53,955 bases of DNA from Myxococcales bacterium (GTDB lineage: Bacteria; Myxococcota_A; UBA9042; JABWCM01; BTVJ01), in assembly GCA_045863395.1 (NCBI GenBank), contig BTVJ01000048.1, forward strand, positions 1 to 53,955, written 5' to 3'. Below are positions 1 to 53,955 of this stretch, in pieces. Positions within the stretch are counted from its first letter, which is position 1; every line of letters begins with the position of its first letter. The notes under the pieces were generated by a model. That model ran no database searches. It saw only the letters and a list, made by a program, of their open reading frames with translations, and was not told where the DNA came from. A program made the position numbers and the translations under genes.

Positions 1-59
1 TATCGTGCAACGACGGTCGCGCTGCTACTGCCAGTGGGCGTGCAACGCAATACCGAGGC

Positions 60-1241
60 TCACTTCTTCGTGATTGTGCGGACGAGGCGGAAGCCCACTT
101 CCTGGGGGCGCAGGTCTCCAAGTCGCAGACGCATGCTGGCGCACAGGGCCACGCTGCGGCTGAAGTAGGAGCCGCCTTTGGCCACCAGGTCCGGGCCTGC
201 GGCGAGTGGGTCGGGGTCGTGACCTGGGTCCTTGGCGGCGATCCACGGGTCGTCCCATCGGGAGCCGGTGAGCTCCCAGACGTTTCCGTGCACGTCGAGC
301 AGGCCATAGGGGTTGGGTGGGAGCTTGCCGACAGGGTGGGGGCCGCAGCAGTTGAAGCCCCAGTCGTACCCGCAGTCGTCGCAGCCGTCCCAGGAGACCT
401 GGCTGCTGCCGCAGTACCAGGCCGTCTGGGCGGCAAAGTCGTCCCAGCACGTGCTGCGCTCGACGACGTCGAGGTTGCCGTTGGCGAGGCAGCCGTCGGT
501 GCCGGCCTTGGCGAGCAGCTCCCACTCGGCCTCGGACGGGAGCCGCCAGCCCGTGCACTCGGGGCCAGCGAAGGCGGCCGAAGCGCACTGGAGGCGGCCA
601 GTGGCGTCCGGGGCGCAGCCCTCGAGGGCGTAGCATGGTGCGAGTCCATCGGCGACGCTTCGGCGGTTCGCATAGGTCAGAATCTCGGCGACGTTCACGT
701 CGCTGACCGGGCAGGAGTCTCCGCATGCGGCGAAGGTCTCTGGCACGCGCTCCATCAGCGTCCGCCACGCGCCGCGGGTCGTCTCAGTCGTGCTGACAGC
801 GAGCCGCTGGTCTACCGTGAGCCATGCCCAGCCCTTGCGTCTTACGTCCGCGCGCGGGTTGCCCGCGGGGTGGTAGAAGCTTTGGGGCGCCGGCTCCCAA
901 TTCCACGCCTCCAGGTCACCCGCGTACCCCACGAGCAGGCTCGCGGGCCCGATGGCGCAGGTGCTCGTGTTGCAGTCCGGCTCGATGGGGGCGCAGGTTC
1001 CTTTTGTGGTACATACCTGGCCGGTCGGGCAGGTGGTCAGTGCCGTGGCTTCGGTGCCGCAGCGAGATGGCGTATGGTCTGAAACCGGGCTGGTCCGCTC
1101 AATGCACCCCGAGGCGAGTGACCAGAAGGCGAGAACAGCAGTCACGACGATAGTGCGTGTTCGCGACGCCGAAATACGGTCGAGCAGGGGGATCGGGTGC
1201 GGTATGGATTTGCAGAACTGGCGGTTGGGTCCATCATCCAT
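60..1241 (-). CDS. FGE/SUMF1-fold (formylglycine-generating enzyme family) lipoprotein, paralog 2
   Basis: Motifs WRLPSEAEWELLA, PNPYGLLDVHGNVWE, KGGSY, VGFRLVRT; lipobox-like LASG-C after a hydrophobic stretch. ATG at 1241 overlaps the TGA of the upstream gene, so the 1427 start is probably too long. Confidence 0.85.
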   Translation of the reverse strand: MDDGPNRQFCKSIPHPIPLLDRISASRTRTIVVTAVLAFWSLASGCIERTSPVSDHTPSRCGTEATALTTCPTGQVCTTKGTCAPIEPDCNTSTCAIGPASLLVGYAGDLEAWNWEPAPQSFYHPAGNPRADVRRKGWAWLTVDQRLAVSTTETTRGAWRTLMERVPETFAACGDSCPVSDVNVAEILTYANRRSVADGLAPCYALEGCAPDATGRLQCASAAFAGPECTGWRLPSEAEWELLAKAGTDGCLANGNLDVVERSTCWDDFAAQTAWYCGSSQVSWDGCDDCGYDWGFNCCGPHPVGKLPPNPYGLLDVHGNVWELTGSRWDDPWIAAKDPGHDPDPLAAGPDLVAKGGSYFSRSVALCASMRLRLGDLRPQEVGFRLVRTITKK

Positions 1242-2395
1242 CACGGTGACTCCCCGATTGTTACGGTGCGGACAAGCCTCAAGCCCACATTGCTCGATGA
1301 GTGAAATGGTGCAACTGCGGAGTGCCTGTTCCAACACATCTCCAAGGCAAACTGCCGAAACGATCCGCCGACGAAGGCGACCGGGATTTGGGTAGACAGG
1401 CTGACACTGTACCCCGGATCGGTCCAATCTCCATGAGGTGCCCTTTCCCTGGCGCTGTCGAGCAGCCGAGGAGAGGACGTCCCTGGGTACGGAGGCCCAT
1501 CCGTGACGTTTGTGTCGAGGACGGTGCCTGTTGGCTCCATCACGTTGCCGATGAGATCATGGAGGCCATAGAGGGACCGTCCAAGACTCGCTATCGCATG
1601 GGGGCCGCAGCAGGAATGGCCGCAAGGGGCACGCAACTGAACGGTGCAATCGACGCATCCGGGGTAGCTGACTCCACTGTTTCCTATGGAGACCGCATAC
1701 TTCTCGGCGGGAAATCCCCCACAACTGTCCGCTCCGAACTCCATATCCTCATCGTCGACCTCGGCCATGCAGCTCCAGGGGTAGCCTGCACTGGCCGCAA
1801 GCTGCCACTCCGCCAGCGAGGGCAACCTGTAGCCCGTGCAGTCTGGTCCCGCAAACGTTGCGTCAATGCACATGTCACTGTCTGATTCGCACTCTGAAAC
1901 CGTATAGCAGCGCTGGAACCCGTGCTTGTCTGACAGGGCGTTCGCAAAGTGCAACATGTCTCCGAAACTCATGCTCTCCATTGGACAACTGGAACCGCAG
2001 TTTGAAAATGTGGGCGTCGATGTCGACTCCGGCCATACACTTGACCACTGCGCCTGAGTTACCTCGGTCTGCATCATGACAATGGGGCGAGTAATGGTAG
2101 TCCATCTGGGTATGAATGAATCGATTTCTGTATCCGGGCGCAGGAGCATCATGAAGGACGACGCTGGGATGAGACACCAGCCGTCCGTGCAGTTGGCCAT
2201 GATCGGCGCGCATGACGCCGACTCGACCAAGCAAACCTCGCCGAGGGGGCACCGGCGCAGTACGCCGTCTGCTCCGCGCCCGCAAGTCACGCGGTCCGTC
2301 GCTCCCCCGTCCACGATGGAGGCGGGCACCTCCGAGTCGCCACAACCTCCAGCGAAGCCTAGGGCGGCCGTGACCACGGCCAAACGCGCCGTCAC
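1241..2395 (-). CDS. FGE/SUMF1-fold lipoprotein, paralog 1
   Basis: Motifs MQTEVTQAQW, YRLPSLAEWQLAA, YGLHDLIGNVME, VGGSF, VGLRLVRT; lipobox FAGG-C. Start estimated at GTG 2395 (uncertain). Confidence 0.82.
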   Translation of the reverse strand: MTARLAVVTAALGFAGGCGDSEVPASIVDGGATDRVTCGRGADGVLRRCPLGEVCLVESASCAPIMANCTDGWCLIPASSFMMLLRPDTEIDSFIPRWTTITRPIVMMQTEVTQAQWSSVWPESTSTPTFSNCGSSCPMESMSFGDMLHFANALSDKHGFQRCYTVSECESDSDMCIDATFAGPDCTGYRLPSLAEWQLAASAGYPWSCMAEVDDEDMEFGADSCGGFPAEKYAVSIGNSGVSYPGCVDCTVQLRAPCGHSCCGPHAIASLGRSLYGLHDLIGNVMEPTGTVLDTNVTDGPPYPGTSSPRLLDSARERAPHGDWTDPGYSVSLSTQIPVAFVGGSFRQFALEMCWNRHSAVAPFHSSSNVGLRLVRTVTIGESP

Positions 2396-2477
2396 GCGGA
2401 CGGATCGCGATCTCGCAAGTGATGTCCCTGCTTCGGTGACGAAATGCGGTGACGCTCCATGGCGACGGTCGTCGCTG

Positions 2478-4763
2478 TCAGTCGGAGTGGAACCCACCGA
2501 AGTACCCTTGGTTTGGAAGTGGCGGAGAGTTGGCCGGTACGGCAGGCAAATTCTGCTCATCGGCGACGCATGGGCTGCTGGTGAGGGTTCGCCGGAAGGC
2601 AACGTCGTGGCCCCCGAGGAACGTCGCCAGGTGCGACGCCCAGTCGGCCACGTTGGTTCCGTGGGTATCACCCGTCTTGCAGTACCTCTGACCGAGCTGG
2701 ACGTGGTATTCACACGTGTCCGCCCAACCGCAACCTTGCGCCTGGTCCAAGCACGTCACACAGTCGGTTGCAAAGCCGCAGGCCTGAGCTGTCCAGCTCG
2801 TCGCTCGGTGCTCGCAAGGAGACCCGTTCTGCCCCTGAACGCACGCTCCGCCACTCCAGACCACCATTGCATCGAACAGGTCCTTGACCGTCGCATCCAC
2901 CACATCAGCGTATGAGTCGGCGTTGTTCGTACTCGTGTCGATGAGCTCCCAGAGTCCGTGGACGCGATTCCTTGGGTTCGAGAGATCATTCGAGTTGAAG
3001 TGGTGGATCCCGTGGTGACTCGTCATGTCGATGCACGGCACCCGCCCCGGTGCATCGAGGCTGGTGATCTCCGTGGTGGCCGGGTCCCAGAGCGTGATCC
3101 AGTGGATCAAGCCAGCGATGGACTCGCCCATGGCACCCTCCGGACCGTCCACTTTCCATGCGTCGCTCGGGTGGGAGCCATACCCGAACGCCGGCAAGGC
3201 TCCTGTGCATCCGGTCACACGCCCGTGAGCGATGTGCCCCATCTCATGGGCCGGAGTCGGGCTCCAGAGGTCACCGTCCATGAGTGTTATCGTCGACGAG
3301 CTGCAAGCCGCATTGGACGCGCGGCCAGGGGGCGGGTCGAAGTCCAGATCTACGTAAATGGGGTCGTAGGCGTTGGAGCTCCCCGCCTCTCTTCGGAACC
3401 GCAGCTCGCCCTCCTCCTCCAGCGCGAGGTGTGTGTCCCAGAGCGTGCGCCAGGCGGCTCCCGTTGCCGCCGTGTTCGGCGTGTCGTCTCCTTCCTGGTT
3501 GAGGGCGAGGTTTCCGAGATGCAGTGTGTTCTGCGAGCCGGGCAGCAACGAGAAGAGCGTGTTGGAGAGAAGGACGCGAATGGGTGACGTGTAACCGGCG
3601 ATGCGCATCTCAAGGTGGGCCGGGTACATACGGCGGCTGAACTCGAAGCCGACCCCGTAGGTGGCAGACGTGTCGCAGTCGGGATCCCACAGGACGAAGT
3701 AGCCGCTTCCGATGGTCCGCGACGTCGCGACCCAGGACCAATTTCCGTTGGCGCTCACCTTGTAGAGGCTGATGGAGAGGATCGAGAGGCCCTTCCAGCA
3801 GCAGTCAGGGGTGTCAGGGTTGCAGGCTCCGGTCTGGCAGACGGAGTGCCTTGCCCCACCGTCCGGGTAGTGGTAGCTGGTCCTCATGTCCCAGAAGCTG
3901 AGCCAGCCGTCCGCATAGCAGACGCTGGCACTCGCATCGGCGCTCGACAGCACGACCAAGGCCACCAGCGCGGCCGGGGTGTCCACGGCGCGGCGACGCC
4001 GGGCCATAATCCCACCCCCGAGCAGGAGCGCAAGTCCGAGTACCCAGGCGCCGTCCTCCGTGCCACCTGCATCGCAGCCTGTCGTTCCGGTCTGGGCCGC
4101 GACCTCCGCGGCGGCGGTCGTCGCAGCACCCTGCTTTTGTGCGAGCGCTACGCTCCCGGTCTCCACCGCGGCGATCAGTTGTGCGGCATGTGCCCGCTCC
4201 TCATCGCTGAGCGACTCATCGGTGCTGGGATCGCGGCGCTTTGTCTCCCCCATGGAAAACGTGGTGTACTCCTCAGCCTTCAGAAGCAGCTCGGGCGACT
4301 GAGAGAAGGCCATCGACGCGATGATCGCTGGCCCCTCGAGGGGGACGAACGTGGAGCCGGAGCGCTGGTAGCGTGCTCTGAAGCGCCGATCCGGGTAGTA
4401 CCCGGATGGGTCTGACGCTGTCACGTCCAGCACCACCATCTCTGCGGAGTCGTCGAGCTTCTTCGCGCCCGCATAGGTGAGCGTGATCGGAAGGTTGGGC
4501 GCGGTGGCGCTCACTTTGACGTTCAGGATGAGCGTCTGTTTCGCAGCGCTGTTCGCCTCGTTCAGGTAGCCCTTGGGCGCGTGAACGTGCACCTCGATGC
4601 TCCCGCTGCCTTCGTAGTCGGGACCGAGCGCGAGAGAGGCCGGCAGGGATACGGTCGTGGCGCCGGCGGGCGTGGTCATGGTCGCCGTCGGCCCGATGTT
4701 CAGGCGGACCCAGTCGGGCTGGTTGGCCAGGGCGGATGTCGGCACGATGATCAGTACCAGCAT
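2478..4763 (-). CDS. Secreted two-module protein: N-terminal domain + internal MYXO-CTERM + second signal peptide + HExxH zinc metallopeptidase-like domain with Cys-rich tail
   Basis: N-terminal hydrophobic signal ending SALA; internal TTGCDAGG..WVLGLALLLGGGIMARRRR; then AALVALVVLSSADASA; HEMGH at 3248-3234 with downstream AMGESIA. True start probably 4858/4864, beyond the 8-bp repeat. Confidence 0.75.
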   Translation of the reverse strand: MLVLIIVPTSALANQPDWVRLNIGPTATMTTPAGATTVSLPASLALGPDYEGSGSIEVHVHAPKGYLNEANSAAKQTLILNVKVSATAPNLPITLTYAGAKKLDDSAEMVVLDVTASDPSGYYPDRRFRARYQRSGSTFVPLEGPAIIASMAFSQSPELLLKAEEYTTFSMGETKRRDPSTDESLSDEERAHAAQLIAAVETGSVALAQKQGAATTAAAEVAAQTGTTGCDAGGTEDGAWVLGLALLLGGGIMARRRRAVDTPAALVALVVLSSADASASVCYADGWLSFWDMRTSYHYPDGGARHSVCQTGACNPDTPDCCWKGLSILSISLYKVSANGNWSWVATSRTIGSGYFVLWDPDCDTSATYGVGFEFSRRMYPAHLEMRIAGYTSPIRVLLSNTLFSLLPGSQNTLHLGNLALNQEGDDTPNTAATGAAWRTLWDTHLALEEEGELRFRREAGSSNAYDPIYVDLDFDPPPGRASNAACSSSTITLMDGDLWSPTPAHEMGHIAHGRVTGCTGALPAFGYGSHPSDAWKVDGPEGAMGESIAGLIHWITLWDPATTEITSLDAPGRVPCIDMTSHHGIHHFNSNDLSNPRNRVHGLWELIDTSTNNADSYADVVDATVKDLFDAMVVWSGGACVQGQNGSPCEHRATSWTAQACGFATDCVTCLDQAQGCGWADTCEYHVQLGQRYCKTGDTHGTNVADWASHLATFLGGHDVAFRRTLTSSPCVADEQNLPAVPANSPPLPNQGYFGGFHSD

Positions 4764-4801
4764 GAGGATCAGCGTCTGTGATAGGCGCTGGACATCACCG
4801 G

Positions 4802-4854
4802 GCGAGAGAGCGAGAGAGCGAGAGAGCGAGAGAGCGAGAGAGCGAGAGAGCGAG
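4802..4854. repeat. 8-bp simple sequence repeat (GCGAGAGA) x6.6
   Basis: Six perfect copies at 4802-4849 plus GCGAG, read directly. Confidence 0.97.
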
Positions 4855-4855
4855 T

Positions 4856-4888
4856 CATCTTCATACCTCCACTGAGCCGGAAAATGTA
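4856..4888 (-). promoter_or_regulatory. Translation initiation region (GGAGG + ATG) and possible -10 (TACATT) for the 761-aa gene
   Basis: Minus strand GGAGG 4870-4866, ATGs at 4864 and 4858 (7-nt spacing to the latter); TACATT at 4888-4883. Confidence 0.6.
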
Positions 4889-5172
4889 CGACGGTTTACG
4901 TCGAGCGCCGGTCAACGTGCTTCAGTTGCTGGCTTCTGCCTCCTTCCGTGTGGTTCCTGTTGCTACCTTGCCGGTTGAACCGCGGCGAATGACTATCAGG
5001 TTCGTACTCCTCCCGTGCCTCGAGTGTCAACAATGAACTCGCGACTTCAGCGACCGTGGTTCGTCGCCGTTACCTACGCGGGCGCTCGCACGGAGTGCCC
5101 CCGCCCGCTCGCGCTCGTCTCTGGCGCCTGCGCGCTCGCCGAGGCGCCCGCCCGGCCGCGACTCAAAGGGCG

Positions 5173-5226
5173 TGAGGGTCCGTCGGGCCTGCAAGGGTAT
5201 CACCCGCTTGGGCCCGACGACCCTCA
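5173..5226. other. Long intergenic inverted repeat / stem-loop
   Basis: Nested pairings TGAGGGT/ACCCTCA, CGTCGGGCC/GGCCCGACG, CAAG/CTTG, GGT/ACC. Confidence 0.7.
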
Positions 5227-5368
5227 AAAGGTCGCCAGCCAGGATGGTTGGAGCACTTACCGGGGTCGCGGTTTCGCGGGCCTGTTCCTCCGCGGACCAG
5301 GGCGCGGCCCCGAACGGGCCACGAGCGCTCGCCGCCCCACGACGGGGGAGGAGCCGCCTCGATCCGGT

Positions 5369-5423
5369 TCGGTGCCGGCTCGGTGCCGGCTCGGTGCCGG
5401 CTCGGTGCCGGCTCGGTGCCGGC
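5369..5423. repeat. 11-bp tandem repeat (TCGGTGCCGGC) x5
   Basis: Five perfect copies read directly. Confidence 0.97.
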
Positions 5424-5454
5424 GCGGCGCCCGCTCAGGGCCGGTGACGCGACC

Positions 5455-5928
5455 TCAAGAAGTGGGAAGGTCATCCCGGGACAGGCAGAGCTGGACCAGG
5501 GCCCGGAGCTTTGCGCGAAGATCCGGGTGCCCGTCGATGAGCACCTCGGCCTCCTTGAGGCGCGCGGTCATCGGGAGGCTCGGCGGCGGAGAGCGGGACG
5601 CGACGCGAGCCATGAACTCGGTCAGGCCTGCCTCCAGGTCGTCGTGGAGCTGCGCGAGGTCACTCCTGGAGCGCCCGAAGGATGATCGCGAGCGGCGCTT
5701 GGCAGGTACGGCTCCCGAACTCAGCGCCAGGGAGAAACGGGGAACGACGGCGCGCAGAATGGCAGTCACCTCCCCCGTGTAGGCCGCCATGGCCTCCTCG
5801 AGATGCTTCACATCGATGGGCATCCAAGGCTGCGGCATGCTCGCCTTCAGGTTCTCCGCCAGCGTGTCGAGTGCTCGGATCCGGAAGAGGCTCCGGGTGT
5901 AGTCGTCGCGGACGTTCGTGTCAGTCAC
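5455..5928 (-). CDS. Hypothetical alpha-helical protein
   Basis: 157-aa ORF; GTG start overlaps the TGA of the NTase gene (GTGA), preceded by GAGGGAG; normal protein composition. Confidence 0.6.
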   Translation of the reverse strand: MTDTNVRDDYTRSLFRIRALDTLAENLKASMPQPWMPIDVKHLEEAMAAYTGEVTAILRAVVPRFSLALSSGAVPAKRRSRSSFGRSRSDLAQLHDDLEAGLTEFMARVASRSPPPSLPMTARLKEAEVLIDGHPDLRAKLRALVQLCLSRDDLPTS

Positions 5929-6476
5929 CGCTCTCCCTCTTCATGCCAGAGTTGGCCCAGCGCGTGGGCGAGTCGGTTGCGTCGATTGGCGAGCGCCGCG
6001 TCCGTCGTGACGGGAAGCGCGGCGATGGCGGCCGCGAGCTGATCGGCGTCCAGGGGCTCGCCGGTGGCTCGCGAGTGATCGAGAGCCGCGAGGCAATCGG
6101 CCAGGTCCACCTCCGAGAGGCGCCGCACCTTCAGGAGCAAGAACAGTGTGGCGGATGGACGGAAGATCGTCGCGCGGGGGCCCGTGGCCAGCACGACGAG
6201 GTCCCGATCCCATCCTGGTACCGCCCGGACGAAGAAATCGGCGGCCGAGTTGACCGCTTCGACGGGGAGCCCGGCAGCGTCCGCCAGCTCGAGGAGCTGC
6301 ATGCGCTGGCTCGGGTCGTCGAGGCCCACGAGGTCGACGTCCTCGGTCGTCCGCCGTGGCGTCAACCACAGGGCGGCCGCAGCTCCTCCTACCAGCAGCC
6401 ACCTCCCATGGAGGCGGTCGGCCGCCGTCCGGATGAAGGCTTCGAGCTGCGCCCTGTCGAATCGTGCCTCGGCCAT
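5925..6476 (-). CDS. AbiEii/DUF6036-like nucleotidyltransferase (Pol-beta superfamily)
   Basis: LLVGGAAA...RRTTEDVD motif, later LLLK and DLAD, typical of AbiEii-like NTases. Confidence 0.75.
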   Translation of the reverse strand: MAEARFDRAQLEAFIRTAADRLHGRWLLVGGAAAALWLTPRRTTEDVDLVGLDDPSQRMQLLELADAAGLPVEAVNSAADFFVRAVPGWDRDLVVLATGPRATIFRPSATLFLLLKVRRLSEVDLADCLAALDHSRATGEPLDADQLAAAIAALPVTTDAALANRRNRLAHALGQLWHEEGER

Positions 6477-6490
6477 GCTACGCTACGCCC

Positions 6491-6817
6491 GTGAGCGCGT
6501 GGTTGGACATCCTGCGTCGCGGAGGGTTGCCCGTGGGGCCAGCCAGCCCTCGCGAGCCCAGCATACCCGATGCGGCAAGCCTCGCCCAGGCGGCATCGTC
6601 GGTTCTGCGCCATCCGGGTCTGCTGGAGGAGCCGGAGCGCGAGGCACTGATTGCCTGGCTCTCGGCGTGGGCCAGCCATTGGCCGTCCTCCTTTGCCGTA
6701 CACTTCGGGCGCCCTCTCCAGGAGGTCGTCTTGCCCGTGGTCCGACCGGGCGACGACCCCAACCGGTTTCTCAAGCTCCGGCGACTGGCGCTCGCTCACC
6801 TGGCGGAACTCCTCTGA
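6491..6817 (+). CDS. Small hypothetical protein divergent from the NTase (candidate partner/antitoxin)
   Basis: 108-aa helical ORF from GTG 6491, ending DPNRFLKLRRLALAHLAELL; TACGCT 6 nt upstream suggests a leaderless start. Confidence 0.65.
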   Translation: MSAWLDILRRGGLPVGPASPREPSIPDAASLAQAASSVLRHPGLLEEPEREALIAWLSAWASHWPSSFAVHFGRPLQEVVLPVVRPGDDPNRFLKLRRLALAHLAELL

Positions 6818-7002
6818 TGCAGCCGGGACCACCGCGCCCGCGAGGGTCGACTCCGCGCAGAGCACTGCTCCCGGTGGGGCTCCGTTCGCGGTGATGCAGC
6901 GGGGGGGGCCTTCGGGACTCACGGCGTCGCCGGGCGCCGGGTCAAACGAAGGACGTGGCTGGGCTGAGTCGTGGCAGTTGGACCGCTCCACACTGGGGGC
7001 GG

Positions 7003-8514
7003 CTACCTGCGGATCACCCACATGGGCCCCACCTCCCACAGGCGGCCGCCGCCCCTGGCCGCCGCGTCCGGGTCGTCGCCTGCCTCGCGGATGTGGAAGG
7101 TGCGGCGGGCGTCGCGGCGCTCGTTCCAGGGGACCCCGAGGGACCAGCGGGCGAGCTTCGACATGGCCCAGCCGTTGTGGAAGTAGCCGAACTGGAGGCG
7201 GAAGGGCTCGCTCCCCTGCTGCTCGTGGATCAGCTCCACCATGGACAGGGAGGTGCTCGCGGCGACCTTCGCGTCCACCTTCTCATAGTACCGGACGGCG
7301 ATGGCCGCGAAGGCGACGCCCAGGCCGACGACCAGCGCGGCGGTGACCCGGCGGAGCCAGGGGCGAGGGCGGGAGAGCAGCAGCATGGCGCCGTCGGCCA
7401 GAGGGACGACGCCCAAGGGGAGCAGCAGGTTGGCGTAGTGGGGGTAGGCGGGCTTGTGGCTCATGGCGAGCAGCGCGAAGGCCGCCCCGGAGCCGACGAG
7501 CAGCGCGGTCCAGACGGGGTCCCGCGCGAGGCGCAGCAGGGCGTCCTTGCCGCGGACGAGCAACGACAGGCCCGCGACCCAGCCTGCGGTCACGAAGGCG
7601 AAGGAGAGCGCGACGAAGGCGGTCAGGATGGGCCCATAGAGCGTCAGGGAGTCGGAGATGCCTGCGCGGGTGAGCTGCCAGAAGGGGTCGTAGGGGCGCC
7701 AGTAGCCCGTGTGGAAGTGGTAGCCCGCGTCGCCCGTGCCGAAGAGCACGACGTAGAAGGCCCCTCTCGCCGCGTGGAGCAGCCCCACCTCCTGGCCGCC
7801 GCCCTCGGCGAGGATCGCCCGGGTGTTGGAGAAGTCGCTCCGCAGCTCGTGGACCAGGTAGGGGGCATAGAACAAGACGGCGATCCCGACCCCGACCGCG
7901 ACGGCCGACCAGCGGACGCGGGGACGCCACAGGGCGAGCTGCACCAGGACGACGGCCCAGAGGATGGGCGACGACAGGTGGAACTGGGGGAGCACCGCCA
8001 GGGCGGCCACCGTCGGGGCGGCCCACCAGGAGCGCTGCTGCTCGCGCATGCGCCACACGCCGTAGAGCGCCAGCAGACCGAGCCACGGCGCGACGTTGGA
8101 GTTCCAGATGCGGTCCGCGTAGAGGATGGTCCACGGGCTCATGGCGGCCAGCCACGCGGTGACGAGCGCCGCTCCCTCGCCGCGGGTCGCGCGGACCATG
8201 CGCACCAGCAGCAGGAGCGAGGCCACCGACAGGGCGGCGATGAAGAAGCCGGAGAGGTAGGGGCTCTTGCCGAAGGCGTTGGGGATCGCCATCAGGTAGT
8301 AGAAGGTGGCGCCCGGGTGGCGGGCCTCCGTGCCGCTGACCGAGGGCCCGAGCACCGGCCAGAAGTCATCGTGGACGATGCGCTGGGCCGCCTCGAAGAA
8401 GGTCCCCTCGTCGCCGGTGAAGCGGGCGTCGGGCACCTGCGACCAGCGGAGCGCGAGTCCCAGGACCAGCGCGACCCATGGCAGGACCCGGAGGATTCGT
8501 GCGTTGGCGCTCAC
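7003..8514 (-). CDS. ArnT/PMT-like (GT-C fold) membrane glycosyltransferase
   Basis: LALRW..FTGDE acidic motif after TM1, HPGATFYYL, SPW..YADRIWN, many TM helices. Confidence 0.8.
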   Translation of the reverse strand: MSANARILRVLPWVALVLGLALRWSQVPDARFTGDEGTFFEAAQRIVHDDFWPVLGPSVSGTEARHPGATFYYLMAIPNAFGKSPYLSGFFIAALSVASLLLLVRMVRATRGEGAALVTAWLAAMSPWTILYADRIWNSNVAPWLGLLALYGVWRMREQQRSWWAAPTVAALAVLPQFHLSSPILWAVVLVQLALWRPRVRWSAVAVGVGIAVLFYAPYLVHELRSDFSNTRAILAEGGGQEVGLLHAARGAFYVVLFGTGDAGYHFHTGYWRPYDPFWQLTRAGISDSLTLYGPILTAFVALSFAFVTAGWVAGLSLLVRGKDALLRLARDPVWTALLVGSGAAFALLAMSHKPAYPHYANLLLPLGVVPLADGAMLLLSRPRPWLRRVTAALVVGLGVAFAAIAVRYYEKVDAKVAASTSLSMVELIHEQQGSEPFRLQFGYFHNGWAMSKLARWSLGVPWNERRDARRTFHIREAGDDPDAAARGGGRLWEVGPMWVIRR

Positions 8515-8527
8515 CGGCGAGCCTCCG

Positions 8528-9895
8528 TCATGGCAGCGGCAGGTGCCGGCGCATGAAGTCCAGGGTGGGCTCCACCAGGTAGGTGTGGCCCTCGGTCTTG
8601 GAGATTGTGACCTCCAGGGTGTCCAGCTCCAGCGCGTCCGAGAGCTTCTGGAGCTGCTCGATGCCGTGCTTCCCCCAAGCGCGCAGGATCTTGTCTTTGA
8701 GCCCCTGGGCGACGAGGACGGCCGGGCGCCCCACCCCGAGCCCGAGCCGCGGGCGCTCCAGCAGTGCGTTGGCCACGATGAGGTCCCAGATGGTGATCAC
8801 GCCCTGAAAGGGCTTGATGAGCTGGCACTTGTGGTGGTCGTTCTGCAGGACGTCGCAGGTGTCGATGAGGCCGCTCGATACGATGTAGGCCGACGGGCGG
8901 GGGTCGAGCGCCATGTAGGCGGCCACCTGGGCCCCGTAGGAGAGGCCGCTCACCGCGATGGCATTCACCGCCGGCGTCGCCCCCGCTCCTCCGGGCGGCG
9001 CCACCTCCCACCGGTCCGCCTTGGGGTTGCGCGCCATGTGGAGGCCGGCGAGCAGGGTCACGCCGTGAAAGAGGTCCGTCAGGTTCCAGGTGATGAGGCC
9101 GTTGGCGCTCCCCGGCTTCATGTAGAGGGCGAAGTCCTTGCCGTGGTTGGGCTTGCGGCTGCCCAGCGGGTGGTGCGTCCCCCAGGACACGTTGTCGGCG
9201 GCGAGGACCACGTACCCTGCCTGGGCGAGGCGCAGGGCCATGGCCTTCTGGTAGCCCTCGGGGCGCTCGACCACCTCGATGCGGCCGCCGTCGTGGCCGT
9301 GGATCACCACCGCGGCGGCCCGGGGCGCGAAGGGGGCGCCCGCCGAGACCAGGGGGAGCAGCAGATACGCGGGGACCCGCGCGCCGTCGCCGACGCCGAA
9401 GGTCCCGTCGTAGCGCAGGACGCCGTCGCCGGCCGTGACCCCCTGGGGGCCCGGCTTCCAGGTCGGCGCCGCGCACACGGTGTCGCCCGCCTCGTCGAGG
9501 AGCACGTCCGCGGCCAGGTCGAACACCTGGCGGGCCCATGCCTCGCGCTCCTCCGGCGCGCGCGCGGCGAGCTCCTCGCTGGAGAGCACCCGCTGGTAGT
9601 CGGCGGGGGCCTTCGGGCAGGTGTAGCCCAGGGTGCGCGCTTGGTCGGCGAGGTCGTCGCGGTCGAGGGTGGGCTCGCCCAACTTGGACCACCAGTGGAC
9701 GGAGCAGGCGCCGGGCGTGCCATGCGAGGCGTCCGCGGGCGCGGTCCACTCGGGTCCGGCGTCGCACCCGCAGCGGGGCTCGCCCACGCAGCACCACAGG
9801 AGGGCGCCCGCCGCCACCAGCGCGACGGCGCCCGCTCGGTTGAGATGCCGTCTCACCTGGCGTCGCACCAAGGCCCCCTTCGGAAAGCGGCGCAT
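8528..9895 (-). CDS. Secreted alpha/beta hydrolase (dienelactone hydrolase / acetyl-xylan-esterase-like)
   Basis: VPAYLLLP, VIHGH, LAQAGYVV, nucleophile elbow GLSYG, QGLKD, C-terminal GH. Start approximate. Confidence 0.78.
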   Translation of the reverse strand: MRRFPKGALVRRQVRRHLNRAGAVALVAAGALLWCCVGEPRCGCDAGPEWTAPADASHGTPGACSVHWWSKLGEPTLDRDDLADQARTLGYTCPKAPADYQRVLSSEELAARAPEEREAWARQVFDLAADVLLDEAGDTVCAAPTWKPGPQGVTAGDGVLRYDGTFGVGDGARVPAYLLLPLVSAGAPFAPRAAAVVIHGHDGGRIEVVERPEGYQKAMALRLAQAGYVVLAADNVSWGTHHPLGSRKPNHGKDFALYMKPGSANGLITWNLTDLFHGVTLLAGLHMARNPKADRWEVAPPGGAGATPAVNAIAVSGLSYGAQVAAYMALDPRPSAYIVSSGLIDTCDVLQNDHHKCQLIKPFQGVITIWDLIVANALLERPRLGLGVGRPAVLVAQGLKDKILRAWGKHGIEQLQKLSDALELDTLEVTISKTEGHTYLVEPTLDFMRRHLPLP

Positions 9896-9940
9896 GCTAG
9901 CCCGCGTCCTGGCGGGTGTCCAGCGCACCGTGTGTACGAA

Positions 9941-11119
9941 TCACTCTGCGAAGGCCAGCAGGACGCTCAAGTAGCGGCCCTCGGGGAAGGCGGGGAGCAC
10001 GGGGTGATCCGGGCCGGCGCCTCGGTGCTCCAGGATGCGGACGGAGCGGGCGGCGGCGCGGGCGGCGTCGCGGAGGACCTCGCACAGGTGCTGCTCCGAG
10101 ACGTGGCTGGAGCAGCTCGCGGTCAGCAGGAGGCCGCGCGGGGCCAGGTGGCGGAGGGCCAGCTCGTTGACGCGGCGGTAGGCCGAGAGGGCGCGGTCCA
10201 GGGCGGCGGCGCTCGGTGCCATGCTGGGCGGGTCGACGATGACGAGGTCGTAGGTCGTCCGGTCCTCCTCCAGGAACGCGAAGGCGTCGGCCGCGGCGAA
10301 GCGCCAGCGGGGATCGGCCGGATCGAGGCCGTTCAAGGCGAAGTTTCGCTTCGCCGCCTCGATGACCGGCTCGCCCGTGTCCACGGTGGTCACGCTCGTT
10401 GCGCCTCCAGCCGCCGCGGCTATGGAGAAGCCCCCCGTGTAGGAGAACAGGTTGATGACGGAGCGTCCGGCTGCGAGGGCCCGGACCCGTGCCCGGTTCT
10501 CCCGCTGGTCCAGGTAGAGGCCCGTCTTGTGGCCGCGGGTGGGGTCCGCCTCGAAGCGAAGCCCGTGCTCGCGCACGAGGAGGGGCTGATCGAGCGGCGC
10601 GCCGAGCAGGGTCGTGACCCGCTCGCCCTCGGAGCCCCGCGCCGGGTCCCGCCGCACCACGCGGTTCACGGCGGGCAGCTCGCGGGCGATGGCTCGGGCA
10701 ATGGCGGGCAGCAGGCGCTCCACGGCCGGGGTGTCCGGGCGCAGGACGGCGGTGTCACCATAGACGTCGCACACGACGCCGGGGGTGCGGTCTCCCTCCC
10801 CGTGGAGCAAGCGGAATGCGTCCGTGTCGGAGGGGAGCACCGCGCGGCGCAGGGCGGCGGCGGTGGCGACGCGGGACTCGATGAGGGCGTCGTCGATGCG
10901 TGCGCCACGGTGGTTGGTCCAGATGCGCACCGCGATGGGGGAGGCGGGGTCTGCGATTCCGAGCGCCAGGGGGCGGCCCCGGCGGTCCTGCACGAGTACG
11001 ACGGCGCCGGGCTCGACCGTGGCGGGGAGCAGGACGGAGTCCTGGTAGAGCCACGGGTGTCCAGCGGCGATGGACCGCGCCAGGTCACGCTTCAGGGTGG
11101 CGATGGCAGGTCCTGGCAT
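9941..11119 (-). CDS. rlmI: PUA-domain class I SAM-dependent rRNA methyltransferase, RlmI-like
   Basis: GHPWLY, HGEGD..PG..D.Y, GHKTGLYLDQRENR, NLFSYTGGF, DPPS, SCS, DHP...FPEGRYL; GGAG before ATG 11119. Confidence 0.88.
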   Translation of the reverse strand: MPGPAIATLKRDLARSIAAGHPWLYQDSVLLPATVEPGAVVLVQDRRGRPLALGIADPASPIAVRIWTNHRGARIDDALIESRVATAAALRRAVLPSDTDAFRLLHGEGDRTPGVVCDVYGDTAVLRPDTPAVERLLPAIARAIARELPAVNRVVRRDPARGSEGERVTTLLGAPLDQPLLVREHGLRFEADPTRGHKTGLYLDQRENRARVRALAAGRSVINLFSYTGGFSIAAAAGGATSVTTVDTGEPVIEAAKRNFALNGLDPADPRWRFAAADAFAFLEEDRTTYDLVIVDPPSMAPSAAALDRALSAYRRVNELALRHLAPRGLLLTASCSSHVSEQHLCEVLRDAARAAARSVRILEHRGAGPDHPVLPAFPEGRYLSVLLAFAE

Positions 11120-11439
11120 GGGGTGGCTCCAAGGTGGTGGGCGCGAGCGGCGCGCAGGGCGCATCATTGGCGGGGGCGGCGCCGGGGTCAAGGGTGGGGC
11201 TCGGAGCGGTAACAGCCCTGCGAAGATCGGAAGGACACTTCGGTTGATCGCCGCGCTCCGCGGGCGCGTATACTGCGCCGTCGATCTACGCGCTTGGCCT
11301 GATCGGCTGGCCGCGACTGCGGAAACGATGGCGTGTCGCAGCGCCGCACAAGCGCGGGGTGAACCGGGTACGGCCCCCCTCGCGTGACACACACGGGCCC
11401 CGCCGATTCGTGGGGCAAACACCAGCGGAGGAGAGTGGA

Positions 11440-12813
<1,374 letters not shown>

Positions 12814-12830
12814 GGGAAGCTCTCTCCCCT

Positions 12831-12856
12831 GAGCGCGCTCTCACGAGGGCGCGCTC
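12831..12856. terminator. Probable terminator hairpin between convergent genes
   Basis: GAGCGCGCTCTC / GAGGGCGCGCTC inverted repeat after the 12813 stop, followed by a pyrimidine run. Confidence 0.55.
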
Positions 12857-12920
12857 GCTCTCTCCTCCCCCCAATCTCAGCGACGGACGCCCCTTCGGGG
12901 ACACGCCGCGGGAAGCGGGC

Positions 12921-14360
12921 TCACCCCCGCTCCTCGATCTTCCCCGCAAGCCAGTCCAGGTACACGCCACTCTCCTGGTGTGGCGCCAGCTCCCCGGCCT
13001 CCACCGCCGCCTCCAGCAGGCGCTTCAGCTCGCCGATGCGCCGGCCGGGAGTGAGGCCAAAGCGCTCCATCATGTCGTTCCCGAGGCCCGTCGGCAGGGG
13101 CGGGACCCGGGCGTCCGCCTCGCGGATCGCCGCGATGCGGGCCTCCAGCTCCGCCATCTGGCGCTTGAGCTCCGCCTCGCGCCAGGTGCGCTTCGTCGTG
13201 TAGTCCGCCTTGGAGAACGCGATGAGGTCGTCCAGGTGGGCCTCGAAGTCTCGCATGAGGCGTCGGACGGCGCTGTCCGTCCAGTTGTCTTCGTAGAGGT
13301 TCACCCGGGCGTGGTTCTTGATGACGTAGGACACGCGCTCCGTGGTCTCCGCGTCGAACTTGAGGCGAGCAGCAACACCCTCGAAGAGCAGGGCCCCGAA
13401 CTCCTCGTGGCGGAAGAAGTGGACTTTGCCACCCTTGGTCACCTGGCGGGTCCACACCTTGCCGATGTCGTGCATCAGGGCGGCCCAGCGCACGATCAGC
13501 GTCCGCTCCGCCTTGGCGACGACCTTGAGGGTGTGGTCCCAGATGTCCTTGTGGTGGACCGGGCAGGACTCGTGGAAGCCCACCAGGGAGGCCACCTCTG
13601 GCATGAGGAACTGGAGCACCCGTGTGTCGTAGAGGACCTGCAGGCCTGCCATGACGCCAGGGCCGAGCAGCACCCTGTCCAGGAGCTCCTTCCAGAGCTC
13701 CCGCGGCGTGTCCAGGATGTTGCCCGCGTCTCGCTGGGCGTGGCGGATGAGCTCTGGCGACGGCGCGAAGTCGTAGTGGGATACCCAGCGCGGCACCTTG
13801 AGCAGCATGAGCGCGCTGTCGCAGTAGACCCGATCAGCCGGGAGGACCGTGCGGATGCGTCGTGCCAGCAGGTCCGCGACGCCCCCGAAGGGGTCCACCA
13901 ACGTTCCATCCCCGTCGATGGCGAACGCGTGGATTGTGATCTCGCGGCACGCGAGGTCGAGGGCGATGCCGTCGAGCTTGCGGCTGCGGAGCCAACGCCA
14001 CGGGGGTGGGGTCGTGCGCAGGGTGGCGAGCTGGACCCGGCGCGGCTCTGCGACCCCCGGGACGGGCAGCCAGGCGGAGGGCAGCCGGCGCTCGTCGTCC
14101 ATGCTCTCGCGACCTGCCACTCGCGCGAGGACCTCGCTCTGCACCACGCGGGGCGCGTCGGTGATGATCTCTGCCCAGGAGCGCGCTGGAGCGACCACTC
14201 CGTGCACCGCGTCGCGGGCCACCGGGCCGGTCACCCACGCGCGGTGCCCGGCGGTCGTCAGCGCATCCATGACGGCGGCGACCTCCGCGGGGAGGGCGGC
14301 TCGCAATTGCGCCTGCTCGCGCGGGTCGGATCCGGTGGTCTGCTCGAGCTCCGCTCCCAT
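12921..14360 (-). CDS. CCA-adding/poly(A) polymerase family protein with degenerate NTase site and intact HD domain
   Basis: LVDPFGGVADL..RRIR, HHKDIWDHT, AALMHDIGK, FFRHE, KAD, GNDMM..FGL.PG..IG; GGAG before ATG 14360. Confidence 0.85.
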   Translation of the reverse strand: MGAELEQTTGSDPREQAQLRAALPAEVAAVMDALTTAGHRAWVTGPVARDAVHGVVAPARSWAEIITDAPRVVQSEVLARVAGRESMDDERRLPSAWLPVPGVAEPRRVQLATLRTTPPPWRWLRSRKLDGIALDLACREITIHAFAIDGDGTLVDPFGGVADLLARRIRTVLPADRVYCDSALMLLKVPRWVSHYDFAPSPELIRHAQRDAGNILDTPRELWKELLDRVLLGPGVMAGLQVLYDTRVLQFLMPEVASLVGFHESCPVHHKDIWDHTLKVVAKAERTLIVRWAALMHDIGKVWTRQVTKGGKVHFFRHEEFGALLFEGVAARLKFDAETTERVSYVIKNHARVNLYEDNWTDSAVRRLMRDFEAHLDDLIAFSKADYTTKRTWREAELKRQMAELEARIAAIREADARVPPLPTGLGNDMMERFGLTPGRRIGELKRLLEAAVEAGELAPHQESGVYLDWLAGKIEERG

Positions 14361-14585
14361 CGTCACTCCGCCGTGTCTGGGGCTCCGCCTGCGCCTCCGG
14401 GCGAGGGCGGGCCGACCAACGTAGCGGCCGGGTCCCATGCTGTCAACACGGCCTCCCGCCTCGGGATCAGGCCGTCGGCCCAGGGCCCGAGCGGTCACCA
14501 GGCCGCGCCGTCCCACGCCGCGAAGGCCCGCACCTTCGCCCTGGACTGGTGCGGTGCCCCGCTGCGGCGTATCCTGTCAGGTGCG

Positions 14586-14870
14586 ATGAACGAACACCTC
14601 GCCCCCGACTCCCTGCCCTTCGTGATGGTCCACTGCCCCCGCTGCGCCTGCAAGGTGTTGCCCTGGCACGACCTGGACGAGGGCGGCGAGATCGTGCCCC
14701 GCTGCCTGCGCTGCGATGCACCCCTCCAGCCGTCGCCCAGTGACCTCGCGCTGCGGTTCTCCTGGACCGAGGTGGAGCAGATGGGCTACGGCGAGTCGGA
14801 GCCCGACCGGCTGCGGTCCCGGGGCTGCTCCAGCGGCGGGTGCAGCGGGGCGTGCGCCACGCGATCCTGA
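14586..14870 (+). CDS. Small zinc-ribbon-like protein with Cys/Gly-rich tail
   Basis: CPRC..CLRC pairs and terminal GCSSGGCSGAC; TATCCT -10-like hexamer at 14570-14575. Confidence 0.7.
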   Translation: MNEHLAPDSLPFVMVHCPRCACKVLPWHDLDEGGEIVPRCLRCDAPLQPSPSDLALRFSWTEVEQMGYGESEPDRLRSRGCSSGGCSGACATRS

Positions 14871-14885
14871 AGCGGAGGGGTCCCC

Positions 14886-15734
14886 ATGCTCTTCGAGGTC
14901 ATGCTCCCCCCATCGGATGACGGACAGCGCATCGGCCACACCGTCGTCGTGGAGGCGACCAACTGGCTCGTCGCGCTGCGGGAGGGCGTCGCCGAGCTGG
15001 GCCTCGACCCGCGCATCGAGCGCCGGGGGCAGTGCGAGATCCGCTCCGACCAGAGCGTGACGGTCACCGACCGCAAGCGTGGGACCGTCGTGCACCTGCG
15101 CCTGATCGCGCGCCTCCCCGACGAGCGGTGGGCGGAGGTCGAGCCCGTCGAGCGCCTCCGCCCCCCTGATCGTCCCAACCAGGTGGTGGCCCGGTGCAGC
15201 ACGGAGGAGCTGGACCAGGTGGTGGCCGACGTGCTCGCCCGCCAGGATGTAGACGTGGCCGTCGACGTCATCGACCTGCTGGAGCAGGACCTGGCGGCCA
15301 TGGACGCGCTGCACGGCGACGTGGACCGGGCCTCCAACCTTGCGCTGGAGGTCGCGTTGCGGCACGTCCCGTGCCGGACCGGCTGGGTCATGTTCGTCGA
15401 GGGGGACGCGCTGGTCGTCCAGGCGGCGCGGGGGTCGCGGGCGGCCGTGGCCCTGGATCGGCGCCACCCCTCGTCTCGCGGCCTCTCCGGGCAGTGCGTC
15501 GCGACTGGCCTGGCGACGCTGTCCTCGGCCGCGGAGGGCCCCCTGATGAGCGACGATCTGGCCCACGCCATCGGGCTGACCCCGTCATCGGCGGCGTGTG
15601 TCCCCGTTCGGGCCGGGGGGGAGGTCCGCGGCGTGTTGCAGCTCCTGGACCGCTCCACGGGCGCGTTCAGTGGTCCCGATCTCGCCCTGCTCGGCGAGGT
15701 CGCGGACCACCTGGGGCGCTTCCTGGAGGGCTAG
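14886..15734 (+). CDS. GAF-domain protein with no output domain
   Basis: GGAGG RBS; RGLSGQCV.TG, ACVPV...GEVRGVLQLLDR..GAFS..DLALL GAF signature. Confidence 0.8.
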   Translation: MLFEVMLPPSDDGQRIGHTVVVEATNWLVALREGVAELGLDPRIERRGQCEIRSDQSVTVTDRKRGTVVHLRLIARLPDERWAEVEPVERLRPPDRPNQVVARCSTEELDQVVADVLARQDVDVAVDVIDLLEQDLAAMDALHGDVDRASNLALEVALRHVPCRTGWVMFVEGDALVVQAARGSRAAVALDRRHPSSRGLSGQCVATGLATLSSAAEGPLMSDDLAHAIGLTPSSAACVPVRAGGEVRGVLQLLDRSTGAFSGPDLALLGEVADHLGRFLEG

Positions 15735-15738
15735 GAGT

Positions 15739-16287
15739 TCACGGGCGCGCCCCCAGCCGCCCGAGGGCCGCAGCGATGACGCGGCGGGTCGCCTCGTCGG
15801 GCTCCCGCGCCGCGCGCGCCTCCAGCGCAGCTTGTACCTCAGAGGGCCTGTCCACCCAGCGGAGGGCGCGCGCGGCGGCCTGACGTACGTGGGCCGCGGG
15901 CTCGTCCAGCGCCAGCCGGAGCGTTGCCAGTGCCGCATCCGGGGCGCTGGCGCCGAAGCCCCGCCCGAGGGAGTAGGCCGCTGCGGCGCGCACCACCTCG
16001 TCCCCGGTCGCGGTCAGGTCGATGATGGCAGCGAGCGCCTGCTCGCCGCCGAGGACCGTCAGCAGCGAGACGGCCCGTTGCCGTGGATAGGCACCCAGGG
16101 CCTTGTCTCGGGCTGCGGCAGAGAGCTGGGCCTCGGCGTCGGGGACCGCGGCTCGGAGCTGCGCGGCCGTGGGCACGGAGTCGATGCCCAGGAGAAGCGG
16201 GCGCAGCGCCTCCGATGGAGGCTGAGCCCACACGGAGGGCGAGAGGAGGAGCGCGAGGGCGATGGTCTGAAGCTTCATGCTGCCCAT
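15739..16287 (-). CDS. Secreted HEAT-repeat protein
   Basis: Signal MKLQTIALALLLSPSVWA; repeats DEVVRAAAAYSLG and AAHVRQAAARAL. Confidence 0.78.
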   Translation of the reverse strand: MGSMKLQTIALALLLSPSVWAQPPSEALRPLLLGIDSVPTAAQLRAAVPDAEAQLSAAARDKALGAYPRQRAVSLLTVLGGEQALAAIIDLTATGDEVVRAAAAYSLGRGFGASAPDAALATLRLALDEPAAHVRQAAARALRWVDRPSEVQAALEARAAREPDEATRRVIAAALGRLGARP

Positions 16288-16401
16288 GCTATCGCTCCCC
16301 GCGCGGTGGGTCCACTGCGCCCTCCGGTCCCCGCCGGTGCCGCCGGCGCCTCGTGTCCCCAGCCACTGGGCCACCACCGCGTTCCCCCCCCGTGGGCGCC
16401 T

Positions 16402-18831
16402 CTACAGCGCCTGCCCGAACAGGCCAGCGCCGAGGATGATCAGAGCGTCCTCGATGGCACCGAGCTCGGGCTCGGCGGCCACGGCACCGGCGAGGGCCTC
16501 GTGGACTCGGGCCTGGTGGACCGCGAACGCCGCTACGATGTCGCTCGCGATCTCGTCCGGCGAGCGGCTCGACCGCACCATGGCCCCGATCATCGCGGCG
16601 AGGGTGCTTCGCGCCTGCACGACCTCCGGCATCGCCTCCGCGACGAGCGGCGTCAGCGCGATGTCGGTCCCGGCGAGGCGCTCGGCGATCACGGTGTGTC
16701 GCAGCGTGGTCGAGAACCGCACCCCCGCGGCGGCGATCTCGGCGCGTGATGTCGCGGTCGTGGTGGCCGCGATCAGCGCCTCGAGGGCCTCGTCGATGAC
16801 GGCATCGCTGACGACGAGGAGGCGCACCGCGTCGGCGGCGACGGCGCCGGCGCGGAGCTGAGCCTCTGCGTCGATGCTCCCCTGCGCCACCGACCCGACG
16901 GCGCGCCCTCCCATGGCAGCCTCGAACGCAGCGTTCGCACCAAGCACCGCCATTGCAGCTCCGTGGTCCATCCCGCCCGCGAGGGCGGCGACGCGCGCTG
17001 CCAGGTCGAAGGCACCAGCGGCCGCCGGGATGGCTCCCTCCGCCAGGACCGCCCGCGCCGTGCCGTCAGCGATCAGGGTCGCTAGGAGCACCTGGTCGAT
17101 GCCCTCTGGCGACTCGCCTGGGGCGAGCAGCTCCAGCGTGACGAGGGCCCTCGCAGTGCTGGCCTCGGTGACCAGCGGAGCGACGAAGGTGCCGTCGGAG
17201 ACCCCGCCAGGGACGATGGCAGCTCCCACGATCCCTCCGCTGCTGCTCATCAGCTTCACGATCACGAGGTCTGCCGAGGACCCCGGCGCGACGACGACGT
17301 CCCAGAGGCCGCTGCGTGGGTCGGCGGTCCCGACGCCCAGAAGGTCGAGGGTCCCGTCCTCCCGAACCGCGCCGATGAACGCGGACGCGGCCGTCGACAC
17401 CAGAGGATCCAGCCCGGCTACGAGGCCCTGGGCCCCACCTGCCGGCGCGTCGACGTGCACGACTCCGGTGACTGCGCCGTCCGGGTTGCTCGGGAGCGAC
17501 AGCGCGACGTCCAGCGTCCCGAGGAGGAGCTGGTGGGTGGTCAGCGAGGCCGCCAGGGACGCCGCCCCCGTGGGCGCTGCGCCGCCGGCCGCGTCGACGC
17601 TGGCCCCCTGGATGACCGTCGCGAAGCTCACGTAGGCCTTCCCGATGGCCTCCGGAGACTGCGCCGAGGCCAGCGACGCCTCCAGGGCCGCCTGCGCGGC
17701 CCCCGCCACCAGGGCGAGCCCGCCGGGCGGCCCGCCCCCCTCGATGTGCGCGCGCTCCGCGGCTGCCTTCAGCGCCAGGGCGAGGTCTCTCGCTGCCAGT
17801 CTCAGCGCCTCCGGGGTCCTGGCGTCCTCGACCGCCTGGAAGAAGGAGTCGTAGCCCGCCGCGATGTCCCGGCCGAGCGTGCCAGACGCGTCGACCTGCG
17901 CGGCGGCCTGCAGCTGCTGCCGCATGTGCATCTGGGCGGAGCCCACCATCGCGGCGGCCCGGGCGTGGTCGAGCGCGACCTGCGACAGACCGCCCCGGCT
18001 CGCCTGGCTGATGAGCGCAAATGAAGCCGCCTCGGCGGCGATGGCCTGGCCCGCGATGGCAACGCCCGTCCACTCGGTGATCGCCGCGATCTCTGCGTCC
18101 CGGTAGGCCGCCCACGCGGCGTCGGCCTCCTCTGGCGTCGTCGCCGCCTCGAGCGCCCCGGCGAGCTCTGCAAATGGTGTGGCGCGGATCTGCAGCGTCT
18201 CGGCGGCGGTCGTCCCCGTGGCGCCGAGGGCTCCCATCGCCGCGCGCCACGCGTCGAGGGACGCCTCCACCGCCGGTCCCCAGGGCTCGTCCGTGGACGC
18301 CGCCATCTGCGCGGTGATCGTGTTGGCCACGGCGATGGGGTCGACACCGCTCTGCCACGCCCCGATAGTCCCCCAGGTCTGCGCCTCCACCGTCGTCTCG
18401 CGGCTGATGGGCAGGGTCGTGAGGTGCTCGCCCTCGACCAGCGGGCCGGGGACGAGGGCCACGGCGACGAGGCTGCCCTGCTCGTCCGAGACCTCGACCG
18501 TGAAGGGCTCGTCGAAGGCAGGCACGTCATCGATTCGGAAGGAGCGGTCCGGGGCGATTGTGCCATGCCGCACGATGACGGCCGTGCCGCTCCGCAGGAT
18601 GGCCCTGACGCTCACCGCATCGACACCCGCGGCTCCCAACTCCGCGCCGGGGAGCGCGCGGCTCGCGTGCTGGTAGCCTTCGTCGTTGTCCAGGCGACCT
18701 GCGACGATGCCGGTGCTCGTAGTCTCATCGATCTCGGGCGACGTGCCGACCGCCGGCTCGTCCTCGCCGCAGGCGGGGCCGAGCAGCGCCAGCGCCAGCG
18801 CCCAGCTCCAGGTTCTCTTCGTGCGCATCAT
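16402..18831 (-). CDS. Large Ala-rich lipoprotein with two-fold internal repeat
   Basis: GGAGG RBS; lipobox LGPA-C; two beta-rich + helical modules. Confidence 0.8.
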   Translation of the reverse strand: MMRTKRTWSWALALALLGPACGEDEPAVGTSPEIDETTSTGIVAGRLDNDEGYQHASRALPGAELGAAGVDAVSVRAILRSGTAVIVRHGTIAPDRSFRIDDVPAFDEPFTVEVSDEQGSLVAVALVPGPLVEGEHLTTLPISRETTVEAQTWGTIGAWQSGVDPIAVANTITAQMAASTDEPWGPAVEASLDAWRAAMGALGATGTTAAETLQIRATPFAELAGALEAATTPEEADAAWAAYRDAEIAAITEWTGVAIAGQAIAAEAASFALISQASRGGLSQVALDHARAAAMVGSAQMHMRQQLQAAAQVDASGTLGRDIAAGYDSFFQAVEDARTPEALRLAARDLALALKAAAERAHIEGGGPPGGLALVAGAAQAALEASLASAQSPEAIGKAYVSFATVIQGASVDAAGGAAPTGAASLAASLTTHQLLLGTLDVALSLPSNPDGAVTGVVHVDAPAGGAQGLVAGLDPLVSTAASAFIGAVREDGTLDLLGVGTADPRSGLWDVVVAPGSSADLVIVKLMSSSGGIVGAAIVPGGVSDGTFVAPLVTEASTARALVTLELLAPGESPEGIDQVLLATLIADGTARAVLAEGAIPAAAGAFDLAARVAALAGGMDHGAAMAVLGANAAFEAAMGGRAVGSVAQGSIDAEAQLRAGAVAADAVRLLVVSDAVIDEALEALIAATTTATSRAEIAAAGVRFSTTLRHTVIAERLAGTDIALTPLVAEAMPEVVQARSTLAAMIGAMVRSSRSPDEIASDIVAAFAVHQARVHEALAGAVAAEPELGAIEDALIILGAGLFGQAL

Positions 18832-18890
18832 GGGTACACCTCCATCCCCCAATTTCCCGGGAGCTGCCCGGGGAGCTTGGGCGGTGCAAA

Positions 18891-18906
18891 AGCAAGCGCC
18901 GCGCCA
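18891..18906 (-). promoter_or_regulatory. Sigma54 (-24/-12) promoter for the 809-aa lipoprotein
   Basis: Minus strand TGGCGC-GGCGC-TTGCT versus consensus TGGCAC-N5-TTGCW, 60 bp upstream of the start. Confidence 0.8.
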
Positions 18907-18986
18907 TGTGCGCCCTGGTGTGGCGGAGTCCTGTAGTTTCAACCGACTGCGCAGTGTACAGACCCTCACGCCGCGGCCGCACCGCG

Positions 18987-19041
18987 TGTGCGCGCACGGC
19001 GCCCGGGGCTGCAATGGGCTGTGCGCGCACGGCGCCCGGGG
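18987..19041. repeat. Two 22-bp direct repeats with palindromic core (candidate enhancer/UAS)
   Basis: TGTGCGCGCACGGCGCCCGGGG at 18987-19008 and 19020-19041 (33-bp period); core GTGCGCGCAC is a palindrome. Confidence 0.75.
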
Positions 19042-20523
19042 TCAGCGCGGCGAGACGCCGTGGCGCTTGAGCATGCGATAGAGCGCATAGCGGCTCGGGA
19101 GCCCGAGGGTCCGCCACGCCTGTGAGACATTGCCCCCGTTGGCGGACAGCACCGCGCGGATCTCCTCCACGGTCGGATCGTCCCTCTGCGGCTGCGGCGC
19201 GTCGAGGGGGACGGTGCGCAGGGAGAGCCGCGAGCGCACCTCGTCGGTCAGCGCGAGCTCGCCGTTGCTCGACGCGATCGCGGCCCACAGCAGGGCGCCC
19301 AGCTCTCGCACGTGTGTCGACCAGCCATGGCGCAGGAGGGCCTCGACGAGGTCTGGTCCCAGGCGGGGATGGGCACGCTCGCCGTCCCAGTCTCGATGGA
19401 GGGCAGGGCCGATGGACGGGTTCTCCCGCGCCGCCTGGGCGAGCAGGTGCCGCATGAGCAAGGGCACGTCCTCGAGCCTGGCACCCAGGGGCGGCACCTC
19501 GATTCGCAGGGGGAGGCGGGCGAGCAGCTCCTCCCGGAGGTTGGTCGGGTCCCGGTTCGTGGCGGCGATCAGCCGCAGCGCCGCGTGCCGCGCCGTGGAG
19601 TCGCCGAGCCGCTGGTACTCGCCGGCGTCCAGCACGCGCAGCAGGTGGGCCTGGAGGTCCGCGGGCAGCTCCCCCACCTCGTCCAGGAGCAGCGTGGAGC
19701 CGTCCGCCTCGCCGATGAGGCCCTTCCGTTCTCGCATCCCGGCGTTCGGGTAGTCCCGCACGTTTCCGAAGAGCTCTGCGTCCACGAGGGTCGCCGGGAT
19801 CGTCGCCGCGTTGCGCGCGACGATGGGCCTGTCTGAACGCTCCGAGAGGCGGTGGATCGCCTGCGCCGCGAGCTCCTTGCCCGTCCCGCTGGCGCCCGAG
19901 ACGAGGACGTGCGGGAGCAGCCGGGCGACGAAGGCGAGGCGGTCGCGCAGCGCCCACATGGCGGGGCTCTCACCGACGAGGCCGACGGCGTCCGGCTCGC
20001 CGAAGCCACGGGTTGCGTCGGGGGGCCAGTGGACCAGTGGTGGGATGGCTGTCGGTCGCTGAACGCACAGCAGGACGAGCTGCCCCTCCAGGTGGATGAC
20101 GCTTCCCGGCGGAACGAGGGCGCGTCGCGTCCGCTGGCCATCGACGAGCAGCGGGCAGAGGCCCACGGACTCCACCGCGACGGCCTCTCCCGCCTGCCAG
20201 ACCCGTAGCTGCCGGTGGGAGATTCGCGGCCGCCAGAGCGGCCCCGTGTCGGTCGTCTCGCCGGGGCGCTGGCGAGCGAACCGCAGGCCGTTGGCCAGGC
20301 CGCGGCCAAGCAGCACGGGCTCCGTAGGGACGGTGGCCGCCTCGCCCACCCGGCTCGGCTCTTCGCCGCACCATGCGATGACCAGCGCCGTGCGGCGCTG
20401 TCCTCGTGATTCGAACTCGGGAGTCTCCATGCCGACGCTCCGAGCCGCCTCGCACCGGCCGCGCTCAGCGGGTGGAACCAGGACGTTCTGCGTGGCGGCG
20501 CCGGGCCTCCGCGTGCCGGTCAC
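19042..20523 (-). CDS. FHA-like + AAA+ + Fis-HTH enhancer-binding protein lacking GAFTGA
   Basis: LGRG..ISHRQL (FHA-like), Walker A GASGTGKE, Walker B LLLDEVGE, AATNRD, PPL..R.ED, C-terminal GNVSQAWRTLGLPSRYALYR. Confidence 0.9.
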   Translation of the reverse strand: MTGTRRPGAATQNVLVPPAERGRCEAARSVGMETPEFESRGQRRTALVIAWCGEEPSRVGEAATVPTEPVLLGRGLANGLRFARQRPGETTDTGPLWRPRISHRQLRVWQAGEAVAVESVGLCPLLVDGQRTRRALVPPGSVIHLEGQLVLLCVQRPTAIPPLVHWPPDATRGFGEPDAVGLVGESPAMWALRDRLAFVARLLPHVLVSGASGTGKELAAQAIHRLSERSDRPIVARNAATIPATLVDAELFGNVRDYPNAGMRERKGLIGEADGSTLLLDEVGELPADLQAHLLRVLDAGEYQRLGDSTARHAALRLIAATNRDPTNLREELLARLPLRIEVPPLGARLEDVPLLMRHLLAQAARENPSIGPALHRDWDGERAHPRLGPDLVEALLRHGWSTHVRELGALLWAAIASSNGELALTDEVRSRLSLRTVPLDAPQPQRDDPTVEEIRAVLSANGGNVSQAWRTLGLPSRYALYRMLKRHGVSPR

Positions 20524-20571
20524 TCGCGCTCCTCACCCCACCAGACACGGATAGGAGCGCCCGGCGGTGGG

Positions 20572-21666
20572 TCAAGCTCGTGCCCGGGCGCCGAGCTGGC
20601 CGCACGCGCCGACGACCTCCCGCCCGCGCGGCCAGCGGACCTTGATCAGGAGGCCGGCCGCCCGCAGCGTCGCGGCGACGCGGTCCACCTCGGCGGTCTC
20701 GGGTGGCTGGAACGGCGCCGAGGGGAACGGGTTGAACGGGATCAGGTTGACCACGCAGCGCAGACCCTGCGTGAACGCCACCAGCCCGTCCAGGTCGTCC
20801 GGGCCGTCGTTGACGCCAGGGAGCACCACGTACTCGAGCATCAGGGCGCGGTTTCCCGGCAGCGGCCAGGCGCCACAGGCCTCCCGCAGGCTCGCCAGGT
20901 TCCACCGGGCCGCGACGGGGATGAGGCGCCTGCGGGTCGCGTCCGTGCCGGCGTGCAGGCTGATGGCGAGCTGCACGCGCCCACCGAAGTCCGTCGCCAG
21001 CTCCGCGATGCGAGGCACGATGCCCACCGTCGACACCGTCACGCGCTGTGCGTCGAGGCGAGGGCCGCTCTTGTCGAGGAGGATCCGGGTGGCGTCGCGG
21101 GTCGCGGGGTAGTCGTGGAGAGGCTCGCCCATGCCCATGAACACGACGTGGGTGACCTCTGCGCCGCGCGCTGCCGCGTAGGCACTGGCGGCGTGGTGCT
21201 GGGCGACGATCTCGGCGGCGTGGAGGCTCCGGGTGAGCCCCAGGGCGCCCGTGGCGCAGAAGGCGCACGCCATGGCGCAGCCCGCCTGGGTCGACACGCA
21301 CAGGGTGGTCCGGCCAGCACGCATGGGGATCAGCACGGCCTCCACCCGCGCGTCCCCGAGGCGCAGCGCCAGCTTCTCGGTGCCATCGGGCGCCGCGACG
21401 GCCTCCTCGATGGTCGCCTCGTCCACGTGCGCCGCTGCCCGGATGGTGGCTGCGTGCCTCGGGCCCAGGTTCGGGATGGCCTCCAGCGCCGTCCCCCGGC
21501 GGTGCAGGGCCAGGAACACGCGCCCCGCGTGCGTGGCCCCGACCCCGACGTCGTCGAGGAAGCGGCGCAGCTCTGGCATGGGCATGCCCAGTAGGCGGGG
21601 CACAGGGCGCGCGAGGGGCCCGGTGGTGACCCCCACATGCGCCCGGGCGAAGGCGTCCTGGCTCAT
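20572..21666 (-). CDS. rlmN: RlmN-family radical SAM RNA methyltransferase
   Basis: CVSTQAGCAMACAFC, MGMGEP, TVSTVG, ISLHA, EYV..PGVND, NLIPFNP, GACGQL; ATGA overlap with the upstream gene. Confidence 0.93.
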   Translation of the reverse strand: MSQDAFARAHVGVTTGPLARPVPRLLGMPMPELRRFLDDVGVGATHAGRVFLALHRRGTALEAIPNLGPRHAATIRAAAHVDEATIEEAVAAPDGTEKLALRLGDARVEAVLIPMRAGRTTLCVSTQAGCAMACAFCATGALGLTRSLHAAEIVAQHHAASAYAAARGAEVTHVVFMGMGEPLHDYPATRDATRILLDKSGPRLDAQRVTVSTVGIVPRIAELATDFGGRVQLAISLHAGTDATRRRLIPVAARWNLASLREACGAWPLPGNRALMLEYVVLPGVNDGPDDLDGLVAFTQGLRCVVNLIPFNPFPSAPFQPPETAEVDRVAATLRAAGLLIKVRWPRGREVVGACGQLGARARA

Positions 21667-24440
21667 GGGCAGGCCGGGAGGTTCTCGCAGGCGCCGCTCA
21701 CGGGGTTGCAGGCGTCCTGCGTGCACAGGTCTCCGTCGTCGCAGTCGGCCGCGACGTGAGCGCACACGCCGCCGGTGCAGGTGTCGTCGGTGCAGGGGTC
21801 TCCGTCGTCGCAGTCCCCGTGGGAGGAGCAGCCGGCGCACGGGGCGACTGGGGCCGACTGGCACTCCCAGAACCCGTCCGGTGCCGCCACGCAGGCGTCC
21901 GTCGTGCATGGATCGCCGTCGCCGCAGCTCACCGGAGCCGCGATGCACGCGCCCGTGAGCCCGTCACACCCGGCGACGGAGCACGGGGTCGCCGGGCAGT
22001 CCGGCGGCGCGTGCACGCACACACCGCCGGCGCAGCCGTCCACCGTGCATAGGAGCCCGTCGTCGCAATCTGCCGCCGTCGCGCAGAGGGCGCAGTCGGG
22101 CACGGGCTCGTGGGCGCAGGCGCAGCCGCTCGACTGGTCGAGGGTGCAGGGGTCGCCGTCGTCGCAGCCAGGGGCCGTGTTGGAGCAGGACCCGGCCACG
22201 CAGACGTCCTCGGTGCAGCCCTCGCCGTCGTCGCAGTCGGCGTCGTCCTCGCAAGCGGCGCAGCCCGGGAGGGAGGCGTAGGTGCAGGCGCCGTCTGGCA
22301 GGCACGCCGCGAGGGTGCAGGCATCGGGCGCCTCGCAGCGGGGCAGGGCGACGCAGCCGAGGGTGGGGTCACACTCCGCGTCCGTGCAGGGGTCGTTGTC
22401 GAAGCAGAGCACCGGCTCGGCGGCGCAGGAGCCCGTCGTGGGGTCGCAGGCGTCCGCCGTACACGGGTCGTTGTCGTCGCAGGGCACGGGCAGGAGCAGG
22501 CAGCCCAGCGTGGGGTCGCACAGGGCGACCTGGCAGGGGCCACCCGCAGGGCACTCGAGGGGTGACGTCGAACACGCACCCGTCGCGGGGTCGCACGTCC
22601 CCGCCGTGCAGGGCCCGCTGCCAGGGCAGCTCAGGGGAGTGGCGACGCAGCCTGCGCCCGCGAGGCAGGCGTCCACCGTGCATGGGTTGCCGTCGTCGCA
22701 GCTCGCCGCCATGTGGGCGCAGCCCCCCGCGCCGCAGGTGTCGGTGGTGCACGGGTCGCCGTCGTCGCATGCGCTGACGTGGCCGCACCCACTCGCCGGG
22801 TCGCAGGCGTCCGTGGTGCAGACGTCGCCGTCGTCGCAGGCCGATGGGGAGTAGGAGCAGGCACCCGCGAGGCACGCGTCGTCCGTGCAGCCGTTGCCGT
22901 CGTCGCAGCCGAGGGGGGTGTGTGCGCAGCCGCCGACTCCCTGGCACGCGTCGATGGTGCAGGGGTCGCCGTCTTCGCATCCCGAGGAGGTGATCACGCA
23001 GCCGGCGAGGGCGTCGCAGGCCGCCTCGGCGCAGGGCGGGGCGTCGCAGACCACCGCTCCGTGCTGGCACGCGCCTCCGAGGCAACTGTCGGTCGAGCAA
23101 GGGTCCCCGTCGTCGCACGGGAGCGGCGTGTGGGTGCAGCCCAACGCCTTGGAGCAGGCGTCCGAGCTGCAGGCGTCGCCGTCGTCGCAGGCCTTCGCGA
23201 GGTGCGCGCACGCTCCACCAGGACCGCAGGAGTCCTCGGTGCAGGCGTCGCCGTCGTCGCAGGCCTTCGCGAGGTGCTGGCACGACCCGGTGCCCGGGTG
23301 GCAGCCGTCGAGGGTGCACGGGTCTCCGTCGTCGCAGGGCGTCGGCGTGTGAGCGCAGCCGGATGCCCCGACGCAGGCGCTGGTCGTGCAGGGGTCGCCG
23401 TCGTCGCACGGGAGCCCGAGATGGGTGCAGCCGGTGCCGGGGTCGCAGGCGTCCTCCGTGCACGCGTCGCCGTCGTCGCAGCCCACGGGTGCGGACGTGC
23501 AGCCGAAGCCCCCCACGCAGGCGTCCTCCGTGCAGGGGTTCAGGTCGTCACACTGGGAAGGGGCATACGTGCACGTGCCCGCCGCGCAGGACTCCACCGT
23601 GCAGGGATCGCCGTCGTCGCAGTCCAGGGAGCCCTTGCACGCGGCGCACCCAGAGACCGGGGCGTGCTCGCACACGCCCGCGATGCAGGCGTCGGTTGTG
23701 CAGGGGTCGCCGTCATTGCAGGAGACCGGCGTGGCGACGCACCCGCTGGCAGGCAGGCAGGCGTCGGTGGTGCATGGGTCGCCGTCGTTGCACGAGATGG
23801 GGGTCGCCTCACAGCCGATTCCCGGCGCGCAGGCTGCCGTGTGGCAGGCGTCCAGAGGGTCGCAGTCCACGGCGCCGTCCGAGACGCACGCGCCGCCCGC
23901 GCAGGTGCCGCCGGTGCAGGGGTCGCCGTCGTCGCAGGGGACGCCGTCCGTGTCCACCGCAGCGCACTGACCGCCGACGCACGCCGCGGCCTTGCATGGA
24001 CCGAGCGGGCCCAGAGCCTCCTGACACGCCGCGATGGAGCACGGGCTCGCATCCTCTGCGTCCCCTGTGTCTGGGGTGGTCGCGTCCGGCGGGCTCGCCG
24101 CGTCGCCGGCGCTGGCGTCGGCGTCGGTCGCGTCGGGTGGACTCATCGCGTCGATCGCGCTGCCATCCGGGTCGCTCGCCCCTGCGTCGTCCGCCCCAGC
24201 GTCGTCCGCCCCGCCGGTGTCTCCCGTGGGTCCTCCGTCGGGGCCCTGCGCATCGTCTCCCACGTCGGCACTGCCGGAGTCGCCCTCCGCCGCCCCCCCG
24301 TCCGCCCCGGTGTCACCCGGCTGCGTGTCCCCGGACTGGCCGGCGTCCACGTCACCCCCAGTGAAGGGCGCCGGGGTCGACTCCACGGCGCACCCGCTGC
24401 CCAGCGCGATCATCACTGCGAGTATCGCTCGTCCGAACAT
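21663..24440 (-). CDS. Cys-rich repeat lipoprotein (CDDGDPCTxDxC repeats)
   Basis: Lipobox LGSG-C; D/A/G-rich linker; more than 20 CDDG.PCT.D.C repeats. Confidence 0.9.
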   Translation of the reverse strand: MFGRAILAVMIALGSGCAVESTPAPFTGGDVDAGQSGDTQPGDTGADGGAAEGDSGSADVGDDAQGPDGGPTGDTGGADDAGADDAGASDPDGSAIDAMSPPDATDADASAGDAASPPDATTPDTGDAEDASPCSIAACQEALGPLGPCKAAACVGGQCAAVDTDGVPCDDGDPCTGGTCAGGACVSDGAVDCDPLDACHTAACAPGIGCEATPISCNDGDPCTTDACLPASGCVATPVSCNDGDPCTTDACIAGVCEHAPVSGCAACKGSLDCDDGDPCTVESCAAGTCTYAPSQCDDLNPCTEDACVGGFGCTSAPVGCDDGDACTEDACDPGTGCTHLGLPCDDGDPCTTSACVGASGCAHTPTPCDDGDPCTLDGCHPGTGSCQHLAKACDDGDACTEDSCGPGGACAHLAKACDDGDACSSDACSKALGCTHTPLPCDDGDPCSTDSCLGGACQHGAVVCDAPPCAEAACDALAGCVITSSGCEDGDPCTIDACQGVGGCAHTPLGCDDGNGCTDDACLAGACSYSPSACDDGDVCTTDACDPASGCGHVSACDDGDPCTTDTCGAGGCAHMAASCDDGNPCTVDACLAGAGCVATPLSCPGSGPCTAGTCDPATGACSTSPLECPAGGPCQVALCDPTLGCLLLPVPCDDNDPCTADACDPTTGSCAAEPVLCFDNDPCTDAECDPTLGCVALPRCEAPDACTLAACLPDGACTYASLPGCAACEDDADCDDGEGCTEDVCVAGSCSNTAPGCDDGDPCTLDQSSGCACAHEPVPDCALCATAADCDDGLLCTVDGCAGGVCVHAPPDCPATPCSVAGCDGLTGACIAAPVSCGDGDPCTTDACVAAPDGFWECQSAPVAPCAGCSSHGDCDDGDPCTDDTCTGGVCAHVAADCDDGDLCTQDACNPVSGACENLPACP

Positions 24441-24448
24441 CCCGCGCA

Positions 24449-26788
24449 CTACCAGCTCCTCGTGGGCGCCGGGGTGAAGTCCGCGTTGGCCCGGTAGCGC
24501 ACCACGTAGGTGTAGTGGACGTTGGAGCCGCACTGGGGGTTGACCGAGAGCCGGATCATGAACCCGTCGCCGATGTGGAGGTTGTTGTAGTTCCCCTGCG
24601 CAGAGCCGCTCCACAGGTTGACCTTCTGGCTGGTGCCGAAGGACTCGATCTTGTGGGAGCTCAGCTTGTCGCCCGCCATGACCACCCACCGGGACAGGTC
24701 GTAGTAGCCCCCCTGGTCGTAGCCACGGTGGGACCCGTAGACGGTGATGTCGATGAAGGTCCCGTAGTGGCTGTTGCGGATGGTGCCGATGTCTACGTAC
24801 TTCGTGGGGTCCGTACAGGCGGACCAGTTGCCCGGCCCCTGGATGGTGCCCGAGAACTCCCGCACGTACTCGCTGGTCTGGGTGACCTTCGCTGCCGCGT
24901 CCACCTTGAAGGTCGGCCCCACGTCCAACGTGGCCGTCGGGCTGAGCTGGCCGATGCCCACGTTGCCGTTGGACAGGATGGTCAGCTTCGTCGATCCGTT
25001 GTAGTTGCGGATGCCCGCGTGGGGGTTCGGGTCCGTCCCCTCGTGGTAGCCGATGTCGAGGAACGTGCTGTTGACGCCCGCCGTGCCGATGGCCCAGTGC
25101 TTGTGGGTGGTGCTCGACCCGCTGTCGTAGCTGCCGAGCATCAGCGTCGGGCCATGGTTGACGTTGGCCACCTGGCTCATCAGCACCACTTGCGGATACT
25201 GGCCGGTCAGGCCGAGGCTGGGGCGGTCATTGCCGTCGACCATGATGGGGTTCGTCCCCACCGCCGTGCCCGCGATGTGGAGCTTGCCGAGGGGGGTCGT
25301 CGTCCCCAGCCCCAGATTGCCCGTGGGGCCCAGCGCCATGACGGGGGCGTTGTTGATGCGCCACTCGGCCGCCGTCCCCGAGGTCTTGGACTGCGCCATG
25401 GGCCCGACGATGGCGTTCATCTCGCTGTCTCACGCGCCCAGGTTCGTCACGATGCGCGAGCCGCCCTGGAGCCACAGCTCGTCGCTGTGGACGGACCCGT
25501 GGGGGTCGTTGAAGACGCCCAGGGTCATGCGCAGGTCCTCGGTGGTGTTCGTCAGGGTCTGCTCCGAGTCGTCCTGCACGAGCAGGAAGCCCCGGTCGGA
25601 CCCCTCGTTGACCTTCGAGTGCCAGTTCATGAGCATGTGGCCGTCGGGGGTGGTGTGGTGGAAGTTGGCGATGGTGCCCTCCGCGGTCTGCTCGAAGGTC
25701 CCCACCAGGTCCAGGGTCGCGCTGGGGCTCGCCGCGCCGATGCCGACGCTCGCCGTGGTGGTCACGGTGCCCGTACCGTCGGTCCAGCGGCTCGTCCCGG
25801 ATGGGCCCGCGGGCCCCTGAGGCCCCTGGGGTCCTTGCGCGCCCTGGGGCCCTTGTGGTCCCTGCACGCCCTGCGGCCCCTGGGGTCCGGCAGGTCCGAC
25901 CAGCCCTGTGGGGTCCCCCACCCACTGCCCCGTGGCGTCGATGACCAAGCCCCCGCCGATGCTCAAGCCACCCAGGAGATCCAGGCGCCCCGCCGGGCTG
26001 AGCCGCGCCAGCGTCCCGCCGTGCTCGAAGGAGAGCCCCGACGCCAGGTCCTCGGCCAGCGTCCACATGGCGCCGTCGGTCGCTGCGTCGACCAGCCGGA
26101 GCGCTCCGACGCGGACGGCGCCGGCCAGCACGGCGTTGGCGGCGATCTCGCCACCGTCCACGCAGCCCGTGCACGCCAGGTTGCTCGCGGGGCCGCCCTT
26201 GCTCGCGCTGCCCGCATAGTTGAAGGCCACGTCGTCCGCCGACACGCCGCCGTCCTGGAGGTGGGTGGCGTTGATGCTCCCCGGGGCGATGTCCGTGGCG
26301 CCCACGCACCCGGTGCAGGCCAGGTCGGGGGGAGCACACTCCCACCCGTTGGCGCCGTAGCGCAGGGAGTGGCTCACCGTGCAGGTGAGCGCGAGCGTCT
26401 CCGCGGAGCGGGCGTTGTCGGCCCAGAGGGAGAGCGGGGTCGCGTGCAGGCGCTTGCGCGGCAGCTCGGCGGCCCCATCGACGGCGGTGCCCACCCAGAG
26501 CTCCTGGTTGGCGGCGATCACGTCGGCGAGCGCCGCCCCGCTCGGGTTCTGCCCTACCGTCAGAGAGAACAGGCCCCCCTGCACCTGGACGCCGGCGAAG
26601 GACTCAGCGTAGAGCGCGGTGGGGGCCGCCTCCGTGGCGTAGAGCTTGAGGGCAACGGCAAAGCTGCCGTTGGCCGGTGCGCCCCCTGCCGTGAGGAGCT
26701 GCCCCTCGAAGAGGATGGTCGCGGGGGCCGCGACCGCCGGGGCGGCTACGGACAGGAGCATAATGGCGACAAGGACGGCTCGCTTCAT
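24449..26788 (-). pseudogene. Secreted collagen-like / tail-fibre-like protein interrupted by an in-frame TGA at 25432-25430
   Basis: GGAGG + signal MKRAVLVAIMLLSVAAPAVA, ILFEGQL, GPQ collagen triplets; VGIG/LGLGTTTP fibre repeats in both ORFs (25430..26788 and 24449..25420), which share one frame. Confidence 0.7.
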
Positions 26789-26841
26789 TGAGGGCCTCCA
26801 GCAGGGGCTTTGCGCGGGCTGGTGGGGGTTCACCGACCGTC

Positions 26842-26871
26842 ACCCTAGACGCGGCGGATCGCGTCCGTCAA
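26842..26871 (-). promoter_or_regulatory. Sigma70-like promoter of the fibre gene
   Basis: TTGACG-N18-TAGGGT on the minus strand, about 54 bp before the ATG. Confidence 0.5.
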
Positions 26872-26902
26872 TTCCAGGTTGGGGAGTGGGTGTGACCGAG
26901 GC

Positions 26903-27208
26903 TCAGCGGTTGAAGGGCGGCGAGCGATCCTCGATGAGGTGGTTGAGGGCTTGCACCAGCACGCCCGTCGACGGCGCGACCCGGACCGTGTCGAGGCCGG
27001 CCACATCCCCGAAGCCGGCGTCCCGGAGCGCCGCCGCCAGCGAGGCGTCCTCACGGCAGGCCTTCTGAAGCTGGCGGAGCTGTTTCACCTCGTCGAGCTG
27101 GTTGTCCCCCAGCTCGCGGATGCGCATCGCCAGGCGGCGCATCACGGGCGTCCCGTCGAACGCCACCAGCACCTCTCTCAGTCTTCCCAGCGCCATCTGT
27201 TCGTCCAT
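26903..27208 (-). CDS. Hypothetical protein
   Basis: AGGAGG before ATG 27208; 101-aa helical ORF directly after the protease gene. Confidence 0.65.
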   Translation of the reverse strand: MDEQMALGRLREVLVAFDGTPVMRRLAMRIRELGDNQLDEVKQLRQLQKACREDASLAAALRDAGFGDVAGLDTVRVAPSTGVLVQALNHLIEDRSPPFNR

Positions 27209-27225
27209 GGTCCCTCCTGGGCGTG

Positions 27226-30200
27226 TCACCGCGTGCGATCACAGGTGCCGGTGACCCGCCGCCGCGCCCGACCCAGGATCGCCAGCCCCGCGGCCAGGGC
27301 GAGCCAGGGCGTGGACGGTCCAGGGGTGGACCCGCAGCCTGATGAGGAGGCCTGCGGGGGCTCCTCCTGAGTCGCGTCCTCTGTGTTCGCCGGAGCCTGG
27401 GCGTCCGGTGCGGCGCTCCCACTCCCCAGGTCTGGCGACGCGCCGGCGTCACTGGGTCCCGGCGGATCTGGCTTGACCTCCGCGACCACCGCGACCGGGA
27501 GGGAGCACACCACCTCGGCCTGCTGGCCCGCACTGTCAGTGGCAACGAGGCGCACTCGCACCTCGGTGGCTCCCTCCTCGATGTACGTCACGCGCAGGCC
27601 GCCGTCGAGCCACACCTCGCAGCCCGTCGCGACGTCCTGCGCGCCGACGCACGCCACCTCGACGATCTCCACGGCGGCCCCGCAGGCTACCTCGATGGCA
27701 CCCACCCAGGGCAGCTCTCCGCGCACCAGCGGCTCAGCCACCGGGCACTCCACCCTCGGCAGCTCCTCAGGCACGCCCACGACCGCCGACGTACACTGGT
27801 GGGTGCGGCCCAGGTCGTCGCGGAACCGCACCACCACGTCCGTCTTGCCCGGGCCCACCGACGTAGGCTCCAGCGCCTCCGGGGCGACGTCCAGCGCGCA
27901 CTCCCCCACCGCGGCGGTCCCGGCGCCGAGCGCCTCCAGCGCCAGGGGCGCCACGCACTCGCCCGCCGGGATGGGGACGCTCACCTGCTTCGCGCACAGG
28001 CCGCTCACGTCCACGGAGGGGGCGTGGATCACGTCGGCCTCGCCGAGGCCGGGCGCACCCTCGTGCAGCAGCAGGAGGCCAGCGCTCCCGTCGGCACAGG
28101 TGGGTGGCGTCCCGAGCTTCACCGAGAGGGGTCCCGCCACTGCGAATCCCCGTGGCTCGGCGGTCCACTCGGCGCAGGGTCCACCGAACACCAGGGGGGC
28201 CTGCTGCGACCCGAGCCACGTCAGGTTCAGGGTGTCCGGCACCAGGTCCACGCCCCCCTCGGCGGAGGCGGACACCACCCACAGGCGCACGCCGCCAGGC
28301 TCGGAGAGGCCGAGCCAGGGCAAAGGTACGGTGAGCACCAGGCGGGTGGTGAGCAGGTCCGAGATCACGTACTTCTGGTCCACGAGCGCCGGGTCCTTCC
28401 CCGGGGCCAGCGCGAACAGGACCCCCACCGGGCGCCCGGTGGCGGTGGTGCCGTACTGCCAGTCGTCGAAGCGGACGGCGAGGAGGAAGTCCGCCACTCC
28501 GTCGAGGGTGGTGTCCAGGTAGATCTGCACTCCCGCGCGGGCCGGGTGCAGCCGGAGCCCCCAGGTGACCAGCGCGAGCTGGAGCGATCCATCGGTCCAC
28601 CGCGCCCCCACCGCGCGCAGGTCGGCGCTGTCCTCCAGGGCAGGCTCGTCCTTGTCCTCCGCGAGGAGCGTGAACTGCTCCGTCCAGCCCTCCACGACGC
28701 CGACGTTGGTCAGCGACAGCTTCGGCCCGCCGGGTGACAGGCACGCGTCGGTCACCTGAACGGCGGCGGAGGGGCGTACCAGCCCGTAGACCGGGACGTG
28801 GAGCAGCTCGCCCCCGCCCTCGAGCACCACCGCGCCCGCGATCTCCACTCCACCCAGCGCCGCCGCCTCATGTACGTGGACGGCGTCCGCCGTCCGGTTG
28901 CCGAGGCCCCAGGGCGTCAGCTCGGTGGGGTCCAGCGCCACGGTGACCGCGAGGGTCCCGGTTGTGCCCGGCTCCACCGTCACCGACGGCTCCACCGCCA
29001 CCGTCGCGCCGGCCTTGGGCGCGCCCCGCCACGCGAAGGTCGCAGTCAGCGTCACGGTCTCGCTGCCGCGGTTGTGGACCTGCACGGTCCGCGAGACGGT
29101 GGTAGGACCCACCGGTGCCAGGTGCCCCAGATCTACCGCCACGGAGGGGCCTCCGACCGCGATGAGACCCCCGGAGGTCGCCGCGACGGCATCCACCCGG
29201 CCAGCCCCGGCCCAGCTCGCCGGCGCGTCCGGGCCCTTCGCCAGGGTCGCAGGGCTCTCCAAGACCCAGGCGGGCGCGGCCGTCGTCACCAGGCGCGCCT
29301 TGATGTCCCGTGGGCTCCAGTCCGGGTGGGCCTGCCGGAGCAGCGCCGCGAGTCCCGCCACGTGCGGGGACGCCATGGACGTCCCTGTCTTGGAGCGCAG
29401 CTTGTCGCCCGTGCCCGCCCGCGCCGCGCGGATGTGCGTGCCGGGCGCCGCGACGTCGGGCTTTGCGATGACGCCCTCCGCCGCGAGCCCGGGCCCGCGG
29501 CTCGACGACCAGCTCATCGCGTCGGCAAGCAGGGGGTTCGGGAGCCCCGCCCCCACCGTCACCACCACCGTGGCGCCCCCCACCACCGCAGCCCGGATGA
29601 CCTCCCCCGTCTCCTTCCACAGCATCACGGCGGGGATCTTCGACGCCGGCGAGCCACTCATGGCGATGGGCTCCCCGGCCTCGTTGTTGACCACCACCGC
29701 CCCGATGGCCCCCGCGCTCGCGGCGTTGGCGAGCTTCGTCGCGAACGTGCAGTCGCCGCGGTCCACGAGCGCGATGGCGCCCTCCACCTCGTTCGGGAAG
29801 TCCGCCTTCGCGCACCCCTCTCCAGCGTAGACGAGCCCCCCGGTGAGCGGCCCCACGGCCGCGAGCTGGGGCGCGAACTGCTTGCTCGCCTGGCGTGCCG
29901 GGAAGGAGCCGGCGAGGCCCTCCGGCTCCTCCACCACCACGAAGGTCCCCACCTCACCCGGGCCGTAGGTGTTCGCCACGGAGATCACGGTCGGATACAC
30001 CGCCGGGGCGGCGTGGATGAACGGGATGTTCCCCTCGTTGCCGGCGGCCGCCACCACCACCCCACCGAGGTCCACGAAGGCGTCGAGGGCGAGCTGGTCC
30101 GCCGTCACTTCGGCCTTGCCGCCGTACTGGGACCCGAGCGACAGGTTCAGCACGTCCAGCGCGTCGGACAGGTCCCCGTCCCCGTTGGGATCCGAGGCCC

Positions 30201-31098
30201 ACTCCACCGCGGCCGTCACGAGGGTGGTGCTCCCCTGGCCGAACACCTTCAGCGCCCACACTCGCGCGCCGGGAGCGACCCCCGGCGCCGCCTCGCCGAA
30301 GGCCACGCCGGCGGCGGTGGCCGCCACGTGGGTCCCGTGCTCGTCGTAGGCGGTGATCTCACCCGTCTCTGGGTCCAGCTTGTTGTAGGACGGCATGGGG
30401 TCCGGGTCCGGCGCCGGCATGTCGTACTGCTGTGCGTCGTAGTCCTCGCCGACGAAGTCCGTGCCCCCCACCACTTTTGGCGTCGGGAACAGGGGTGCTC
30501 CACCGTGGGTGTCGGCGATGGTGGTCGGGTCGTTGGCCTGGTAGGCGGCCGCGGTGCCCGGCCCACCGAAGGCCTGGTGCAGGTAGTCGACGCCGCTGTC
30601 GACGACGCCGATGTCGATGCCGGAGCCGTCCAGGCCGAGGTCGGCTGCCAGCGCGGCGGCGCCGATGAAGGGCACCGTGTGCTCGATGGTGGGGCGCACC
30701 TCCAGCACCGGGCGCACGGCGACGACACCGTCCAGCTCGAGGAGCCGCGAGACGGTGCCCTCGGGCACCCGCACCTGGAGGCCGTTGAGGACCCGCTGGT
30801 AGCGCCACACCACGTCCGCTCCGAGGGTGACCAGCGCCGGCTCCAACGCCGCCTGGCGCGCGGTCAGACGGGCGACCCACTCCTTCTGCTCGGTGCCGCT
30901 CAGATCCCGCCCGGCGGCCCGCTCGGCGGCGAGGCGCACGGCCACGGGCGGGTCGGCCAGCTCCACGAAGACGAAGCGGGGTGCGGCGAGCGCGCCTCCC
31001 GAGAGCAGGCAGGCGGCCGCGATGACGGCGAGCGCCGCCCGCCGCTGCGCCCGAGAGTGGCCTCGGGGGTGTCTGGGAGGTTGAGGTGTCTCGTGCAT
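27226..31098 (-). CDS. S8 subtilisin-like serine protease with I9 propeptide, PA domain and MYXO-CTERM
   Basis: Triad VVDSGVD, EHGTHVA, GTSMASPHVAG; PA domain LVDRGDCTFATK; C-terminal SSSGCGST..WLALAAGLAILGRARRR. Confidence 0.93.
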   Translation of the reverse strand: MHETPQPPRHPRGHSRAQRRAALAVIAAACLLSGGALAAPRFVFVELADPPVAVRLAAERAAGRDLSGTEQKEWVARLTARQAALEPALVTLGADVVWRYQRVLNGLQVRVPEGTVSRLLELDGVVAVRPVLEVRPTIEHTVPFIGAAALAADLGLDGSGIDIGVVDSGVDYLHQAFGGPGTAAAYQANDPTTIADTHGGAPLFPTPKVVGGTDFVGEDYDAQQYDMPAPDPDPMPSYNKLDPETGEITAYDEHGTHVAATAAGVAFGEAAPGVAPGARVWALKVFGQGSTTLVTAAVEWASDPNGDGDLSDALDVLNLSLGSQYGGKAEVTADQLALDAFVDLGGVVVAAAGNEGNIPFIHAAPAVYPTVISVANTYGPGEVGTFVVVEEPEGLAGSFPARQASKQFAPQLAAVGPLTGGLVYAGEGCAKADFPNEVEGAIALVDRGDCTFATKLANAASAGAIGAVVVNNEAGEPIAMSGSPASKIPAVMLWKETGEVIRAAVVGGATVVVTVGAGLPNPLLADAMSWSSSRGPGLAAEGVIAKPDVAAPGTHIRAARAGTGDKLRSKTGTSMASPHVAGLAALLRQAHPDWSPRDIKARLVTTAAPAWVLESPATLAKGPDAPASWAGAGRVDAVAATSGGLIAVGGPSVAVDLGHLAPVGPTTVSRTVQVHNRGSETVTLTATFAWRGAPKAGATVAVEPSVTVEPGTTGTLAVTVALDPTELTPWGLGNRTADAVHVHEAAALGGVEIAGAVVLEGGGELLHVPVYGLVRPSAAVQVTDACLSPGGPKLSLTNVGVVEGWTEQFTLLAEDKDEPALEDSADLRAVGARWTDGSLQLALVTWGLRLHPARAGVQIYLDTTLDGVADFLLAVRFDDWQYGTTATGRPVGVLFALAPGKDPALVDQKYVISDLLTTRLVLTVPLPWLGLSEPGGVRLWVVSASAEGGVDLVPDTLNLTWLGSQQAPLVFGGPCAEWTAEPRGFAVAGPLSVKLGTPPTCADGSAGLLLLHEGAPGLGEADVIHAPSVDVSGLCAKQVSVPIPAGECVAPLALEALGAGTAAVGECALDVAPEALEPTSVGPGKTDVVVRFRDDLGRTHQCTSAVVGVPEELPRVECPVAEPLVRGELPWVGAIEVACGAAVEIVEVACVGAQDVATGCEVWLDGGLRVTYIEEGATEVRVRLVATDSAGQQAEVVCSLPVAVVAEVKPDPPGPSDAGASPDLGSGSAAPDAQAPANTEDATQEEPPQASSSGCGSTPGPSTPWLALAAGLAILGRARRRVTGTCDRTR

Positions 31099-31331
31099 CG
31101 GGTCCTCGGTGGGGTGAGCTGGCACCATACCCGCCAGGGGCGCCCCTCGCAACGAGAGCTGGGCCTGCGTACCAGGACGCTCTGCGGTGAGGCGGCCAAT
31201 CGGACGTGTCGGGTCCGGATCCGCTTGCGCAGGCGAGCCGAATCCGCAAGATTCGAGGTCACCCCCAGCGGGCGAGGGAGTCGGCGCGGAACGTGTCCCC
31301 CGAGGTCCGACCACCGCCAATCGAGTCGAAG

Positions 31332-32846
31332 ATGCGCGTCACGTTCGTCACCACGGGCCTCGAGCACCTTGGGGTCTCCGCCCTCTCGGCGTACCTCCGC
31401 GCCCACGGCCACGACACGTGCCTCGTCTACGAGGCGCGCCCGTTCTCCTCCGGGTCGGGCACCGACGTGCCGGCCCTGGCGCGCCTCCTGGAGCCCGCGC
31501 CCGCCGAGGTGGCCGCGCGGGTGGTGGCCACCCGCCCCGACGTGGTCGCGTTCTCGTCCTACACGGTGACGCACCGGTGGGCGGTCCAGGTGGCCCGCGC
31601 CGTCAAGGCGGCGCTGAAGGTGCCCATCGTCTTTGGGGGCCCCCACGTCGGCGCCGACCCCGCCCACGCGATCACCGAGCCCTCCATCGACGCCGTCGTG
31701 GAGGGGGAGGGGGAGGGCGCCCTCCTCGACCTGGTGGAGTGTGCTGAGCGGGACGGGTTCGGCCGCGACGACATCCCCAACGTGACCACCTCTGGGCCTC
31801 GCGGCGTGCGCCGCAACCCGGTGCGGCCGCTGATCGCCGACCTCGACTCGCTGCCCTTCGCCGACAAGTCGGGCTTCTACGAGGCGGTCCCGGGCTACGA
31901 GCGCGAGTTCTACGTCATCTCCCGGCGCGGGTGCCCCTTCCGCTGCTCTTTTTGCGAGTATTCGTTCTTTCCCCGTCACTATCCCGGTGAGAAGCCGGTC
32001 CGTAGGCGGTCGGTGGACCACCTGCTGCGCGAGGTCTCCACCTGGAAGGCGCGGGGGCGCGTGCGAAAGGTGTTCTTCTGGGACCCCATCTTCACGCTGG
32101 ACCCGCGGTGGGTGGCCGAGCTCGCCGACCGCTGGCCCCGCGAGATCGGTCTGCCGTTCGAGTGCTACACCCACCCGAACGCCATGACCGAGGACATGGC
32201 GGGGCTCCTCGCCCGCGCCGGCTGCATCATGGTGCGCGTGGGGGTCCAGACCGTGAACTCCGACACCCTGGCAGCGGTGGACCGCCGGGGGGACGCGGAG
32301 CGCATCCGCCGCTCCATCGAGGCCCTGGCGGCGGCCGGCATCGAGTACACGGTGGATCACATCATCGGGCTGCCGGGGGAGGGGGCCGCAGACCAGCTCG
32401 CCGCGCTGCGCTTCTACAACGAGGTCCGCCCCATGCGCATCATCGCGCACTGGATGACGTACTTCCCGGGGACCACCGCCTTCGAGCGGGCGCGCGCCGA
32501 AGGGCGCCTCGGCGCTGAGGACGCGCTCCGCATCCTCGACGGAGACATCGGGCCGGGCTACGCCTTCGACGGGAACGTCGCCTACCCGGACCACGATGAC
32601 CTGCGTCGCCTGTCAAACGTCTTCGATCTGCTGCCCCTGCTGCCCCCGTCCGCCGTATCGTGGATGCTCGACTCGGGGGCCTGGCGCAACCTCCCCACGT
32701 CGAGCGTCTTGCGCCAGGTGGGGGTGGCAGGCCTGGCGCTGCGCGGCGACGAGGCTACCCGGGAGCGGGTCCTGCACATCTTCGCGTCGGTGGTCGAGGA
32801 GCTGCGCAGCGCCGTGGCGCGCCGTGCGCGGCGGAGGGCCGCGTGA
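31332..32846 (+). CDS. Cobalamin-binding radical SAM protein
   Basis: EHLGV..LSAYL, PIVFGGPH, VEGEGE, SRRGCPFRCSFC, IIGLPGE. Confidence 0.92.
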   Translation: MRVTFVTTGLEHLGVSALSAYLRAHGHDTCLVYEARPFSSGSGTDVPALARLLEPAPAEVAARVVATRPDVVAFSSYTVTHRWAVQVARAVKAALKVPIVFGGPHVGADPAHAITEPSIDAVVEGEGEGALLDLVECAERDGFGRDDIPNVTTSGPRGVRRNPVRPLIADLDSLPFADKSGFYEAVPGYEREFYVISRRGCPFRCSFCEYSFFPRHYPGEKPVRRRSVDHLLREVSTWKARGRVRKVFFWDPIFTLDPRWVAELADRWPREIGLPFECYTHPNAMTEDMAGLLARAGCIMVRVGVQTVNSDTLAAVDRRGDAERIRRSIEALAAAGIEYTVDHIIGLPGEGAADQLAALRFYNEVRPMRIIAHWMTYFPGTTAFERARAEGRLGAEDALRILDGDIGPGYAFDGNVAYPDHDDLRRLSNVFDLLPLLPPSAVSWMLDSGAWRNLPTSSVLRQVGVAGLALRGDEATRERVLHIFASVVEELRSAVARRARRRAA

Positions 32847-33934
32847 CCGCCCGACGCGCCGACTGGCTCGCCTACGTGTGGGGCAGCGTCCCGGGGGCGG
32901 CCGCGGCCTTTGCGGCGGGCGCCGGCCTGCTGCCCCAGGGGGCCGCCATCGCACTCCTCGCGGTGAGCTTCGTCGGGTTGAACGTGGCGCACATGGCGGC
33001 TACGTGGTCGCGGGTCTGGCTCGACCCGGCGGGCTGGCGCTCGCACCCCCTGGAGCGCCTCGCCGTGCCGGCTCTGCTCCTCCTGGTCCCCGTCGCTCTG
33101 GAGGCCGTCGGGTACGGGGCGGCGCTGCTCGGCCTCCAGTACTACCTGAGCGCCCACCACGCCTCCATGCAGAACTACGGCATCCTGCGCTGGTCCCAGC
33201 GGCGCACGGGTCGAGCCGTCGGAGGGTCGCTCCGCCTGGACCAGGCGGCCTGCCTGCTCCCGATCCTCGGGGCGGTCACGTGGCGCGCCAGCGTCGTCGC
33301 CCACGAGTACGGCACCGCCCCGCTCTGGGCGCCGCCCGTCGAGCTCGCCGCCGCGGTGCTTGCTGCGGGGGTGACCGCGCTCGTCGCCTGGCTCGCGCGG
33401 GAGCTCCTGGCGTGGCGCGCCGGGCAGCCCTTGGACTCACTCGGTATCGGCGTCGTCGTCGCCCACGGCGCCATCTGGGGCGGGCTCATCCTGAGTCTGT
33501 CGCACCCGATGATCCCGCTCTACGCGCTGGCGAGCGGCCACTACGTGCAGTACCTGACCTTCGTCTGGCGCGTGGAGGCGGCTCGCCCCGGCCTCGGCGC
33601 GATCCCGTCCCCGGTGCGGCGCCTCCTCTCCCCGCCCGCGCGCCTGCGCTGGCTCCTCGGGATGGTCGCCATCGGGGGCGGCGGCGTGCTCGCGCTCACG
33701 TTCCTGTCGGTGGGGCTCCGCGCCCTGGCCGAGAGCGGGGGTCTTCGCGGCGCTGCGCTGGACATCCCTCCGTGGGCGGCGGCGATGCTCGGCGTGAACC
33801 TCTCCCACTACTGGCTCGACCACCGCATCTGGCGGGCGCCCGCTCACGGCGCCAGCTCCGATGCGGAGCTGCCCGGCGGGACGCTGCGCCCCATCACGGG
33901 GTCGGGCCCCAGCGCCGGACTGCGGGGCCCTTGA
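32843..33934 (+). CDS. Polytopic membrane protein with His motifs (possible di-metal enzyme)
   Basis: GTGA overlap with the rSAM stop; AHMAAT, HHASMQNYG, HYVQYL, HYWLDHRIW among TM helices. Confidence 0.78.
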   Translation: MTARRADWLAYVWGSVPGAAAAFAAGAGLLPQGAAIALLAVSFVGLNVAHMAATWSRVWLDPAGWRSHPLERLAVPALLLLVPVALEAVGYGAALLGLQYYLSAHHASMQNYGILRWSQRRTGRAVGGSLRLDQAACLLPILGAVTWRASVVAHEYGTAPLWAPPVELAAAVLAAGVTALVAWLARELLAWRAGQPLDSLGIGVVVAHGAIWGGLILSLSHPMIPLYALASGHYVQYLTFVWRVEAARPGLGAIPSPVRRLLSPPARLRWLLGMVAIGGGGVLALTFLSVGLRALAESGGLRGAALDIPPWAAAMLGVNLSHYWLDHRIWRAPAHGASSDAELPGGTLRPITGSGPSAGLRGP

Positions 33935-33995
33935 CACGAGACACCGGCCGGGTTGACCTTCACGCCACCCGGGAGACCTCGGAGGGAGGTGCGCG

Positions 33996-34757
33996 ATGCG
34001 ACGATGGATGGCGTTGGTGCTGCTGGTGGCGTGTGACGCCGGCACGGAAGGTTCGACCGTCGCGGTGGATGGGGTAGCCTCGGCGGCCGACGCGGGGGCC
34101 GATCCCGCCGCGCACGACACGCTTGCCGCCGCCGACTCTGCCCTCCCACGGGGGAGCCTGGACGCGGGGTGGGGAGGCGACGGAGGAGCCCAGCAGAGCG
34201 ATGCTGCCCAGGCGGCCGAGGCCGGAGCGGCCGACACGGGGGGGCTCGCTGACGGGTCCGTCTGGTCGCCCGACGCCGGCGCGTCGCCCTCCGACGCAGG
34301 GCCCGTGGCGCCCGGCCTGGACGTCTGGCCGGTCACGGACGCCGGCCCTACCGGCGGCCACACCACGCCCGACGCGCTCGCGGCAGCCGACGCGGGTCCC
34401 GCCCCGGGCGACGCGGCGGCCGATGTGTCCTGGGCGCCGCCCGGTGAAGAGACCACCAAGGCCCTGTTGATCGGCCGATGGCAGATGGTGGCCGTCGCGG
34501 ACAGCGGCAACCCCAAGGAGCCGGTGCCGCCCGGCGCCCAGTTCTTCGCGTTCCGGTCGGATCAGACCCTCGCGTCGACCTGCGAGGCTCCGGGCGGGGC
34601 CCCATGGACCCTGTCGGCGGACGGCGCCGTCCTCTCCGTGTGGTTCAGCCCCGACGCGGCGATCGAGTGGACGATCCTCCTCCTGACGGCGCAGGAGTTC
34701 GTCTTCTACGAGGGGGGGGACGTCTTCTACCACGAGCGCACCGAGGACTGCCCCTGA
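33996..34757 (+). CDS. Lipoprotein with low-complexity linker and lipocalin-like C-terminal domain
   Basis: GGAGG RBS; LLVA-C; LLIGRWQMV followed by a beta-rich domain. Confidence 0.72.
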   Translation: MRRWMALVLLVACDAGTEGSTVAVDGVASAADAGADPAAHDTLAAADSALPRGSLDAGWGGDGGAQQSDAAQAAEAGAADTGGLADGSVWSPDAGASPSDAGPVAPGLDVWPVTDAGPTGGHTTPDALAAADAGPAPGDAAADVSWAPPGEETTKALLIGRWQMVAVADSGNPKEPVPPGAQFFAFRSDQTLASTCEAPGGAPWTLSADGAVLSVWFSPDAAIEWTILLLTAQEFVFYEGGDVFYHERTEDCP

Positions 34758-34887
34758 CCCACCTGGAGTGCCTCCCGTCCCGCGCATTCGGGTCGGAGGC
34801 GCGCCTGCGTGCGGCCGTCCTGGGCCGGTGAAGCGCGCCTCGGACTCGGCGATTCGCTATACTGGTCGTTCACGCGTGGAGGACGGG

Positions 34888-36603
34888 ATGGCGCGGAGAT
34901 GCCTGGCAGGTGTGACGGGACTGGCCATGGCCCTCGCCTGGGGCTGCGGGGATGACGCGGGAGCCTCGGCCGACGCGGCAGCAGTGGCCCCACCGGATGT
35001 GGGCGAGGCGCTCGACGTGGCTGGCGAGGACTCTGCGGCCGATGCGCTCGCTGCGGTCGACGGCGGGAGCAGTGCCGACGCCGTGGCGCCGGACACCGAT
35101 CTCCCAGACGTGGGACCGCGCTTGACCCCCGATGCGGTCGCCACGCCCGACGCCGGCCCATCCTTCCCGGAGCCGCCAGACCTCGCCGCGCGTGGGTGGC
35201 TGGAGGCCCGCTCCATCCTGCACCTGCACAGCGCGTACTCGAAGGACGGCTGCGACGACGCCGGCCTCGACGAGCAGGGCAACCCGAACGCCGCGTGCGT
35301 GGCCCGCCTGCGGGCGAGCATCTGCCAGGAGAGGCTCGACTACGTGTTCCTGTCCGATCACCCGTCGCACATGAAGGACCACCCGTTCGAGGCGCTGCTC
35401 TACTACGACGCCGCGGCCGGCGACGAGCTCGTCGCGGGTCCGCACGGCCCCTGGGTCAACCGCCTCCAGTGCGCCGGTGGCCACGTCGCGCGGCTGTTCG
35501 TCGGCTACGAGGCGACCCACACGATGCCGCTCGGCCTCGAGCGCCACCTGGAGCCGCTGGAGCTCACGAAGACGAACATCTCCACCGACAAGGGCGACGA
35601 CGACCTCGCCGCGCAGCAGGAGGCGGTCGCCGCGGCGAAGGCGGCGGGCGGCGCGGTCTTCATCGCCCACACGGAGGAGGGCAACATCCCCCTCGAGCGC
35701 CTCCTGGCCCTGCCGCTCGACGGCATGGAGATCTACAACCTCCACGCGAACTTCCTGACGTCCTTCACGGTGGGCTTCGACCGCCTGCTCTCGCTGGAGC
35801 CGTGGCTGGTGGAGGGCGCTGGCGTCAAGCCGGCAGCGGACCTGGCGCTGCTCGCCATCCTCGACCTCTACCCGGAGAAGGCCCTCGACAAGTGGCGCCG
35901 CGTCACGGCCGTGCGCCGGGCGACCGCCATCGCCGGCACCGACCTGCACGAGAACGTGAACCTCGACAACCTGTGCGGCCCAGGCGCCACCTTCCAGCTC
36001 CTGTGCGAGGGCCTGAAGGCCGACTACCCGTCCCTCGTGGCCCTGCTCGAGAAGGGCGGCCCCGTCATCCTGCCGGACGGCGAGCGGCTCGACGCCTACG
36101 AGCGCGGCTTCCGCTGGATGCACAACCGCCTGCTCGTCCCGGACCTGACCGACGAGGCGGCTCGCGAGGCGCTGCTCGAGGGCCGCAGCCTCGTGATCTT
36201 CACCCTGCTCGGCGATGCCTCGGTGGACCTCGTCGCGTCGGGGGTGGCGGTGACCGAGGTGGGCGGCGAGGTGCCCCTCGGCGCCGTGGACGCCCTCTGG
36301 GTGCGGCTGCCCGGCCAGCCCGAGCCCGGCGCTGGGGCCACCTGGACGGCCGCCGACGTGGCAGCCAGCCCCCCGGCCCTGCGCGCCGTCCTCTGGCGCT
36401 CCACCGAGGAGGAGACCACGGCAGTTGCCGAGTGGACCACCTTCGGCGAGACCCACGCGCTCGTCCCGCCGGGCCCGGGCGCCTACCACCTCGAGGTCTC
36501 TCTGACGCCGCGTCACCTATCAATCGTACTTCCAGACGCTGAAATCCTGGCCGAGAAGGAGTATCGCTGGATCGAGACGAACGCGATCCGCGTCCTGCCC
36601 TGA
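34888..36603 (+). CDS. PHP-family metallohydrolase lipoprotein
   Basis: GGAGG RBS; TATACT at 34858; LAWG-C; HLHSAYSKD, SDH, IAH, MEIYNLH, GTDLHEN. Confidence 0.82.
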   Translation: MARRCLAGVTGLAMALAWGCGDDAGASADAAAVAPPDVGEALDVAGEDSAADALAAVDGGSSADAVAPDTDLPDVGPRLTPDAVATPDAGPSFPEPPDLAARGWLEARSILHLHSAYSKDGCDDAGLDEQGNPNAACVARLRASICQERLDYVFLSDHPSHMKDHPFEALLYYDAAAGDELVAGPHGPWVNRLQCAGGHVARLFVGYEATHTMPLGLERHLEPLELTKTNISTDKGDDDLAAQQEAVAAAKAAGGAVFIAHTEEGNIPLERLLALPLDGMEIYNLHANFLTSFTVGFDRLLSLEPWLVEGAGVKPAADLALLAILDLYPEKALDKWRRVTAVRRATAIAGTDLHENVNLDNLCGPGATFQLLCEGLKADYPSLVALLEKGGPVILPDGERLDAYERGFRWMHNRLLVPDLTDEAAREALLEGRSLVIFTLLGDASVDLVASGVAVTEVGGEVPLGAVDALWVRLPGQPEPGAGATWTAADVAASPPALRAVLWRSTEEETTAVAEWTTFGETHALVPPGPGAYHLEVSLTPRHLSIVLPDAEILAEKEYRWIETNAIRVLP

Positions 36604-36663
36604 TGGGCAGCCGGGTCGCAGTGCCTGGCTCTGGCCTCCACGTTGGGTTGCGTACCGCTCCCG

Positions 36664-38064
36664 TCAGGCGCTGTCCTCGAACATGCGAAGCCACTTCCAC
36701 AGGGTGACCCGGCTGACGCCCAGCCTCCGCGCGGCCTCTGCCCGGACACCGCGAGACTCACGGAGCACCTGCTCCACCGTCTCGCGCGATGGTCGCCGCT
36801 GTGGCCCCACGGGTGACCTCGCATCCTCTCGCCCCTTCTGGAGCTGGGGCGGGAGGTGCTCCACGTCGATGCGCTCGCAGTCGCAGACCGCCAACGCGTA
36901 CTCCAGGGCGTGGGCCAGCTCCCGGACGTTGCCCGTCCACGGGTGGCGCATGAGGCGCTCCATGGCGGCGGGCGAGAGGCCTCGGACTCGCTCCTGGACC
37001 TCGTGGACCCGCAGGAAGTGGTCCACCAGCAGCGGGATGTCGGAGAGGCGCTCGCGCAGGGGCGGGATCGTGACCGAGATGAGCGCGAGGCGGTCGGTGC
37101 AGTCACGGCGGAGGCGCTCCTCGTCGCAGAGGCGCTGAAGGTCCACGTGGGTGGCGGCGATGACACGGGTGTCCACCCGGATGGGGCTGTCGCCCGCGCC
37201 CTCCGCCTCGCAGTCCTGGAGTACGCGGAGGAGCTTCTTCTGCACCTGCGGCGAGACATCGCCGATCTCGTCGAGGAAGAGGGTCCCGCCGCTGGCCGCC
37301 TCGAAGCGCCCCCTCCGGGTGGTCGCCGCGCCGGTGGAGGCGCCGGGGCCGTGCCCGAACAGCTCACCCTCCAGCAGCGACTCCGACAGCGCGGCGCAGG
37401 AGACGCGGATGAAGGGCCCGTCCTTCCTGTCGCTCTCGTGGTGGATGGCGTGGGCGACCAGCTCCTTGCCCGTGCCCGTCTCCCCCAGGATCAGGACGGG
37501 CGACGCGGTCCTCGCCGCCGTGCCGACCATGTCGTAGAGGCGCCGCATGGCCGGGTGGGCGCCGACGAGGCCGTGGAAGGAGCGGTCGCCCTGACCGCGG
37601 CGGAGGCGCACGAGCTCGCTCTCGAGCTCCAGCAGCCGGCGGATGTCCGTGACCACCTCGATGCCGCCGAGGAGCTCTCCCCCGGCGGAGTGGAGCAGGC
37701 GTGCGTTCTTGTGGACGGGCAGGACCGTGCCATCCCGATGGACCAACGTACAGCGCCTGCCGCGGATCGGCTCGCCGGCGAACAGGTGACAGCGGCCCAT
37801 CCCCATACCGCGGGGCCCCCCGAGGCAGGAGTCGCCCGCCAGGCGCGAGCAGGGCATGCCGAGCACCTCGCTGGCGGCGTAACCGGTGAGCTGCTCCATC
37901 GCGCGGTTCCACGACGTGATGCGCCCCCTCGGGTCCACGGTGAACAGGCCCCCGGGCATGGTGTCCAGGGTGGACTCCAGGAGAGTCTCGGCTCCCATGG
38001 TGTCGAGGGCCCCGTCGACGGTGGGCGCCGCCGTCTCGAACCGCGGCTGTGCCAGGCTCCCCAT
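36664..38064 (-). CDS. PAS + AAA+ + Fis-HTH regulator with GASTGA variant
   Basis: GRITSWNRAMEQLTGY (PAS), GETGTGKE, LFLDEIGD, PPLRER, WTGNVREL, AARRLGVSRVTLW. Confidence 0.9.
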   Translation of the reverse strand: MGSLAQPRFETAAPTVDGALDTMGAETLLESTLDTMPGGLFTVDPRGRITSWNRAMEQLTGYAASEVLGMPCSRLAGDSCLGGPRGMGMGRCHLFAGEPIRGRRCTLVHRDGTVLPVHKNARLLHSAGGELLGGIEVVTDIRRLLELESELVRLRRGQGDRSFHGLVGAHPAMRRLYDMVGTAARTASPVLILGETGTGKELVAHAIHHESDRKDGPFIRVSCAALSESLLEGELFGHGPGASTGAATTRRGRFEAASGGTLFLDEIGDVSPQVQKKLLRVLQDCEAEGAGDSPIRVDTRVIAATHVDLQRLCDEERLRRDCTDRLALISVTIPPLRERLSDIPLLVDHFLRVHEVQERVRGLSPAAMERLMRHPWTGNVRELAHALEYALAVCDCERIDVEHLPPQLQKGREDARSPVGPQRRPSRETVEQVLRESRGVRAEAARRLGVSRVTLWKWLRMFEDSA

Positions 38065-38256
38065 GTCGCCACCTTCCTTCCCCCCGGGTGCGCGCACATC
38101 TTAGGGCCCTGACAGCCGTTCATGAAACCGTCAACCGACAACGTCAATCAATGGCGTTACAACGCGTCGACACCGTGTCCCTCGGCTGGTCCTACGCCCC
38201 CATGAGGGTCGGCGGCCAGAACGCCACGCCTCGAGGTCAGCGAGACGTCGGGCAGA

Positions 38257-38847
38257 TCAGCGCCGCGCCGAGTCCGCGCGGGCGGCTGGATCCACTCCGG
38301 CTGCCCGCAGCGCCTCGCGCACCTCCTTGCGGCTGGCGCCCAGCTCCTCCGCCAGGTCGCGGGTGGAGGTGCCGGCAACCCACGCCTCGGCGAGCGCCTC
38401 CAGGACCTCCGGGGTCTGCGGGATGCGGGGCCCCTCGTAGTCACGGGGTGGGAGCGGCCGGTCCCCCTTGCGCACGCGCCGGTTGCGCCGGTTGCTCTTC
38501 TTTCGGGTCGGCAACTGACGCGCTGGGAGCTCGCGCTCGGCCACTCCGAGCGCCAGGAGGCGTCGTCTGACCGCCGCCGCCGGGACGCCGTGTCGCCCCC
38601 CCAGTGACCCCAGTGTCTCGCCGGTGCGCCACCCCACCAGCAGCTCCGCGTTGATCTCCGGCGTGTCGGGCAGCGCCCTCAGGCGGCCTGTACGCCGGAT
38701 CGTCACTCCCGCCTCCAGGAGCCCCCCTCGCACCTCCTCCACGCTCATCGCGAACAGGGAGGCCAGGTCCCGCATGCTCGCCCCCACCTCGTACTCCTCC
38801 ACCAGCGCCGCGACCGTGGGGTCCACCGCTCTGCCCGAATTGCCCAT
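38257..38847 (-). CDS. Protein with three tandem HTH-like motifs
   Basis: GASMRDLA..VR..L..AGV, GETLGSLG..VRRRL..LGV, GTSTRDLA..VREAL..AGV; GGAGG RBS. Confidence 0.7.
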   Translation of the reverse strand: MGNSGRAVDPTVAALVEEYEVGASMRDLASLFAMSVEEVRGGLLEAGVTIRRTGRLRALPDTPEINAELLVGWRTGETLGSLGGRHGVPAAAVRRRLLALGVAERELPARQLPTRKKSNRRNRRVRKGDRPLPPRDYEGPRIPQTPEVLEALAEAWVAGTSTRDLAEELGASRKEVREALRAAGVDPAARADSARR

Positions 38848-39049
38848 GTCATCCTCCCTGTGGAACGGACGCGCCCCCCGTCGGGCCGCCCCGCGTCGTG
38901 CCTACCGGGGCAGTTGTGCCACCGCGGGGGCGCGCCTGCAACCCCGATTGCGACGCGATCTCCGTCCACGTCACGCAAGCCCTCGAGCGATGGGCGGCGC
39001 CTGCTCCGACCCTGCTCGGCGCCACGGCCCCCCCCCCCGAGTTCCGTTG

Positions 39050-39100
39050 ATGCAAGCCACCATGGACATTGCGGATGATGTGCTCCCGGCCGCGCGCACC
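39050..39100 (+). pseudogene. Possible remnant of a CopG/VapB-type antitoxin N-terminus
   Basis: MQATMDIADDVLPAAR resembles the MRTTLDIxDDVLxAAK pattern; similarity is lost afterwards. Confidence 0.3.
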
Positions 39101-39156
39101 TCCTCGGGTAGGGGAGCTCCCGCCTGCGCCGAGCCTGCGGTTCTCCTCTCTACCCC

Positions 39157-39185
39157 TTGCCACGCCCGAGCCTCCGATCCATAAT
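39157..39185 (+). promoter_or_regulatory. Sigma70-like promoter of the giant Cys-rich gene
   Basis: TTGCCA-N17-CATAAT. Confidence 0.6.
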
Positions 39186-39283
39186 CCGCCTCATTGCGTT
39201 ACTGACAAAGCCCCCTGCGTAGGGTCGTGCCATCTGGGGCGGGGACCGCAGTGGAGGGAGCACTTCGGGTTGAGGTGTGCTGC

Positions 39284-42200
39284 ATGTTCTCCACGGGGCG
39301 CTGGTTGCCGCTCGCTGTGCTCATCACCCTCGGATGCGAGGGGCCCGCCGAGCACCGAGACGCAGGGGAGCTCGCCGTCTCGACGGGGGCCCTCGTACCC
39401 GACGGGGGAGCTTGCGCCAAGTCGAGCGACTGCGCCGCGTCCTCGTGGTGTCATCGGCCTCCGTACGCGTGCAGCGGCCATGGCGTCTGCGCTCCGCGTC
39501 CCACGCTGAGCCAGGCGATGAACGAGCCCATCCGCCGGGTGTGCGGGTGCGACGGAAAGAAGTACCTGAGCCCGGCACGAGCGGCCCGCTACGGAGGCAC
39601 GTCCGTGGCCCACGAGGGGTCTTGCGAGGACCGGTGCAGCGGGCTGGCGTCGTGTGCGTCCATCTGCCCGACCTCCGTCAAGTGCGTCTGCGACAAGCCC
39701 GTCGGGGAGTGCGGGGGCAAGGGGGTCTGCAAGATCGGGGCATACGTCCTGGAAGTAGGGCAGACGGTCTGCGGGTGCTCGGGCACGACCTGGTTGAGCT
39801 CCCACAAGGCCCACCTGGGCGACGACAGCGTCCACTCCTTCGGGCCCTGCCTGAAGGGAGGCGAGGCGTGCTCCTCGGCGTCGGGACCCCGGTGCGAGAC
39901 CGGGCTCGCGTGCAACACCCCGCCGGGGCGCTGCGACGCTCAAGGGACCTGCGTCCTCATCGGTGTCCCCTTTGTGGGCCGGGATCCTGTCTGCGGCTGC
40001 GATGGTGCCTCCTACTTCAACCCGGACATGGCGAAGCAGAAGAGCGGCGTGGGCGTCGCGCACCAGGGGCCTTGCGGGACCGGCTGCACCGACAACCGAG
40101 ACTGCTCCGCGCACTGCGCCGGGCCCGAGTACCTGGGCGCGTGCTACTGCGAGAAGGTCACGAGCAACTGCGGGCCGGGCTCTCCGGGGCACTGCCAGCG
40201 CGTCCCGAAGTCCTGCCCCCCGGGCGGCTCGCCGGTGTGCGCCTGTGACGGGACCACGCAGGAGAGCGCCTGCCACGCCGCCAAGGCGGGGCAGTCCGTC
40301 TACACCCCGTTCCCCTGCGCCGAGCTGCCCGAGGGCGCCCTCTGCCCCTCGCCAGACGGCCTGGAGTGCGCCGCGGGCTTGTACTGCAACGGAGCCCCAG
40401 GCGCCTGCGGTGAGCCTGGCGGGCGCTGCACGAAGCCCGTCGACGTCTGCTCGAAGACGGTGAAGCTCGTGTGCGGCTGCGACGGCGAGACCTACCAGAA
40501 CGAGTGCAAAGCGCACAAGGCGGGGACGGACGTGGACTACCTCGGCGCCTGCCCCCGAAAGTGCCATGGCCACGGCGACTGCGAGCCGGAGCTCCTCTGC
40601 GTGACCGAGGGTGGTGGCTGCGGCGCGGAGGGGCGGTGTCTCTCGGTCTCCCTCGACGACTGCGAGGCGAGCGGCCCCGTGTGCGGCTGTGACGGGCGCC
40701 CCTACGCCAACGAGTGCGTCGCCTACGTGGCGGGCGCCATGGTCCACGCCGCGGGCGACTGCTCGTGCGACGCCGACGCGGACTGCCCGACGGGGGCCCA
40801 CTGCCGGCGCCCGTTCGGAGCCTGCGACGGCCCGGGGTTCTGCAGCACGCTCCCGTCCGCGTGCCCCGCGCAGTTCACTCCGGTGTGCGACTGCGAGGGG
40901 GCGAGCTGGGCCAACCCGTGCCTCGCCTGGGCCGCGGGGAAGAACATCGCGGCTGCGGGCGAGTGCCCGAACGCTCCTACCTGCACCGGCAACGGCGACT
41001 GCCTGCCCGATGAGCTGTGCGCAAAGGCCCCAGGCGCCTGCGGGGCCACCGGCTTCTGCTCGCTGCGCCCGACGGCGTGTCCGCTGACGTCGGCCACCGT
41101 CTGCGGGTGCGACGGAAGCTCGTGGCTCAACGCGTGCCAGGCCGCGGCGGCGGGGGTGACCGTGGCAAAGGAGGGCCCCTGCGCCGACTGCGAGAGCGAC
41201 GCGGACTGCCCGAACGGCGGCGCGCCGTGGTGCGGAGAGGACGGCCGGATCCACGACCCGACGTGCGACCCGGCGACCGGGGACTGCAAGGAGGTCGTCA
41301 CCGCTTGCGGCCAGGGCCTCAAGTGCCTCGGCGGCGAGTGTGTCCCGGGGACCTGCACCTACGACCACGACTGCCCGAACGGCGGCGCCCCGGCGTGCCT
41401 GGGGACCACTGGCCGTGTGCGCTACGCATGCAACGGGGGTCAGTGCGTCGCCCTCGAGGAGGTCTGCGTCGGGGGGACGGCCTGCGACCACGGTGAGTGC
41501 GTGCCCGCTGCCTGCGCCTCGGACGCGGACTGCCCGGGCGGCGGTGCCCCGTTCTGCACCTCTGCAAAGACCGTCGCCGAAGCCCACTGTGTCTCCCACG
41601 CGTGCGTCGTGGACGACGGTCCGTGTCCCGCGGGCACGAAGTGCGTGGGCGGCGCGTGTGAGATCCCGTGCAAGAAGCAGGCGGACTGCAAGGCGCCGGG
41701 GACCTTCTGTAAGGACGGGCTGTGCCGTGCGGCGGCGTGCTCTTCCGACGCCGATTGCCCGGGCGGCCTCCGCTGTGCCGGCGCCGGCAGCCCGGCGGCC
41801 GCCTGCGTAGAGTGCCTCTCCGCGTCCGACTGCCCCGGCGGCTGCCAGGAGGGCCTGGTCCGGGCCGCCGTGTGCGACGGGGGCGTCTGTGGCCTCGCAC
41901 AGCCGGTGGACTGTGGGGCGGATAGGGTCTGCGTGGGCGAGGGCGTCTGCGGGCGACCGTGTGGTCCCGCCCTCCCGTGCCCCCCGGGACAGCAGTGCTG
42001 GCACCTCGGGCCCGGCCTCGACCTGTGCCTGGAGTGCACCTCCGATGCGGGCTGTCCCGGAGGGGGAGCGCCGTTCTGCGACGGAAACCGGGTCGCCACC
42101 TCGCGGTGCGTCGAGCAGATCTGCTCGACGGTGGTGATTGACGATTGCACCAAGGCGGAGTTCGTCTGCCACCCCGATCAGGTGGCGTGTGTCCCGCCGG

Positions 42201-45031
42201 CCTGCTTCTCGGACGCAGCCTGCGACACGCCGCTCGTGTGCATTGGCGACCCGCCCGACTCCGTCTGCGGAGAGTGCCGCACCGACGCCGACTGCAAGGC
42301 CTCGCGCACCTGCGACGGGTCCAAGGTCATAGGCGAGCGCTGCTCGAAGAGGAACACGTGCGAACCAGCCGTGCTCGTGGACTGCGGGGCGCTGGGCCTC
42401 GGCGTGCCCTGCGAGAGCGGGAGCTGCGTCATGGCGAGCGAGGACTGCTGTCGCCCCCACGATGCGCCCCTGTGCGAGGGAGGGCCGGGGACCGCGGACG
42501 CTTGCCTGCTCTGCGTGTGCGAGGCCACGGACCCCGCGGCTGGGTGCTGCACCGGCTACACCCCGTGGGTGGCGGAGTGCGCCCAGGCCGCGGCGACCGA
42601 CTGCGCGACCGCGTGCGGCTGTGCACGGACCTGCTGCGAGCCCCATGCGGCCGCGGGCTGCACGGATCCGGGCTGCTCCCAGTGCGTCTGCGCGGCCGAT
42701 CCGTCCTGCTGTACCGGGTCGTGGCACGCGGGGTGCGTCACTCTGGCCGCGGGGGCGTGCGCGGGAGCGTGCGCCTGCCCCGGCTCCGCCTGCGAGGCCC
42801 ACGTGGCCCCGAGCAGCGACGATCCGGCCTGCAGCGCGTGCGTGTGCGGGGGGCCCGGCGGCTACCCCGAGTGCTGCGACCAGGGGTGGAACCTGTCATG
42901 TGTCGCTCGGGCCGCCGAAGAGTGCGATGCGGCCTGTGGGTGCGGCGCCGGTTGCTGCGCGCCACACGGAACGGCCGGCTGCGCGGACGGCGTCTGCGAG
43001 GCGTGCGTCTGCGCAGCGCTGACGGAGTGCTGCGCTCCTGGGGGCGCGTGGACTGCAGCCTGCGCAGACCGTGCGGCCACCGGCTGCGCCGCCCAGTGCG
43101 GCTGCGCGGGTGCCTGCTGCGACGACCACCCGGCGCCTGGGTGCGACGTCCCGTCCTGCGAGACCTGCGTGTGCCTCGGCCAGGGCCAGACGAGCTGCTG
43201 CACGGACGGCTGGGATCCGACGTGCGCGGCCACGGCTCGGGCCGAGTGCGCCGCCTCCTGCCCGTGCGAGGGCCCGTGCTGCGAGGAGCACGGCACGCCG
43301 GGCTGCGCCGGCGCCGGCTGCGAGGCCTGCGTCTGCGCGGCCCGCCCTGCGTGCTGCGAGCCGGGCGCTGCGTGGACGGCCGAGTGCGTGGCCCTGGCCG
43401 CCGGGGCCTGCGCGGCGGAGTGCGACTGCGCTGGTCCTTGCTGTGGCGCCCACGACGCCGCGGGCTGCGACGGGACGGCCTGCGAGGAGTGCGTGTGCTG
43501 GGAGCAGGGCAACGTGGAGTGCTGCACGGGCGCGTGGACCCCGGACTGCGCGGACGTGGCCGCCGCCGAGTGCACGGTCGCGTGTGGCTGCAAGGGCCCG
43601 TGCTGCCAGCAGAACCCGACCGCCGGCTGCGAAAAACCCCTCTGCGAGGCGTGCGTCTGCGCGGCGATGCCAGAGTGCTGCACGGGCGCGTGGACGGCGG
43701 AGTGCGCCGACCTGGCGGGGGCCTCCTGCGCGGCCCAGTGCGGGTGCGCGGGCACGTGCTGCCAGGCGCACCCGACGCCCGGCTGCGACGACGCGGCGTG
43801 CAAGAGCCTGATCTGCGGGCTCACGCCCTCCTGTTGCGCCAGCGGCTGGACGAGCCCCTGCGCGAGCCTTGCGCTCGATCTGTGCGCCTGCGAGGGCTTC
43901 TGTATGGGCCCCGCAGACTGCGACGACCTCGACTCCTGTACGGCGAACGCCTGCGTGAACGGACAGTGCACCTACACTCCGGCGGTTGCGTGCAACACAC
44001 CGCCTTACGGATACGGACTGCCCGGGACCTGTACTGCCAGCAAGTGCGTCTACACGCCCTTGACCGGGCCGTGCAACGACACGAACGCGTGCACCTCAGG
44101 CGACACCTGGATCGACGGCAAGTGCGTCGGAACGCCGATCATGTGCGACGACGGCGACCCGGAGACGACCGAGTCGTGCTCTCCGACCCAGGGCGGCTGC
44201 GTGTACCAGTGCCCGCCGTGCCCCCCGTCGACCTGCAAGGACTCGGCGACGCTCGTCTCGTCAGCGTGCGATACGAAGACCGGCCAGTGCAAGACCACGG
44301 AGCAGGCCTGCCCCCAGCCATGGTGGCAGCAGTGCGTGGACGGCGCCTGCATCGTGCCGTGCGCGCCCTCCTGCACGTCGGCGGTCCTGCCTTACTGCAA
44401 GAGCGCGACGACCCTCGTGGTCGCCACCGCCTGCGACACGACCAACGGCCAGTGCCTCGAGACCACGGAGGCGTGCCCGGCAGGCACCACGTGTGACCCG
44501 GTAACCCGGGCGTGCCAGAAGGCCTGCTCCGAGGCGTCCGACTGCTTCTCAGTGATCGCGCCGCAGGACCCGCAGAACAACACGTTCTGCGTGGACGGCA
44601 GCCCCGACATGAAGCAGTGGACGTGCGCCGACACGAACCTGGCTCCCGGTGCGAAGGTCTGCCGCGTGGGCAAGTTCTGGACCTGCGCTGCCCCCCTCGA
44701 GTGTACGGAGGGCCGCTGCTGCCACGGCAACGCCGACTGCGGCCCTGCGATCTGCGGCAACACTTCGGGGGGCACCTCGGCCCTCTACCAGCCGGTCTGC
44801 GCACTGGGCGGCAGCGGCTGCAGCTACGAGATGAAGGCGTGTACGATGGAGGAGATCTGCGTGGGCGGGGCCTGTCAGGTCGTCCCCTGCGCGACAAATG
44901 CCGACTGCTCGAAGCTGAACTACTGCATCCCGGTGGGCTACCAGACGGGCAAGATGCTTCAGTTCTGGTGTGCCGGGCCGCCCTACAACCTGTGCATGGA
45001 GTCCACGGCGACCAAGCCCGCCTGTCCGTGA
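39284..45031 (+). CDS. Giant Cys-rich mosaic lipoprotein (Kazal-like and other disulfide repeats)
   Basis: GAGGT RBS; lipobox ITLG-C; VCGCDGxxYxNxC Kazal-like units; CxxDxDC units; CC..H..PGC..C..CVC..CC..W..C repeats; CTDC-like units. Confidence 0.9.
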   Translation: MFSTGRWLPLAVLITLGCEGPAEHRDAGELAVSTGALVPDGGACAKSSDCAASSWCHRPPYACSGHGVCAPRPTLSQAMNEPIRRVCGCDGKKYLSPARAARYGGTSVAHEGSCEDRCSGLASCASICPTSVKCVCDKPVGECGGKGVCKIGAYVLEVGQTVCGCSGTTWLSSHKAHLGDDSVHSFGPCLKGGEACSSASGPRCETGLACNTPPGRCDAQGTCVLIGVPFVGRDPVCGCDGASYFNPDMAKQKSGVGVAHQGPCGTGCTDNRDCSAHCAGPEYLGACYCEKVTSNCGPGSPGHCQRVPKSCPPGGSPVCACDGTTQESACHAAKAGQSVYTPFPCAELPEGALCPSPDGLECAAGLYCNGAPGACGEPGGRCTKPVDVCSKTVKLVCGCDGETYQNECKAHKAGTDVDYLGACPRKCHGHGDCEPELLCVTEGGGCGAEGRCLSVSLDDCEASGPVCGCDGRPYANECVAYVAGAMVHAAGDCSCDADADCPTGAHCRRPFGACDGPGFCSTLPSACPAQFTPVCDCEGASWANPCLAWAAGKNIAAAGECPNAPTCTGNGDCLPDELCAKAPGACGATGFCSLRPTACPLTSATVCGCDGSSWLNACQAAAAGVTVAKEGPCADCESDADCPNGGAPWCGEDGRIHDPTCDPATGDCKEVVTACGQGLKCLGGECVPGTCTYDHDCPNGGAPACLGTTGRVRYACNGGQCVALEEVCVGGTACDHGECVPAACASDADCPGGGAPFCTSAKTVAEAHCVSHACVVDDGPCPAGTKCVGGACEIPCKKQADCKAPGTFCKDGLCRAAACSSDADCPGGLRCAGAGSPAAACVECLSASDCPGGCQEGLVRAAVCDGGVCGLAQPVDCGADRVCVGEGVCGRPCGPALPCPPGQQCWHLGPGLDLCLECTSDAGCPGGGAPFCDGNRVATSRCVEQICSTVVIDDCTKAEFVCHPDQVACVPPACFSDAACDTPLVCIGDPPDSVCGECRTDADCKASRTCDGSKVIGERCSKRNTCEPAVLVDCGALGLGVPCESGSCVMASEDCCRPHDAPLCEGGPGTADACLLCVCEATDPAAGCCTGYTPWVAECAQAAATDCATACGCARTCCEPHAAAGCTDPGCSQCVCAADPSCCTGSWHAGCVTLAAGACAGACACPGSACEAHVAPSSDDPACSACVCGGPGGYPECCDQGWNLSCVARAAEECDAACGCGAGCCAPHGTAGCADGVCEACVCAALTECCAPGGAWTAACADRAATGCAAQCGCAGACCDDHPAPGCDVPSCETCVCLGQGQTSCCTDGWDPTCAATARAECAASCPCEGPCCEEHGTPGCAGAGCEACVCAARPACCEPGAAWTAECVALAAGACAAECDCAGPCCGAHDAAGCDGTACEECVCWEQGNVECCTGAWTPDCADVAAAECTVACGCKGPCCQQNPTAGCEKPLCEACVCAAMPECCTGAWTAECADLAGASCAAQCGCAGTCCQAHPTPGCDDAACKSLICGLTPSCCASGWTSPCASLALDLCACEGFCMGPADCDDLDSCTANACVNGQCTYTPAVACNTPPYGYGLPGTCTASKCVYTPLTGPCNDTNACTSGDTWIDGKCVGTPIMCDDGDPETTESCSPTQGGCVYQCPPCPPSTCKDSATLVSSACDTKTGQCKTTEQACPQPWWQQCVDGACIVPCAPSCTSAVLPYCKSATTLVVATACDTTNGQCLETTEACPAGTTCDPVTRACQKACSEASDCFSVIAPQDPQNNTFCVDGSPDMKQWTCADTNLAPGAKVCRVGKFWTCAAPLECTEGRCCHGNADCGPAICGNTSGGTSALYQPVCALGGSGCSYEMKACTMEEICVGGACQVVPCATNADCSKLNYCIPVGYQTGKMLQFWCAGPPYNLCMESTATKPACP

Positions 45032-45041
45032 CGGGTGACTC

Positions 45042-46907
45042 CTACCCGCCCACAGTGAGCGCTCGGGCGATGGCCGCCGCCAGCTCCGGGCCGATGCCCG
45101 GGACCTCCGCCATCTGCTCCGGGGTCGCGGCCCGCAGGCGCTTCAGGCTGCCGAAGTGCTGGAGCAGCGCCCGCTTGCGCGCGTCCCCGATGCCGGGGAC
45201 GTCGTCGAGCGGGCTCTTCAAGGTGCGCTTGTCCCGCAGCAGCTTGTGGTAGGTGATGGCGAAGCGGTGGGCCTCGTCGCGGATGCGCGCCAGCAGATAC
45301 AGCTCCGAGCTGCTCTGGCGCAGCACCACCGGGTTCTTCTGGCCCGGGAGGAACACCCGCTCCGGAGAGTGGGTGGGGGCGTCGGACAGCGTGCCGCCCG
45401 ACTCCTCGATGCGGCTCTTGGCGAGGCCCACGATGTCCACGTCCACCACGTCCAGCTCGGTGAGCGCCTGGAGCGCCGCGTTGAGCTGGCCCTTGCCGCC
45501 GTCGATGACCACGAGCTGGGGCAGATCACCCGTCTCGGCGCCCTTCTTGAAGCGCCGCGTGATTGTCTCGTGCATCATCAGGAAGTCGTTGGGCTCCGCC
45601 GGAGACTTCATGCGGAAGCGGCGGTAGGCGGCCTTGTCCGGCTCCCCGTCCGTGAACACCACCATGGACGCCACGGCCTCGGAGCCTTGGATGTTGGAGA
45701 TGTCGTAGCACTCGATGCGCGACGGGAGGTTGCGCAGCGACAGGCGCCGCTGGAGGTTGGCGAGGGTCACGAGGGACTCGGCCTCCGTGCGCTGCTTCTC
45801 CGTGAAGCTCTGCGCGGCGTTGCGCGCCGCCATCTCCAGGATGCGCACCTTGGCGCCCCGTTGAGGGCGCAGCACCGCGACGCGCGTGCCTTTGCGCTCC
45901 CCGAGCCACGCCTCGAGGGCCTCGGCGCCTTCCAGCTCCACGGGCAGCAGCACCTCGTCGGGCAGGTCCACGGCGCGGTCGTAGAACTGCTGGACGAAGG
46001 AGGAGAGCACCTCGTCGTCCGGCAGCTCGTGGCGGCCGAGCGAGAAGGCGCGGCTGCCGGACACGAAGCCCAGGCGCACCTGCACGAGCTGCACCGTGCA
46101 GAGCGCCCCCTCGCGGTAGAGCGCGAAGGCGTCCATGTCCCGGTCGCGTCCGAGATCGATGTCCTGCTTCATCAGGCTCTGCTGGATCGCCCGGATCTGG
46201 TCTCGGAAGTGGGCGGCCAGCTCGAAGTCGAGTGCCGCCGCTGCGCTCGCCATCTTGCCCTCGAGGCCCGCGACGAGCTGCTCCGCGCGCCCCTCCAGGA
46301 ACATGGCGACCTCCTCGACGCTCTCCCGGTAGGCGCTCGGGTCGACCGGCAGCACGCAGGGCCCCGGGCAGCGGTGGATCTGATACTCCAGGCACGGCCG
46401 CGAGCGGTTGCGCATGACGCTGTCCGGGCAGGTGCGCAGATAGAAGTGGCGGTTGATGATGCGCAGCGTCTTGCGGATGGCGGACGCCGAGTGGTACGGG
46501 CCGAAGTACCACGCGCCGTCGCTCTTGCGCCGCCTCACGACCTCGAGGCGGGGGTAGGGGGTGCGGCGGTCGATGCGGATGCTCAGGAAGTTCTTGTCGT
46601 CCTTCAGCTCCACGTTGAAGCGCGGCTTGTGCTTCTTGATCAGCTCGTTCTCGAGGAGCAGCGCCTCCTTCTCGTTGGCCGTGATGACAATCTCGATGTC
46701 GCCGAGGACCCGGTCGAGCAGCCCCACGAAGAAGCGGGTGTCACTGGTCGCGCCGAAGTAGGAGCGGATGCGGTTCGCGAGGCTCTTGGCCTTGCCCACG
46801 TAGATGATGGTCCCCGCCCGGTCCTTCATCAGGTAGACACCGGGGGCGCGGGGCAGGGTGCGGAGGCGCTCCTCCAGGTCGAAGGGAGCCAGGCTCACGG
46901 GGCTCAC
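45042..46907 (-). CDS. uvrC: Excinuclease ABC subunit C
   Basis: GIY-YIG PGVYLM..IIYVGKAKSL, UVR domain, RIECYDISNIQG, IDGGKGQL, RIRDEAHRFAI, HhH PGIG. Confidence 0.97.
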   Translation of the reverse strand: MSPVSLAPFDLEERLRTLPRAPGVYLMKDRAGTIIYVGKAKSLANRIRSYFGATSDTRFFVGLLDRVLGDIEIVITANEKEALLLENELIKKHKPRFNVELKDDKNFLSIRIDRRTPYPRLEVVRRRKSDGAWYFGPYHSASAIRKTLRIINRHFYLRTCPDSVMRNRSRPCLEYQIHRCPGPCVLPVDPSAYRESVEEVAMFLEGRAEQLVAGLEGKMASAAAALDFELAAHFRDQIRAIQQSLMKQDIDLGRDRDMDAFALYREGALCTVQLVQVRLGFVSGSRAFSLGRHELPDDEVLSSFVQQFYDRAVDLPDEVLLPVELEGAEALEAWLGERKGTRVAVLRPQRGAKVRILEMAARNAAQSFTEKQRTEAESLVTLANLQRRLSLRNLPSRIECYDISNIQGSEAVASMVVFTDGEPDKAAYRRFRMKSPAEPNDFLMMHETITRRFKKGAETGDLPQLVVIDGGKGQLNAALQALTELDVVDVDIVGLAKSRIEESGGTLSDAPTHSPERVFLPGQKNPVVLRQSSSELYLLARIRDEAHRFAITYHKLLRDKRTLKSPLDDVPGIGDARKRALLQHFGSLKRLRAATPEQMAEVPGIGPELAAAIARALTVGG

Positions 46908-49225
46908 AGGAACCCCGAGCGGCGCCGGAGCCACCACTCCGCCCCCAAGAGCAGCGCCGCCAGCGCGAGCACGTCGGCGCCGCTCCACAGCTCGTGGCGG
47001 TCGCGGCGGGTGATCTTCATGACCCGCGGCTCCAGCACTGGCAGGTCCTGCGGGGTGGCCGAGATGGTCGCCGCGCGTCCGCCCGAGGCGCGCGACAGCA
47101 GCCCGAGCACGTCGACCTCGGAGACCACGTCCCGCAGCTCCGGGTTGTCCTCGACCACGAGGAAGATGGCGCTCGCCTGGACCTCCCGGTCCCGAAGCGT
47201 GGTCTTCGCGCGGATCTCGTAGACCCCGGAAGCCTCCGGCACCAGCTCCACGGGCAGCTCTCCCCGCTCGTCGGTGATCCCCTCCTGCTGGCTTACCGTC
47301 TGCTCCTCGGTCCACGTCAGGAGCCCGCCCCGCCGGATCACGGTCACCGCCACGCGCTGCTCCGGCGCCGGCTTGTAGTCGAGGCCGAAGGCGCGCACCG
47401 TGGCGCGCGCCGGCTCTCCGAGCGGAGTCTCCCCGCGCTCCACCGCGATGCGCAGCAGCTCCAGCTCCGGGTCGCGAATGAGCCACCGGATGGCGTTGTC
47501 CCAGAACGTGGTGTAGGGTCCCGCGTCGCCGCCCGCCCCGGCGTGCTCGAAGCTCCACCGCCAGGTGCTGTCCGTAGCCACGACCATGGTGCGCCCCTCT
47601 CCCGCCTCACGTACCGCCACGACGGGCATTCCAGCCCCCAGGGTCGGGTGCTCCAGCAGCGAGACGGAATCGGGGGCGAGGCCCAGGGTCTTGTTGATTC
47701 CTTCCAACTGCGGGAGACTCCCCCAGATGCGCTCGTTGGCGTCGGGGTCCAGGGCCAGGCGGGTCACCGGGTGAGTCTCCCCCGCCGCCGTGAGGCGCGG
47801 CGCAAACTCCTGCTCGTCCAGGGTCTCGCCGCCCCCGGTGGAGGGCTGGAGCGCGAGGGGCAGCACCTCCGTGATCTCGGTGCCGAAGTAGCCCCCTTCA
47901 GAGAGCCCGAGCCGGCCGCCCACCATCAGGAAGGCGCCACCCTTCTTCACGAAGTCCCGCACCCGGAACAGGTGCTGCCGCGTCTGGAAGGGCCCGTGGT
48001 TGAAGTCCTGGAACACGATGAGATCGAAGCCGCCCAGCTCCTCGACGAAGAGCTCGTCGGCCGGGAACGGGATGAGCGCCGTGTCCTCAGGGCGAACCGC
48101 GAAGGCGTTGCGGGGGTTGATCAAGATGAAGAAGCTGATGAGATCGACGCTCGGGTTGCGCTTGAGGTGATTCCGAAGGAAGCGCTGGTCCCAGCTCGGG
48201 TGCCCGCAGATCTGGAGCACGCGGATGCGATCACGGATCACGCTCACCACGGCCAGCTTCTCGTTGTTGCCGTGGGTGACCTCGCCGGGCAGGCGCTCGG
48301 CCGCCACGGCGTAGACCTGCCCCCCCAGCGCCCGCGGCACATACTCGAAGGCCAGGTCGTAGTCCCGCTTGCCCGGCAGCACCGTCACGACCCGCTGGGT
48401 CAGGAGCCGACCATTCTCGTAGAGGCCCGCCTGAACCTTGGTCCCGGGTGAGTATCCCGTGATTCGGATGGTCGCCTCCAGGCCCGTCGCGTTCAGGTGG
48501 AAGGCGAAGGTGCTCGCCTTGAGGCGGTGTACGGACACGTCCCGCAGGGCCTCGTCGCCAGCGAAGCCGAAGGTGTGGATGGGCACGCCGAGAGACTCCA
48601 CGAAGCGCACCGTGTCGTCGTCGAGGCCCGTGGCGCCGTCCATGCGGTGGCGGAGCTTGCCGTTGTCGACGCCGTCCGAGATCAGGACGACGCCGCCGAG
48701 ATCGCGTCCCCTCGTCGCGTCGCGCAGTCGCTCCAGAGTCTCCAGGAGTGGAGTCGCCTTGCCCCGGCCCTCCAGCGCCAGGGCCGCGTCCTCCCGCTCC
48801 ACGTCGCGCAGCTCCTCGGAGAACAGCATCACCCGCACGTCGTTGTCGGCGGTGAGCGCGTCGAGGGCGGGCCCCAAGCGCTCGACCAGGCGGCGGGTGG
48901 CGGCGAGGCGCGTGCCGTCTCCATGGGGCAGGGTCATGCTCTCCGAGTCGTCGATGAGGACGGCGACCGTGTTGCGGCTCCGCTGGACCGACTCCTCCAC
49001 CCAGGCCGGCTGGTAGAAGAGAAACACCAACAGCGCGAGGATCCCCGCCCGCAGGCCGAGGAGAACGGCGCGGCGAAGCGGACGGGCGCCTCGGTAGTTC
49101 CAGGCGGTCAGCGCGAAGATGCCCGCGCAGGTGGCGAGCACCGTCGCCTGGACCCAGAAGGGCCAGTCCGCGGCGAGGACCACCTCGTGGGCGCCGTCGG
49201 AGCCTCTGAGGAGCCAGTCTAGCAC
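46904..49225 (-). CDS. Membrane protein with vWA and class I GATase-like (DUF1355-type) domains
   Basis: N-terminal TM pair; LIDDSESM MIDAS; LISDG; GGAFLMVGG; DSTWRW; C-terminal TM with EWWLRRR. Start approximate. Confidence 0.82.
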   Translation of the reverse strand: MLDWLLRGSDGAHEVVLAADWPFWVQATVLATCAGIFALTAWNYRGARPLRRAVLLGLRAGILALLVFLFYQPAWVEESVQRSRNTVAVLIDDSESMTLPHGDGTRLAATRRLVERLGPALDALTADNDVRVMLFSEELRDVEREDAALALEGRGKATPLLETLERLRDATRGRDLGGVVLISDGVDNGKLRHRMDGATGLDDDTVRFVESLGVPIHTFGFAGDEALRDVSVHRLKASTFAFHLNATGLEATIRITGYSPGTKVQAGLYENGRLLTQRVVTVLPGKRDYDLAFEYVPRALGGQVYAVAAERLPGEVTHGNNEKLAVVSVIRDRIRVLQICGHPSWDQRFLRNHLKRNPSVDLISFFILINPRNAFAVRPEDTALIPFPADELFVEELGGFDLIVFQDFNHGPFQTRQHLFRVRDFVKKGGAFLMVGGRLGLSEGGYFGTEITEVLPLALQPSTGGGETLDEQEFAPRLTAAGETHPVTRLALDPDANERIWGSLPQLEGINKTLGLAPDSVSLLEHPTLGAGMPVVAVREAGEGRTMVVATDSTWRWSFEHAGAGGDAGPYTTFWDNAIRWLIRDPELELLRIAVERGETPLGEPARATVRAFGLDYKPAPEQRVAVTVIRRGGLLTWTEEQTVSQQEGITDERGELPVELVPEASGVYEIRAKTTLRDREVQASAIFLVVEDNPELRDVVSEVDVLGLLSRASGGRAATISATPQDLPVLEPRVMKITRRDRHELWSGADVLALAALLLGAEWWLRRRSGFL

Positions 49226-49235
49226 CGCGACCCAC

Positions 49236-50009
49236 TCATGGTTCCACCTGGGGCTTGGTGATCTTCCACTTGCGCTTGTGGAGCAGGTAGTCCAGGTGCA
49301 CCTGGTCGTCCTTGTAGTCGAGGCACAGGGCGTACTGCACGATGTTGATGCCCACCCGGAAGGCCAGCTCGCGCTGGGAGTCTCCGCCCGGGACCACGTC
49401 ATACTCCCACGCGCCCAGCTCGTCGCGGGCCCAGGCGCCGGTCAGGTCGAGCTGCGAGTAGACCACGGCGAGGCGCCCCTCGATGGAGAGCCCTTCGAGA
49501 AACTGGCGCGCCGTCGTGCGGCCGGCGATGTGGCTCAGGCGGTAGAAGTCGCGGTAGAGCACATGCTCCGCCGGCAGTCGGACGAGCGGCGCGCGGGGAA
49601 ACAGGTGCCGCAGCTCGGCGCGGATCGCCTGGTCGAAGTCCTCCGATGGCCCTGCGGCCCCCACGTTGTCGACGAGCAGGAATCCCCCGGCCTCGATCCA
49701 CGCCTTGAGCCGGCTCGCCTGCGCCGCCGGGAGGCCGCCGTAGTCTCGGTCGCCGCGCATGACCAGCAGGGGGTACTGGAAGAGGGAGGGGTCTCCCAGG
49801 TGAACCACGTGGCGGTCGACGGAGACGTCGATGCTGGTGCGCAGGCGCAGCTCCCGCGACAGCGACGGCAGCGCGGACGTGCGCGTCGTCGGGTCCCCGG
49901 CGTAGTCGAGCCGCGCCAGCCGGAGCTGGGAGAGCGGGCCGATGGCCAGCGCCCGCAGCGGGGCGAAGGCGAGCGCCGCGAGGAAGGCACGCCGGGGGAG
50001 GGTGTGCAT
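49236..50009 (-). CDS. DUF4159-like protein with Tat signal
   Basis: RRAFL twin-Arg signal; LFQYP; GGFLLVD; AFRVGINIVQYALCLDYKDDQVH. Confidence 0.82.
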   Translation of the reverse strand: MHTLPRRAFLAALAFAPLRALAIGPLSQLRLARLDYAGDPTTRTSALPSLSRELRLRTSIDVSVDRHVVHLGDPSLFQYPLLVMRGDRDYGGLPAAQASRLKAWIEAGGFLLVDNVGAAGPSEDFDQAIRAELRHLFPRAPLVRLPAEHVLYRDFYRLSHIAGRTTARQFLEGLSIEGRLAVVYSQLDLTGAWARDELGAWEYDVVPGGDSQRELAFRVGINIVQYALCLDYKDDQVHLDYLLHKRKWKITKPQVEP

Positions 50010-50014
50010 CGCGG

Positions 50015-51019
50015 TCAGGGCCCCACCACGGTGACGGGCGTGCCCTCGACGAGGAAGCTCGCGGAGATGGACTCCTTGGTCCCGTCGCCGTCCATGTCCA
50101 GGTCCACCGTGTAGTTGTTTGCGACCAGGTCCTTGACCTGCTGGTGGGTGAGGCCGCCGAAGGTCTCCTTGGGGATGCTGTCGATGGCGGCGTTCAGGTC
50201 CGCCTGCTTGAGGGCGCCGGCCAGGACGAGCGAGAGCTTCCCATCCACGGTGCCGGAGACCTCCACGTCCGCCAGGGGGACCCGGAGCACCGAGCCGAGC
50301 AGCGCCAGGGGGATGATGAAGGTGCCGCCGTCGCCGGCCCCGAGGGACTTGCCGTCGAAGGTCGCCCCAGGGATGGCTCCCTTCGGTCCACAGTCTCCCC
50401 AGGTCAGGGGAAGGGCTCGAATCGTCCCGCCCGCGTCCTCGCAGTCGAGGGTCCACACCGCGCGGCCGGGGCCCTCCGGCGTCACGTGCACCACGAGGAC
50501 GGTCGTGCCGTCGTCGATGGACTGCTCCAGGAAGCCGTTGGCCAGGCCCCCCACCTTGCCGAAGGCGTTGTCGATGCCCGCCTCGCACTCCAGGGGCGGC
50601 GCGCAGGTGGCGGCGCTGCCGTCCACGTCGAGGCCGTTGCCCTTCTTGCCGTCCGGCGCGATCTGGAACTTCGTCACCCGCCACGACGTGCCGGCGAAGG
50701 TGGCGGGCATGTCGCAGCTCACGGGGCCGGTGTCACCGACCGGGGCGTCGATCGGCTGGCCGGTGTCTTTGCCCGCCGGGCCCGTATCCGCGGGGCCCGT
50801 GTCCGAGGGGCCCGCGTCTGCGCCGACATCGGCGCCCGCGTCCGGGTCGGGCAGGCTGCACACCCCCTTGGAGTCGCACAGCGGCGCCGTGCAGATCTTC
50901 GTGAACGGGTGGCACAGGAGCCCCCCCTCGCAGTCCGTGTCGAGGGCGCACTCGACGCCCTCCTCCGCACGGCACCCCGCCAGCGCGACGAGCGCCAGCG
51001 CCCATACCCACCTTCCCAT
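50015..51019 (-). CDS. Lipoprotein, hypothetical
   Basis: LAG-C lipobox; small Cys domain CALDTDC; GLDVDG, GIDN, DLDMDGDG EF-like loop. Confidence 0.75.
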   Translation of the reverse strand: MGRWVWALALVALAGCRAEEGVECALDTDCEGGLLCHPFTKICTAPLCDSKGVCSLPDPDAGADVGADAGPSDTGPADTGPAGKDTGQPIDAPVGDTGPVSCDMPATFAGTSWRVTKFQIAPDGKKGNGLDVDGSAATCAPPLECEAGIDNAFGKVGGLANGFLEQSIDDGTTVLVVHVTPEGPGRAVWTLDCEDAGGTIRALPLTWGDCGPKGAIPGATFDGKSLGAGDGGTFIIPLALLGSVLRVPLADVEVSGTVDGKLSLVLAGALKQADLNAAIDSIPKETFGGLTHQQVKDLVANNYTVDLDMDGDGTKESISASFLVEGTPVTVVGP

Positions 51020-51020
51020 C

Positions 51021-53627
51021 TCAGTCCTCGGCGAAGAAGACCAGGTCGTAGGCGTTGCTCACGGCTCCCTTGCCGCGCACCTCGACGTAGTAGTAACCCC
51101 CCTTGTCGACCAATGCCTCCACGAGCTCGTCGTCCGTCGTCGACGTGCTCCCCCCCATGAGCTTCCCATCCGCGTCGTAGAGGCGCAGGTCGAGGTCCCC
51201 CGCGCCGTGCTCGAACAGCAGCCAGAGCGTGGCCGTCTCGAAGCCCCCGATGAACACCCGGTACCAGTCCGTGTTGCTGCCACACACCTTGCCGCGGGTC
51301 AGCACGCCGGGCTCGATGGTCGGGCCCTGGGGCGGCGTGTCGTTGGGCTCGAAGCGGTCGTCCTTGCACGGCCCGTCCGGCTCGGTCACCGCCAGCGCGA
51401 AGGTGTAGGGTGCAGGCGCGGTGCCCTCGTTGCGCACCTCGATCAGGGTCTTCCCGGACTTCTGGATGACGGCCTGTCCCCAGGAGCCATCGGCGTCGCT
51501 GCCGCTCTCCCCAATCACCGTGTCGCCCGCATACAGGCGCACCTTCAGGGGCGCTGGGGCTTGTGCGAGGGCGAACAGGGTCTCGCCTCCGTTGAGCCCG
51601 TAGGCGAACCAGTCGCTGGTGCCGGGGCAGGCGGTCAGGCCGCTCCAGGCGCCGGCCGGAAGCGTCGCGGCCTTCTCCGGGGTCTGGTTGGGCGCCAGGA
51701 TGTCCTCGGAGCACACGTCCCCCGCCGCCGCCAGGGAGACGGCCAGCTCGTAGGCGTTGCTCTGGCCCTCGAAGCCGCGGACCTCCAGGAGCCATGTGCC
51801 GGTCTGGGGGACCTCGAAGGTGATCGTCTCGTCACTGGTCTGGGTGGTGGAGGACGCGACGGGCGAGGTGCCGTCCGGGGCGTACAGCACGGCGTCCAGG
51901 TCCCCGACGGCGTGATCGAACAGCACGGCGATGGTCAGCACCTGTCCGGTGGTGGCCTGGATGGCGTACCAGTCGTGGTTGTCGGGACAGATGGTCAGCC
52001 CGTCCGTGATGCCCGCCGTGATGGGGCGCGCCGCCAGCGGTCCGTCGTTGGGCTCCAGCGGGTCGTCGGTGCAGGTCTGGTCCGACAGGTCCACGGACAG
52101 GGTCCAGGCCATGGCGGTCCCGGCCGGGGACCGGGCCCTCAGGAGCAGCGTGGTCGTCGACTTGGCGGGGCCCCAGACGAGCGGCGTCCCTGGAGTTCCC
52201 GACACCTCACCCAGCTTGGCCCCGCTGCCATCGACGAGGGTCAGGTCCAGCGTCCCGTGGGTTGGCTCCCACCGCGCCGATGCGGACAGGGTCTGCCCGG
52301 CACCGACCGTGATCGAGAACCAGTCGTCGTCCCCGCCGCACGCCCGCAGCAGGGTCTGGCCGGGCACCAGCGGCGACGCCTGATCCGCGGTGTCGTTGGG
52401 CTCCAGGCCGTCTTCGGCGCAGGCTCCCTCGTTGCCGGGGGCGTAGGCCCAGAACGCGTGGACCCCGGCCTTCGGGTGGCGCGTCTCATGGTCGCACGCG
52501 GTCCCGGTGATGTCGTCGTTGTCGCGCGCCACGAGCGCATAGCGGAGGGTGGCGGTCTGCGTCCCTGACAGCGCCGGCGCCGGGATGGTCCCCCGCCACA
52601 GCCCGTCGACCATCTTCATGGGTACTGCCGTCATCTGGGCGTCGGTGGCCTCTTTGGGCGACCAGAGCAGCGTCATGGACGCGACCAGCGTGTCCTGGTC
52701 GGTGGCCTCGGCGCTCACCTCGTAGCCCGCGCCCCCGTGCATGTCTCCGAGGGGCACGTGCTGGACGCTCGGCGGGCTCCCCTGGCAGTGGCCGGCCTCG
52801 CCGTTGAGCAGGATGATGGAGATCGCCTGCTGCACCTCCGGGTGCACCCCGTCGTCGGCGCCCACGACTACGGACCAGTAGCTGCTCTGCGCGATCTGAA
52901 CCGGCGTCGGCTTCCAGTAGAAGGACGCCTGCTTGCCGTTGATCAGGTTGAACTCGGCGCCCTCGATGCCGCTGACCAGGCGCAGCACCATGTTGGCGGC
53001 GTCCGTGTCGTCGTCCTTCACCTCCACGAGGAAGGCGACGCGCGTCGAGTACGCCAGGTTGACCACGAAGCCGCTCGGGTTGAGGAACACCGGGGTCCCG
53101 CCCTCGGGATACGCGAAGATGCTGAAGGTCCGCTCGGCGCTCCCGCCGTTGCCGTCCTCCACGCGCACGGTGGCCGTGAAGGACGTCCCGCCCGGCTCCA
53201 CCTGGTTGATCAGGGGCGCCCACCGGAAGAACGCGCTGCTCCCCACCTCCAGGACGGCCGCCCCCTTGGGCCCCTCGGCCAGGCTGAAACGCAGGGTGTC
53301 GCCGTCCGGGTCGCGCCCCGTGAGCAGCACGTCCAGCTCCTCTCCCACGGCGACGGTCTGGTCCGCCACGGGGTCGAGGGTGGGGCTGTGGTTCGTCCCG
53401 CCGCAGGCGAGCAGCGTGACGAGCGCCAGGGCCAGGTACAGCGCCCCGAAGGTTCGGTCGCATTCGGCCGCCGCTGCATCCCCGCTGGCGGCCCGGCGAG
53501 ACCTTGGAAGGGCCCCACCCGGCCTGCGGGCGCGGCGAACCCCCCCCGGGGCGCCGCGGCGGCCGCGGTGACGGACCGAACCTCCGGGGCCCTGTACAAA
53601 GATGTGGTGGCCTGAGAGGCGCCTCAT
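51021..53627 (-). CDS. Lipoprotein with cadherin/Ig-like domains and multiple PPC repeats (start uncertain)
   Basis: LLA-C at 53405; NHSP..DPDGD; repeated EPND..A, DWY/F, GDLDL.LY, YYVEV PPC motifs. Confidence 0.8.
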   Translation of the reverse strand: MRRLSGHHIFVQGPGGSVRHRGRRGAPGGVRRARRPGGALPRSRRAASGDAAAAECDRTFGALYLALALVTLLACGGTNHSPTLDPVADQTVAVGEELDVLLTGRDPDGDTLRFSLAEGPKGAAVLEVGSSAFFRWAPLINQVEPGGTSFTATVRVEDGNGGSAERTFSIFAYPEGGTPVFLNPSGFVVNLAYSTRVAFLVEVKDDDTDAANMVLRLVSGIEGAEFNLINGKQASFYWKPTPVQIAQSSYWSVVVGADDGVHPEVQQAISIILLNGEAGHCQGSPPSVQHVPLGDMHGGAGYEVSAEATDQDTLVASMTLLWSPKEATDAQMTAVPMKMVDGLWRGTIPAPALSGTQTATLRYALVARDNDDITGTACDHETRHPKAGVHAFWAYAPGNEGACAEDGLEPNDTADQASPLVPGQTLLRACGGDDDWFSITVGAGQTLSASARWEPTHGTLDLTLVDGSGAKLGEVSGTPGTPLVWGPAKSTTTLLLRARSPAGTAMAWTLSVDLSDQTCTDDPLEPNDGPLAARPITAGITDGLTICPDNHDWYAIQATTGQVLTIAVLFDHAVGDLDAVLYAPDGTSPVASSTTQTSDETITFEVPQTGTWLLEVRGFEGQSNAYELAVSLAAAGDVCSEDILAPNQTPEKAATLPAGAWSGLTACPGTSDWFAYGLNGGETLFALAQAPAPLKVRLYAGDTVIGESGSDADGSWGQAVIQKSGKTLIEVRNEGTAPAPYTFALAVTEPDGPCKDDRFEPNDTPPQGPTIEPGVLTRGKVCGSNTDWYRVFIGGFETATLWLLFEHGAGDLDLRLYDADGKLMGGSTSTTDDELVEALVDKGGYYYVEVRGKGAVSNAYDLVFFAED

Positions 53628-53955
53628 CGGCACGCGTGTCCCCGCGGGGTGACGGCAGGCGAACACCCGCTTGCCAGCAAGGCCCGATACGCTAGCATGG
53701 TGCCCGCCGCGCATCAACGGATGCGAGCTCCGGTCCGGGGCGTCGGGGCGGTCGTCGGCCCTGGTCGCCGGCCCTGGTCGTCGGGTCGCCTGTCGGGCCG
53801 GTCGAGTCGCAGGGCCTGGCGTGCCCGCGGCCCCCAGCGCCATCATGGAGAGGGTCGCTTGAAATATGGGCGCGATCCTCATGCGCCGAGTCCGCGGCGG
53901 ATTGTTACCGGACCGCGTCCCTGATGGTATGACGGTCCGCCTGTGTGATGGTGCT

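Follow-up and report, generated by a model that had tools for sequence, protein, structure and literature searches.

An octamer repeat behind the start codon of a predicted secreted zinc protease gene in a Myxococcota genome: a likely slipped-strand switch

The octamer repeat and the reading frames around it

The window analysed here is the whole stretch of 53,955 nucleotides from the genome of a Myxococcota bacterium. On its minus strand lies a predicted secreted zinc protease gene with a perfect 8-bp repeat between its likely start codon and the core of its signal peptide, followed by two genes with FGE-sulfatase domains. The features are listed in the direction of transcription.

4866..4870, minus strand: Shine-Dalgarno-like GGAGG, read from the sequence, 7 nt 5' of ATG 4858
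4769..4858, minus strand: 29-codon out-of-frame product from ATG 4858 in the assembled OFF allele, by translation
4802..4854, minus strand: perfect octamer repeat, 53 bp, 6.6 units; all frames encode SLALSLSR
4725..4775, minus strand: hydrophobic core and A-L-A end of the predicted Sec signal peptide, from the sequence and from relatives with a signal peptide here
2478..4763, minus strand: 761-aa ORF with N-terminal domain, internal membrane hairpin and predicted zinc-protease part, from sequence, alignment and structure prediction
3990..4079, minus strand: internal MYXO-CTERM-like segment (G229-C230, hydrophobic helix, RRRR 255-258); G229 and C230 invariant in 9 sequences
3927..3989, minus strand: second signal-peptide-like segment ending A-S-A, ahead of the protease part, from the alignment; putative cleavage
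3234..3248, minus strand: HEMGH zinc motif, H506-H510; in the alignment H506 is found in 31, E507 in 29 and H510 in 30 of 54 rows
3138..3140, minus strand: E542, candidate third zinc ligand, present in 54 of 54 aligned rows
1241..2395, minus strand: FGE-sulfatase-domain predicted lipoprotein, likely start GTG 2395 (PF03781, E 2e-11)
60..1427, minus strand: second FGE-sulfatase-domain ORF, true start further in (PF03781, E 4.6e-21)

The (TCTCTCGC)6.6 run occupies positions 4802-4854 of the minus strand with period 8 and 100% matches over its 53 bp; when the window was simulated 30 times with an order-2 Markov model, perfect period-8 runs reached at most 19 bp. The first-pass annotation had proposed that this repeat, placed behind GGAGG-N7-ATG 4858, throws the start of the 761-aa protein out of frame, and the arrangement held when we re-read the sequence: the frame from ATG 4858 reads MTRSLALSLSRSLALSLSRPVMSSAYHRR and ends at TGA 4771-4769 after 29 codons. 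A further ATG at 4864, in frame with ATG 4858, stands just 1 nt from GGAGG and by this spacing is predicted to be a poor start. The frame of the 761-aa protein is open upstream as far as TAA 4898 and reads ..RLSQTLILMLVLIIVPTSALA; reading by eye, we found no evident start codon in it upstream of 4763.

ATG 4858 and ATG 4763 are 95 nt apart. The idea that loss of one unit or gain of two would restore the frame agreed with alleles written in silico, which gave products of 790 aa at 5.6 units and 798 aa at 8.6 units; the product had 15 aa at 4.6 units, 29 aa at 6.6 and 23 aa at 7.6. The fused frame also supplies the signal-peptide start that is otherwise missing, as had been suggested: among its first 45 residues the in-frame leader carries three basic and one acidic, followed by LILMLVLIIVP and TSALA, and in our judgement it reads as a normal Sec signal.

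ATG 4763, by contrast with ATG 4858, falls within the hydrophobic core of the predicted signal peptide and has no clear ribosome-binding site. GGAG, GAGG and AGGA are absent from the 25 nt upstream of it, and its duplex with what we take to be the anti-SD motif has an energy of -5.3 kcal/mol, versus -10.7 kcal/mol for ATG 4858. These values bear on a different account of the locus, in which translation starts from ATG 4763 regardless, by re-initiation after the TGA, and the repeat tunes output or does nothing. The 5 nt between TGA 4771-4769 and ATG 4763 could permit re-initiation in the assembled allele, MLVLIIVPTSALA retains a hydrophobic run and an A-x-A end, and contigs of a public RNA run (X17, described below) cover parts of the gene, with DNA in that library being possible. 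Besides the missing SD motif, the 13-residue leader from 4763 lacks a basic n-region, intact homologs start further up, and the OFF paralogs stop at other distances from later starts, so that the spacing is not a family trait. We therefore give re-initiation very little weight. Within positions 2200-5500 no match to a sigma-70 promoter was found.

A predicted thermolysin-like protease with an internal sorting-signal-like segment

The body of the gene is intact, with 761 open codons and with the zinc motif and the invariant cysteines retained. No Pfam or NCBIfam family scored above its cut-off in the protein. Pfam M4 gave no match at E <= 0.05, the protein is absent from the three PF02868 matches of the genome and thus falls outside M4 / M4_C, and a match to the FTP propeptide was likewise not found. 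Word-based protein searches returned one homolog, and none for residues 1-260. A profile search recovered 111 relatives (74 at E <= 1e-30). The family is present in 8 of 107 genomes of the class, and a sample of 401 genomes from across the phylum showed it in that class alone.

Residues 281-761 gave a predicted fold with a pLDDT of 88.9. Its closest structural match was thermolysin (Z 14.8, rmsd 3.8, 245 aligned residues), with LasB and an M36 protease also matching, and the N-terminal side of the model matched a transthyretin-like sandwich. With HExxH and a downstream Glu on a thermolysin-like fold, and E542 as the candidate ligand, the protein qualifies as an unnamed predicted gluzincin. It has in common with thermolysin (MEROPS M4) and the related gluzincins LasB and M36 the predicted fold, the HExxH motif and the invariant downstream Glu; unlike thermolysin, with which its identity is 11%, it has no Pfam M4 match, carries the N-terminal sandwich and contains many invariant cysteines. 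HExxH is absent from about 44% of the aligned relatives, some of which may be inactive. A large branch (P0007, P0016, P0021, P0030 and others) has no HExxH and keeps the downstream Glu and the cysteines, as possible inactive homologs would.

Ahead of the protease part, residues 229-279 comprise a Gly-Cys pair, a hydrophobic helix, RRRR and then the second signal-like segment. We scored the Cys-helix-RRRR motif in 33 of the 39 homologs that are near full length; for two of the six others the script had picked a wrong window. The TIGR03901 (MYXO-CTERM) model did not match the 761-aa protein; the paralog L004 reached 19.4 bits against a cut-off of 20, and for JDVT-CTERM L005 scored 24.9 against a cut-off of 27. 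As far as the accessible text of PMC11980579 describes the MYXO-CTERM signal and the myxosortase MrtX, the invariant Cys, the hydrophobic helix and the Arg cluster are common to both. In contrast to the C-terminal signal described there, the present segment sits inside the protein, at residues 229-258 of 761, with a second signal-like segment and an enzyme domain after it. The same source mentions one internal MYXO-CTERM, in MXAN_5598, with a different architecture. The genome contains seven matches to Rce1-like genes. The MYXO-CTERM-like motifs also agree with an assignment to the Myxococcota. From this order of segments we propose a candidate polyprotein, in which the Cys-helix-RRRR motif and the second signal would split the precursor in two, an N-terminal part anchored at the surface and a thermolysin-like protease that is exported. 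In some relatives (G035, P0050) the hairpin is missing and the two halves are fused directly.

Repeats on the paralogs and on other protease cassettes

The genome encodes four members of this family at 34-41% identity, and all four have a non-triplet repeat directly behind the ribosome-binding site and start, each with another unit. Below, C-numbers denote contigs of the source genome (G000), and other G-numbers denote other genomes of the class.

Octamer-locus paralog: (TCTCTCGC)6.6, OFF
Paralog on contig C1: C15 tract, OFF
Paralog on contig C20: imperfect GGATCGAC octamer, OFF
Paralog on contig C31: (GA)16.5, ON if GTG at 80514 is used

That the four units at this position are unrelated speaks for independent origins of the repeats. 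Comparison with related genomes had been named as a check in the first-pass annotation; of six outside homologs with a visible 5' end, only that of G034, a member of another family of the class, has a repeat (about five GTCT units in the signal peptide, in frame), and five have none.

Across the genome, we scored by script the perfect repeats that lie further than 150 nt from a contig end, a pass being a repeat at most 75 nt behind an SD motif with its start, beside a hydrophobic segment and an ORF of at least 140 aa. With these thresholds, picked after inspection of the data, 12 of 18 long non-triplet runs passed (11 of 17 loci); long triplet runs passed in 1 of 37 cases and random sites in 219 of 4000. 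Counting shorter runs as well gave 17/68 for non-triplet and 8/146 for triplet repeats. At least two of the hits are likely spurious (C38, C92), and two curated loci were missed (C166, C26:4854). If signal peptides simply tolerated indels neutrally, triplet repeats should prevail, the reverse of the observed pattern.

Curation by hand, which added three contig-end repeats, two short tracts (a C10 and a G9 run) and the imperfect C20 repeat, resulted in a set of 18 loci, every one of them a predicted protease gene or the gene that opens a protease operon. Thirteen lie on predicted protease genes and five on the small exported gene at the head of a metzincin-like operon.

Octamer-locus family: all four paralogs
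S8 subtilases: C26, C95, C121, C128 and C186, that is 5 of 16 S8 genes, the true start not being seen for three of the remaining genes
M4 proteases: C112 and C157, two of three M4 genes
Other HExxH proteins: C165 and C166
Operon type: C4, C40, C67, C26:4854 and C115

In the operon-type loci the small exported gene stands directly ahead of a protein of ~960-1000 aa with HExxHxxGxxH. At G000:C4:134500-139500, C40:37000-40900, C67:20400-25300, C115/C120 and C26:1500-4960 the cassette has three genes, for a small exported protein, a large HExxHxxGxxH protein and a lipoprotein downstream, and the repeat lies in the first. Outside the set of 18, an S41 C-terminal protease has a short (CT)6.5 run, in frame, in its lipoprotein signal (G000:C12:86684-86696).

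Among the 107 genomes of the class, SD-ATG-(TC)9 occurs in G000 alone. SD-ATG-C13 was found in three other genomes of the class, where the matches in G029 and G025 and one in G039 look like low-complexity or contig-end noise. In G039, from another family of the class, an M4-like gene (G039:C13, L085:384-3104; HEFTH and NEG motif) has an out-of-frame C13 run behind the start, and a C13 run is in frame in an exported-type protein of 547 aa (G039:C31, L086:32-1672).

The GC3 of repeat-bearing proteases tends to be lower than that of repeat-free ones, which hints at acquired cassettes. Among the 15 resolved loci, 4 are ON and 11 OFF, with frames less sure for tracts of 33-35 bp, which may be assembly-limited; this matches the expectation for random alleles (p 0.40), and selection for ON is therefore not visible. 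The pair C67 and C115 is 86% identical around its tract, which is G11 and out of frame in C67, and G15 and in frame in C115; the end of the C115 contig overlaps the start of C120. The two may be paralogs or may come from a co-binned relative (contamination 3.46%), and either way homologous tracts differ in length and phase. Their dN/dS is 0.19, and that of their downstream proteases 0.18, values that span both branches and are not assignable to the OFF copy. The C40 tract has the same length in its Logan member.

A rival reading is decay: the lower-GC protease cassettes would no longer be needed, the repeat length would be fixed in an OFF frame and the gene would be a young pseudogene. Several copies look this way. 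The subtilases of C109 (about 10835) and C9 (about 21393) have an in-frame TAG just past the signal peptide, and the homolog in G029 lacks its 5' part. The repeat of the C20 paralog is imperfect; three Logan copies of this gene show an unchanged length and OFF frame of the repeat region, and two of them carry odd substitutions, for example D>V next to a conserved Cys. The records of a 93%-identical relative consist solely of C-terminal pieces of 267 and 254 aa, one of them on a 10.3-kb contig. To judge by the TAG codons, some of these protease genes are decaying, and the C20 switch may be stuck in the OFF state. Decay leaves unexplained the long perfect repeats, with many units, at the same spot in 18 cassettes; moreover, the gene body at the octamer locus is intact and the C67/C115/C120 pair has a dN/dS of about 0.18. 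Decay can thus hold for some copies and not for others, and for the octamer locus we consider it unlikely. As for the individual copies, the C9 subtilase also has a C8 tract and a frame shift, and a small downstream lipoprotein gene is common to C109 and its relatives C95 and C186. The Logan contig of 10,307 bp behind P0053, P0121 and P0124, which belongs to the 93%-identical relative, holds the C-terminal protease piece and upstream genes and probably spans the repeat.

An error in assembly would offer another way out: the cells would be in frame and the assembler would have written 6.6 units. The assembly (8.77 Mb, 186 contigs) is metagenome-style, three sister repeats lie at contig breaks, and several other tracts measure 33-35 or 55 bp, near likely k-mer sizes. 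We found 70 directed cases in which the end of one contig overlaps the start of another by 55 bases, which suggests a final assembly k of 55. A collapsed octamer loop would measure 61 bp at k=55 and 37 bp at k=33; because 53 bp differs from both, and one 55-mer can span it, the tract is probably spanned and supported by reads. A wrong frame would still leave the repeat in place at this spot. We rate such an error as having a slim chance, on a par with re-initiation.

The region is wholly or partly present in 20 of 24 listed public runs from 9 studies, mostly of reactors, sludge and wastewater; two of the runs may be the source sample, and X9, X12, X15 and X17 are four others. A contig in each of X9, X12 and the RNA run X17 extends from the gene body to 4797, continues for exactly 34 letters and ends 30 bases into the repeat, which places the repeat in three independent studies; none of the contig pieces listed for X15 reaches it. 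A break 30 bases into the tract is expected for a repeat of at least 39 bp (as a loop) at a word size of 31, which we take to be that of the public-run assemblies. Since contigs break at the repeat, in three of these four runs, its unit number is not readable from them, and no second allele was seen in the public contigs. An exact 20-base pattern searched against JGI/ENA metagenome contigs, a search that possibly left out near-identical genomes, gave one chance match without the repeat, and cluster look-ups of 24 proteins (9 absent from the collection) returned no member with an altered translated repeat. The strains in the public data are near-identical, and a dN/dS is therefore not available for the octamer-locus gene.

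A proposed switch, related systems and the neighbouring genes

We regard slipped-strand on/off switching, with the assembled allele caught OFF, as the probable function of the octamer repeat. The first-pass reading of a contingency locus gained strong comparative support from the four paralogs with differing 5' units, the genome-wide enrichment and the homologous ON/OFF pair. The locus combines a frame-setting 5' non-triplet repeat, a length above chance with non-random placement, and an intact downstream gene, the features expected of SSR phase variation. In the proposed switch, the octamer between the ribosome-binding site with its start and the export signal would hold the predicted protease gene out of frame as assembled, and loss of one unit or gain of two would restore the full signal peptide. 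Replication slippage would alter the unit number reversibly and at a high rate. Loops of 8 bases probably escape MutS/MutL. Matches to MutS and MutL lie in open frames in the genome, and a mismatch-repair defect as the cause is not supported. The ON allele would give a 790-aa precursor for Sec export, to be split as outlined above. Selection would keep such switches because proteases are costly or risky, and the population would be a mixture of ON/OFF sets.

Neisseria opa genes carry a (CTCTT)n repeat. According to the accessible part of PMC13190605, pilC1 and pilC2 of Neisseria gonorrhoeae have a poly-G tract in the signal-peptide region. The octamer locus resembles these systems in having a non-triplet repeat between the start and the core of the signal peptide, ON in one of three frames. 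In pilC and opa several paralogs switch independently; here, several paralogs have separate repeats, which we know from sequence. Unlike those genes, the present ones belong to a large-genome (8.8 Mb) reactor and wastewater bacterium and not to a host-adapted pathogen, their unit (8 bp at this locus) differs between paralogs, and their targets are predicted secreted proteases. By analogy, the octamer locus is a likely, not a proven, SSR phase-variation locus that would work as pilC and opa do.

The SSR phasomes of Haemophilus, Campylobacter and Neisseria, as portrayed in the available portion of PMC11868660, likewise comprise a dozen or more repeat genes with combinatorial ON/OFF states. Unlike them, all 18 curated loci here are predicted protease cassettes, and they are candidates. 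That source reserves the label phase-variable for reversible switching at a rate of at least 1 in 100,000 in the absence of selection. Within the same phylum, Myxococcus xanthus shows yellow/tan phase variation (PMC3986340); unlike the octamer locus this is a colony-level switch, and the words "repeat" and "slipped" are absent from the main text of that paper in the version available. In a search of titles and abstract starts, mostly outside subscription journals, we found no paper on simple-repeat phase variation in Myxococcota, and titles and abstract starts also yielded no report of repeat-switched secreted proteases in this phylum. As stated in the accessible sections of PMC5909438, repeat switching is mostly a property of host-adapted bacteria with small genomes, the environmental exceptions being repeat-bearing mod (methyltransferase) genes. 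The mechanism is already known; the host and the protease-wide set are new.

A broader picture, which we put forward tentatively as somewhat less than an even bet, is that a free-living, large-genome member of the Myxococcota keeps a dedicated phasome of ~18 secreted-protease cassettes with independently arisen repeats, each cell having an individual ON/OFF combination of surface weapons or shared enzymes. One family in it would be a new thermolysin-like polyprotein, cut by a myxosortase and signal peptidase into an anchored partner and a free protease. In its widest form, this picture would make repeat switching of secreted proteases a bet-hedging strategy that is general among environmental bacteria and so far undescribed. 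A set of 18 candidate switches limited to predicted secreted-protease cassettes, in a reactor bacterium with a genome of 8.8 Mb, would imply that selection need not come from an immune system, and the cost of shared enzymes, recognition by phages or predators, and rivalry among kin would become testable causes. The locus also adds an unnamed predicted protease family with an unusual internal sorting signal, and it serves as a warning that repeat-switched genes get annotated as truncated or cytoplasmic.

A predicted lipoprotein gene with an FGE-sulfatase domain lies downstream of the protease gene in all four paralogs of the genome and in G034, G035 and G078, some of these neighbourhoods being defined by BLAST pairs alone. 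At the level of titles, literature support for an immunity role of this partner was not found. On the other side of the protease gene, at window positions 5455-6476 of the minus strand, an ORF of 183 aa overlaps one of 157 aa. The former has weak, below-cut-off matches to the nucleotidyltransferases AbiEii and DUF6036, and the two together look like a toxin-antitoxin-type pair; by eye, a nucleotidyltransferase-like ORF is also found near the C20 paralog. The 157-aa ORF is separated from the promoter region of the protease gene by an 11-bp repeat of 8.5 imperfect copies at window positions 5353-5444. Its five perfect copies make up 55 bp, the assembly k suggested above, and it may be collapsed.
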